This document shows positions 1 to 32,000 of a stretch of 32,000 nucleotides of DNA, in pieces; the first letter of the stretch is position 1; every line of letters begins with the position of its first letter. The stretch lies in contig OZ246396.1 of the NCBI GenBank assembly GCA_965230905.1, positions 60,001 to 92,000 on the forward strand. The letters run 5' to 3'. The notes beneath the pieces were generated by a model. The model saw nothing but the letters and a program-made list of their open reading frames with translations. It ran no database searches and was not told where the DNA came from. The DNA is from Candidatus Saccharimonadota bacterium (lineage in GTDB: Bacteria; Patescibacteriota; Gracilibacteria; UBA1369; 2-02-FULL-48-14). A program made the position numbers and the translations under genes.

Positions 1-35
1 CCCTGCTCAAACCCATTGCCGCCGCGCAAAACGAA

Positions 36-1421
36 GTGGAGGACGAACTGCCTTCCCGTCTGCCCAAGAAAAAATCGTCCATCTTTGAGGTGGTGCGAAA
101 CATCAAAGGAAAAGAAAAAGGATTTTCGCTGCGCTCGTACTTGGCGGATCTCAAGCGAAATCGACTTCAAGCCCGCCCTCTGAATTTGTACCTCACTCCC
201 GGAAAGAAACGTTGGATTTTTGGACTGCTCGGTTCCAGTTTGGTGCTGTTCTTCTTCATCGCCTATGTGGCGCTGCCCGGAGCCACCATTGAAATTGAAC
301 CGGCTTCTAATGTGCTGACCAAAGCCGTGAATGTCACTTTGGAGCCCAGCCCCAGCGATCCGCTGAGCCTCAAGTCCTATGACATTGGGACGGAGGTGGA
401 ATACACGCTCAGCCATCCGGCCACGGGACTGATTACGGACGACAGCAGCAACGCATCTGGGAATCTGACCATTATAAACATCAGTGGCGTAGACCGCCCG
501 CTGGTGAAAGAAACGCGTTTCCAAACCGAGGACGGCGTTGTGTTCCGTCTGCAGGAGGAAGTGACGGTGCCCGCCGGCAATTCCACCAAGCCGGGGACCA
601 CGGTGGCACGTGTGGTGGCGGATGCGTTGGACGCGAACGGTGTGGCCGTGGGAGAACGTGGAAACATTGGCGCGAGCAAATTTTTTCTACCGGGATTGCG
701 TGAAGACACCCGCGATGAACTCTACGGCGAAAGCTACGACGCCATGACGGGCGGAGCCACCGTTTCCCGTGTGCAAGTCACCGAAGACGACCTCATCGCC
801 GCTCAAGTGCAACTGGAAGAAGAGCTGAAAGGAAAAGTGATTTCTGCGCTGCGCAAAGAAGTGCTGACGCAGTCCAATACCCTGGGCGTAAGTTTGAAAC
901 TTTTGGAGGTTTCGGAGGCGCTGGAATATGGCCCTGCGCTCATCGACCTTCCCTACAGTTTGGTGGGCACGGAACAAAGCAGTTTTGATGTGACGGGAAC
1001 CATGACCATTTCGGGCATCGCCTACAACCAGGAAGATTTGTTCAGCCTTTTGAAGGCAGAGATTGTGAGCACCAAAACGCCCGGCAAACTGCTGATTTCT
1101 GTGGACGAAAATTCCATGAGCCTGCAGATTCTGGAAGTGATCAATAATGCGTACAAAATCACCGCGCAAGTGCAAGGTATTGAAGAATACGAAATCGACC
1201 CTGAGTTGGAGGGTGGCAACAAGCTCGCTGAAAAAATCAAAGAGCACATCGCAGGCAAGTCCATTGAAGAAGCCAAGGCTTACATCCAAAATCTACCGGA
1301 AGTGAACAGTGTGGAGATCAAGGTGTGGCCCGTGTGGTCCCCCACTATTCCGAGTTTGTCGGAGAATATTAAGATCAAGTCGCTATCGGACGCTGAGGGA
1401 GCGGTTGAAGAAGAGCTTTAA
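36..1421 (+). CDS. hypothetical membrane-anchored protein; may be 5'-truncated by the window edge
   Basis: 461-codon ORF from GTG at 36. The same frame has no stop back to base 3, so the true start may lie upstream of the window. A basic N-terminus is followed by one hydrophobic helix (WIFGLLGSSLVLFFFIAYVAL) and a long soluble domain. No motif can be named with confidence; GERGNIGA only faintly recalls baseplate-J-like proteins. Antisense ORFs 377..709, 687..1289 and 1022..1276 look like shadow ORFs. Confidence 0.6.
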   Translation: MEDELPSRLPKKKSSIFEVVRNIKGKEKGFSLRSYLADLKRNRLQARPLNLYLTPGKKRWIFGLLGSSLVLFFFIAYVALPGATIEIEPASNVLTKAVNVTLEPSPSDPLSLKSYDIGTEVEYTLSHPATGLITDDSSNASGNLTIINISGVDRPLVKETRFQTEDGVVFRLQEEVTVPAGNSTKPGTTVARVVADALDANGVAVGERGNIGASKFFLPGLREDTRDELYGESYDAMTGGATVSRVQVTEDDLIAAQVQLEEELKGKVISALRKEVLTQSNTLGVSLKLLEVSEALEYGPALIDLPYSLVGTEQSSFDVTGTMTISGIAYNQEDLFSLLKAEIVSTKTPGKLLISVDENSMSLQILEVINNAYKITAQVQGIEEYEIDPELEGGNKLAEKIKEHIAGKSIEEAKAYIQNLPEVNSVEIKVWPVWSPTIPSLSENIKIKSLSDAEGAVEEEL

Positions 1422-1473
1422 CTAAGATAAACTCCGCTTATACTTTTATTAGCAGACCCTTCGGGTCCACTTG

Positions 1474-2904
1474 ATGGCACAAATCGCTTCCCAATCCAAA
1501 GACTTCCCTGCGTGGTATCAAGACGTGGTGGACAAGGCAGACCTCGCCCAGCACAGCCGTGTGAAGGGATGCATGGTGATCAAACCTTATGGCTACGCTA
1601 TTTGGGAGTTCATTCAAGCCGAGCTGGACCGACGAATTAAAGAAGCGGGCGTGAAGAATGCCTATTTTCCTTTGTTCATTCCCCAGAGTTTACTGACTCG
1701 TGAAAAAAACCATGTGGAAGGCTTTTCACCCGAATGCGCTGTGGTCACCCATGGTGGAGGCCAGGAATTGGCAGAACCACTCGTGGTTCGTCCCACTTCT
1801 GAAACCATTATGTACGACACATTTTCTGGTTGGATTCAGAGTTACCGAGATTTGCCGCTGCTCATCAACCAATGGGCGAATGTGGTTAGATGGGAAATGC
1901 GAACACGTCCCTTTTTGAGGACGACTGAGTTTTTGTGGCAAGAAGGACACACCGTGCACGCGACCAAGGCGGAAGCAGAAACTGAGGTGGCTCGAGCCCT
2001 AAAAATGTATGAAGATTTTGATCGCGACTTTTTGGCACTGCCCGTTTTGACCGGAACCAAGTCTCCCAAGGAAACTTTTGCGGGAGCGGATTACACTCGC
2101 ACCACGGAAGCACTCGCGAAAGATGGAAAAGTGATTCAAGCCGGAACCTCGCACTTATTGGGACAAACCTTTGCCAAGGCTTTTGATATTAAATTCCAGG
2201 ATGAAAAGGGAGAGATGCAGTATGGATGGCAGACCTCGTGGGGACTTTCGACTCGAATCATTGGGACGATTATTGTGTGTCATGGTGATGAAAAAGGACT
2301 CGTGCTCCCTCCCCGAGTGGCGCCTCACCAGGTGGTGCTGATTCCTATTGGAAAAACCGATGAAGAAAAGGCGCGCGTGCTCGAGGTTTTGCAAGGCGTG
2401 GCTAGCGAATTGAAAACCGCTGGAGTGCGCGTTCACTTAGACGCGCGTGACACCGTTTCGCCTGGATTCAAATTCAACGAATGGGAACTCAAGGGAGTAC
2501 CGATGCGCATTGAAGTGGGACCACGTGATTTGGAAAAAGAAGCGTGCATGGTGGCGCGACGCGATACCAGTGAAAAAACTTCCCTACCTTTAGCAGGTTT
2601 GGCTGATGCGGTAAGCGACATGCTCACCAGCATTCAAGCAGACATGCTGAAGCGTGCGCAGGAACATTTGACGGCCAACATCCGTGAAGCCGAAAGCATT
2701 GAAGAAATGGTCAAAATCTTGGATGAAAAAGGTGGACTTGTGAAAGCTGCGTGGGCCGGAACCGAGCTCGACGAAAAGAAGATCCAAGAAAAAACCAAGG
2801 CAACCATCCGCATCGTTTCCGAAGACAAGTGGCCTACCGAACGCGACTGCATCTTCACGGGAAAAAAGACGGACACCATGGTGTACTTTGCACGAGCGTA
2901 CTAG
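1474..2904 (+). CDS. proS: prolyl-tRNA synthetase, archaeal/eukaryal-type class II
   Basis: The ORF track starts at TTG 1471, and an ATG follows at 1474. Signature stretches are FPAWYQDVV near the N-terminus, NQWANVVRWEMRTRPFLRTTEFLWQEGHTVHAT (motif 2 region), GTSHLLGQTFAKAF and the C-terminal YFARAY ending in Tyr, typical of this ProRS subtype. Confidence 0.92.
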   Translation: MAQIASQSKDFPAWYQDVVDKADLAQHSRVKGCMVIKPYGYAIWEFIQAELDRRIKEAGVKNAYFPLFIPQSLLTREKNHVEGFSPECAVVTHGGGQELAEPLVVRPTSETIMYDTFSGWIQSYRDLPLLINQWANVVRWEMRTRPFLRTTEFLWQEGHTVHATKAEAETEVARALKMYEDFDRDFLALPVLTGTKSPKETFAGADYTRTTEALAKDGKVIQAGTSHLLGQTFAKAFDIKFQDEKGEMQYGWQTSWGLSTRIIGTIIVCHGDEKGLVLPPRVAPHQVVLIPIGKTDEEKARVLEVLQGVASELKTAGVRVHLDARDTVSPGFKFNEWELKGVPMRIEVGPRDLEKEACMVARRDTSEKTSLPLAGLADAVSDMLTSIQADMLKRAQEHLTANIREAESIEEMVKILDEKGGLVKAAWAGTELDEKKIQEKTKATIRIVSEDKWPTERDCIFTGKKTDTMVYFARAY

Positions 2905-2906
2905 AC

Positions 2907-2934
2907 TTGTAAGAAAGTTCAGTTGTGGTATAAT
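2907..2934 (+). promoter_or_regulatory. sigma70-like promoter with extended -10 for 2970..3527
   Basis: TTGTAA (2907-2912), a 16-nt spacer, then TGgTATAAT (2926-2934). It lies about 35 nt upstream of the ATG at 2970. Confidence 0.45.
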
Positions 2935-2969
2935 TGCTGCTTTGACAGTGACGGAATACAATTATAAAT

Positions 2970-3527
2970 ATGCTTTCACCCCAAGAAATCGTCCCTCACG
3001 ATACTCATCCATTTATAGGAGTGAGACCCGGAATCGTGAATGGCATTTATAAGATCAGTAGTGAAGTGAAACACTGGCATGATATGGCTTTGCCTTTTAA
3101 GGCTATTATTGGAGAGCTGGAAGAGGATCCTTCTATTTTGAAAATGAGCCTGACTGCCAACCCAGATGTGCACTTCGACGCCATGCTTCCTCACAGTCAC
3201 CCCATAGGATTTTTAGTTTTCGCCATTGAGCAGCGCGACGAACCAACCATTGTGTGCGCATCTTCTCAGCCTGTGTTTACTGCGAGAGCACAAAAACCTA
3301 GTTTCGAATCTGTGAAAGCTGTTCAAGCTAAGCTTCTTGAGCATGAAGCTGCTTTCGCTCGCACTTGGAAACAATCCACCAAAGTTGACCACTACGCCAC
3401 TCGGGTTCCCTTTCTTTATCTATTACCTGGCACCGGACATTTTCGAAGAATAGAAAATGAAGACCAGTTCACTACACGGTCGAATCTTAAAGGCTGGATG
3501 TATGATGCCTTTGGGAATAGTCTTTAA
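2970..3527 (+). CDS. hypothetical protein (orphan)
   Basis: 185-codon ATG ORF with its own promoter-like sequence. It looks more AT-rich than its neighbours. No recognisable motifs. Its N-terminal ~50 aa resemble those of 15308..15781 (see findings). Confidence 0.55.
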   Translation: MLSPQEIVPHDTHPFIGVRPGIVNGIYKISSEVKHWHDMALPFKAIIGELEEDPSILKMSLTANPDVHFDAMLPHSHPIGFLVFAIEQRDEPTIVCASSQPVFTARAQKPSFESVKAVQAKLLEHEAAFARTWKQSTKVDHYATRVPFLYLLPGTGHFRRIENEDQFTTRSNLKGWMYDAFGNSL

Positions 3528-4252
3528 AGTCCCAACTGCTTTCTAATTTCTTCCGCTTTGTTTTGGTCTTCCTGACCTTTGCTTTCGGCTTTTACGGCGA
3601 GTTCGAGGTCTTTCCAGTCGGCGGCGTGCTCATCTTCGAGTTTTTTGAGTTGGGCGCCGTGCTTTTGAGAAAGTTCCACGAATTTGCTGCGTTCTTCATC
3701 AAAGATGCGAATCAGTTCGTCCACTTGTTCTTGGCGGAGCTTTGGAATCGAATCGATGATTTTCTTTTTCTCGTCCTTAGTGAGCGAAATGGACCCGGCC
3801 AAAAGGTTCAGGAAACGAGCTTCATCAAAGTTGAGGCTGTGTGCGGGAAGTTTGATGCTGGTTGTGAAGCTGGCCATCCGTGCCCCGAACACGTAGTTGG
3901 GGTCAAAAGGAGGCTGAGCAGGGTCGGCGGCACCACCGGCATAGGGGTCCCCCATCCCAGCCATGGGTGGTTGAGGAGCCATGGGCGCGGCTGGCGCTTC
4001 ATACACGGGCGCCTGGTAGGCTGGCGCTGCAGGAGCCGCATAGGGCTGAGGATAAACCGGAGCCTGATACGGGTCGTAGGCAGTAGTTTGGGGGGCAGGC
4101 GCTACCGGCTGGACCGGCATTGGAGGAACGGGTGGGCTTGGTGGCGTTGGCGGAGTGGGTGGATTTGTTCCACCTGTAAAACCGCTTCCCTGTTGAGCGC
4201 CAAAGGAAAACCCACCGCTGTATGCTCCGTTTTGTGATTGATCGTCAGCCAT
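3524..4252 (-). CDS. hypothetical protein: disordered Gly/Phe- and Pro/Ala/Tyr-rich N-terminal two thirds plus a conserved helical C-terminal module
   Basis: The track ORF runs to 4315, but the first ATG is at 4252 (MADDQSQNGAYSGGFSFG...). Low-complexity PPTPPTPPSPPVPP and APVY repeats are followed by SLTKDEKKKIIDSIPKLRQEQVDELIRIFDEERSKF. This last stretch is homologous to the core of 26746..27216. Confidence 0.7.
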   Translation of the reverse strand: MADDQSQNGAYSGGFSFGAQQGSGFTGGTNPPTPPTPPSPPVPPMPVQPVAPAPQTTAYDPYQAPVYPQPYAAPAAPAYQAPVYEAPAAPMAPQPPMAGMGDPYAGGAADPAQPPFDPNYVFGARMASFTTSIKLPAHSLNFDEARFLNLLAGSISLTKDEKKKIIDSIPKLRQEQVDELIRIFDEERSKFVELSQKHGAQLKKLEDEHAADWKDLELAVKAESKGQEDQNKAEEIRKQLGL

Positions 4253-4344
4253 AGATATTAGGTTGGTCGGTCTGCCTTGGGCAAAAATTCTAAGGAATTG
4301 AGTACAAATAATCAAGACTTCATCTATTTATTCTACCACAAAAA

Positions 4345-4391
4345 TGAGAATAAAAAAAGAGGGCCCCCTCCACGCCATGAAGAGCCCTCTT
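4345..4391 (-). terminator. intrinsic-terminator-like hairpin with U-tract, read on the minus strand
   Basis: An 8-bp stem pairs AAGAGGGC (4357-4364) with GCCCTCTT (4384-4391) around a 19-nt loop. On the minus strand it is followed by TTTTTATTCTCATTTTT. It lies inside the divergent gap 4253-4499, downstream of a minus-strand TAGACA-17-TATAAT promoter (4470-4442). Confidence 0.4.
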
Positions 4392-4499
4392 CAACCGTAA
4401 TTAATTTTTTTCTTAGTTGACGTTATGTCAAATAAGTTGCAATTATATACAATATTCCGAAGCTTGTCTAGTCTTTTTCTTTTCGCTATCCTTTGAACC

Positions 4500-5711
4500 A
4501 TGAAAAACACCTGGTATTCCTTCCTCCCGCTCCTGGTAGTTACCGTGCTCGCGCTCGTTTTAGGGGTTGTGGAAGCCAAGAAAGAACCGGCGTATTTTTC
4601 GGTGAATTCACTGGATACGATGCGGGAACTCAACTTTAAGCACCAGATGGTGGTGGATGACCTGCTGAGCACCGATGAATCGCCCCTGGTGAGTGAACTT
4701 ATTCAAGCGGATGCTTTTTTGGACACCAGCGTGAAGGAATCGAGCCAAGGACTGGTGGTAACCTTAAAAACGGAGGAAGGGGATGGAATTTTGTTGCTTC
4801 AGCCTGTGGAATTCCTCTCCCTGCTTGAGCTGGAAACCGTAGCCGAGGAGTATAAAATCTCCATTCCGGAGTTTGAAGCCGTGGAACTTGACCAAGATTT
4901 GGAGCTTTCGAGCCCTTTTTATGACTGGGATTTCTTTCCTAATAAAGAAGCGGCCCCTAGCGAAGAGCCTGCGGACGTGGCGGAGGTGAACTTAGCTGAA
5001 GAAGGCATTCAAGTGGCCGTGATCGACAGCGGGGTGGACATCAGTCATGAGATTTTTGAGGAGATCACCATCTCGAAAGGGTGGAATACCTTGGCGGACA
5101 ACACCGATATGTACGACGACGTGGGCCACGGGACCCATGTGGCGGGGATTATTGCGTCTAATGCCCCTGGCGTGGAGATCATTCCCTATAAGATAGTGAA
5201 TTCAAAGGGTGGGAAGCTTTCCAATGTGCTCGAGGCCATGGCTAAAGCTTTGGAAGACGACGTGGAGATCATGAACACCAGTTTTGGGCTCAGCTCTCCT
5301 TCCTACGCGCTGGAAACCATGGTTGAAAAGGCCTACTCAGCCGGGGTGATCATTGTGTCGGCGGCTGGAAACAACGCTAAAACGACTGGGTTTTACCCTG
5401 CAGAGTACAAACACACCATTGCAGTGGCAAGTGTGGACAGCTCCGGAAACAAACTTCCCAAGTCCAATTACGGAACCTGGGTGGACGTGGCGGCCTATGG
5501 CTACCACATTCGCTCTTCCCTTCCGGACGGCCTCTATGGTTACAAAACCGGTACTTCCCAAGCCGCGCCCGTGGTGGTGGCTGCGGTGGCCCGACTCCTG
5601 ATGGGAGAACACTCCGATGAACTGACTTTTGAAGCGATTCTGAGCGCCCTTAAAAACGCCCCCGAAAGTATCGAGAAGGGAGACCTTGCCGGTATACCCA
5701 TCATTGAGTAG
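4500..5711 (+). CDS. secreted subtilisin-like serine peptidase (S8 family)
   Basis: N-terminal signal-like helix (FLPLLVVTVLALVLGVVEA). The catalytic triad is in canonical context: VAVIDSGVD (Asp), HGTHVAGIIAS (His) and GTSQAAPVVVAAVA (Ser). Confidence 0.9.
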   Translation: MKNTWYSFLPLLVVTVLALVLGVVEAKKEPAYFSVNSLDTMRELNFKHQMVVDDLLSTDESPLVSELIQADAFLDTSVKESSQGLVVTLKTEEGDGILLLQPVEFLSLLELETVAEEYKISIPEFEAVELDQDLELSSPFYDWDFFPNKEAAPSEEPADVAEVNLAEEGIQVAVIDSGVDISHEIFEEITISKGWNTLADNTDMYDDVGHGTHVAGIIASNAPGVEIIPYKIVNSKGGKLSNVLEAMAKALEDDVEIMNTSFGLSSPSYALETMVEKAYSAGVIIVSAAGNNAKTTGFYPAEYKHTIAVASVDSSGNKLPKSNYGTWVDVAAYGYHIRSSLPDGLYGYKTGTSQAAPVVVAAVARLLMGEHSDELTFEAILSALKNAPESIEKGDLAGIPIIE

Positions 5712-5722
5712 AATCTCGTGGC

Positions 5723-5799
5723 GGACGATTAGCTCAGCTGGTTAGAGCGCCACATTGACATTGTGGAGGTCGGTGGTTCGAGTCCACTATCGTCCACCA
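5723..5799 (+). tRNA. tRNA-Val (anticodon GAC), CCA encoded
   Basis: Hand-folded cloverleaf. Acceptor GGACGAT/ATCGTCC; D arm GCTC-AGCTGGTTA-GAGC; anticodon arm CCACA-TTGACAT-TGTGG; variable loop AGGTC; T arm GGTGG-TTCGAGT-CCACT; discriminator A; then CCA (5797-5799). Confidence 0.92.
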
Positions 5800-5854
5800 T
5801 CATCTTTTGATGTATCTGTTTTTATGATATAATGAATAGATTAAAACTCCCCTA

Positions 5855-6802
5855 ATGATTGATGCAGAAGGAACCTATCGACAAGTGAGTTGGTATAAAT
5901 ATGACGAAGGACCAAAGCCATTTTGTGCTCAAGTGGGAGATCAATTATTAAGGGCAGAAAGTCTAGATGGGCTTCGAGGTTTAGTCGATGGAGAACTAGA
6001 TGGTGCAAGGAACGATATGCATGGAAGGATTGTGGTAGCAATGGATTCAGAGCCATGTCCAGGAGTGAATAGAATACCTAGATATTCAGATGTATTAAGG
6101 AAGTATATGCCAAGAGATGGTATTACCCCTGAAAGACCTAACCCTAAACTTTTAACAAAAGAAAATAGAGACAGGGTGCTAGAAATAACTGAAAAAGCCA
6201 CCGAGGAATACGGTAAAAAAACGACTGCTGAACCTCAAGAGGGACATCTGGTAGAAACTAGGGAGAATATTGGTAGTGGCAGGTCATTTACAATGAGCGC
6301 AGAAATATTCAAAACACCCAATCATTTACTAAAGGAAGATGTCACTTTTCATATCGATGAAGGTACAAACTACCTAGGGCATTTCACATTATCTCGGGAG
6401 GGCGAACTCAGTAAAAATATATGGAGTCTTTTCCACAGAGAAATCTATAAAAAAGAGTATACGGGAGGAAGTGGGCATGAACTAGGTGCTAGCAGAATTT
6501 TAACCGATGCCATGTATCTTTTTATTCAAGATCGAGCGGATAGAACTGGAGAAGAAGTAACTGTATTAATTGAGTTATCTCAACCTCATGTTGCAATTTG
6601 GGCTTTAAAAGAAGGGTTTCAGCCAGAAAATGGTGAACAAGAGAGAAGATGGCAACAAATGCAAAATGGAAACGATCTCGTTATGAAAGGTGACCATGTG
6701 TATCCAAATACCATTCCTCCAGGTTTTGGTTGGGATAAATTTGATTATGAGGCAGGATTTCGAATCAGGTTTAAAAAAACATTTCAACCAGTTGTGATTT
6801 GA
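5855..6802 (+). CDS. hypothetical protein (island gene A); possible GNAT-like C-terminal half
   Basis: 315-codon ATG ORF, 21 nt downstream of a TATAAT (5828-5833). It looks AT-rich and uses AGA/AGG Arg codons. The stretch IYKKEYTGGSGHELGASRILTDAMYLF ... LIELSQPHVAIWALKEGFQPE loosely resembles acetyl-CoA-binding motif A and the following strands of GNAT acetyltransferases. This is a weak call made by eye only. Confidence 0.6.
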   Translation: MIDAEGTYRQVSWYKYDEGPKPFCAQVGDQLLRAESLDGLRGLVDGELDGARNDMHGRIVVAMDSEPCPGVNRIPRYSDVLRKYMPRDGITPERPNPKLLTKENRDRVLEITEKATEEYGKKTTAEPQEGHLVETRENIGSGRSFTMSAEIFKTPNHLLKEDVTFHIDEGTNYLGHFTLSREGELSKNIWSLFHREIYKKEYTGGSGHELGASRILTDAMYLFIQDRADRTGEEVTVLIELSQPHVAIWALKEGFQPENGEQERRWQQMQNGNDLVMKGDHVYPNTIPPGFGWDKFDYEAGFRIRFKKTFQPVVI

Positions 6803-6822
6803 ATGAGCTCAGTCGTATTTTA

Positions 6823-6862
6823 AAAAGTTCTAGGATCATCCTCTTAGCCCCACCAGATCGAC
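6823..6862 (+). repeat. island inter-cassette element, copy 1
   Basis: AAAAGTTCTAGGATCATCC-tctta-GCCCCACCA-gatcgac. It is identical to copy 2 at 29 of 33 positions, and all four differences fall in the 5-nt spacer. Confidence 0.8.
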
Positions 6863-6866
6863 TTTA

Positions 6867-7697
6867 ATGTCAGTTTATGTTTTAATATTGTCTTTTACTG
6901 TACCTCACATGCTCGAGAGACAAACCGTTTACGCCATTGGATCAGCGCACGCCATGAAAGGCGCAGACATAAACCATCCTTATGAAGTTCCTGTACAAAC
7001 GGATCTGATGGCCCACTTAGTCCGAACAACAGGTGATGTTAGCCTTTTCATCGAAGGATTAGGATTGGATGGCTGTAGAGGTATTAAAGAAATAATGGGA
7101 AGACTTGAAACAGATCCACGTAGACTGGAGCAGTTAATTCCTAAATTTTTTGCGCAAAGAGACTTCGTGATGTGGGAACAAGCCATTAAAATGCGTGCCC
7201 TATTGGAACTAAAAGCAGAAGGGCATTTCATAGAACCCGTCCCAACGGAAGTTGATCAAAAATCTCGAGATGCTGCACTTCGTTTTACTTATCGTAACCC
7301 AACTGAGGAGGACTTTGGGCTATTGGAACGATATGCTGAAGAGGTATTAGGAGATAGAAGTCTTGTTTTAGCGGCACTTGAAAAAAGCACGGGAGATAAG
7401 GATAAAAGTTTCCTTGAGTTGGTACAGGGCATGCGCGCTCACTACGGAGACTTAGAAATGGCACGAAACATTGAGACTCGCGGAGGAGCAAACAACTTGC
7501 TCATGTTTGGGAAGGGACACCCTCTGAAGGGTTGGGGTGAAAGGTTTCAGCTCTCCCGTTTAGACATTTCTGGGTACGAGGGCGGAGTGGTTGGAATTTC
7601 CGGCTCCTTGCCTGAAACTATTCGACCAAGTTTAAATGACTTTCGTGCGACTGAGCCCAGAGCACTCGTTTTGACGGGCTGGGTTCAGGCAAAGTAA
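6867..7697 (+). CDS. hypothetical protein (island gene B)
   Basis: 276-codon ORF from ATG 6867. An alternative ATG at 6909 (MLERQ...) fits better if the TCGACT-17-TTTAAT promoter-like sequence at 6858-6886 is real. No recognisable motifs. Confidence 0.6.
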   Translation: MSVYVLILSFTVPHMLERQTVYAIGSAHAMKGADINHPYEVPVQTDLMAHLVRTTGDVSLFIEGLGLDGCRGIKEIMGRLETDPRRLEQLIPKFFAQRDFVMWEQAIKMRALLELKAEGHFIEPVPTEVDQKSRDAALRFTYRNPTEEDFGLLERYAEEVLGDRSLVLAALEKSTGDKDKSFLELVQGMRAHYGDLEMARNIETRGGANNLLMFGKGHPLKGWGERFQLSRLDISGYEGGVVGISGSLPETIRPSLNDFRATEPRALVLTGWVQAK

Positions 7698-7734
7698 AAG
7701 TTCTAGGATCATCCGCGGTGCCCCACCATTGACC
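7696..7734 (+). repeat. island inter-cassette element, copy 2
   Basis: AAAAGTTCTAGGATCATCC-gcggt-GCCCCACCA-TTGACC. It begins inside the TAA stop codon (7695-7697) of gene B. Confidence 0.8.
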
Positions 7735-7779
7735 TTAGCTTATACTTTACTTGTAAACGGTAAGACCTGTTAGTGGTTC

Positions 7780-8072
7780 CTAGGTGTTCCCTTCCATCGG
7801 TTGGCCACAGCTTAGGGCATTCGAGCTAACAGGCTCGTTTTCGTTTAGATGCAGACCCTGCTCTGTTGTGATGTGTTTACGAAATAGCTTGTACCATTCA
7901 AGGTCGTTCTTTTCATGTTTCCTGAAAATGCCCCATGCAAATAGGTCAGCAGCTTGAAGTTCAAAGTAAAGGCCTCCAGTTCGCTTTTCAACGCTAAAAC
8001 TTCAGCGTAGCATTTCGTTCGTAACGTTTTGACATTGTTTGTGGATTTTGCGTATATGGATATAATCAACAC
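7780..8072 (-). pseudogene. possible frameshifted gene remnant
   Basis: Two overlapping minus-strand frames together span the gap. One is the 75-codon TTG-start ORF 7845..8072. The other is a start-less open frame 8001..7780 (…GLYFELQAADLFAWGIFRKHEKNDLEWYKLFRKHITTEQGLHLNENEPV…), which reads like real protein but contains no ATG/GTG/TTG until near its 3' end. No family recognised. Confidence 0.25.
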
Positions 8073-8089
8073 TTACTAAGATAAACAAT

Positions 8090-8833
8090 ATGACACTACA
8101 ACTTAGAGAAATGTGGGTAAGGGGCGAAACAACACCGCTTCCTTGCAGAGGATATCTTCACGCAAAGGCACTTGAAAATATTCTGACAATTACAGGAAAA
8201 TCTGCAAGAAAAGCTATGATGAAACCTGGTCCATTTGATGAAGATGAATTTCGAACAACACTAGAAAAACGCTTCATAGAACAGAACGAGGCACACAAAG
8301 GGGCGAGTTGTAATGCAGCACTGGATTCTTTATCGGCTGAAGATCTTAAAAGTTTGTGGGGCATGGAAAGTAGTGGAGGAATGCCTGGCGTGGCTTTTGC
8401 TGATAGAAAATTGTTTTTATGGGCAGATACTTGCCCAGTAACATCGGAGGAACGTAGAAATTTATGTTATAACGAATTAGGGGAACAAGAATCAGACATA
8501 TGGTATCCCGGTTCTTTTGGAAATGCTGATTCTTTAGCTAAATCTTGGGGAGTTAGTCTGTTAAGACCTCAAGTTCGTCATGAAATGCAAGGAAAGTTTC
8601 CTTTAGAAACAGATGGAAGCTTAGTTTGGTTAAATACTCGTGATGCAATTCTTCGTGAAGGTAGAGCATTTAGATCACACATTGCTGGAGTAGACAGATC
8701 GGATTATTCTATACGTAATCACACAGATTATTGGGGGTTTAGAACTGAAAAATTAGTAGCCAATAAATTTCCAGCAAAACAATCTTTATTTGCCAGCTTT
8801 ATGGAGGGTTTCAGTGGCGGACAATTTGACTAG
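8090..8833 (+). CDS. DUF4256-like protein (island gene C) with an N-terminal extension
   Basis: The stretch LEKRFIEQNEAHKG … LWGMESSGGMPGVAF … FLWADTCPVTSEERRNLCYN … LVWLNT … YWGFRTEKLV follows the order of conserved blocks I recall for DUF4256 (ME.TGGEPDVV, F.DCSAESP.GRR..CYD, SW..T, GFRGSLKV). It also aligns with 18802..19434. Confidence 0.7.
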   Translation: MTLQLREMWVRGETTPLPCRGYLHAKALENILTITGKSARKAMMKPGPFDEDEFRTTLEKRFIEQNEAHKGASCNAALDSLSAEDLKSLWGMESSGGMPGVAFADRKLFLWADTCPVTSEERRNLCYNELGEQESDIWYPGSFGNADSLAKSWGVSLLRPQVRHEMQGKFPLETDGSLVWLNTRDAILREGRAFRSHIAGVDRSDYSIRNHTDYWGFRTEKLVANKFPAKQSLFASFMEGFSGGQFD

Positions 8834-8861
8834 GATCATTCCCTGTGCCGCACCATTGACA
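8830..8861 (+). repeat. island inter-cassette element, copy 3
   Basis: CTAGGATCATTCC-ctgt-GCCGCACCA-TTGACA. The span from CTAGG to ACCA is 26 nt, as in copies 1 and 2. The TAG stop of gene C (8831-8833) lies inside it. TTGACA-17-TAGCAT follows, about 20 nt upstream of the GTG start at 8909. Confidence 0.75.
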
Positions 8862-8908
8862 CCCGTATCGAATAGTTTTAGCATGATCTCTTTGCATAAA
8901 AATTATCT

Positions 8909-9904
8909 GTGACTCCAAGTATTTTGGACGCCTACGGGCCCTATAAAGAAAAAATCCGCGGCGCAGTTCGATCGGGTCATATTATTTGTCCAGATGGCTC
9001 GCCCGATTATGGCCCTTTTGATAGACACGGCCACTTGCCTAACAAAACTGACGAAACTCTGTTTTTGCGGGCGGGGGCCTTGAGAGAATGCAATACTCGA
9101 TCTTTGAATGCTGGTGCCGTAGCGGTTCTTGAACGCCTTTTCAAAGAAGATGTTCCCCGTAGATTTCTAGAATTGGGAGCAGGTTCCGGAAAAGGGTCTT
9201 TTGATGCATGGAAATTGGCGGAAGTTGCTCAAAGGACTCTTCTAATCGATACGGTGAGTAAAACTCCCGTAAGCCCCTATCACGGCTTAGAACAGAGCGT
9301 TCTTAAAATCGCTCATGATCTGCCACCTGATATTGTAGAAAGAACTGCAGGCGGCTTGAGGGACCTTGTGGCCCAAACCTTGAAGTATCGAAATGATCCG
9401 GCCTACCTTCGTTTACGTTTAGACGCGGCTTTAGCCTTATCTGAACTCGTTGCAGGACGTATTTTTAGAACTTTGAATGAGCCTTTTATAGAGCATCAAT
9501 ATATTGGGCGTTTTAAGGAACTGAACTTGGCTCCTGGGGCGTATGATCTTATTTATGATCGTTTTGGCGTCGTCTCAACAGGCGTGTTCACAACATATAA
9601 TCTCGCGATCCTGAAAAAAACTCTCGGCCTTTTGAATCGAGAGGGAATATTTGTTTGCGGGGCCTTGCGTGATCGTTGCGAATTTGTGGAGTGCGGTGCT
9701 GATGACGCTGTGGACTTAGGAGAATTTATTTGTGTTTATGGGCCGGATAATTCTGACGATGAGGACTATGTGGGTTTATTTTTCCATAGAGAAAGTACGT
9801 GTGCAGCTCAGTTGTTGCCCTTGCTTGAACCTCTGACGCCTCATCATGGGGTTTATTCTCCGGAAGATATGGGACCAGTCCTAGAGAGGCTAGGTACTAC
9901 TTAA
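8909..9904 (+). CDS. putative class I SAM-dependent methyltransferase-fold protein (island gene D)
   Basis: GTG-start ORF of 331 codons. FLELGAGSGKGS fits motif I (E/DxGxGxG), LLIDTV fits the acidic end of beta-2, and YDLIYDRFG and LLNREGIFV fit motifs II and III. The ~85-aa N-terminal extension is unassigned. Confidence 0.6.
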   Translation: MTPSILDAYGPYKEKIRGAVRSGHIICPDGSPDYGPFDRHGHLPNKTDETLFLRAGALRECNTRSLNAGAVAVLERLFKEDVPRRFLELGAGSGKGSFDAWKLAEVAQRTLLIDTVSKTPVSPYHGLEQSVLKIAHDLPPDIVERTAGGLRDLVAQTLKYRNDPAYLRLRLDAALALSELVAGRIFRTLNEPFIEHQYIGRFKELNLAPGAYDLIYDRFGVVSTGVFTTYNLAILKKTLGLLNREGIFVCGALRDRCEFVECGADDAVDLGEFICVYGPDNSDDEDYVGLFFHRESTCAAQLLPLLEPLTPHHGVYSPEDMGPVLERLGTT

Positions 9905-11564
9905 ACCAACCCCCAATTTTGCTTGCCCAGCCTTTCACTGCAGCCGTAGCTTTTTGTGTGAAGGATGGCTCAGGTGCGGGCGCCACTTTAGGTGCAGGAG
10001 CGATGACCGGTGCCTTTGCTACTTGAATAGCATGTGCTTCAGGAATATCTACTACGCTCGCGAGGCCCATTTGTGCAGGAGTGCTGATTGGAAGAACCTC
10101 TTCTTCAACGAGGTAGTCGGTCAAATCTTCATCCTCATCTAGGGCAAGTTCTTCATCTTCCACGACGGATGTGGATGCAAAGTTCATAGGTTCTGGAGCG
10201 TCGTAAACGTTGCTTTGTTCAGGCACGAATTCAACGAGAACGGGTGTAGGCTGAGTGAGGTCTGTTGCGGTTCCAAGATTCATTGGCTCTGGTGCGTCGT
10301 AGAGGCTTGCAGATTGAGCGCTTGGGTACTGGAAGTGAGCCGGTGAAGGCGGAGGTGTAGCTACGAAGCTAGCAACCGTTTCTTTGACTTGTTCTGGAGT
10401 GATCTTTGCGAGCTCGGCTTCAGCTTGAGCTGGATCTTCTGCGATGCGTGAATCTTTAATGAGGGCGATTTGTTTAGCCAGCGCTAAAGCGGTTTGGTCG
10501 GAATTGTTTGGATCGTCTACTGAGTCGAGATTTTCGTCTGAAGCAATATGTGCCAAAGCATCATCGAGGTTTGTGATGGGCGTAGGTGAAGCATCAAGGC
10601 TGGCTAAAACTGCATCGTATCCACGCCACTTTTCTAGTTTTTCAACTACTAAATCCAGGGCGAGTTTGCTATCTCTCCAAGGGCTGCCCAAATCTTGATA
10701 AGAGTTGGCATCTGCATAGAGTCCGCTCACGAGTTCATTGGTAGCAGCGGCTGTGAGACGAGTATCTTTTGAGGGCATTTGAACTTCCACTTTTCCATAG
10801 AGCGTGGTGGGTTCAACTGGAGAAGCTTCACAAGGAGTTTCTTCCTCGACGCATTCTCCATCCTCTGGCAACGACGCGAGGTAAGCAAGCTCTGCGTCAT
10901 TAGGCCCTTCACACACACGAGAATCGTCCATTTCTTGAGGGCGGTTTGCATAGAATGCTGCACCTAAGGCTCCACCAGCTAGCAAAGCACCCATTGCAGC
11001 AAAAATTTTCGAGCGATGATTGTTTAGAAAACCTGTAGATAGAGATTTACCTTCAACAAGCTTAACTGGTTCAAATGCTGGCGCAGAGGCTGGTTTTACA
11101 CCAGGTTTTGTGGGCTCATCGGCATCCCAGTCAGCTGTGTCAGCCTTTTTCGTTTGAGGCAGTGGAGCTGGCGATAAAAAATCAGGATCTATTGAGTTTG
11201 GATTGAAATCAGGAAAGTAGGTTTTAATTGCGCTGAGCAAAGAGTCCCTTCTATGTGCTGGCGTGTCGGCTGGCAAGCCTAAATACACTTCAATCAACCC
11301 TTTTCCGCTTAAGTTTGTAAACGCTTTCCCTCTTTCTGTAACGCTCAAAGGGTCAGCCCCACCTTGACCAAACCCATGATACAAAAACTTTACCCCCTTG
11401 GCTTCAGCTTCATGATTAGGCTCTTCTGAGATGTCTACCCTGATTCTAGCAGATCCTTCATCATCCTTAAACTCTTCTGAGTCGTCTACTAGGACTCCAG
11501 CGGTTTCTTCATCGATTCCACTTGTATCATAGGATTTTTGGACTGTAGAAGAAAGTTTCATCAT
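9897..11564 (-). CDS. hypothetical acidic single-pass membrane protein
   Basis: 555-codon ATG ORF with one central hydrophobic helix (IFAAMGALLAGGALGAAFYA). The very acidic C-terminal half carries a duplicated YDAPEPMN motif and an Ala/Pro-rich tail (APVIAPAPKVAPAPEP). Its TAG stop overlaps gene D by 8 bp in convergent orientation. Confidence 0.7.
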   Translation of the reverse strand: MMKLSSTVQKSYDTSGIDEETAGVLVDDSEEFKDDEGSARIRVDISEEPNHEAEAKGVKFLYHGFGQGGADPLSVTERGKAFTNLSGKGLIEVYLGLPADTPAHRRDSLLSAIKTYFPDFNPNSIDPDFLSPAPLPQTKKADTADWDADEPTKPGVKPASAPAFEPVKLVEGKSLSTGFLNNHRSKIFAAMGALLAGGALGAAFYANRPQEMDDSRVCEGPNDAELAYLASLPEDGECVEEETPCEASPVEPTTLYGKVEVQMPSKDTRLTAAATNELVSGLYADANSYQDLGSPWRDSKLALDLVVEKLEKWRGYDAVLASLDASPTPITNLDDALAHIASDENLDSVDDPNNSDQTALALAKQIALIKDSRIAEDPAQAEAELAKITPEQVKETVASFVATPPPSPAHFQYPSAQSASLYDAPEPMNLGTATDLTQPTPVLVEFVPEQSNVYDAPEPMNFASTSVVEDEELALDEDEDLTDYLVEEEVLPISTPAQMGLASVVDIPEAHAIQVAKAPVIAPAPKVAPAPEPSFTQKATAAVKGWASKIGGWFK

Positions 11565-11614
11565 TTATGATTAAGATGGATGCGGATTATAAAACTTAAA
11601 TGTGCCTATGTCAA

Positions 11615-14600
11615 CTACAAAGCTGTGCACCACTCGCATTCGCCACAGGCGGTGAACTCGTCGACATCGAGAAAACGGAGATTTTGGATGTCGTCGTAGA
11701 CGGATTTGATCTGGGTGCGGAGGTCGGCGAGCTCTTCGGGGGTCGGGTAAATGGGCTTGCGTATATAATCGCCTGTTTTGCTCTTTTGCACAAAGTCTAT
11801 TTCGCCGCTGACCATGGTGTAGGGGAATTTTTTGGAGTTGTCGCAGAGGAGCTTGTAGAAAAGGATCTGACGGCGGTACTCCCCTTGCGGACCGAATTCG
11901 GACTTTTTGTTGTCGGGCATGCCGGTTTTGTAATCCACCACATGCACCGACCGGTCGGCTTCGTCCTTGAGTTCGATCTTGTCGAGTTTTCCGGTGATGG
12001 GCACTCCATCCACATTCACGCCATGGGAGCGGAAGTCGTATTCAACCAGAACATCGGGGCGGAAAGTGTCGCGGTAATGATCGTAGTAATCGGCCAGGGT
12101 GCGTTTGCCGAGGTCGAGGCCGCCACGAAAATCTTGCAGGGAGAGGATTTCGCGTTGGAGGTGTTTTTCAAACTGATCGAGCACGGTTTCTTTGGCGGGT
12201 GTGCTGCCTTCGCGGACTCCTACGTAGAGGTCTTTGAGGGCTTCGTGAACAGCGGTTCCAAAAGCGAGGGATTTGGACTTGGCTCGCGGCACGCGCAGCA
12301 CATTGTTGTAGTAAAAAAGTCGCGGACAGCGGAGGTAGTTATTGAGGTGGGTCACGCTCATGGTGTAGTTCTGCAGGAGGCTCGCGATGTAGGCGCGGTG
12401 GTCTTCGGTGAGGCTGGGCTTGGGGACTAGGAAGAGCGTTTGTAGATGTTCGAGAGCTTCTTGTTCAAGGTAAGTGGTTTCCAAGTTTTGCTTCAACGAG
12501 TCGTCTATTTCGCTTAGGAACATGGAAGGAACGGTCGGTCGGCCTTGATCGTTTTCTTTGGGATACGTGAGGGTAACGGATTTTTTTGCACGGGTGATGG
12601 CCACAAAAAATAGTCGGCGTTCTTCTTCATTTTTCTCATGTGGCTGCGTGACTTTGAGCAGCGTAGCGGGCAGCTTGAGTTTGGCGTGGTCGGGCGCGTT
12701 GCCCCAGTGGCGGTCGACGGCGTTCATTATAAAGACGTGCTCGTACTCGAGCCCCTTGGAGCGGTGCGCGGTCATGAGGCAGACGGCGTCTTTGTTGGTG
12801 ACGAGTTCCTGCGCGGGCAGACTGAGACCGTTTTCTTTGAGCAGGTCGAGGTAAGCGATGAAATTCGTGAGCGTCATGCCAGGGTTGGCGCGGTTCCACT
12901 GTTTGAGTTCGGCGAAAAGACTGTTGAGGCGATTGAGTTCTTCGAGCTGATTTTCTTGCGCGAGGATGCGCGTGAGGTAGCCGCTGTCCTGGATTAGCAG
13001 ATCGAAAAATTCAATGAGTGGACGGTTGATGCTTTCTTTATGCCAGCTCATGAGCTTGTCCGCAAAGTCGCTGAAGGCGGGGTTTGCTTTCATGGCTTCG
13101 AGGAAGCTTTTTCGGTGGGCCTCGCGGGTGAGCTTGGCGATGCTGAGCGAATCGAAATCCCAAAAGTCGTAATGCAGAATGGTGAAGAGATGCGATTCGT
13201 CTTCGGGGTCAGCGAGGTAGCGTAGAAGGTTGAGGAGTTTTTGAACGCTTTTGTCATTGAGGAGATCCTGGCCGGCGGAAAGATGGAAAGGAATCTTCAT
13301 GCGTAGGAAAAGTTCCACCAGGCCTTCGGCTTCGCGGTTGCTGCGGTAGAGAATCGCAATTTCAGAGGGCTTGGTGCCGTCGGCGAGGAGACGCTGGATT
13401 TCTTTGGCCAGGAAATAACGCTGCGAGTCAGCGTTGTCGAGTTCCGCGACGCGGATGGGCTGCGCGGGGTGCGGCACGTTGGAGTGCAGCGCTTCGAATT
13501 TTTCGTCGAGGAATTGAGCGAGGTTTTGTTCACTGTGGGCGATGAGCGACTGCGCCGCATCAAGCACGGTTTGCTGGCTGCGGTAGTTCTCGCGGAGCGT
13601 AACCACTTGCACGGTTTTTTTGTAGAGCTGGTAGAAGTAGAGCAGGTTTTCGAGCGAGGCGCCCTGAAAGCGGTAAATGGATTGCTTGTCGTCCCCCACC
13701 ACGAAGATGTTTGGGTTTTCAAAAAACTCGCCGAGGAGGCGAACCACCTCGTTTTGAGCACTGTTGGTGTCTTGGTATTCGTCCACCAGAATGTATTGGA
13801 ATTGCTCTTGGTAACGGGCACGGAGTTCTGGATTTTGCTTCAGTTTTTCCGTCACAAAACTGATCATATCTTCAAAGTCGTAACGGCCGCGGCTGCGCAG
13901 CATGTCTTGGTAGTTTTTGTAGATTCCGCAGAGGGCGAGTTGTTTGGGAATTTCGCGCTGCCATTCTTCAAACGCATCCTTGAGGGCGCTCTTCATTACG
14001 GTGCGATTTTTTTTGTCGTCGGTGTCTCCGTCCAAATAGGCCGCGAAGGGCGTGCCAGTGAGTTCAGTTTTTATTCTTTCGAAATCGGCGGCGGCGAGCT
14101 GGTTGGCGTGTGTGCTGACGAAGGCCGTTATGGTTTCGGCGTAGCTGGCGATGAGCGCCTCCCCTTCTTGAACCACGGCTTGCAGTCGCTCGGGCGATGC
14201 GTTTTCACGTTTCAAATCTTGAATGGCCTTAGTGATGTCTTTCAAATAAAAATAGGGACTGCCAAAGGGACGGAGCGGCGTGTTTTCGCCGAGTTGGTCG
14301 AGCAGTTCGCGGAAAAACTGAATCCGCTCCACTTCGGTGAGGGCGCTGAGCTCACGGGCGAAGAGAAACTCCGTCGGGTAATCCTGAATCACTTCATTAC
14401 AGAAAGAATGGAAGGTGTGGATGCGCACGCCGTACGCGGTTTCGCCAATAAAACTGAGCAGACGTTTACGCATGGCCACGGCGCCGGATTCGGTAAAAGT
14501 GAGGCAGAGAATGTTGTGCGGCGCGGCTTGGGTTTTTCGTAAAATTTGCGCGATGCGCAGGGCTATCATTTGCGTCTTCCCCGTCCCGGGACCCGCCAAA

Positions 14601-14680
14601 ACCATCACCGGTCCTTCTATCTGGTCCACCGCTGATTTTTGTTCCGCGTTCAGCTGGTCATAGGCGGCTTCAAAGTTCAT
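11615..14680 (-). CDS. UvrD/PcrA-type SF1 helicase fused to a C-terminal PD-(D/E)xK nuclease with a Cas4/AddB-like Cys cluster
   Basis: Helicase motifs in order: LAGPGTGKT (Walker A), ILVDEYQDTN (II), VGDDKQSIYRFQGA (III), LRENYRS (IV), MTAHRSKGLEYEHVF (V) and FFVAITRAKKSV (VI). The C-terminal nuclease shows RCPRLFYY (first Cys), GKLDKIEL…VHVVDYKTG (D…D/E-x-K), QILFYKLL (QxxxY) and a terminal CGECEWC. Confidence 0.9.
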   Translation of the reverse strand: MNFEAAYDQLNAEQKSAVDQIEGPVMVLAGPGTGKTQMIALRIAQILRKTQAAPHNILCLTFTESGAVAMRKRLLSFIGETAYGVRIHTFHSFCNEVIQDYPTEFLFARELSALTEVERIQFFRELLDQLGENTPLRPFGSPYFYLKDITKAIQDLKRENASPERLQAVVQEGEALIASYAETITAFVSTHANQLAAADFERIKTELTGTPFAAYLDGDTDDKKNRTVMKSALKDAFEEWQREIPKQLALCGIYKNYQDMLRSRGRYDFEDMISFVTEKLKQNPELRARYQEQFQYILVDEYQDTNSAQNEVVRLLGEFFENPNIFVVGDDKQSIYRFQGASLENLLYFYQLYKKTVQVVTLRENYRSQQTVLDAAQSLIAHSEQNLAQFLDEKFEALHSNVPHPAQPIRVAELDNADSQRYFLAKEIQRLLADGTKPSEIAILYRSNREAEGLVELFLRMKIPFHLSAGQDLLNDKSVQKLLNLLRYLADPEDESHLFTILHYDFWDFDSLSIAKLTREAHRKSFLEAMKANPAFSDFADKLMSWHKESINRPLIEFFDLLIQDSGYLTRILAQENQLEELNRLNSLFAELKQWNRANPGMTLTNFIAYLDLLKENGLSLPAQELVTNKDAVCLMTAHRSKGLEYEHVFIMNAVDRHWGNAPDHAKLKLPATLLKVTQPHEKNEEERRLFFVAITRAKKSVTLTYPKENDQGRPTVPSMFLSEIDDSLKQNLETTYLEQEALEHLQTLFLVPKPSLTEDHRAYIASLLQNYTMSVTHLNNYLRCPRLFYYNNVLRVPRAKSKSLAFGTAVHEALKDLYVGVREGSTPAKETVLDQFEKHLQREILSLQDFRGGLDLGKRTLADYYDHYRDTFRPDVLVEYDFRSHGVNVDGVPITGKLDKIELKDEADRSVHVVDYKTGMPDNKKSEFGPQGEYRRQILFYKLLCDNSKKFPYTMVSGEIDFVQKSKTGDYIRKPIYPTPEELADLRTQIKSVYDDIQNLRFLDVDEFTACGECEWCTAL

Positions 14681-15200
14681 GAGATTCAGGTTCGCTTGGC
14701 TTGTTAAAGTGCAGTTCGGCTTTTCGCAAAAGGTCGCGGGCGTTTTCGTAGGTCAGGCGGCGCAGCGCTTCGGTGTAGGGGAGCCAGCGGAAATTCTTGT
14801 GTTCAAAGGAGATTTTCACCTCGCGCTCTTGCGTTTCGGCCACAAAATAAACCACCACTTTTTTCACACGTTCTTTATGCCCGCGGTTGAATTCGTAGTA
14901 CATCGGCTCCCGGTAGCCTTCGATGAAAACCACTTCCGTGATTCCGGTTTCCTCGGTGAGTTCGCGCAGGGCCGTGGCGTGCTCATCAACATCGATTTTT
15001 TCGACGTGACCCTTGGGGAAATCCCAGTGTCCGCCCGGGTAGTGAAGCAGTAGAAATTCTTTGCGGTCGTTTTCCATTCGGTAAACGATCACTCCGCAGG
15101 ATTTTTCATGCACATCCCGTCGGGGCACGCGGCTTCCTCTCGTTGATGCGGAATTGCCCTTCTGGTGAGAAGGTTTCTTTGGTGGATGATTGAACGTCAT
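14670..15200 (-). CDS. NUDIX hydrolase, Ap4A-hydrolase-like
   Basis: NUDIX box in WDFPKGHVEKIDVDEHATALRELTEETGI (REUxEExGU intact, with one extra residue in the upstream spacer). The PKGHVE context resembles NUDT2-type diadenosine tetraphosphatases. Its last 11 nt overlap the helicase start (tct CAT GAA CTT TGA versus ATG AAC TTT GAA). Confidence 0.85.
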   Translation of the reverse strand: MTFNHPPKKPSHQKGNSASTRGSRVPRRDVHEKSCGVIVYRMENDRKEFLLLHYPGGHWDFPKGHVEKIDVDEHATALRELTEETGITEVVFIEGYREPMYYEFNRGHKERVKKVVVYFVAETQEREVKISFEHKNFRWLPYTEALRRLTYENARDLLRKAELHFNKPSEPESHEL

Positions 15201-15307
15201 AATTGATTCAAGAGTAGCACAAAGCGGCGGCGGGCGGCGAGGGGATTTTTTACTACTTGACTAAACTAGTTGATATTTGAAACAATCTTTTCTCAAAAGA
15301 ATATTTT

Positions 15308-15781
15308 ATGGACAGAAAGCCTTTGATAGTGCCTCCTCATGACTTTACCTTTACAGGAGAGCGCATAGATATTGACGGTCTTGGTGTACACAAATTGTCC
15401 ACTCCGCCTACACACGAGCGATCTTTGCCTATGCAAGTACTGGTTCGTCAAAGCATGCTCATGGCCTTAATGGATAAACCCGGTCTTTTAAACCGAAATG
15501 GAGCTACACAAAGTGACTTTAGTCTAAAAATACCTTTTACATCACCCGCTCTGCAAGATTGGGTTTTGCATCTTTTACCTAGCCCCGACAAGGAGCAGTT
15601 CCCAACTGATTTTCTGGGATTGCTGGCCGGCGAAGGAGTATTAAAATGTCTACAGGGTGGCCGTGTTTTACAGATTCAACGAAAAACTTTAGATGACGCA
15701 GGCTTAGCCCTGACACATTCGGCCGTACTTCGAGTGAGCACTCCTGATTGGTGTTGGGAAAACCCGCAGGGAACTATTTAA
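15308..15781 (+). CDS. hypothetical protein (orphan)
   Basis: 157-codon ATG ORF with no recognisable motifs. The N-terminal ~50 aa resemble 2970..3527. Confidence 0.5.
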   Translation: MDRKPLIVPPHDFTFTGERIDIDGLGVHKLSTPPTHERSLPMQVLVRQSMLMALMDKPGLLNRNGATQSDFSLKIPFTSPALQDWVLHLLPSPDKEQFPTDFLGLLAGEGVLKCLQGGRVLQIQRKTLDDAGLALTHSAVLRVSTPDWCWENPQGTI

Positions 15782-15795
15782 AGCATACTGGTCTC

Positions 15796-15914
15796 AAACA
15801 CCTTTCTTTGCTTTGAAAATTTCAGGTTTTTGTACTTCGTGCAAACACTTTTCTTTGCTTCGCAAAGTACTCACTACGTTCGTAAAATTTTCTACGAAAA
15901 TTTCAGGTTTTTGT
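15796..15914 (+). repeat. composite direct repeats in the comF upstream region
   Basis: GAAAATTTCAGGTTTTTGT is perfect at 15815-15833 and 15896-15914. AAACACYTTTCTTTGCTT occurs at 15796-15813 and 15843-15860 (17 of 18 identical). In the second unit the two blocks are split by a 35-nt insert (15861-15895) whose 5' end completes the hairpin CTTTGC-TTC-GCAAAG (15853-15867). Confidence 0.7.
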
Positions 15915-15940
15915 CAGGAAAATCCTGCTAGAGTTGCTGT

Positions 15941-16621
15941 ATGTGGCACACCCTCCTTCGAATTTTGTTCCCTTCCCCCTGCGTGCAATGCGGCTACCTG
16001 AGCGAGTCGCTGTGCAGCCGGTGCTTTCATGAAGTGGAGTTTAAACCGCATGTGCGGGAGCTGGAGGGACTACGCGTTTGCTCGGCGCTTTATTATGAAG
16101 AAGAGTCGATTATTGGGAAGCTGATTCGGCCGTTCAAATATTCCCATCAGGCGGATTTGTTTCGAGTGTTTGTGCCGTGGATGAAGGAAGCGATGCGGCT
16201 ACTTAATGAAGGTCCGGTGGTTTTTGTGCCGGTGCCGCTTTTTAAGGCGCGCGAGCTGGAGCGAGGATACAATCAAGCGGAACTGCTGGCGAAGTGGCTG
16301 GGGAAAAGTATGGGGATGCCGGTGGCGCGGCTGGTTAAGCGCGTGAAAGACACGGGTTCGCAGGCGCGATTGGTGGATCGGAAAAGTAGAGAAGAAAATA
16401 TGGAGGGAGCGTTTGTGGCGGATTTAACAGACAGGGGCAGACTCGTACCCTCTGGGGCACAGGTCTTCGCCGATGGATGTTCAATCGTTCTGGTGGATGA
16501 TATAGTTACCACCGGCTCCACCCTGCTGGCGTGTGCGGAAGCACTGCGGGCGGCGGGGGCAAGCCAGGTATTCGCATTAACCTTGGCCGATCGTGAAAAA
16601 AAGACTCTTGCTCGGAATTGA
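15941..16621 (+). CDS. comF: ComF-family phosphoribosyltransferase-domain protein
   Basis: N-terminal Cys pairs (PCVQCG … CSRCF) and a C-terminal PRPP-binding loop (IVLVDDIVTTGSTL). The length of 226 aa is typical of ComFC. Confidence 0.85.
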   Translation: MWHTLLRILFPSPCVQCGYLSESLCSRCFHEVEFKPHVRELEGLRVCSALYYEEESIIGKLIRPFKYSHQADLFRVFVPWMKEAMRLLNEGPVVFVPVPLFKARELERGYNQAELLAKWLGKSMGMPVARLVKRVKDTGSQARLVDRKSREENMEGAFVADLTDRGRLVPSGAQVFADGCSIVLVDDIVTTGSTLLACAEALRAAGASQVFALTLADREKKTLARN

Positions 16622-17708
16622 TGCGTCACGCAGCACGCGGGGAAAACCCACGGGGGTGGAACAGTACAGCAATGAAATTATTTCAGCTCTTTTGGAGGAA
16701 GTCGGCGATTTTGACGTGCGGCTGTATACGCCGGAGTGGATAGCGAGATTTCCGCGAAAGCTTCAGAAGCGAATTCGGGCGAAGCGGCTGTGGACATTGC
16801 TGAGACTGAGCTGGGAAATGCTGTGGCATAAACCGGATATTTTGTTTGTGCCCGCGCACGTGCTGCCGTTTTTTGCACCGCGGGCGAGCTTTGTAACCGT
16901 GCACGATATTGCGTATGAAAAAATTCCCGAGTCGTATGGATGGCTGAAGCGAAAATATTTGCGTTGGAGCACTCGACGAGCTTGGCGGCGGGCGGCAAAA
17001 GTGATTGTGCCCACGGAATCGGTGAAGGTGGATTTGCTTTCGATTTATGGGGCGGATGCGGAAAAAATTGTGGTGATCCCGCATGGTGTTACTCCGCTGC
17101 CGGCGGTTTCGGCGGTGCAGGTGAAGAACTTTTATAAGAAACACGGCCTTTCACAAAAAGAGCCGCTCTTCTTCTTTATTGGCCGATTGGAAAGCAAAAA
17201 GAACCTGTTAACTTTGGTGGAAGCGTGGTCCATTGTACAAAAAATGTATTCGAAAGGACGGCTCGTGTTGGCGGGGATGAACGGACATGGTTTTGAGGAA
17301 ATTGCGGCACGGATTGAGAAGGAGAATTTGCGCGAAAGTGTAGTGACGCCGGGTTACATTTCCGAAGTGGAGGCGTCGTGCCTGTTTCATTCCGCGACGT
17401 GTTTTATTTTTCCGTCACGCGAGGAAGGCTTTGGCCTGCCGGTGCTGCAAGCTTTTGAAGCCGGCTGCTTGGTGATTGCATCCGATATTCCTCCCCTGCG
17501 CGAGGTGGCGGGCGATGCCGCGCTGTTTGCGGACCCGGGCTATGCGAAAGATTTTGCAGAGCAGATGATGCGGATTTTGGAGGATGAAAAGTTACGAGCT
17601 GATTTGAGTTTGAAGGCAGCGGTGCAACTTAAAAAATTCTCGTGGGAAAAGGCCGCGGCCGTTCTGGCTTTTGAATTTAGGGAATCTTCGTTAAACTCCA
17701 AGAAATGA
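16593..17708 (+). CDS. glycosyltransferase, GT4 family (GT-B fold)
   Basis: GTG start overlapping comF by 29 nt. N-terminal LLLGIDAS, and C-terminal PSREEGFGLPVLQAFEAGCLVIASDIPPLREVAGDAALFADP, typical of the GT4 nucleotide-sugar-binding half. Confidence 0.85.
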   Translation: MKKRLLLGIDASRSTRGKPTGVEQYSNEIISALLEEVGDFDVRLYTPEWIARFPRKLQKRIRAKRLWTLLRLSWEMLWHKPDILFVPAHVLPFFAPRASFVTVHDIAYEKIPESYGWLKRKYLRWSTRRAWRRAAKVIVPTESVKVDLLSIYGADAEKIVVIPHGVTPLPAVSAVQVKNFYKKHGLSQKEPLFFFIGRLESKKNLLTLVEAWSIVQKMYSKGRLVLAGMNGHGFEEIAARIEKENLRESVVTPGYISEVEASCLFHSATCFIFPSREEGFGLPVLQAFEAGCLVIASDIPPLREVAGDAALFADPGYAKDFAEQMMRILEDEKLRADLSLKAAVQLKKFSWEKAAAVLAFEFRESSLNSKK

Positions 17709-18799
17709 AAATAGCTTTTGTTCACGATTTCTTGCTCCGACTCGGGGGCGCCGAACGGGTGCTCAAGTCGCTGATGGATATGTATCCGGAAGCGCCGGTT
17801 TATACGCTTTTGTATGACGAGGCGAAAGTTGGCGAGGTTTTTCCGCGCGAACGGGTGATCACGTCACGGCTGCAAAAATGGCCACGCTTCATTCCCGGCA
17901 TGCACAAAATGATGTTCCCTTTTATGCCCGGCGCTGTGGAAGATTTTGACCTCAGTGGCTACGACGTGGTGCTCAGCAGTTCGAGTGCCTACGCGCACGG
18001 CGTGGTGACGAATTTGGAGACGACGCACATTTGTTACTACCACTCGCCCATGCGCTATGCCTGGGATTACACACATCAATATTTGCGTGACCAAAAACTT
18101 GGATTGATTGGCGAAATGATTGCGAGCCGCATGCTGCACAAAGTGCGCATTTGGGACTATCTTGCGGCTGACCGAGTGGACATTCCGCTCGCCAATTCCA
18201 AGACGGTGCAGGGACGCATTCGTAAATACTACCATCAGGAGTCGGAGATCATTTATCCGCCCGTAGATGTGGAAAGGTTTACGCCGCATGCGAAGCACGA
18301 GGGTTACTTTTTGATCGTGTCTACTTTGACGCCGTACAAGCGCATCGATTTGGCCATTGAAGTCTTCAATAAACTTGGCAAACGCCTGGTGATTATTGGG
18401 CAAGGAAATGATGAAACCCGTCTGCGACGAATGGCTGGCCCGCACATCGACTTTTTGGGTTACAAATCGGACGAGGATGTGAAGCAGTACATGGAAAATT
18501 GTCGTGCCTTTATTTTCCCCGGGGAAGAAGATTTTGGAATCGCGCCGGTGGAAGCCATGGCCTGCGGAAAACCCGTGCTGGCTTTGCGCAAAGGCGGGCT
18601 CACGGAGACTATGATAGAGGGCGTGACGGGACAGTTTTTTGAAGAACAAACGGTGGAGAGTTTGGAAGCCGGCCTCACCCAGTTGCTCATCAACGAAAAA
18701 GAATACGACGCCGAAAAAATCGCGAAGCACGCGCACAAGTTCTCAGAAAAAGCTTTTCAAAAAGCCATGAAGGCGGTCATCGATAAGGCCTTACTTTAA
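17705..18799 (+). CDS. glycosyltransferase, GT4 family (GT-B fold)
   Basis: ATGA start/stop overlap with the upstream glycosyltransferase. KIAFVHDFLLRLGGAERV N-terminus, and an E-x7-E motif in PGEEDFGIAPVEAMACGKPVLA. Confidence 0.85.
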   Translation: MKIAFVHDFLLRLGGAERVLKSLMDMYPEAPVYTLLYDEAKVGEVFPRERVITSRLQKWPRFIPGMHKMMFPFMPGAVEDFDLSGYDVVLSSSSAYAHGVVTNLETTHICYYHSPMRYAWDYTHQYLRDQKLGLIGEMIASRMLHKVRIWDYLAADRVDIPLANSKTVQGRIRKYYHQESEIIYPPVDVERFTPHAKHEGYFLIVSTLTPYKRIDLAIEVFNKLGKRLVIIGQGNDETRLRRMAGPHIDFLGYKSDEDVKQYMENCRAFIFPGEEDFGIAPVEAMACGKPVLALRKGGLTETMIEGVTGQFFEEQTVESLEAGLTQLLINEKEYDAEKIAKHAHKFSEKAFQKAMKAVIDKALL

Positions 18800-18801
18800 C
18801 T

Positions 18802-19434
18802 CTAGACCTCTAGCGAGCAGCGGAATCCATAAGCCAGACTGTGATCGAACGCATGAGCGTTGCGGGAAAAGCCAAGGTGCCCATACTTCGCGTATCTAGT
18901 TTTTGGAACTTTTTTGGTGGTTCGAAGCCAGCTGAAAGTGTGTTCGTCGAGCATAATCCCTTTGGATCTGAACGTGTCATAGACCGAAGGCTCCATGAGT
19001 TCGGCACCGAGTTGAGCGGCAAGGACTTCAGCCTCATAAAAATTGACATTACGGTGAGCAATTGGTGCCTCGGCGGAAAGGTCATCGAAACGGAAATTGC
19101 CGTTTGAGAGTTTGGCGGTCACCGTGAGCTCTCCGTGCTCGATGAGGCGACCCAGGATGGTGAGTTTCTCAGGAGATTTTTTGAGCTTAGCTTCGACTTC
19201 GGCCCACTTGATCCCGGTTTGAAGTTTAGCTTCTTTGGCTTCAAAATTGGCTTGGAGCGTTGAGATCGTCTGAAGATCTTCGGGGGAAAGCTGCGTTTGG
19301 CCTTCAAAGGAGGCTAGCAGTGCCTGGAGAGCAAGATTTTCTGGCCTCCCTCGTTCAAAAGCTGCTGCAGGTTCGCCAGCACTATCAGGAGAGCCGTTGA
19401 AATGATCTGAGTTGGTTTCGGTTGATTTTGTCAC
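18802..19434 (-). CDS. DUF4256-like protein
   Basis: GTG-start ORF of 210 codons, preceded on the minus strand by TGgTATAAT. The blocks KWAEVEAKLKKSPEKL, FRFDDLSAEAPIAHRNVNFYE, HTFSWLRTT and the C-terminal YGFRCSLEV match my recollection of DUF4256 and align with 8090..8833. Confidence 0.75.
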   Translation of the reverse strand: MTKSTETNSDHFNGSPDSAGEPAAAFERGRPENLALQALLASFEGQTQLSPEDLQTISTLQANFEAKEAKLQTGIKWAEVEAKLKKSPEKLTILGRLIEHGELTVTAKLSNGNFRFDDLSAEAPIAHRNVNFYEAEVLAAQLGAELMEPSVYDTFRSKGIMLDEHTFSWLRTTKKVPKTRYAKYGHLGFSRNAHAFDHSLAYGFRCSLEV

Positions 19435-19470
19435 AACTTGTACGAATAACTACCTCAATTATACCATTAT

Positions 19471-19668
19471 TTAAGCTTTAGGCAAGTGGCTAGCGGGAGA
19501 AGAGCTTGAAGTTTCAGGCTTTGGGTCGAGGTGGCTGACATCGATTGCAAGATCACCGAAGGCATAGGTGCTTGGACTGAATCGTTCCAACTGTCGGGCG
19601 TTTTCGGGAGAAAGTCCGGTCACGATGGAGAGACGGCCTTCTGGTAAGGGGGAGCTAGTTTTTTCCAT
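19471..19668 (-). CDS. small hypothetical protein (uncertain)
   Basis: 65-codon ATG ORF filling the gap between dnaX and the DUF4256-like gene. No SD-like sequence and no motif. Ser/Pro-rich. Confidence 0.3.
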   Translation of the reverse strand: MEKTSSPLPEGRLSIVTGLSPENARQLERFSPSTYAFGDLAIDVSHLDPKPETSSSSPASHLPKA

Positions 19669-19780
19669 GAGTGTTTTTAGAGAGTTAGACCTCCATGTTT
19701 TACAGGGTTTTGAGTTTGAAAGACAAGCGGTCTTGCCCCAGCCTGCCTTTAGGGTATTATTGCCTTCCTAAGTAAGTTTT

Positions 19781-21271
19781 ATGGCTCTGTACCGCAAATA
19801 TCGACCGCAAAGTTTCGATGACCTCAAGGGTCAGAGCAGCATTCAAACCACGCTGCTTGAAGCGTTGAAACAGAACAAACTGGTGCACGCGTACCTGTTT
19901 TCGGGGCCACGTGGAACCGGGAAAACCACTACGGCACGCCTGATTGCTAAGGCTATTCAATGTGAAAAGCGACTGGAGACCGGTGAGGCGTGTGGCGAGT
20001 GTGAAATCTGTAAAATCAACGCGAAGGGGGAATTGGTGGATTTGGTGGAGATCGATGCGGCGTCGAATCGTGGGATTGATGAGATTCGTGATTTGCGTGA
20101 AAAGATTCGTTTTGCACCGACGCGCGCGGCTTCAAAAGTTTATATAATTGATGAAGTTCACATGCTCACCAAAGAGGCGTTCAATGCGCTTTTGAAGAGC
20201 CTGGAAGAACCACCGTCGCACGTTTATTTTATTCTCGCGACCACGGAGCTGCATAAGATTCCGGAAACCATTTTGTCGCGTTGCCAACGTTACGACTTCA
20301 AACGTATTTCGGACCGCGAAATTATGGAGCGTTTGGAGTACATTGCGAAGAAAGAAAAAATTGAATTTGAGCCGATGGCTTTGGAGCTTTTGGCCAAGCA
20401 TGCGGAGGGTGGAATGCGTGACGCGATTTCTTTGTTTGAGCAGTTTGCCACCGAGGTTTTAACGGAAGCGCGGGTGCGAGATAAGCTGGGCCTCACGAGT
20501 CATCAATCGTGCGAAGAATTGTTCGCGGCTTTGGGAAGTGCGGACGGCGAAAAGGGCCTGAAAGTGATCGAACAGCTGTATCAAGAAGGTGCCGACCTTC
20601 AACAATTCACCACGAGTTTTCTTTCGTACTTGCGCGGGAAATTGCATGCAGCGGTGAAGGAAAAAAAGAATGCGGTGATTCCAAAATTGCTCGATTGGGC
20701 AGAACTTTTTGACGATGCGTGGATGAAACTCAAACGCGCCAGCATCGCTACGCTGCCTTTGGAGGTGGCGGTTTTGCGGGCGACTCAAGCGAAGGAGGTG
20801 GAGAGTGTCCCTACGGCGGTTTCGACAGCGGCTCCGGCGAGTGTGGCAGTTAAAACGACGGCGCCTTTGGTTCAGCCCATACCCAGCAAACGCCCCGAGG
20901 GACTGGCGGGTGGAGTGCATATGGACGCGGTTCGTGCGCAATTGCCGGCCGTGCTCGCGGCGATTTCTACACCCATGACGCGCTCGTCTTTTAAAACCGG
21001 GCAGCTCAAGGACGTGCAGGGCGAACACCTCACTTTTGTTTTCTCTACGCGCTTTCATCTGAGTAAAGTTGAGGGGCCAGAAGCTTTGGCTGAAATTGAA
21101 AATGCGTTTAAGAAAGTGCTCGCGCAGGACACTAAGATTCACTTTGTTCTGGAGGAAATTTTGTCGGCGCCGATGGCCACTAGTGTGGCCGTTCAGGAGC
21201 AGGCGGCACCTGCCGCCGCAGTGGTGGACAGCACGGATATCGGCTGGGATACTGTGGAGGAGCCACTATAG
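19781..21271 (+). CDS. dnaX: DNA polymerase III subunit gamma/tau
   Basis: YRPQSFDDLKGQ, Walker A GPRGTGKTT, zinc module CEKRLETGEACGECEIC, Walker B IIDEVHML and sensor SRCQRYDF. The Ala/Pro/Val-rich linker and C-terminal domain are tau-like. Confidence 0.92.
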   Translation: MALYRKYRPQSFDDLKGQSSIQTTLLEALKQNKLVHAYLFSGPRGTGKTTTARLIAKAIQCEKRLETGEACGECEICKINAKGELVDLVEIDAASNRGIDEIRDLREKIRFAPTRAASKVYIIDEVHMLTKEAFNALLKSLEEPPSHVYFILATTELHKIPETILSRCQRYDFKRISDREIMERLEYIAKKEKIEFEPMALELLAKHAEGGMRDAISLFEQFATEVLTEARVRDKLGLTSHQSCEELFAALGSADGEKGLKVIEQLYQEGADLQQFTTSFLSYLRGKLHAAVKEKKNAVIPKLLDWAELFDDAWMKLKRASIATLPLEVAVLRATQAKEVESVPTAVSTAAPASVAVKTTAPLVQPIPSKRPEGLAGGVHMDAVRAQLPAVLAAISTPMTRSSFKTGQLKDVQGEHLTFVFSTRFHLSKVEGPEALAEIENAFKKVLAQDTKIHFVLEEILSAPMATSVAVQEQAAPAAAVVDSTDIGWDTVEEPL

Positions 21272-21275
21272 CTTT

Positions 21276-24351
<3,076 letters not shown>

Positions 24352-24375
24352 TTAGCAAACCCTTTGGGTTCGCCT

Positions 24376-24403
24376 GGTAAATTTACCCAATTTCTGCTAT
24401 AAT
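24376..24403 (+). promoter_or_regulatory. promoter-like -10 preceded by a perfect 12-bp palindrome (candidate operator)
   Basis: GGTAAATTTACC (24376-24387) sits where a -35 box would be. TATAAT is at 24398-24403, 21 nt upstream of the ATG at 24425. Confidence 0.4.
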
Positions 24404-24424
24404 ATACAGATTAATTTAAAACGT

Positions 24425-24817
24425 ATGGCTGACCTCAACCCCCTCTACGACCCCGCTACCGACAACCAAGCGATTGCGCCCGAGGTTCAAAGCATGCTCA
24501 ATCAAGCTCCAAAATCCGATACTTGGGATGACCAAGACCAGGTTTTTTTGAACGATCTGCTCGCCAAGGTGGAGGCCGGAACCATTCAGCTCTACAGCGC
24601 CAGTTCCCTGCTCAACAACGCCGTTTACGAAAAACTGACGCCTGAACTTCAAGGGAAAGCGGACCAAAACGCCCTTTTGATGATTGGGAAAGTGCGCGAG
24701 ATTGTGGACCTGATGAAACTGTATGGCGAACCCAACACTATTGTTAAAAGTTTGGTGGAATCTTTGTTTGCCGCCAAGCAGCGCGCCGAAGAAGCCGGTG
24801 ATATTTTCATAATTTAG
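24425..24817 (+). CDS. hypothetical protein
   Basis: 130-codon ATG ORF, first gene of a tight three-gene cluster. The next start is 3 nt after its stop. No motif recognised. Confidence 0.6.
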   Translation: MADLNPLYDPATDNQAIAPEVQSMLNQAPKSDTWDDQDQVFLNDLLAKVEAGTIQLYSASSLLNNAVYEKLTPELQGKADQNALLMIGKVREIVDLMKLYGEPNTIVKSLVESLFAAKQRAEEAGDIFII

Positions 24818-24820
24818 TTC

Positions 24821-26704
24821 ATGATTGAAACTCAAGGAGCAGAAGCACCGGAAACCCATGGAGCAGAAACCCTGCGTGACCCCACTTTGATTGAGGCGGA
24901 TGACCTTATCCGGGATATTCACAAACAGGAAGAACGGAAAGACAGCCTCCTGGATAAGAATCTTTACCTTAAATCACTGACCAGTACACTGCTTCGTGTG
25001 ACGGAAAAAATCGCCGAAGAAGAAAAGAAAGAGAGTCCAGACAGGAAGAGACTTGAAAGTCTGTATGAGAGAAAAGGCAGCCTGACTGAAGAAAGGAAGA
25101 AAATCGTGGCACTACCCGATGAACAAACCGATGAACGCTACAAGGAAGTGGCGAGCGATATGAAAGCGGCGGCGGCTGAAACCAAGGGGGAAATTGAGGA
25201 GATAACAAAATTACGGGCCCAGAAAACAAGTTTGACCGATCAACTTGCCAATGCCACTACGGATGCGGAGAAAGCTACGTTGAATGGAGAACTCGCGGTG
25301 GTGGAAGCAGCCTTGGAGAAAGCAGAGTTCCAAGGAACCCTTGAGGATAAAGAAAAGATTTTTGCAGCCCGCATCGCTATGGGTAAAAAAGCCGAAGCGA
25401 TGACCGAAGCCGAACATCAAAAATCCTCCACAGCTGCCGACGAGATCTTAAAAAAATCCTTGGACTTCTTCACAGATTCTCCCGCCGAGGAAACCGCGGA
25501 AGCTGAAAATACTGATCCGGACAAAAAGAAAGACGACAAAAAGACGGGTGAGAATAAAACGGATGAGGAGAAGAAGGCTGAACGGAAAGTTATCATTCAT
25601 AATAAGATCGATGACGCTGCATACAAGTTGGCACTTGCGCTTGTGAATACTAAACCCAAAAAGGATGACACCGTCGGGAAAGTCACCTTCGAAGCCAAGC
25701 GCTGGGGCCTCATGGTCCTCACCTTTTTTGGAGGAAATCCCGAGTGGACTCAAAGTCTGACGCCCGAAGAACAAAAAACCCTGGGTATGACGGTGACTCC
25801 AGTAAAGGAAGATGACGGGAAAATCACCTACTCCATCAAATGGGATAAAATTGATCTTTCCGGTCAGGATGTTCAAGACGTCTATGAAGTGGCGTTTGGT
25901 AAAGACGGGTGGACCAAAGAAATGGATTTGCTCAAAGACGACACCAAATTCAGTGAACTTCAAGACCGTGCAGCAGGCATTCCGGCGGACACCACAGATC
26001 CAGACAAGCTCAAATTCAAGGCCTTTGTGGATGCTTTGGAATCAACCGGGGCTAGGGGCGGAACTCTTGTGAAAGACCACATCAATAAAAACGCGGATGA
26101 AATTGTGGAGAAGTTGAAACCAAAACCTGCTCCGGCGCCTACAGTGGCTGCAACAGAATCTACCGAGGCCACTGAGGAGGACATCAACTGGGTGGATGTA
26201 GTTGAAAAAAATAACTTCAATGACAGCACTCCAGTAAAAAATGTTTTCAAAGCCGCTGGATCTACTCTCGAATCCCATTTTAGTAGCATTGACGCCACGC
26301 TTACTGAAGCGATCGCCCAAGGGACGCTTCCGGCTAGCGAGATTGGGAAAATGCTTGCGGACAGTATTAAGACACCCGATACCTTTAAAGGGGTGACCGA
26401 GATATTTGCTGCAAACAATGAGCTCATGAAAAGTCTAGGTTTGCCGGAAACCACGGTCCCTGAAGACCTTATTGCAAAGGCCACCGCAGAGCTCGGCACG
26501 CCTGAAGGATTGTCCCCAAGCATCAAAGCAGACGTTCAAAAGCTATGCGAGGCATTCTTCAAATCTTATCAGGATTTCTGTGGCATGAGCTACAAAGCGT
26601 TGATTGAACTTCAGAAGAGCACTCCTGCCTACGCAGCTGACAAAAAAGAAGTTGATGCGGTCCTTAAAGCTTTGGCCGACAACAATACTCCTGCTACAAA
26701 TTAA
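24821..26704 (+). CDS. hypothetical Lys/Glu-rich protein with a coiled-coil-like N-terminal half
   Basis: 627-codon ATG ORF. Residues ~40-260 are highly charged and heptad-like, followed by a KKKDDKKTGENKTDEEKK linker and a globular C-terminal half. No TM helix and no recognisable catalytic motif. Confidence 0.7.
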   Translation: MIETQGAEAPETHGAETLRDPTLIEADDLIRDIHKQEERKDSLLDKNLYLKSLTSTLLRVTEKIAEEEKKESPDRKRLESLYERKGSLTEERKKIVALPDEQTDERYKEVASDMKAAAAETKGEIEEITKLRAQKTSLTDQLANATTDAEKATLNGELAVVEAALEKAEFQGTLEDKEKIFAARIAMGKKAEAMTEAEHQKSSTAADEILKKSLDFFTDSPAEETAEAENTDPDKKKDDKKTGENKTDEEKKAERKVIIHNKIDDAAYKLALALVNTKPKKDDTVGKVTFEAKRWGLMVLTFFGGNPEWTQSLTPEEQKTLGMTVTPVKEDDGKITYSIKWDKIDLSGQDVQDVYEVAFGKDGWTKEMDLLKDDTKFSELQDRAAGIPADTTDPDKLKFKAFVDALESTGARGGTLVKDHINKNADEIVEKLKPKPAPAPTVAATESTEATEEDINWVDVVEKNNFNDSTPVKNVFKAAGSTLESHFSSIDATLTEAIAQGTLPASEIGKMLADSIKTPDTFKGVTEIFAANNELMKSLGLPETTVPEDLIAKATAELGTPEGLSPSIKADVQKLCEAFFKSYQDFCGMSYKALIELQKSTPAYAADKKEVDAVLKALADNNTPATN

Positions 26705-26745
26705 CGCTTTAAACTTTAGTCAAAAGCACTTATAATTGTCACGTT

Positions 26746-27216
26746 ATGGATCCAGTCACGCCCATTGCCGGAACTCCACAAGACCCTCAAGCAGGGGCTG
26801 CTGCTGCGCAAAGCGGCGCTAAGGATGATAAGTTCAAGATCCCTGCAGCAGTTTTGGCGAAGTACCCAGAATTGGTGGCTTTGATTAAGAAAACTGAATC
26901 CATGTCGGACGAGGAACGCGAATATTGGTTCCAGATTTTGCCGATCATGACCGCGGACCAAGTCACCCGCCTGAAGACCATTTTGGAAGAAGAGGCCAAC
27001 CAGTTGTCTAAACTCGACACGCAGTACCAAGATGAACTTGGTAAGCTCAACAAAAAACATTTGGAGGAATGGAATGTGTTCCAACAGAAACAAGATCGCC
27101 AGGCGCTTAAGGCTGAAGAAGCCAGCCACGAAGCGGTGGAAGCCAAGGCTGAAGAAGACATTTTGAAGAATCTGGATGACACTAGCACGCCTCCTCCGGC
27201 TGCTCCCCAAGCCTAG
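26746..27216 (+). CDS. hypothetical protein with a helical module paralogous to the C-terminus of 3524..4252
   Basis: 156-codon ATG ORF. FKIPAAVL … SMSDEEREYWFQILPIMTADQVTRLKTILEEEANQLSKL … KKHLEEW aligns with IKLPAHSL … SLTKDEKKKIIDSIPKLRQEQVDELIRIFDEERSKFVEL … DEHAADW. Confidence 0.7.
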   Translation: MDPVTPIAGTPQDPQAGAAAAQSGAKDDKFKIPAAVLAKYPELVALIKKTESMSDEEREYWFQILPIMTADQVTRLKTILEEEANQLSKLDTQYQDELGKLNKKHLEEWNVFQQKQDRQALKAEEASHEAVEAKAEEDILKNLDDTSTPPPAAPQA

Positions 27217-27221
27217 GAAAT

Positions 27222-27460
27222 CACGTTTCCCTTCCCCTGTTTAGTTCTCTGGGTGGATTTCTTCAACGGGAGCGAAAGCACTCGGATCATGATCCTCGTC
27301 CTTTCTTCCTTTTAGTTTATGTTTCATAAATCCGCCCAGAGAACCACGGAAAGGGAAACTGAAATTCTAAACAGAAGAAGGCTGCTTGGAGAGATTCAGC
27401 ATAAAGGCTCCCGCTGAATCGAACCAAGACAGGCTTCTGTATTTCTGTTTAGAATTTCAG
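27222..27460. repeat. two adjacent long imperfect hairpins (candidate structured RNA, bidirectional terminator or MITE-like element)
   Basis: Hairpin 1: 27225-27233 pairs with 27351-27359 (9 bp), and 27244-27260 pairs with 27328-27344 (17 bp including one G-U). Its 67-nt loop contains the perfect palindrome GGATCATGATCC (27284-27295). Hairpin 2: 27359-27376 pairs with 27443-27460 (18 bp, perfect). Inner helices are GAAGGCTG/CAGGCTTC, CTTGG/CCAAG and GATTCAG/CTGAATC. TTTTT follows on the plus strand. Confidence 0.7.
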
Positions 27461-28353
27461 TTTTTCACCAACTCAGCCGTAACCACCAGGCGTTTTAAAG
27501 CGGTGCCCACCGGCGTGCAGGTCATGAGGGTGAGCGTTTTGGCGGCGCCTTGTTTCAAGATGCTCACATCGCTGGGGCTGACTTCCTTTTTAGAGGTCAC
27601 GCGGTAGTGGTATTCCTTTTGGTTGTTAGTGATGTAGATGTCGGCGCCCACCTCAATATCGGGCAGCAGGGCGAACACGGTGTTGTAGAGACTGGGCTCC
27701 CAGAGCACGTTGGAGCTGTGACCGGTGTAGAAGGCGTTTCCAATCTTTCCGGGTTCGGCGGTTCCAGGGTAGTGCACCACTCCACTCAAGAGGCTGCTTT
27801 GTATCTGTTTTTCCAAAGTGTTCCAGTCCTTGGCTTGCAAGGAGTCGAGGCCGAGTTGAGGTTCCACCACTTGAGCGTTGATCTTAAGCGAGGGCACGCG
27901 GATGCGGTCGTCGTAGGTGGTGGGCAGTAAGCTGAGGCCCAGGAGTTGATCCTGCATGGGAGCGGCTGGGAGTAGAGCCAGGGCTTCTTCGGGAGCTTTT
28001 TCAGGAATAGCGGCGCCGGTCCAAGGGTCGGTTTGTAGGCTGGCGAGGTGAAGCGGCGTTAAGTTCGCTTCCTGTTCCAATTGAGCGTGTTGAATGCTGG
28101 CGGAAATGATTTTTGTGTAAGCGGGCGCGTTGGTGAGGCTGAAGAGAATCAGGTAAATCACTGCGGCCGTGGCGGCAAAACGTTTTACTCCGCCGAAACG
28201 AGAAAAGGCCGGCAATTGGAGCAAAGCGGCTTCATGCGCGGAGAGGTCCAGACGCAGGTAAGACTCTTCTTCCAAAGCAAGAATTTTACGGTCTACCTGG
28301 AAGGCCAGGCGGGACACGAGCGACGAGAAGGGTGCCTTACGTGAATTCATCAA
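27457..28353 (-). CDS. sortase-family transpeptidase
   Basis: N-terminal membrane anchor (AATAAVIYLILFSL). Catalytic His in FYTGHSS, Cys in TLTLMTCTP (TLxTC) and Arg in LKRLVVTAEL. Confidence 0.85.
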   Translation of the reverse strand: MMNSRKAPFSSLVSRLAFQVDRKILALEEESYLRLDLSAHEAALLQLPAFSRFGGVKRFAATAAVIYLILFSLTNAPAYTKIISASIQHAQLEQEANLTPLHLASLQTDPWTGAAIPEKAPEEALALLPAAPMQDQLLGLSLLPTTYDDRIRVPSLKINAQVVEPQLGLDSLQAKDWNTLEKQIQSSLLSGVVHYPGTAEPGKIGNAFYTGHSSNVLWEPSLYNTVFALLPDIEVGADIYITNNQKEYHYRVTSKKEVSPSDVSILKQGAAKTLTLMTCTPVGTALKRLVVTAELVKN

Positions 28354-28388
28354 CTCATTATACCAGAATTGAGGGCTTTTTTCCAGGT

Positions 28389-28805
28389 TTATGGCTCAGA
28401 TTGCACGGGCATGGAATCTGCCACTAGTTCCTTAATTTTTGCTACGAGGTCTTTTATATGAAAAGGCATTCCCAGAAAATGAATGTTTTCCCCTGCCAAC
28501 TCTCCTTCCACCGTAGAACTGATTAAACTCTTTGGGCTCATGGTTGTTAAAATTACAATAGGCGTGGTGAGCTGATGCTTTATTTTAAGATCATTTAACT
28601 CGTGAACCGGATTTTCTTCACAATGCACCACTATGCATGCCGGTTTCAAAAGCTCATCCGCAATGAGGTACCTTAAGGCTGCCATCGATCGGTGCACCCC
28701 TGTGTCCCATTCCAGATCCTGGTCTTTGAAGTAATCAGGCAACTCATCGGCAAATAACTCCGCCAAGGGTTCATAACTTTCAATAAAAAGGATCGTCTTA
28801 TTCAA
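28389..28805 (-). CDS. receiver-like (CheY-fold) protein lacking phospho-acceptor residues
   Basis: The layout matches a response-regulator receiver: ILFIES for ILIVDD, ACIVVHCEEN at the phospho-Asp strand, PIVILTT, and LGMPFHIKDLVAKIKEL for KPF..eL. The acidic pair, the acceptor Asp and the conserved Lys are all substituted. Confidence 0.55.
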   Translation of the reverse strand: MNKTILFIESYEPLAELFADELPDYFKDQDLEWDTGVHRSMAALRYLIADELLKPACIVVHCEENPVHELNDLKIKHQLTTPIVILTTMSPKSLISSTVEGELAGENIHFLGMPFHIKDLVAKIKELVADSMPVQSEP

Positions 28806-28829
28806 TGGGTTCTAATAAAAGAACTTATC

Positions 28830-29945
28830 TTAGGACATAATTCCTCCCCCGACAAGCTCAGTTCCGCGGTAGAGCACAACGGATTGGCCGGGCATGAGGC
28901 CCGTTTCGGGCGTGAGGAAGCTGATTTTGAAACCGTCGGGAGTTTGGTAGAGGCGTGCGTCCGTGAACGAGCCTTGGCTACGCACGCGAGCAGATAGGAT
29001 TTCGTCTTCCGCCGGCGCGGTGCCGGAAAGGAAGTTGAGTTCGCGCACCGGAATTTCGTGGATTTGGAGTTCTTCCTCATTCCCAACAATCAGCACGTTG
29101 CGTATTTTGTCCATTTTATTTACATAGAGCGCGGGGCCGCCGCCCACGCCAATTCCTTTACGCTGACCAACGGTATAAAAAGGCAGACCGGTGTGCTCGC
29201 CGACCACTTTTCCATCGGTGGTTTCAATGGTGCCGGCCTTAAAATCTTCGCCGGGTTTGAGGTAGCGTTTTAAAAATTCAAAGTAGGTTTTTTCGGGGTA
29301 AAAGCAGACGCCCTGGCTTTCGCGTTTGTCTTCGAGTTCGGTGAGCCCAAAACGTTTGGCGATTTCGCGCACCTCGGGCTTGGTGTATTTGCCGAGGGGG
29401 AATTTAATTTTCTGTAGTTTGTCTTGGCTGAGGTTGTACAAAAAGTAGGTTTGGTCTTTGGCGGTGTCCTTGCCGCGGTGGAGTTCCACGAGCCCGTCTT
29501 TTTCTAGCAGGTCTGCATAATGGCCGGTGGCTAAAAAGTCGCAGCCGAGTTCTTCCATTTTCTTGAATAGAATTCCGAATTTAACCGTTTTGTTGCAACG
29601 CACGCACGGATTGGGGGTTTCGCCTTCCTTGAAACCTTCCAAGAAAAAGTCCACTACGTTTTCTTTAAACACATCTTCAAAGTTGATGCTGTAAAAAGGC
29701 ATGCCGAGTTTTTGGCAGATGCTGCGCGCAAACATCAGCGAGCCGATGGAGCAGCACTTGTTTTGGGGGAATTTTTTGCGGTCTTCCAGATCAAAAACGG
29801 TGGGATCCGCCCACAGATTCATGTAGACGCCCACGCAGTCGTAGCCCTGCTCTTTGAGCAAGGCAGCGGTCACGGAAGAATCGAGCCCCCCAGACATACC
29901 CACCAATACCTTTCCCCCGCGAGGGACTTTGTCTTTTGTCTTCAT
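28830..29945 (-). CDS. mnmA: tRNA 2-thiouridine(34) synthase
   Basis: PP-loop VLVGMSGGLDSSV, the catalytic Cys context NPCVRCN, and KDQTYFL plus the conserved C-terminal barrel blocks. Confidence 0.95.
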   Translation of the reverse strand: MKTKDKVPRGGKVLVGMSGGLDSSVTAALLKEQGYDCVGVYMNLWADPTVFDLEDRKKFPQNKCCSIGSLMFARSICQKLGMPFYSINFEDVFKENVVDFFLEGFKEGETPNPCVRCNKTVKFGILFKKMEELGCDFLATGHYADLLEKDGLVELHRGKDTAKDQTYFLYNLSQDKLQKIKFPLGKYTKPEVREIAKRFGLTELEDKRESQGVCFYPEKTYFEFLKRYLKPGEDFKAGTIETTDGKVVGEHTGLPFYTVGQRKGIGVGGGPALYVNKMDKIRNVLIVGNEEELQIHEIPVRELNFLSGTAPAEDEILSARVRSQGSFTDARLYQTPDGFKISFLTPETGLMPGQSVVLYRGTELVGGGIMS

Positions 29946-30005
29946 AAAATTCTTGCTCTGAGAGCTTGGTCAATATAAAATGAGATATTAGACTAGTCAA
30001 CTGCC

Positions 30006-32000
30006 ATGATCAAACCCGTTCTCACTGCCGCCAAGAAATATCTTCCCCAACTCAATGAAGAAAGAGTGACGCGGGCGTATGAATTTGCCAAAACCGCACA
30101 CGAAGGACAAACCCGAAAAGACGGTGCGCCTTATATCACGCATCCGGTTACGGCAGCGTTGATTTTGACCGATTTGCATGTGGATGAGGACACCTTGATT
30201 GCGTGTCTACTCCACGATGTGCCGGAGGACACCACGTACACTTTAGAAGACATTGAAAACGAGTTCGGAGCCAAGGTGGAATTTCTGGTGGATGGAATTA
30301 CGAAACTTTCGAAGGTGCATTACCGAAACGACATGGAAGAGCGGCAGATTGAATCTTTGAAAAAACTGTTTTTGCACTCGGCCAAGGACCCGCGCATTAT
30401 TTTGATCAAGCTGGCAGACCGTCTGCACAATATGCAAACCATCGACGCCATTCCGAATCCCCAGAAGCGCGAACGCATCGCCCGTGAAACCTTGGAAATC
30501 TTTGTGCCGATTGCGAATTTGCTGGGTATATGGGAGCTCAAAAATCAGCTCGAGGATTGGTGTTTTCACGTTTTGGCGCCCAAGGAATATGAAGAAATTG
30601 CGCAACTGGTGAGCAGCTCGATCCTACAAAAACAAAATGTTCTGAAGAAAACCATCAAGAAAGTGGAGACCCTGCTCAAGAGTAAAAAAATAAAAAACTT
30701 CGAAATAAAAGGACGCCAAAAAAATCTCTACAGCATTTATAGAAAGATGCTTCGCAGCGGAAAGAGTTTTCACGAAATTTATGATTTGCTGGGAATCCGT
30801 GTGCTGACCGAGGACATTGGCGGTTGCTACCAGGTGCTCGGAATTTTGCATCAAAATTTCACGCCAAAAATTGGGCGACTCAAGGATTACATTGCGATTC
30901 CCAAGTCCAACGGTTATCAAAGCATTCACACCACGGTGTTTGGCGTGGATGGCGTGATCACGGAATTTCAAATCCGCACGGAGGACATGCATTTGGAGAA
31001 CGAATATGGAATCGCGGCACATTATTTTTACGCCAAGGCGCGCAAAAAGCAGGCGCAAATGCAGAAAAAATTTAAGAAGAAATATGAGTGGGTGAAACAA
31101 ATTTTAGATCTGCAACGGAATATATCCAGCAACAAACAGTTCCTTGAACATTTGAAGCTGGATATTTTTGAAGACCGGATTTTTGTGTTCACACCCAAAG
31201 GAGATGTGATCGACTTGCCACTGGGTTCCAGCGTGCTCGACTTTGCGTATCAAATCCACAGCGACGTGGGCATGCTCGCGGTTTCAGCCGACATCAACGG
31301 GAAGATTTTTCCCATCATCACGCAACTAAAAAGCGGTGATGTCGTGATGGTGAAAACGTCTGAAGAGTCCGATGGTCCTCAATTGGAATGGCTCGACAAT
31401 GTGCACACCAACTTGGCGCGAACCCGCATTCGTGAGTTCCTTAAAGAACGTGACCGCACCACGGTTATGCACCAGGCGGAGGGACTGCTCGATCAAAAAA
31501 TTCTCGACCTTGGCTTCCCCGGCGCAGCCTCCCTCACGAGCTTACAAAAAATCATGGCGCTGGAACATTTTGAAATGGAAGGGTGGGAGGATCTTTTGTA
31601 CGAAATTGGAAACGGCACGGTGAATGTCCATGACCTGATTCACATTTTGTTCACCGATAAAGAATTGTTTGGCGAAGAACGCGCGCCGGTGGATGCGGGG
31701 CTTTATGACCGTATTCCACGAAGAAAACTCAAGGCACCCAATCCTGAAAAAGTGCATCACATATCTGTTAACATTGAGGGTGCAAACCGCATTGGACTGC
31801 TGCGCGACCTCTGCAACGAGCTCGCAAATGTGGGCGTGAACATTGTGATGGTGCAGTCTATGCCGCGCCTCCAACCCAATGTGGCGCGCATCGGATTTGT
31901 AATCGAAATTATCGATTTCGCTCAATACGAAGTCGCCATGCGGGCCATACGAAAAGTCGACGGCGTGTTCAGCGTGCTGCGTCTGCAAAGTGAGCCGGTT
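30006..32000 (+). CDS. rel: bifunctional RelA/SpoT-family (p)ppGpp synthetase/hydrolase, 3' end beyond the window
   Basis: Not in the ORF track because no stop occurs. ATG at 30006 opens 665 uninterrupted codons to base 32000. HD domain (HPVTAALIL…LLHDVPEDT), synthetase blocks (GRQKNLYSIYRKM, GIRVLT, DYIAIPKSNGYQSIHTTV), TGS (VFTPKGDVIDLPLGSSVLDFAYQIHSDVG) and an ACT-like end (ISVNIEGANRIGLLRDL). Minus-strand ORFs 30243..30605, 30624..31100 and 31542..31988 are shadow ORFs. Confidence 0.92.
   Translation, partial: MIKPVLTAAKKYLPQLNEERVTRAYEFAKTAHEGQTRKDGAPYITHPVTAALILTDLHVDEDTLIACLLHDVPEDTTYTLEDIENEFGAKVEFLVDGITKLSKVHYRNDMEERQIESLKKLFLHSAKDPRIILIKLADRLHNMQTIDAIPNPQKRERIARETLEIFVPIANLLGIWELKNQLEDWCFHVLAPKEYEEIAQLVSSSILQKQNVLKKTIKKVETLLKSKKIKNFEIKGRQKNLYSIYRKMLRSGKSFHEIYDLLGIRVLTEDIGGCYQVLGILHQNFTPKIGRLKDYIAIPKSNGYQSIHTTVFGVDGVITEFQIRTEDMHLENEYGIAAHYFYAKARKKQAQMQKKFKKKYEWVKQILDLQRNISSNKQFLEHLKLDIFEDRIFVFTPKGDVIDLPLGSSVLDFAYQIHSDVGMLAVSADINGKIFPIITQLKSGDVVMVKTSEESDGPQLEWLDNVHTNLARTRIREFLKERDRTTVMHQAEGLLDQKILDLGFPGAASLTSLQKIMALEHFEMEGWEDLLYEIGNGTVNVHDLIHILFTDKELFGEERAPVDAGLYDRIPRRKLKAPNPEKVHHISVNIEGANRIGLLRDLCNELANVGVNIVMVQSMPRLQPNVARIGFVIEIIDFAQYEVAMRAIRKVDGVFSVLRLQSEPV

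Follow-up and report, generated by a model that had tools for sequence, protein, structure and literature searches.

The window, a stretch of 32,000 nucleotides from an uncultured groundwater Patescibacteria genome, contains a short, AT-shifted run of orphan genes adjoining a tRNA-Val(GAC) gene (Table 1). ARAGORN and Rfam agree on the end of this tRNA at 5799, as proposed in an earlier note on this DNA, and its 3' end reads ...GTCCACCA. Downstream lie four ORFs on the + strand, all present as the note had described them, but the start of ORF2 is most likely 6909 and not 6867, since all its homologues start at an equivalent ML(E/N)(K/R)Q. A gene encoding a 555-aa protein, convergent with ORF4, and an AddA-like helicase gene complete the locus. 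As the earlier note had stated, recombination genes are missing from view: searches of the window's large ORFs with Pfam, PHROGs, PADLOC and NCBIfam revealed no families of integrase, transposase or phage proteins.

Table 1. Features of the tRNA-Val locus (positions in the window).
Feature	Position	Strand	Description	Evidence
tRNA-Val(GAC)	5723..5799	+	left anchor of variable region	ARAGORN; Rfam tRNA 69.5 bits
ORF1, 315 aa	5855..6802	+	strict orphan; GC3 0.26; arginine AGR:CGN 18:5	
Junction copy 1	6823..6863	+	arm AAAAGTTCTAGGATCATCCTCTTAGCC, then CCACCA, GA, -35-like TCGACT	repeat finding, pattern search, nhmmer E 7e-10, alignments
ORF2, 262 aa	6909..7697 (longest ORF from 6867)	+	very small unnamed family	
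Junction copy 2	7696..7734	+	arm, then CCACCA + TTGACC	repeat finding, pattern search, nhmmer E 1.7e-12
DUF3800-V RNA	7751..7844	+	Rfam RF02964	cmscan 49.9 bits (gathering score 37.4), E 3e-8
ORF3, 247 aa	8090..8833	+	DUF4256 family; GC3 0.24	Pfam PF14066 E 1.5e-11
Junction copy 3	8823..8884	+	arm AATTTGACTAGGATCATTCCCTGTGCC, then GCACCA, TTGACA, 17 nt, TAGCAT	nhmmer E 5.6e-10
ORF4, 331 aa	8909..9904	+	near-orphan	
555-aa protein	9897..11564	-	acidic, low-complexity, one hydrophobic segment; right part of variable region	
AddA-like UvrD/PD-(D/E)XK helicase-nuclease	11615..14680	-	conserved right flank, outside islet	Pfam

The AT shift and the preference for AGA/AGG arginine codons, which the earlier note had read by eye, were confirmed by measurement. 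The GC content of 1-kb windows is 0.39-0.46 over 5.5-9.5 kb versus about 0.50 elsewhere in the window, and the GC3 values of ORF1 to ORF4 (0.26, 0.39, 0.24 and 0.38, respectively) compare with 0.49-0.67 in most flanking genes (helicase 0.67, ligase 0.63, dnaX 0.57). The arginine AGR:CGN ratio reaches 46:40 over the four ORFs, whereas it is 50:355 summed for the 24 other ORFs of the window and 1:59 in the helicase. Measured against the rest, ORF1 to ORF4 have Karlin codon biases of 0.71, 0.46, 0.75 and 0.51, compared with 0.20-0.45 in most core genes, and the dinucleotide signature distance is highest at 5-8 kb (136-157 versus 40-90 elsewhere in the window). ORF1, the most deviant gene, and ORF3 lie far beyond every other ORF of the window for both GC3 (0.24-0.26) and codon bias (0.71-0.75). 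The 555-aa gene is also atypical, with a GC3 of 0.37, an AGR:CGN ratio of 6:6 and a codon bias of 0.53. Small orphan ORFs elsewhere in the window, such as 2970-3527 and 15308-15781, are also GC3-poor (0.40 and 0.38) with a high codon bias (0.44-0.56).

The four proteins are mutually unrelated, and ORF1, ORF2 and ORF4 are near-orphans of no known function. For ORF1, only the self-match was found among 5.8 billion proteins, with zero matches in Pfam, NCBIfam, PHROG, PADLOC and PDB sequences, and the pLDDT of its AF2 model is 38. The ORF2 family has 26 representatives among 1.84 billion proteins, no member of which matches Pfam or PDB sequences; its alignment shows conserved H14, E/D49, E114, D181, N196, G201 and H204, and the protein could possibly be a metal-dependent hydrolase. 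The DUF4256-like fold announced for ORF3 was recovered by Pfam. This ORF has an alternative start giving 205 aa, shares merely 26% identity over 77 aa with the second DUF4256 gene of the window (18802-19434), and has no relatives in IMG/VR, phage records or PLSDB plasmids. ORF4 matches neither Pfam nor PDB sequences and has a single homologue (P0002, 31% identity), with which it shares the motif FLELGAGSG (hh[D/E]hGxGxG); it may adopt a Rossmann or SAM-binding fold. The initial fold guesses for ORF1 (GNAT-like) and ORF4 (methyltransferase-like) received no support from profiles, PDB sequences or structure models. The 555-aa protein, whose gene contains a 51-nt tandem repeat (11410-11511), matches no family in Pfam, NCBIfam, PHROGs or PADLOC. 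The suggestion that the four genes form one accessory system has to be abandoned, since they are mutually unrelated, ORF1 has no homologues and members of the ORF2 family turn up in five or more other contexts, each without ORF1, ORF3 and ORF4. The cargo genes are best read as unrelated orphans, and the units of ORF1, ORF2 and ORF3 would have separate origins given their unequal GC3 and the lack of relationship among their proteins.

To what extent the locus varies is apparent from the syntenic relative L019, in which the tRNA-Val is 100% identical over 77 nt and the flanking S8 peptidase and AddA-like helicase are 72 and 87% identical in protein, respectively; the helicase homology (85% nucleotide identity) begins at the stop codon. 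Between these conserved flanks, the interval from the tRNA to the helicase measures 2.8 kb in L019 versus 5.8 kb here. It holds an ORF2-family gene located directly 3' of the tRNA (30% identical to ORF2), an ORF of 112 aa and, in the place of the 555-aa gene, an unrelated gene for 447 aa, and it contains neither ORF1, DUF3800-V RNA, ORF3 nor ORF4. The region beside the tRNA is thus accessory and compositionally foreign, as the earlier note had proposed, but its end at 9925 was set too short: since the L019 interval holds 2.8 kb of other genes, the variable block takes in the 555-aa gene and reaches about 11.6 kb. The interval from the tRNA to the helicase (about 5800-11600) is best read as an accessory islet that varies between strains or species.

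Each gene boundary following ORF1, ORF2 and ORF3 carries an element of ~45 bases with a copy of the last bases of the tRNA-Val, in which a 33-nt repeat ending in CCACCA is followed by a TTGAC promoter-like box. Repeat finding, pattern search and nhmmer recovered these three copies and no others in the remaining 30 kb of the window; the pattern CACCA(N0-2)T[TC]GAC, searched on both strands, is likewise confined to them. Copies 2 and 3 overlap the stop codons of ORF2 and ORF3, respectively. In L019 the same pattern occurs at the tRNA 3' end only, where the native junction (CCACCATTGAC) is identical to copy 2 over 11 nt, and the ~30 nt past copy 1 resemble the ~30 nt past the L019 tRNA. A fourth copy was found in L020, a relative without ORF1, where it precedes an ORF2 ortholog. 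The homology with the window (82% nucleotide identity) starts at this element, and upstream of it L020 carries another gene, which weakly resembles methyltransferases; the 40 nt preceding the arm match at 11 positions, the random level. With 27/33 matches, the L020 arm resembles copy 2 more than copy 1, its positional equivalent (24/33), as would be the case if each arm belonged to the unit upstream of it. Copy 2 is exactly where the L020 contig ends, and the contig of L003 diverges 11 nt upstream of the same copy. Searches of about 185,000 species-representative genomes (a set without this MAG) and of IMG/VR yielded no copy of the element. Only four copies, from two genomes, are known, with a short duplicated core of 6-11 nt.

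Taken together, these data lead us to favor, tentatively and with a confidence just short of an even chance, the hypothesis that the left part of the locus (5800-8860) was built by serial site-specific insertion of single-gene units at the tRNA-Val 3' end. The inserted units would be very small, with one gene and about 0.9-1.1 kb each. Every insertion would leave a two-part junction made of an arm of about 27 nt (AAAAGTTCTAGGATCATCC-N5-GCC) stemming from the element and a duplicated core, the latter being a copy of the last bases of the tRNA with its native downstream flank (CCACCA-TTGAC), of which TTGAC could also act as a -35 box, giving a promoter-like site able to drive the next gene. The RNA and ORF3 would have entered first, ORF2 second and ORF1 last, beside an older content formed by ORF4 and the 555-aa gene. 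The recombinase would not be encoded here and would have acted in trans or since been lost, and the array would now be fixed in the sampled population; all Hainich-population contigs show the same arrangement, hence no sign of current mobility. Besides this uniformity, several observations count against the model: the core is short, the element is known from few copies and was absent from the representative genomes and IMG/VR, no empty site with a single core and no circular form were seen, ORF4 has no distal junction, and L019 has no arm despite the ORF2-family gene right after its tRNA. The idea of a cassette array serviced in trans, raised in the earlier note, gains concrete support from a junction element with a copy of the tRNA 3' end and native flank, but no recombinase is in view within the 32 kb, which also weighs against the model.

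The TTGAC-17-(-10) layout is equally compatible with a purely regulatory repeat, and we weighed the possibility, rather unlikely in our view, that the repeats are a duplicated promoter or operator module, in which a regulator site of ~30 nt fused to a -35 box would co-control the orphan genes. The variability would then reflect fast lineage-specific gene turnover, e.g., by natural transformation and homology-facilitated recombination between repeats, with no dedicated site-specific recombinase. All copies indeed precede TTGAC or TCGAC, and 17 nt further on lies a -10-like hexamer (TTTAAT, TGTAAA and TAGCAT for copies 1 to 3, TTTTAT in L020), copy 3 forms a promoter-like site ahead of ORF4 (promoter scan, 10/12 positions), and the same layout is found past the L019 tRNA. 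The fixation of the array in the population and the absence of significant hairpins in the copies (z -1.3 to +1.2), unlike attC sites or terminators, fit this explanation as well. In contrast, copies 1 and 2 are identical at 29 of 33 positions upstream of the -35 box, above usual operator sharing, promoter-like sites in the region are not in excess over shuffles (7 versus 9.3), and the 30 kb of neighbouring genome hold no extra copy. Regulation alone also leaves unexplained the exact tRNA 3' end (CCACCA), in the same register as the L019 tRNA.

Vertical inheritance without horizontal acquisition appears improbable. It would make the genes fast-evolving, weakly expressed and lineage-specific, their low GC3 and AGR usage a product of relaxed codon selection, and the tRNA adjacency incidental. 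The compositional traits shared with the other small orphan ORFs of the window point in this direction, together with the L019 interval, which is likewise GC3-poor (0.35-0.47) between high-GC3 flanks, has its ORF2-family gene beside the tRNA and, as here, a membrane-type gene adjoining the helicase. However, ORF1 and ORF3 are far more extreme than any other ORF of the window, L019 differs in gene content and not in sequence alone, the 30% identity of the ORF2 counterparts contrasts with 72-87% in the flanks, L020 carries a different gene across the junction, and the junction repeats stay unexplained.

The RNA located between the ORF2-family gene and the DUF4256 gene is a small structured RNA (MFE -34.4 kcal/mol, z = -2.9) and ends in a terminator-like hairpin with a T-run (site at 7822-7837). 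A DUF3800 RNA motif is by definition associated with a protein gene close by, whichever the orientation (Weinberg et al. 2017, PMC5737381), and DUF3800 proteins have been tied to retron type VII (PMC7736814) and to Cas12a2-associated loci (PMC10910872). An RNA-based accessory or defence module at the core of the locus, with ORF2 and/or the DUF4256 protein replacing the DUF3800 RNase H-like partner, could draw on these associations, on the solid Rfam match and on the RNA and DUF4256 sharing one unit under the cassette reading, but it is very improbable, as no local ORF matches DUF3800 at E up to 10, PADLOC matches are zero, and no DUF3800-type RNA lies beside the second DUF4256 gene of the window, DUF4256 genes of Bacillus or Acinetobacter, or five other ORF2-family genes.

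Compared with known systems, the RNA exceeds the DUF3800-V gathering score and has the terminator-like end of several DUF3800 motifs, but the defining DUF3800 (RNase H-like) neighbour is missing. Integron cassette arrays and CALINs, i.e., clusters of attC sites lacking an integrase, share with our serial-insertion reading the unrelated, mostly orphan same-strand single genes split by a conserved recombination-type repeat, the absence of a local integrase and the presumed entry of new units beside a fixed site. Their attC sites are, however, imperfect palindromes folding as hairpins and their cassettes are usually promoterless, whereas the element here has no significant fold, a promoter-like box and a core common to the tRNA 3' end, not attI. 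Cis-mobilizable elements (CIMEs) and accretion (review PMC5704250; Pavlovic 2004, Bellanger 2011) offer integrase-less units that keep att-type boundaries in tandem at a tRNA 3' end, with a recombinase thought to be supplied in trans; CIMEs are decayed ICEs/IMEs several kb long, with att sites that clearly copy the tRNA 3' end, whereas the units here are minimal and show no remnants of integration or transfer genes. A precedent for serial insertion is offered by the tandem ssrA islands of Dehalococcoides. These have a 20 bp repeat and mostly multi-kb units with a serine-recombinase integration module, unlike the core of 6-11 nt and the single-gene units of ~1 kb seen here with no recombinase; moreover, the target is tRNA-Val and not tmRNA, and the core runs beyond the RNA gene into the promoter-like box. 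In both cases, low-GC, codon-atypical DNA lies directly 3' of a small RNA gene, and the host is a bacterium of uncultivable type with a small genome. The DNA comprises tandem units, each with a direct repeat of the RNA-gene 3' end as its boundary, and immediately before this repeat stands a conserved motif that stems from the element and shows no alignment to the RNA gene. As here, some Dehalococcoides units have no integration genes (McMurdie et al. 2011, PMC3146451), and strains differ mainly in this region.

The sequence turns atypical at 5800, directly 3' of the end of tRNA-Val(GAC) at 5799. In 1-kb windows, the GC content falls from approximately 0.50 to 0.39-0.46 across 5.5-9.5 kb, and the four genes that follow the tRNA, ORF1 to ORF4, have a GC content at the third codon position (GC3) below the 0.49-0.67 of the helicase, ligase, dnaX and most other genes, together with Karlin codon biases (relative to the rest) above the 0.20-0.45 of most core genes. 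The AGR:CGN ratio of arginine codons is 46:40 in ORF1-ORF4 against 50:355 in the sum of the other ORFs of the window, and the dinucleotide-signature distance is maximal at 5-8 kb. The neighbours are core genes, encoding ProRS, an FtsA-like protein, an S8 peptidase, an AddA-like helicase-nuclease, a NUDIX protein, glycosyltransferases, DnaX, LigA, a sortase, MnmA and the product of a Mur-ligase-like gene, and no larger ORF of the 32-kb window matched a recombinase, transposase or phage family. Since GC, GC3, arginine codons, codon bias and dinucleotides all deviate and no recombinase family is present, the observation of an earlier note, namely an AT-shifted block of four same-strand genes abutting the tRNA and devoid of integrase, transposase or phage genes, is confirmed, the ORFs lying where it had placed them except for the start of ORF2. 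The right end that it had set for the island (5800-9925) did not hold, as the convergent 555-aa gene deviates too.

Features of the tRNA-Val islet and of the other loci discussed (window positions unless a contig is named)
Feature	Position	Strand	GC3	AGR:CGN	Codon bias	Identified by
tRNA-Val(GAC)	5723-5799	+				ARAGORN, Rfam
ORF1	5855-6802	+	0.26		0.71	
Junction element, copy 1	6823-6855					
ORF2	6867-7697	+	0.39		0.46	
Junction element, copy 2	7696-7728					
DUF3800-V RNA (RF02964)	7751-7844	+				Rfam covariance model
ORF3	8090-8833	+	0.24		0.75	
Junction element, copy 3	8823-8855					
ORF4	8909-9904	+	0.38		0.51	
555-aa gene	9897-11564	- (convergent)	0.37	6:6	0.53	
Tandem duplication in 555-aa gene	11410-11511					
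Second DUF4256 gene	18802-19434	-	0.51			
ORF without family match	2970-3527	+				
ORF without family match	3524-4315	-				
ORF without family match	15308-15781	+				
ORF without family match	24821-26704	+				
Gap before P0008 gene	L016 7561-8000					
Gap before P0008 gene	L017 1293-2241					
Gap before P0008 gene	L018 94-1042					

Elsewhere in the window, the ORFs listed in the table as lacking a family match have none in Pfam, NCBIfam or PHROG, and two small ones among them have a low GC3 (0.40 and 0.38); AT-shifted orphans in this genome are therefore not restricted to the tRNA-Val islet. The 555-aa gene, whose product is acidic and of low complexity, carries in its 5' part a 51-nt tandem duplication (73% identity) and differs by assembly, being 554 aa or 555 aa long or split into 324 + 219 aa (contig L014).

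The single syntenic relative compared is L019, a contig of 4.2 kb (ENA ERZ27247837). Its flanks are conserved: the C-terminus of the S8 peptidase is 72% identical in amino acids, tRNA-Val is identical over 77 nt, and on the far side homology resumes at the stop codon of the helicase, the C-terminus of which is 87% identical in amino acids and 85% in nucleotides. Between tRNA-Val and helicase, L019 has 2.8 kb versus 5.8 kb in the window, occupied by an ORF2-family gene (30% amino acid identity), a 112-aa ORF and, on the minus strand, an unrelated gene of 447 aa; ORF1, the DUF3800-V RNA, the DUF4256 gene, ORF4 and the repeat described below are all absent from this interval. The GC3 of its genes is 0.35-0.47 versus 0.61-0.71 in the flanks. 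Variation in gene content between relatives, for which the earlier note had proposed a check, is thus borne out in this pair, and taken together these data indicate that the tRNA-Val-helicase interval is very probably a variable, compositionally foreign accessory region, the content of which differs between related genomes.

A 33-nt direct repeat, AAAAGTTCTAGGATCATCC-N5-GCCCCACCA, is present in three copies, located directly 3' of ORF1, ORF2 and ORF3, respectively, and copies 2 and 3 each overlap the stop codon of the ORF that they follow. When the 32 kb were searched with a profile built from the element, these three copies alone were returned (E 1.7e-12 to 6.8e-10). Every copy ends in CCACCA or GCACCA, as the tRNA gene does, and is followed by TTGAC or TCGAC, 17 nt and a -10-like hexamer. 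Copy 2 terminates in CCACCATTGAC, and the equivalent of copy 3, GCACCATTGAC, differs in its first base alone. On L019, the CCACCA of the tRNA runs into TTGACT, followed by 17 nt and TTTTAT; the end of copy 2 is therefore the native tRNA junction of L019. When the window and the other loci were searched for CACCA(N0-2)T[TC]GAC, only the three repeats, the L019 tRNA and one chance match in contig L017 were obtained. Short cores, either CCACCA or CCACCATTGAC, stand at the three internal junctions; a long duplicate of the tRNA 3' end was not found in the window, nor was a core near the far boundary at approximately 11600. The repeat is absent from IMG/VR, approximately 185,000 species-representative genomes (a set outside which the MAG of the window falls) gave one chance match (L007), and the element is known from four copies in two genomes.

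Two readings of the repeats were rejected. As attC-like or terminator-like hairpins they fail, single-stranded DNA folds of both strands being not significant (z -1.3 to +1.2), and no conserved inverted repeat was found at the junctions. They are also not displaced former 3' halves of tRNA-Val: no 3'-half copy occurs within 3 mismatches, the arms share derived bases that are not in the tRNA, and their "acceptor" bases are unable to pair with the tRNA 5' strand.

On the contig L020 (Logan SRR22388172, 1.4 kb), an ORF2 ortholog of 82% nucleotide identity is preceded by a variant of the element, upstream of which lies, in place of ORF1, a different gene that is weakly methyltransferase-like. Agreement with the window over the 40 nt preceding the arm is at a random level (11/40), and downstream of the core both sequences are clearly orthologous, with a GA insertion in common. 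The L020 arm resembles copy 2 (27/33) more than copy 1 (24/33), its counterpart by position, and this fits arms belonging to the upstream unit. At 1054-1059, this ortholog has an in-frame TAA versus GAA in the window (codon 134), reflecting either a pseudogene or a sequencing error.

For the left half of the islet, serial site-specific insertion at the tRNA 3' end is the most economical mechanism, and we propose it tentatively, judging its chances slightly below even. Every insertion would duplicate the short core CCACCA-TTGAC and, upstream of the distal copy, would leave behind an arm derived from the element. Several other hypotheses could be issued: (i) a duplicated promoter/operator module within a fast-turnover region, to which the TTGAC box, its 17-nt spacing and the -10-like hexamer would correspond, and which we hold to be rather unlikely, the core being shared with the L019 tRNA junction; (ii) vertical inheritance of rapidly evolving genes whose codon usage is relaxed, with which AT-shifted orphans elsewhere in the window would be in agreement, and which appears improbable beside the differing content of L019 between conserved flanks; and (iii) an integron-like capture of single genes in Patescibacteria, equally doubtful in our view, where the tRNA-Val 3' end with its flank CCACCA-TTGAC would be the fixed site, a non-palindromic arm of approximately 27 nt per unit of approximately 1 kb the mobile site, and a recombinase encoded elsewhere would serially insert promoter-bearing orphan-gene units.

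The 393-nt gap between ORF2 and ORF3 contains a DUF3800-V RNA, matched over the full model (1-96) with 49.9 bits against a gathering score of 37.4 (E 3e-8). Its fold is better than those of shuffled sequences (z = -2.9), and its 3' end is a terminator-like hairpin. What defined the DUF3800 RNA motifs was the presence of DUF3800 genes beside them, and these RNAs have no known function (PMC5737381); DUF3800 itself is an RNase H-like domain that has been seen in type VII retrons and in loci associated with Cas12a2 (PMC7736814; PMC10910872). None of the neighbouring ORFs matched DUF3800 (PF12686), even at E up to 10, and since no DUF3800 protein gene lies anywhere in the window this RNA is an orphan instance. 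An islet built as an RNA-centred module, with the DUF3800-V RNA and its neighbours as the unit, is very improbable. The orphan RNA beside a DUF4256 gene is a curiosity separate from the islet question, and it is relevant to the role, still unsolved, of this class of RNAs; if integron-like capture were true, the unit carrying both would be a hint of a new protein partner of these RNAs.

The islet proteins are mutually unrelated, and the suggestion that the four genes form one accessory system was not upheld, as they are not coherent. The sole match of ORF1 among 5.8 billion clustered proteins was ORF1 itself, and the protein, for the C-terminal part of which the earlier note had suggested a GNAT-like fold, gave no Pfam or PDB-sequence match. 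For ORF2, a word-indexed search returned the protein itself and one distant homologue, and an exhaustive HMMER profile search of 1.84 billion proteins yielded 26 family representatives; because all homologues begin at the equivalent methionine, its start is almost certainly at 6909. Residues conserved in the family are H14, E/D49, E114, D181, N196, G201 and H204; no member matches Pfam and the family profile found no match among PDB sequences. The idea that ORF2 could be a TraB/GumN/TIKI-like hydrolase, based on a pattern GxxH...E...R(D)xxM..N...GxxH, was rejected, Pfam (25 members) and the PDB-sequence profile search giving no support. AlphaFold (AF2) models of ORF1 (single-sequence, pLDDT 38) and ORF2 (two sequences, pLDDT 37.5) were unusable.

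ORF3, for which a DUF4256-like fold had been predicted, is indeed a DUF4256 protein (PF14066, 44.7 bits versus a cut-off of 27, E 1.5e-11, model positions 3-141 of 173), a domain that none of the papers searched mentions. A second DUF4256 gene, 26% identical to ORF3 over 77 aa, sits between a glycosyltransferase pair and dnaX with a GC3 near that of core genes and no Rfam motif in its vicinity, and in Bacillus and Acinetobacter the DUF4256 neighbourhoods consist of ordinary metabolic genes with no RNA motif. The sole homologue of ORF4, P0002 (31% identity), has FLELGPGAG at the position of the ORF4 motif FLELGAGSG, and this motif alone would speak for a Rossmann-type fold; as a class I SAM-dependent methyltransferase, ORF4 had no Pfam match at E up to 10, and neither the protein nor a two-sequence profile matched PDB sequences. 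None of ORF1, ORF2, ORF4 and the 555-aa protein had a match in NCBIfam, PHROGs, PADLOC or PDB sequences. A phage or plasmid origin was rejected, ORF3 and the ORF2 family having no relatives in IMG/VR, INPHARED phage records or PLSDB, as was a defence system (no PADLOC match).

Other ORF2-family genes lie in unrelated contexts, one of them as a truncated relic, with no tRNA, element or RNA motif. In three independent contigs, the gene of one family protein, P0008, is preceded by up to 950 nt devoid of genes, in which neither a tRNA nor an Rfam family reaching the gathering threshold is present. A helicase synteny search of JGI metagenomes returned only a high-GC relative of 41% identity on a contig that ends too early. 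The contigs from the Hainich groundwater population, from which the window itself comes, are all 99.7-100% identical and uniform in arrangement, the apparent strain variants in these assemblies having been gene-calling artefacts. The Hainich contig L003 (2x coverage) starts with 12 bases, AGGAAAGCATTA, that are unmatched in the window and becomes identical to it 11 nt before copy 2 (divergence just upstream of 7685), possibly because of an alternative junction, possibly as an artefact of the assembly end. Two independent Logan assemblies (L002, L010, L013) break inside tRNA-Val, at 5742/5768 with an overlap of approximately 27 nt; this is probably ordinary graph branching at conserved tRNA sequence, and population heterogeneity at the tRNA-Val site would fit too.

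The CPR bacteria, or Patescibacteria, have tiny genomes with many orphan genes, and their gene gain and exchange are poorly understood. The present locus is small and well defined, with an identical tRNA and conserved flanks around differing content and a junction sequence at the boundaries. If the junctions are recombination sites, minimal single-gene units can accrete at a tRNA end, and the arm with CCACCA-TTGAC becomes a signature by which arrays and the enzyme could be searched; if the repeats are nothing more than promoter modules, the locus is a variable islet of the ordinary sort.

The site 3' of a tRNA, the deviant composition and the variability relative to L019 resemble a tRNA-integrated genomic island, whereas no integrase or recombinase family is found in the 32-kb window. 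Known attC sites are imperfectly palindromic, have R''-L''/L'-R' boxes and fold as hairpins. In its row of same-strand, mutually unrelated one-gene units, the conserved repeat between them and the different gene across the junction in L020, the locus recalls an integron or CALIN, from which it departs by junctions without a significant hairpin fold. A CIME or tandem accretion array is approached by the three junction elements and by the CCACCA(TTGAC) core, short as it is, also seen at the L019 tRNA junction. The tandem ssrA islands of Dehalococcoides have the anatomy of core duplication and element-derived arm that is proposed here, but in the present locus the core is very short, with a promoter-like box inside it, the units are minimal and single-gene, and no recombinase was found in the 32 kb. 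Genomic islands beside tRNA genes, accretion and units lacking an integrase have all been described before, and a CPR array in which single-gene units of approximately 1 kb are separated by a non-palindromic junction element would be at most a variation on these.

Follow-up and report, generated by a model that had tools for sequence, protein, structure and literature searches.

Behind the tRNA-Val gene in the DNA analysed here, a stretch of 32,000 nt referred to as the window, lies an array of stacked gene cassettes, the first three of which end on the right in copies of one 33-nt element. The content of this site varies among related genomes, one relative has an empty site, the element is conserved across genomes, and the junctions of the cassettes lie at the hexamer CCACCA. 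The element is probably an attachment-site-like cassette boundary that arose by serial insertion at the 3' end of tRNA-Val. Because it marks the right ends of unrelated, stacked cassettes, it appears to be the scar or site of recombination at a gene-capture hot spot and not a regulatory switch.

The window belongs to a Peregrinibacteria-like CPR MAG from Hainich groundwater; the bacterium is uncultured. The array is made up of the following features, in which the scores of the element copies refer to a profile, R1, built from six full copies.

5723-5799 (+), intact tRNA-Val(GAC) (ARAGORN; Rfam tRNA, 69.5 bits)
5800-5854 (+), 5' module of cassette 1; extended -10-like sequence TGATATAAT at 5825-5833
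5855-6802 (+), g1, 315 aa, near-orphan gene, cargo of cassette 1
6823-6855 (+), element copy E1, AAAAGTTCTAGGATCATCCTCTTAGCCCCACCA, right end of cassette 1 (R1, 42.3 bits)
6856-6886 (+), module P, start of cassette 2, GATCGACT-N17-TTTAAT (-35-like 6858-6863, -10-like 6881-6886)
6909-7697 (+), g2, 262 aa, orphan gene (gene call), cargo of cassette 2
7696-7728 (+), element copy E2, right end of cassette 2, lying over the TAA stop codon of g2 (R1, 38.7 bits)
7729-7734 (+), TTGACC, -35-like, start of cassette 3 (no convincing -10 downstream; not called by the promoter scan)
7751-7844 (+), DUF3800-V RNA (RF02964), cargo of cassette 3 (Rfam, 49.9 bits; gathering score 37.4)
8090-8833 (+), g3, 247 aa, DUF4256 (Pfam PF14066, E 1.5e-11), cargo of cassette 3
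8823-8855 (+), element copy E3, AATTTGACTAGGATCATTCCCTGTGCCGCACCA, right end of cassette 3 (R1, 30.9 bits)
8856-8884 (+), TTGACA-17-TAGCAT, promoter-like, ahead of g4 (promoter scan, 10/12)
8909-9904 (+), g4, 331 aa, final unit of the array, with a methyltransferase-like ELGAGSG motif

The three direct copies reported in the preliminary description were borne out by a repeat search, which found a single three-copy family of 33 nt in the window, and by a scan with the core pattern CTAGGATCAT-N7-GCCSCACCA, which has exactly three matches in the 32 kb, all on the plus strand. Shuffled sequences give 0.01 matches as the chance expectation, and allowing up to three mismatches adds no further match in the 32 kb. 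The second and third copies are 88% and 70% identical to the first; the 29 of 33 positions said to be shared by copies 1 and 2 were reproduced by alignment. The consensus of the element is AaaaGTTCTAGrAyCaTyC-N5-GyyCCACCA, with the differences among copies concentrated in one short stretch, so that the conserved blocks are parted by a variable stretch of 5-7 nt. The reported overlaps with stop codons are also present: the TAA at 7695-7697 ends the reading frame that stops at 7697, and the TAG at 8831-8833, which ends the frame stopping at 8833, is part of the CTAG of E3. Other details had to be corrected. The scan pattern originally proposed, with a spacer of N(9-10), has zero matches since the real spacer is 7 nt, and two suspected additional copies, at 7776-7812 and 9890-9922, receive no R1 score with the filters off, the former lying inside the Rfam match to the DUF3800-V RNA. 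The arms CTAGGATCAT and GCCSCACCA show no inverted-repeat relationship to one another, in contrast to a dif/Xer-type or simple tyrosine-recombinase core site, where two inverted arms surround a spacer of 6-8 bp. Readings of the element as a sigma-54 promoter, as an ECF promoter or as a tRNA fragment with a T stem were each dropped, the required spacing or pairing being missing.

The cargo of the cassettes is heterogeneous. The cassettes, placed head to tail immediately past the CCA end of tRNA-Val, are about 0.9-1.5 kb long and have one or two genes each, unrelated to one another and mostly orphans, with a small RNA besides genes in one cassette only; this RNA has its own terminator at 7822-7837 (terminator scan). 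The protein encoded by g1 has no family in Pfam, NCBIfam, PADLOC or PHROG and, in a search of 1.84 billion representatives, two real homologues only, and its single-sequence AlphaFold model (pLDDT 38) is unusable. For g2, whose start was earlier placed at 6867 and is moved by the gene call to the ATG at 6909, nothing beyond the self-match was found in 5.8 billion proteins. The g4 protein has one distant homologue, encoded in an unrelated operon that lacks the element. There is no regulator gene among the island genes.

No paralogy was detected among the four island genes, and the flanks beyond the element are also unrelated, which excludes tandem gene duplication. It was further considered whether the copies are the neutral scar of a local duplication, without function. 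They do lie within 2 kb of each other in this genome, and scans of public genomes, metagenomes and viral sequences with the exact pattern gave scattered single matches only (five in genome_contigs, seven in metagenome_contigs and none in viral_contigs), which are attributed to chance since they occur singly, in scattered taxa and without common flanks. The exact pattern is too strict for this purpose, as the copies in relatives differ from it at 2-4 core positions. The sequence AGTTCTAGGATCATCC has 11 single matches in viral contigs, likewise taken as chance, the degenerate consensus has none there, and phage records contain no BLAST match to element plus module. A duplication scar would, however, leave unexplained why unrelated genes and flanks stand between the copies, why the differences fall together in one short stretch and are not dispersed, and why the element has been kept in three relatives despite wholly different cargo. 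This explanation is considered highly improbable.

The setting of the array resembles that of a tRNA island. The same tRNA-Val is found at the same syntenic place in five relatives (L033, L034, L035, L036 and L041), all of which keep the order ProRS, S8 peptidase, tRNA-Val, variable interval, UvrD; their ProRS proteins are 80-90% identical. Three additional genomes retrieved by ProRS look-ups (L037, L039 and L040) end before the island and are outside the comparison. Upstream, the array is neighboured by the tRNA, the S8 peptidase and a conserved P/Q-rich protein. The genes behind the tRNA are unrelated in every genome compared (BLASTP), and in some genomes the variable interval includes genes on the minus strand. 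L036 has an empty site, with only 31 nt between the tRNA and the stop codon of uvrD, and L035 carries a variable island that lacks the element altogether. The G+C content is 0.425-0.45 in the element-bearing islands as against 0.48-0.505 in their flanks. Variable occupancy, an empty site in a relative and junctions at the repeat, as seen in tRNA-targeted integrative islands, are present.

The element ends cassettes in four related genomes, the present one included: three times in the window, twice in L041 (15508-15540 and 16958-16990), once in L033 (14296-14328), where there is also a degenerate remnant at 14412-14433, and once in L034 (15812-15835), in a copy with an internal deletion of 10 nt. 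All eight full or partial copies lie downstream of tRNA-Val and on its strand (+). Identity between copies from different genomes is 19-28 of 33 positions (28 for E1 and the L033 copy), as high as within the window, although the cargo is unrelated. In the relatives the element is found at the 3' ends of cassette genes and in the hot spot only, and in L041 the stop codons at 15507-15509 and 16966-16968 abut it or lie inside it. No copy occurs elsewhere in the 48.5 kb examined of this 1.3-Mb genome, or in about 100 kb of the relatives' sequence outside the hot spot. The last units, g4 in the window and a 276-aa unit in L033, have no element after them, which counts against the simplest model of serial insertion, since that model predicts one. 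Of the alternatives in the preliminary description, these comparisons support the one in which cassettes are delimited by a recombination site: unrelated cassettes terminate in the element in four genomes, one relative has an empty site, and the junctions, described next, lie at CCACCA.

Every copy of the element ends in CCACCA, which is also the 3' end of tRNA-Val (...GTCCACCA), the anchor and primary site of the array. The preliminary description had remarked that CCACCAT also spans the tRNA end, at 5794-5800; this is so, and it was the key clue. E1 terminates in ...GCCCCACCA at 6855, and similarity between copies stops at CCACCA. Beyond this point cassette 1 begins with TCATCTTTTG (from 5800) and cassette 2 with GATCGAC (at 6856). 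A module of about 35 nt, GATTGACT...TTTAAT, follows the CCACCA of the tRNA in L034 and L041, and that of the element at E1 of the window and at the first copy (E1) of L041. Module P is homologous, from the first base past CCACCA, both to the post-tRNA sequence of L034 and L041 (p<=0.005) and to the sequence after E1 of L041 (p<=0.005); it is absent elsewhere in the 177 kb searched. All the module alignments begin at base 0 or 1 past CCACCA (p<=0.005). The occurrence of one module after the CCACCA of the tRNA as well as that of the element therefore argues that insertions took place exactly at CCACCA. Similarly, the 15-nt box GTTTTTATGATATAA of cassette 1 (5818-5832) recurs with 100% identity after the L033 element, at 14354-14368 (blastn E 0.006; p 0.001).

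Outside the hexamer the likeness of the element to the tRNA is uneven. The 3' two-thirds of R1 aligns to the 3' end of tRNA-Val with 8.8 and 9.8 bits (L034 and L041, respectively). When CCACCA is removed and the element is compared with the 3' half of the tRNA in a shuffle test, the L041 copies give p 0.001-0.009; the window copies give p 0.04-0.99, which is not significant. The element is about 5 nt longer than the corresponding part of the tRNA, its GTTCTAG is T-loop-like, its acceptor-like 7-mer is not complementary to the 5' strand of the tRNA, and CCACCA alone is strictly shared. It may nevertheless have been derived from a tRNA 3' half.

In the mechanism proposed, each insertion would occur exactly at CCACCA, the hexamer common to the element and the tRNA 3' end. 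The order after an insertion would be the tRNA with its CCACCA, the new cassette with its element and terminal CCACCA, and then the earlier content, so that the newest cassette would adjoin the tRNA. The element would play a role comparable to that of attR in tRNA-targeting islands or attC in integron cassettes, the tRNA-Val end being the primary site, and insertion would be carried out in trans by a site-specific recombinase encoded elsewhere. No recombinase or integrase was found by Pfam in flanks of about 20 kb in each of six genomes, no recombinase family occurs within about 10 kb upstream or about 34 kb downstream of tRNA-Val, and none is matched by any island protein of the window or the relatives. 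A conserved 242-aa neighbour, considered for the part of recombinase, proved to be P/Q-rich and unlike recombinases. The data showed neither an excised circle nor a second version of the array in the same strain.

The same architecture might have been formed with no dedicated recombinase, by exchange of cassettes between strains through DNA uptake and homologous recombination in the conserved flanks (S8 peptidase/tRNA-Val and UvrD), for which the 'minimal mobile elements' of Neisseria provide a parallel in cassette swapping. The repeats of about 70 nt, consisting of element plus module, would then be internal patches of homology, and the element a conserved 3' untranslated or terminator-associated segment. 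This would agree with the finding of no recombinase gene nearby and with the conserved flanks around an interval that differs as a whole, minus-strand genes and the element-less island of L035 included. In L041 the tRNA-end-plus-module and element-plus-module repeats share about 40 nt, and in L041 and L033 the module has a potential hairpin with a T tract after it, called terminator-like. The hairpin, however, has no covariation support, and the junctions lie at one exact hexamer and are not scattered through the homology. Moreover, a 33-nt element with invariant blocks has been kept behind unrelated cargo even where the ProRS proteins of the genomes share only 80% identity, and the identity between tRNA and element extends over only 6-17 nt, which is too short for efficient RecA recombination. 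Homologous swapping appears on the whole to be an unlikely origin of the array.

The -35-like boxes that were reported after the copies are all in place, at the positions listed above, and TTGACA-17-TAGCAT is the top sigma-70-like match of the region in the promoter scan. Since all three window copies run into such a box (TCGACT, TTGACC or TTGACA), the element had been proposed as a shared operator or activator site. A transcription factor site upstream of the -35, whether operator, activator or UP-like, giving the island genes a common regulation, would also fit the variable 5-7-nt stretch between the conserved blocks and the near-palindromic left block (GTTCTAGAAC in L033, TTCTAGAA in L041). 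The comparison with relatives does not support it. The stop codon of a convergent gene lies 10 nt downstream of the L034 copy, the distance from element to the next -35-like box is not fixed (0, 2 or about 13-14 nt), the same module is found after the tRNA without any element, no copies precede other genes in the 48.5 kb of this genome or the about 100 kb of the relatives, and the island itself has no regulator. The -35-like box that each copy runs into lies outside the element and represents the 5' module of the cassette that follows. A regulatory role for the element is improbable.

A processed RNA 3' end was likewise suggested earlier. On this view the element would act in RNA, giving the mRNA of the gene before it either a 3' end resembling that of a tRNA or a signal for processing or stability. 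The position of the element at the 3' ends of genes, its terminal CCACCA as in tRNA and the T-loop-like GTTCTAG at its start are all in keeping with such a role, but it finds no structural support. Folding of either strand gives neither a stable nor a conserved structure (z-scores 0.2 to 1.9; consensus energy -0.4 kcal/mol), RNA and DNA folds of the copies are no better than those of shuffles whether or not the downstream module is included, and there is no covariation. The repeat search reported no inverted repeat within the element, the acceptor stem has no 5' partner, and Rfam gives no match to the copies even at E<=5. An RNA signal would also leave the exact CCACCA junctions with unrelated DNA unexplained, and there is very little likelihood that it accounts for the element.

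CPR bacteria have tiny genomes rich in orphan genes and, to our knowledge, almost nothing has been established about how they acquire genes. At this locus the only differences between close relatives are stacked one-gene units, each bounded by a conserved element that finishes with the CCACCA of the tRNA. Such units offer a concrete, testable route of gene gain and loss in these organisms, and the 33-nt profile together with the tRNA-Val end provides a handle for finding cassettes, free forms and the enzyme in metagenomes. It is conceivable, although this is put forward only tentatively, that the locus represents a previously undescribed, integron-like gene-capture platform in CPR bacteria, in which the CCA end of tRNA-Val serves as the primary site and a linear, non-hairpin, tRNA-end-like element of 33 nt serves as the attC of cassettes of about 1 kb, each with its own 5' expression module, moved by a putative and possibly new recombinase encoded elsewhere.

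Several known systems resemble the array in part. Homologous promoter regions before unrelated genes were reportedly described by Matus-Garcia and colleagues in 2012 as putative mobile promoters; module P and the TTGAC boxes are likewise short homologous -35/-10-like sequences before non-homologous genes, but the element lies upstream of the -35-like box, may have no gene downstream of it (L034), and is confined to one tRNA locus. CIMEs, which are decayed ICEs of several kb with recognisable remnants, and the tandem accretion of integrative elements are known in Firmicutes. Like CIMEs, the present units are integrase-less, have att-like repeats at the end of a tRNA or conserved gene, stand in tandem and are presumed to be mobilised in trans; unlike them, they are minimal and have no known parent element.

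In the tycheposons of Prochlorococcus, partial-tRNA repeats remain between units after repeated integration at one tRNA (Hackl et al., bioRxiv 10.1101/2020.12.28.424599), and a general rule for tRNA-anchored islands with partial-tRNA repeats is stated in PMC9897764, where Williams 2002 is cited. Like such islands, the array is bordered on one side by an intact tRNA and has direct repeats on the tRNA strand that include the tRNA 3' end, tandem units whose content varies among close relatives, empty sites and a lower G+C content. It differs in the small size of its units, about 1 kb and one or two genes apiece, and in the absence of genes for integrase, replication or excision; its repeat, moreover, departs from the sequence of the tRNA 3' part, and the host, unlike that of tycheposons, is a CPR bacterium.

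The resemblance to integron arrays (attI, attC, IntI) lies in the single-gene cassettes of unrelated and mostly unknown function, in a short recombination-type element that closes each cassette on its 3' side, in many cases over the stop codon, and in one fixed primary site that heads an array of varying content. In contrast to integrons, the element is linear, without the R''-L''/L'-R' hairpin, and has GTTCTAG in place of a GTTRRRY core, no intI adjoins the array, a tRNA 3' end serves as the primary site, and the cassettes seem to carry their own 5' promoter-like module. Should the enzyme prove to be new, integrons would no longer be the only cassette-array system; otherwise the array would be a minimal form of tRNA-targeted island accretion.

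The repeated element forms the conserved right-hand boundary of cassettes that are stacked behind the tRNA-Val 3' end, and is an attachment-site-type repeat. A repeat search of the window found one 33-nt family with three members (E1 to E3), confirming the three copies of the preliminary description. The core, CTAGGATCAT-N7-GCCSCACCA, has three exact matches in 32 kb, every one on the + strand, compared with 0.01 expected from shuffles, and no additional match with up to three mismatches occurs across the 32 kb. The scan pattern suggested earlier, with an N(9-10) spacer, gives zero matches, the true spacer being 7 nt. The stop codons overlapping the element at 7695-7697 and 8831-8833, the -35-like boxes after the copies and the CCACCAT common to element and tRNA-Val end are all present as described. 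Two tentative extra copies (7776-7812 and 9890-9922) are both rejected, as a profile of six full copies does not score them with filters off; the former lies within a DUF3800-V RNA known to Rfam.

Features of the window from tRNA-Val onwards
5723-5799, tRNA-Val
5855-6802, g1, first gene after tRNA-Val
6823-6855, + strand, element E1
6909-7697, g2, second gene
7696-7728, + strand, element E2
7751-7844, + strand, DUF3800-V RNA (Rfam 49.9 bits, gathering score 37.4)
8090-8833, g3, DUF4256 gene
8823-8855, + strand, element E3
8909-9904, g4, fourth gene

The island formed by these genes has a G+C content of 42.5% versus 50.5% in the remaining window. The four genes show no paralogy when compared, and the DNA between the element copies is unrelated. 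In homologue searches g2 and g4 are orphans or near-orphans, and 1.84 billion representatives yielded two real homologues for g1. On JGI contigs, the single detectable relative of g4 (31% identity) is part of a small operon of unrelated make-up; g4 contains a class-I methyltransferase-like ELGAGSG motif. A second DUF4256 gene (18802-19434, - strand) belongs to the core genome and lies some 10 kb away from g3, which a cassette carries. The DUF3800-V RNA is inside the third cassette, 5' of g3, and has its own terminator at 7822-7837. There is no DUF3800 gene within about 48 kb of it, nor was the RNA found in the relatives' islands. Its function is not known, and its travelling as cassette cargo may be a clue to this class of motifs.

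The contig that contains the window is 1.3 Mb long and belongs to the Hainich groundwater metagenome ERZ1292638 (NCBI MAG label "Patescibacteria group bacterium"), and the closest matches to its ProRS are proteins named Candidatus Peregrinibacteria or Gracilibacteria. No other copy of the element is found in 48.5 kb of this contig, even allowing four substitutions, and when collections of genomes, metagenomes and viruses were scanned for the exact pattern, all matches were single and chance-like. The same locus was fetched from relatives using ProRS as the anchor. The gene order ProRS, S8 peptidase, tRNA-Val(GAC) ... UvrD-like helicase is kept, while the sequence after tRNA-Val is wholly different between loci and the cargo proteins have no matches among one another.

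The locus in the window and in relatives (ProRS identity; what follows tRNA-Val)
Window: reference; four genes
L033: 90%; genes of 179 aa and 276 aa; element 14296-14328 plus degenerate copy 14412-14433
L034: 89%; 411-aa gene, then convergent patatin gene; element 15812-15835, with a 10-nt internal deletion
L036: 87%; empty site 13535-13643, with 31 nt from tRNA-Val to the stop codon of the UvrD-like helicase gene
L035: 86%; four other genes, a variable island lacking elements
L041: 80%; seven other genes; elements 15508-15540 and 16958-16990

The element is thus found in three relatives, always on the tRNA strand, downstream of tRNA-Val and at the 3' boundary of a cargo gene; in L041, as in the window, the stop codons of the genes lie at or inside it. 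Identity between genomes (19-28/33) is as high as within the window, and the copies give the consensus AaaagttCTAG.AtCaTcC.ctgtGcccCACCA. A perfect palindrome of 12 bp, GGATCATGATCC, which lies between two convergent genes (27283-27296), has GGATCAT in common with the element, probably by coincidence. The product of the 411-aa cargo gene of L034 (14569-15804) has a CX3CX2C motif like that of radical-SAM enzymes (the translation of ...TGCACGGAGGCTTGTTCCTTTTGTGAT...), and the patatin-like gene follows it on the opposite strand. In the right flank of the window, a gene at 9897-11564 (- strand) encodes a 555-aa protein with internal repeats: a direct repeat of 36 nt at 10170-10301, its copies 96 nt apart, codes for ...YDAPEPMN.... 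The protein shares 42% identity with one of 496 aa in the equivalent place of L034; L036 has no homologue of the gene.

Likeness among the element copies stops at CCACCA, beyond which the sequence differs. A module directly following CCACCA, GAT(T/C)GACT-N17-TTTAAT, occurs in four places: behind the tRNA ends of L034 and L041, and behind the first elements of the window and L041. All module alignments begin at base 0 or 1 after CCACCA (p<=0.005 versus shuffles), and the module is seen nowhere else in 177 kb. Conversely, the box GTTTTTATGATATAA behind the window tRNA-Val (5818-5832) recurs behind the L033 element. The same sequence can thus stand behind either a tRNA end or an element end, and in each genome an unrelated cassette was inserted in between, precisely at CCACCA. 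The interval 14329-14433 of L033, some 100 nt flanked by a full element and a degenerate one, contains only a promoter-like box that is homologous to window 5818-5832, and looks like an "empty cassette", a cassette minus its gene.

All five copies of the module after CCACCA have -35/-10-like hexamers at 17-nt spacing. The module's -10, TTTAAT, is weak, and in L041 and L033 the module is called terminator-like as well, with no covariation support. Ahead of g4, TTGACA-17-TAGCAT forms a good promoter-like site. Reading the element as an operator or activator site of a shared regulon is unsupported. So is its reading as a processed RNA 3' end: folding gives the copies no RNA or single-strand DNA structure, and they are unmatched in Rfam. 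The cassette ends, the CCACCA junctions and the empty site of L036 support the remaining proposal, a recombination site delimiting cassettes.

Judged from its bases, the element resembles the 3' half of a tRNA in diverged form. GTTCTAG stands in the place of the tRNA's T-loop GTTCGAG; about 5 additional bases come next, and then TCC.C....G..CCACCA versus TCCACTATCG.CCACCA in the tRNA. The 3' two-thirds of its profile aligns to the tRNA-Val end in L034 and L041. With CCACCA excluded, the likeness is significant for the L041 copies only, and descent from a tRNA is therefore something that we infer. The acceptor-like 7-mers of the element (GTGCCCC, TAGCCCC) are unable to pair with the 5' strand of tRNA-Val. 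It has thus never served as the end of that tRNA, and exchange therefore takes place at or within CCACCA, not in the T-loop.

Cassettes would be stacked by serial site-specific insertion at the tRNA-Val 3' end. Several points are missing from this picture or at odds with it: no recombinase gene is present in any fetched flank of the window or relatives, the element lacks inverted arms and an attC-like hairpin, no element follows the final unit of the window or of L033, and the variable island of L035 has none at all. A putative recombinase acting in trans would carry out the insertion. The main rival is that cassettes are replaced through homologous recombination following DNA uptake. Contigs assembled from short reads of this population or related ones (L002, L003, L039) break off within tRNA-Val or 11 nt short of E2 (window 5742 and 7685 for L002 and L003; the end of L039), and these breaks may reflect strain differences at cassette junctions.

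The pattern of the locus matches that described for tRNA-targeted elements and tycheposon islands (bioRxiv 10.1101/2020.12.28.424599; PMC9897764), in which units insert serially and site-specifically at the end of a tRNA. The locus has the architectural features of tRNA-anchored islands but no integrase in cis. It also has those of integrons, sharing with their arrays one-gene cassettes that each end in a short site, but lacks both the integrase in cis and the attC hairpin. The locus bears on gene acquisition in CPR bacteria; among known systems it stands nearest to tRNA-anchored islands that arose through successive integrations and to the cassette arrays of integrons.

Follow-up and report, generated by a model that had tools for sequence, protein, structure and literature searches.

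Two adjacent palindromic hairpins, probably small mobile elements, between convergent genes of a groundwater Patescibacteria genome

Genomes of the Patescibacteria (CPR) are very small and tightly packed, and in the groundwater Patescibacteria genome considered here convergent genes normally overlap. What, then, is the origin of a 240-nt non-coding gap between the convergent ends of a conserved 156-aa gene and a sortase gene? An initial annotation of the window (the whole 32,000-nt stretch of DNA analysed) had seen two long back-to-back hairpins in this gap and put forward (i) a structured sRNA, (ii) a bidirectional terminator, or (iii) nested MITE-like insertions as candidates. Our analysis favours the last of these; i.e., with a probability of about 0.6, the two hairpins (H1 and H2; Table 1) are small non-autonomous palindromic insertion elements, MITE/ERIC/Correia-like in kind, on overlapping stop codons.

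Table 1. Features of the convergent junction, in positions of the window.
Feature	Positions	Strand	Basis or remark
156-aa gene, conserved hypothetical, left neighbour	26746-27216	+	ORF list, homologue search
Whole non-coding insertion, 240 nt, between the convergent genes	27217-27456		absent in 7/7 closest relatives; top fold of window
AAAT, left copy, possible 4-nt target-site duplication of H1	27218-27221		sequence
H1, hairpin element, ~140 nt	27222-27361	+	terminal inverted repeats CA(C)GTTTCCCTTYCC
Conserved H1 apical module, ACGGGAGCG - covarying helix - GGAT CATG ATCC - helix - CTTCCTTTTAG	27266-27315	+	shared with L299, L228
12-nt perfect palindrome GGATCATGATCC, H1 tip	27284-27295		sequence; family B equivalent GGATGCATGATCC or AGATGCATGATCT
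H2, hairpin element, ~100 nt	27356-27463		21-bp perfect basal helix 27356-27376/27443-27463; 44 pairs; 12-nt loop
AAAT, right copy, possible target-site duplication of H1	27362-27365		sequence
Sortase stop codon (TGA; TCA on +)	27457-27459	-	right junction of insertion, within H2 3' arm
Sortase gene, right neighbour	27457-28353	-	Pfam PF04203, E 7e-25
T5 run at H2	27461-27465	+	part of the ancestral sortase coding sequence (- strand codons K, N); TTAGTTTTCC at the corresponding position of L013

The gap was rightly called exceptional for this genome, in which the other convergent pairs overlap (Mur-ligase-like/ligA by 17 nt, relA/ychF by 26 nt). No gene is called within it, nor is any ORF fully contained in it; the single ORF of at least 40 aa that starts there (27386-27607, + strand) extends into the sortase gene in antisense. 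When the insert was translated in six frames and the concatenated peptides were searched against 5.8e9 protein clusters for mis-called copies, no match appeared at E <= 10. UGA recoding (code 25), by which the sortase would read on into H2, was rejected, since code 11 leaves long conserved genes uninterrupted and the sortase finishes where its orthologues do; relatives terminate at this residue of the alignment too, by TAG or TAA. All 122 homologues of the 156-aa gene come from Patescibacteria, Gracilibacteria or Peregrinibacteria-type MAGs.

The two genes form a conserved convergent pair that in all seven of the closest relatives (75-87% aa identity) either overlaps, by 26 or 4 nt, or lies 8 nt apart; among about 60 additional relatives, most gaps fall between -26 and +70 nt. 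Given such short or overlapping junctions, the 240-nt spacer is, to judge from this comparison, a lineage-specific insertion. The same junction carries other material elsewhere: an unrelated long-hairpin insert of 265 nt in L228 (-108.7 kcal/mol vs -55.3 for shuffles), an unrelated 379-nt insert in L265 consisting of an array of short palindromes, and an unrelated 256-nt insert in L261 with a much weaker fold excess. Three more distant relatives with gaps of 40-70 nt (L227, L251, L274) have canonical hairpin-plus-T-run terminators at this place.

The annotated pair of hairpins is borne out by folding and constitutes the strongest fold of the window. Positions 27210-27475 fold at -110.3 kcal/mol on the + strand, vs -65.6 +/- 4.9 for shuffles (z -9.2, 0/200), and at -115.3 kcal/mol (z -9.1) on the - strand. 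Such equal folding of both strands is expected of a DNA palindrome, and strand asymmetry of the region as a whole was accordingly discarded as a sign of an RNA gene. When a 120-nt fold was slid along the entire window, the two hairpins were the top outliers (GC-corrected z -6.0, -5.4 and -3.5), with nothing else beyond z -3.3.

In finer structure, H2 differs somewhat from its first description. Its basal helix is indeed perfect, but measures 21 bp rather than 18 bp; further helices and an apical loop are present, yet the MFE structure totals 44 pairs instead of about 38, with a loop of 12 nt and not 14. The 3' arm does cover the sortase stop codon. A TTTTT run exists on the + strand, where it lends H2 a terminator-like look, but its first three T's lie inside the H2 arm and not after it. 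At its outer end, over 5-7 bp (AAACTGA/TCAGTTT), the perfect helix is formed by pairing with ancestral sortase coding sequence, and the left junction of the insertion, AAATCACGTTTCCC, loosely resembles the right one, AATTTCAGTTTTTC. For H1, the 9-bp (27225-27233/27351-27359) and 17-bp (27244-27260/27328-27344) helices were both found where annotated, as was the perfect palindrome in its interior. The GAAA tetraloop candidate fared less well: GCGAAAGC is present, but its GAAAG pairs with CTTTC both in the MFE structure and in comparison with relatives, and the sequence is thus not a tetraloop.

The arms of the two hairpins had also been held to be related to each other. Their local alignment reaches a z of about 3, below the best shuffle, and homology between H1 and H2 was dropped; CTGTTTAG does occur in three copies, but two of these are merely the two H2 arms, with sharing between H1 and H2 within chance. 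Likewise, the CACGTTTCCC/CAGTTTCCC pair exists, but marks the two ends of H1 and not the outer ends of the whole region. We drew the boundaries of H1 from its inverted-repeat ends and the flanking AAAT direct repeat; as such a repeat has a chance of about 1/256 per register, a target-site duplication is only suggested. H2 is flanked by AG, and both AAAT and AG are short enough for chance. Excising 27222-27365 restores for H2 a 16-nt perfect inverted repeat, GAAATTCTAAACAGAA, and the reconstructed empty site GCCTAG-TTTTTCACC (insertion point at the hyphen) agrees with the CTAG-overlap state of relatives.

Evidence for movement comes from hairpin families, termed A and B, that occupy different intergenic sites in two divergent genomes. 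Hairpin A of L228 matches an element (A') in the sortase-mnmA spacer of L299 (z 5.1, 0/500 shuffles). Hairpin B of L228 and an element in the L226/L299 mnmA-relA spacer show 73% identity over ~170 nt, in hosts whose neighbouring proteins are only ~55% identical (aa); the L228 and L299 copies (B and B') align over the full ~170 nt. This mnmA-relA spacer is 398 nt long in L299, vs 26-133 nt in 24 relatives, and folds as two back-to-back hairpins (z -11.7). The H1 apex is itself a member of family B, with counterparts at L299 12897-12951 (+) and L228 865-915 (-). Homologous copies at non-homologous sites were thus found for family A and for the H1-apex family, and not for H2, which has no homologue in the window or neighbouring loci, relatives, IMG/VR, metagenome contigs, plasmid and phage collections, or protein clusters. 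A fixed unit of module hairpin plus partner was rejected, since families A and B sit in separate spacers in L299 and the partner hairpins do not align. As the H1 tip recurs in hairpins elsewhere in the genomes of distant relatives, small mobile 'junk' DNA is the most likely explanation, in preference to a dedicated RNA gene.

The region has no match in Rfam (release 15) at the gathering threshold, and up to E = 10 yields chance miRNA, snoRNA and lncRNA matches far below threshold; a known RNA is thereby excluded, and the L299 hairpins likewise hit no family at gathering or permissive thresholds. No further copy of H1 or H2 turned up within the 44 kb covered of the 1,307-kb source contig (in the window, by allowing up to 3 mismatches and by short-word BLAST), and the insert has no source sequence elsewhere in the 32-kb window or neighbouring loci. 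Against GTDB species representatives, a set that does not contain the source genome, the H1 arm 17-mer gave 98 chance singletons, none of which extends past the seed; in IMG/VR, the H2 16-mer gave 105 chance matches, the H1 17-mer 1 chance match, and two patterns of the H1 apical module 1 and 24 matches, none scoring with the covariance model (R1) described below. A two-arm H2 pattern had 0 matches in JGI/ENA metagenome contigs, among which the source genome is not represented, and blastn against plasmid and phage collections detected no similarity. TnpA, Rep, relaxase or transposase were absent from the window ORFs scanned with Pfam and from the Pfam hits of L001, L327 and L299. A consensus terminator scan called neither hairpin, and neither a promoter nor a terminator of its own was found for the module. 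In full-text literature, no description of MITEs or of small mobile palindromic repeats from Patescibacteria was found; the palindrome strings themselves appear only in unrelated contexts, e.g., primers. H1 contains the ends of three contigs, and the L299 hairpin that of one more. Breaks in the assembly, at 27297 and 27304, lie in the middle of the hairpin instead of at element edges; they therefore carry no information on copy number and were set aside as repeat evidence.

How the junction may have arisen can be outlined from these comparisons. Two independent non-coding palindromic elements would have landed where the convergent stop codons overlapped or abutted, the empty site having a CTAG common to both stops, as in L015, L221 and L229. 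H2 would have come first, ~98 nt long and bounded by the perfect 16-nt terminal inverted repeat, and its final two bases would have become part of the sortase stop codon; H1 would afterwards have entered the left end of H2, duplicating AAAT, and would have brought at its tip the ~50-nt module that also tips family B hairpins in two distant relatives, at other sites or in the other orientation. Both mRNAs would now end in very long stem-loops, H2 with its U5 could terminate the three-gene + strand cluster, and the 21-bp perfect H2 duplex could be a substrate of the genome's own RNase III, encoded 24 kb upstream; any such terminator or RNase III effect of the insert would, however, be incidental. 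In size and coding the elements resemble MITEs, both being below ~500 bp and without coding capacity, and both carry terminal inverted repeats: 21 nt and perfect in H2 (16 nt after H1 removal), and the CA(C)-type repeat at both ends of H1. Certain observations count against a mobile origin: H2 has no relative, no autonomous partner element is known, and the duplications are short. Moreover, conservation of the apex with variation of the outer arms is the reverse of what transposase-recognised terminal repeats display, being the pattern of a functional RNA or a single-stranded DNA hairpin, and conserved G.U pairs favour one strand of the module.

That module is the strongest reason to consider a different reading, in which the H1 apex represents a structured, functional RNA of a new type (a 3'-UTR or leader element, or a small RNA) presented by the long outer stems; it might act via its palindromic CAUG/GCAUG loop, through protein binding or loop-loop dimerisation. 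Across three divergent genomes, the blocks ACGGGAGCG...GAT(G)CATGATC...CTTCC are invariant, and the helix between them covaries; pairing holds in 95.8% of cells of the three-member alignment, and both partners are substituted in 7 of 16 pairs. G.U pairs are conserved at both ends of helix P2, from which it follows that the module folds better on the GGGAGCG strand; covariance model R1 scores this strand at 58-70 bits and the reverse complement at 22 bits, and in all three module loci a flanking gene could transcribe it. A strain SNP at 27315 (G to A) also matches the R variation of the TTTAR loop. Set against this, there are just three members, from which the structure itself was derived, and R1 run over 343 kb of relatives recovered these three and no more. 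Their contexts differ (two lie immediately downstream of the nearer convergent gene, the third, in L299, in a divergent promoter region), the full-length alignment of the two family B hairpins is repeat-like, and absence of the module from all close relatives indicates that it is dispensable; the lack of any Rfam match and of a detectable promoter or terminator weighs on the same side. We thus regard a functional RNA as a possible but unlikely account, one that Rfam removes in its known forms and that the conserved, covarying apex keeps alive in a novel one. The shared part is only ~50 nt, with the outer arms and termini of H1 and family B differing. On a bolder and rather improbable reading, this module (ACGGGAGCG - covarying helix - GGAU(G)CAUGAUCC - helix - CUUCCUWUUAR, with conserved G.U pairs) would be the functional core of an undescribed structured nucleic-acid element that is itself a mobile structured RNA, or else is recognised as a hairpin by a single-strand-specific mobilisation enzyme, and that spreads between divergent lineages of Peregrinibacteria/Gracilibacteria-type Patescibacteria on interchangeable long stems.

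The remaining explanations are harder to sustain. A bidirectional terminator or insulator selected to part two convergent transcription units would suit the tail-to-tail position, the T5 run at the end of H2 on the + strand, and the canonical terminators that distant relatives maintain at this junction. It is nonetheless improbable: close relatives, and the other convergent pairs of this genome, overlap with no terminator at all; the stems, of 38-49 pairs with large interiors, far exceed terminator size and escape the terminator scan; the - strand has no proper U-tract after either hairpin, while both strands fold alike; the T5 run is ancestral coding sequence; and the H1 apex also lies in a promoter-side spacer of L299. 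We give still less credence to the hairpins being recognition structures of single-stranded DNA, i.e., ends of IS200/IS605-like or other HUH/Y1 mini-elements, or vestiges of a single-strand origin or oriT, with the apical palindrome serving as a protein-binding or nicking site. One strand is favoured here by conserved G.T wobble pairs, no target-site duplication is convincing, the elements adjoin or nest in one another, and a conserved apex on variable stems is likewise a property of ssoA-type origins; the enzymes concerned are nevertheless missing from the ORFs and Pfam hits surveyed, known IS200/IS605 end hairpins are several times shorter than H1 and H2, and plasmid or phage similarity was not found. 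Least plausible of all is growth of the spacer in place by local inverted duplication (template switching), without mobility and with the likeness between the H1 apex and family B arising by convergence or chance. The pairing of the outer H2 helix with sortase coding sequence, the loose likeness of the two junctions, and the lack of another known copy would be accounted for in this manner, but the insert has no local source, homologous hairpins at different loci of other genomes show that such hairpins move, and the combination of GGAGCG, GAT(N)CATGATC and CTTCC, correctly spaced, would be expected by chance at no more than roughly 1e-4, is confined to hairpin tips where it does occur, and is absent from 1.5 Mb of unrelated loci. 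The preferred reading therefore remains that of small insertion elements, in view of their absence from close relatives, the hairpin inserts at the same junction elsewhere, and the related families at other loci.

Comparison with described repeats places H1 and H2 close to known types without identity to any. ERIC/IRU sequences of the Enterobacteriaceae are imperfect palindromes of about 127 bp, intergenic, variably present and in either orientation, with a conserved inverted-repeat core and larger forms due to internal insertions. H1 and H2 resemble these as non-coding imperfect palindromes of ~100-150 nt that are intergenic and vary in presence between related genomes, a likeness that extends to either orientation, a conserved central core and larger forms through putative internal insertion. 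They differ in that they share no sequence similarity with them, have a Patescibacteria host, and number, for the H1/B module family, just three observed members. In Neisseria, Correia elements (CREE/NEMIS) are marked by conserved terminal repeats of 26 bp, a TA duplication and hundreds of copies; like other MITEs (RUP, Nezha), they yield transcripts whose long hairpins are cut by RNase III and can terminate transcription. The elements here share with them a size of 100-160 bp, terminal inverted repeats, the lack of an ORF, proximity to gene ends and a genome that encodes RNase III; unlike Correia elements, the termini of H1 and family B differ, the duplications AAAT and AG are unclear, and no second copy is present in the 44 kb covered. 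REP units measure 20-40 nt, share a conserved GTAG head and come with a cognate RAYT transposase. Palindromic units side by side between convergent genes, and the array-like L265 insert, recall REP/BIME/REPIN structures, but the units are 100-140 nt long, no short unit is repeated in the region, and no RAYT was seen in Pfam-scanned ORFs, so that a REP/BIME assignment was rejected. Intrinsic terminators have about 5-14 pairs and loops of 3-8 nt; H2 is like them as a stem-loop at a gene 3' end with a T-run on the + strand, and unlike them in its 44 pairs, its 12-nt loop, a T-run that overlaps helix and coding sequence, and the lack of a - strand counterpart. Integron attC sites were also dismissed: TCTAAAC and GTTTAGA break both consensus boxes (RYYYAAC, GTTRRRY), the perfect 21-bp base of H2 has no unpaired spacer, and there is no cassette array.

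Ultimately, our comparison accounts for an odd non-coding gap without a new RNA gene, and provides a recognisable motif and a covariance model with which further elements can be sought; it also suggests that such hairpins may break short-read assemblies. If H1 and H2 are mobile repeats, then even streamlined genomes carry and exchange selfish non-coding DNA, for which tail-to-tail gene junctions would be safe landing pads. If the apical module instead proves functional, as RNA or as single-stranded DNA, it would represent a new family of structured elements specific to an uncultured phylum.

Comparison with relatives shows that the 240-nt non-coding gap (27217-27456) between the 156-aa gene and the sortase gene is an insertion. 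In all of the closest relatives from which the locus was fetched, whose 156-aa proteins are 75-87% identical to that of the window, the pair overlaps or almost touches: the genes share 26 nt in L007, L008/9 and L014 and 4 nt in L010/11 and L015/16, and lie 8 nt apart in L013, the closest relative. The convergent pair is kept in 78 more metagenome loci; most have gaps of -26 to +70 nt, the most frequent value being -4 (a shared CTAG or TTAA). In alignments, both genes of the window stop at the very residue where their orthologues do. The TGA stop codon of the sortase gene was created at the right junction of the insertion, and the T5 run after H2, the right-hand hairpin element, is ancestral sortase coding sequence. 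Convergent overlaps are routine in this genome, i.e., 17 nt for Mur-ligase-like/ligA (22327-22343) and 26 nt for relA/ychF (15254-15279 of same-genome contig L001), pairs with no space for an intergenic terminator. Since the 156-aa and sortase gene ends overlap or touch in relatives, and other convergent pairs here overlap, a spacer is unnecessary for expressing these genes; a purpose-built terminator is accordingly a very improbable account of the gap, even with a U5 run beside H2.

The window derives from a 1,307,106-bp contig (ENA ERZ1292638 NODE_1; NCBI label "Patescibacteria group bacterium") of a Hainich (Germany) groundwater metagenome, and every homologue of the neighbouring genes came from Gracilibacteria- or Peregrinibacteria-type MAGs. 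The standard code leaves long conserved genes uninterrupted, and UGA is therefore a stop codon in this genome. The 138-aa ORF between sortase and mnmA is without a Pfam match and is a predicted gene in contig L004 but not in L001; relatives L007 and L015 carry a 150-aa gene at its position. The divergent mnmA-relA spacer, with the motif CTTGC...TATAAAAT...TTAGTCAAC, is strongly kept in L008, L015, L221, L223 and L299 (13160-13218), where it is intact beside a hairpin insertion, and presumably comprises the relA promoter and leader.

Features of the 156-aa/sortase junction and its surroundings (window positions unless a contig is named)
Feature	Position	Strand	Remarks
DUF3800-V RNA (Rfam)	7751-7844	+	49.9 bits; gathering threshold 37.4
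Gene 3' of DUF3800-V RNA	8090-8833		DUF4256 domain, not DUF3800
Another DUF4256 gene	18802-19434	-	
156-aa gene	26746-27216	+	Conserved hypothetical; left of gap, convergent with sortase gene
H1, left hairpin element	27222-27361		~140 nt; inverted repeat from CACGTTTCCC to GGGAAACTG
H1 helices	27225-27233/27351-27359; 27244-27260/27328-27344		Enclose structured interior
H1 tip palindrome	27284-27295		GGATCATGATCC
H2, right hairpin element	within 27356-27463		~100 nt
H2 basal helix	27356-27376/27443-27463		Perfect 21 bp; 44 pairs in total; 12-nt loop
Sortase gene	27457-28353	-	PF04203; right of gap
138-aa ORF	28389-28805	-	
mnmA-relA spacer	29946-30005		~60 nt
RNase III gene	L327 (same genome) 2063-2764	-	PF00636 and dsrm; about 24 kb upstream of window start region

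The unusually strong structure proposed for the gap in the initial annotation was borne out on both strands. The plus strand (27210-27475) folds at -110.3 kcal/mol compared with -65.6 +/- 4.9 for shuffles (z -9.2; 0/200 as good) and the minus strand at -115.3 kcal/mol (z -9.1), and H1 and H2 supply the three strongest outliers when the full 32-kb window is folded in sliding steps. Several details required revision: the H2 basal helix is 21 rather than 18 bp, the GAAA tetraloop candidate GCGAAAGC is not a tetraloop, and the motifs said to relate the two hairpins are alike only within chance. The gap matched no Rfam family at any threshold, so a known RNA is not indicated.

H1 has AAAT on each side. 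When it is taken out together with one AAAT, H2 has a perfect terminal repeat of 16 nt, GAAATTCTAAACAGAA, and is flanked by ...GCCTAG and AGTTTTTCACC....; taking out H2 with one AG then gives GCCTAGTTTTTCACC, in which both stop codons lie within CTAG, the arrangement of L015, L221, L229 and others. This fits two successive insertions, of which H2 would have entered at the CTAG stop overlap and H1 thereafter, the AAAT and AG duplications being too short as proof.

Neither another copy of H1 or H2 nor a comparable hairpin occurs in 44 kb of the source genome (window, L001 and L327), which excludes very high copy numbers only. An H1-arm scan of species-representative genomes gave 98 singletons, all chance, and an H2 scan of metagenome contigs gave zero matches, both in collections that lack the source genome. 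Low-coverage contigs from other Hainich samples (L005, 1619 nt; L006, 722 nt) differ from the window only at 27279, 27315, 27320 and 27322, all within H1, and about 2 kb of adjacent coding sequence is identical; at 1-3x coverage, these differences may be sequencing errors. Logan contigs L002 and L003 both stop exactly at 27297 and ENA contig L006 at 27304, each position lying within the H1 palindrome. For the L299 genome, one Logan contig stops in its nested hairpin (L301 end, L299 11632). Long hairpins may break short-read assemblies in these genomes.

Large gaps at the same junction were found in a few distant relatives, also hairpin-filled and unrelated in sequence to the window insert: L228 (265 nt; two back-to-back hairpins; -108.7 versus -55.3 kcal/mol for shuffles), L265 (379 nt; a short-palindrome array; -181.7 versus -87.5) and L261 (256 nt; one long hairpin; -95.7 versus -78.1, a far weaker excess). 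The L265 insert (522-902) contains repeated ~25-nt palindromic units (GGAGCNGNGTTGCANCNCNGCTCC-like) with flanking hairpins and two 103-nt direct repeats of 91% identity, and resembles a REP/BIME-type array, here in a Patescibacteria relative. Hairpin B of L228 has a counterpart (73% identity across ~170 nt) at another site in another genome, the mnmA-relA spacer of L226 (= L299) (family B). For hairpin A of L228, the match is a nested hairpin of the L299 sortase-mnmA spacer (family A; z 5.1, 0/500 shuffles). The two hosts share only ~55% amino acid identity in an adjacent conserved protein. The L299 mnmA-relA spacer (12821-13218), a second site of insertion, measures 398 nt versus 26-133 nt in 24 relatives and folds into two adjacent long hairpins (z -11.7). 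Another hairpin-filled L299 spacer (11496-11705) has 21-bp perfect arms at 11595-11674 and a solo family-B terminal sequence at 11541-11564, 88% identical to 12970-12993. As families A and B lie at different spacers of divergent hosts, long-hairpin elements in this clade are independent units, which on sequence comparison insert into different intergenic sites and tend to accumulate side by side.

By alignment, H1 is no orphan: its tip (27266-27315, plus strand) aligns with family-B tips in L299 (12897-12951, plus) and L228 (865-915, minus), sharing the invariant blocks ACGGGAGCG, GAT(G)CATGATC and CTTCC(W)(W)TTA(R). The helix between these blocks carries compensatory substitutions (GAAAG:CTTTC in H1, GTTTTG:CAAAAC in L299, GTTTTATTAAA:TTTAATAAAAC in L228). 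In a structure derived from these only three members, 95.8% of cells are paired and both sides change in 7/16 pairs, a result that no shuffle and no slid register equalled. In 439 kb of relatives' DNA, the motifs occur together at these three independent places only, and in 1.5 Mb of unrelated loci nowhere; the three-member covariance model, run on 343 kb of relatives and on IMG/VR candidates, added no member. In their outer arms H1 and family B are unrelated, and H2 had no relative in any collection or locus searched.

The conserved apex could instead mark a functional RNA, the main rival, which we hold to be unlikely. The apex is conserved while the stems vary, and its G.U pairs are strand-biased, closing helix P2 at the inner end in 3/3 members and the outer end in 2/3, such that the reverse complement scores 22 bits versus 58-70 for the favoured strand; however, the element is dispensable, its context varies, and family-B homology is full-length and repeat-like. 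A single-stranded-DNA recognition site or a purely local inverted duplication is more doubtful still. Of the structured sRNA, bidirectional terminator and nested MITE-like insertions initially put forward, we thus favour the last, at a probability of roughly 0.6: H1 and H2 would each be a small, palindromic, non-autonomous element of the MITE/ERIC/Correia type, inserted where the two stop codons formerly overlapped.

With these insertions, both mRNAs would end in long stem-loops, H2 with its U5 may terminate the plus-strand cluster, and the RNase III encoded in this genome should cut the 21-bp duplex; the presence of its gene bears on the fate of transcripts with 21-bp perfect duplexes. Elements of the MITE/ERIC/Correia kind appear undescribed so far in this phylum.
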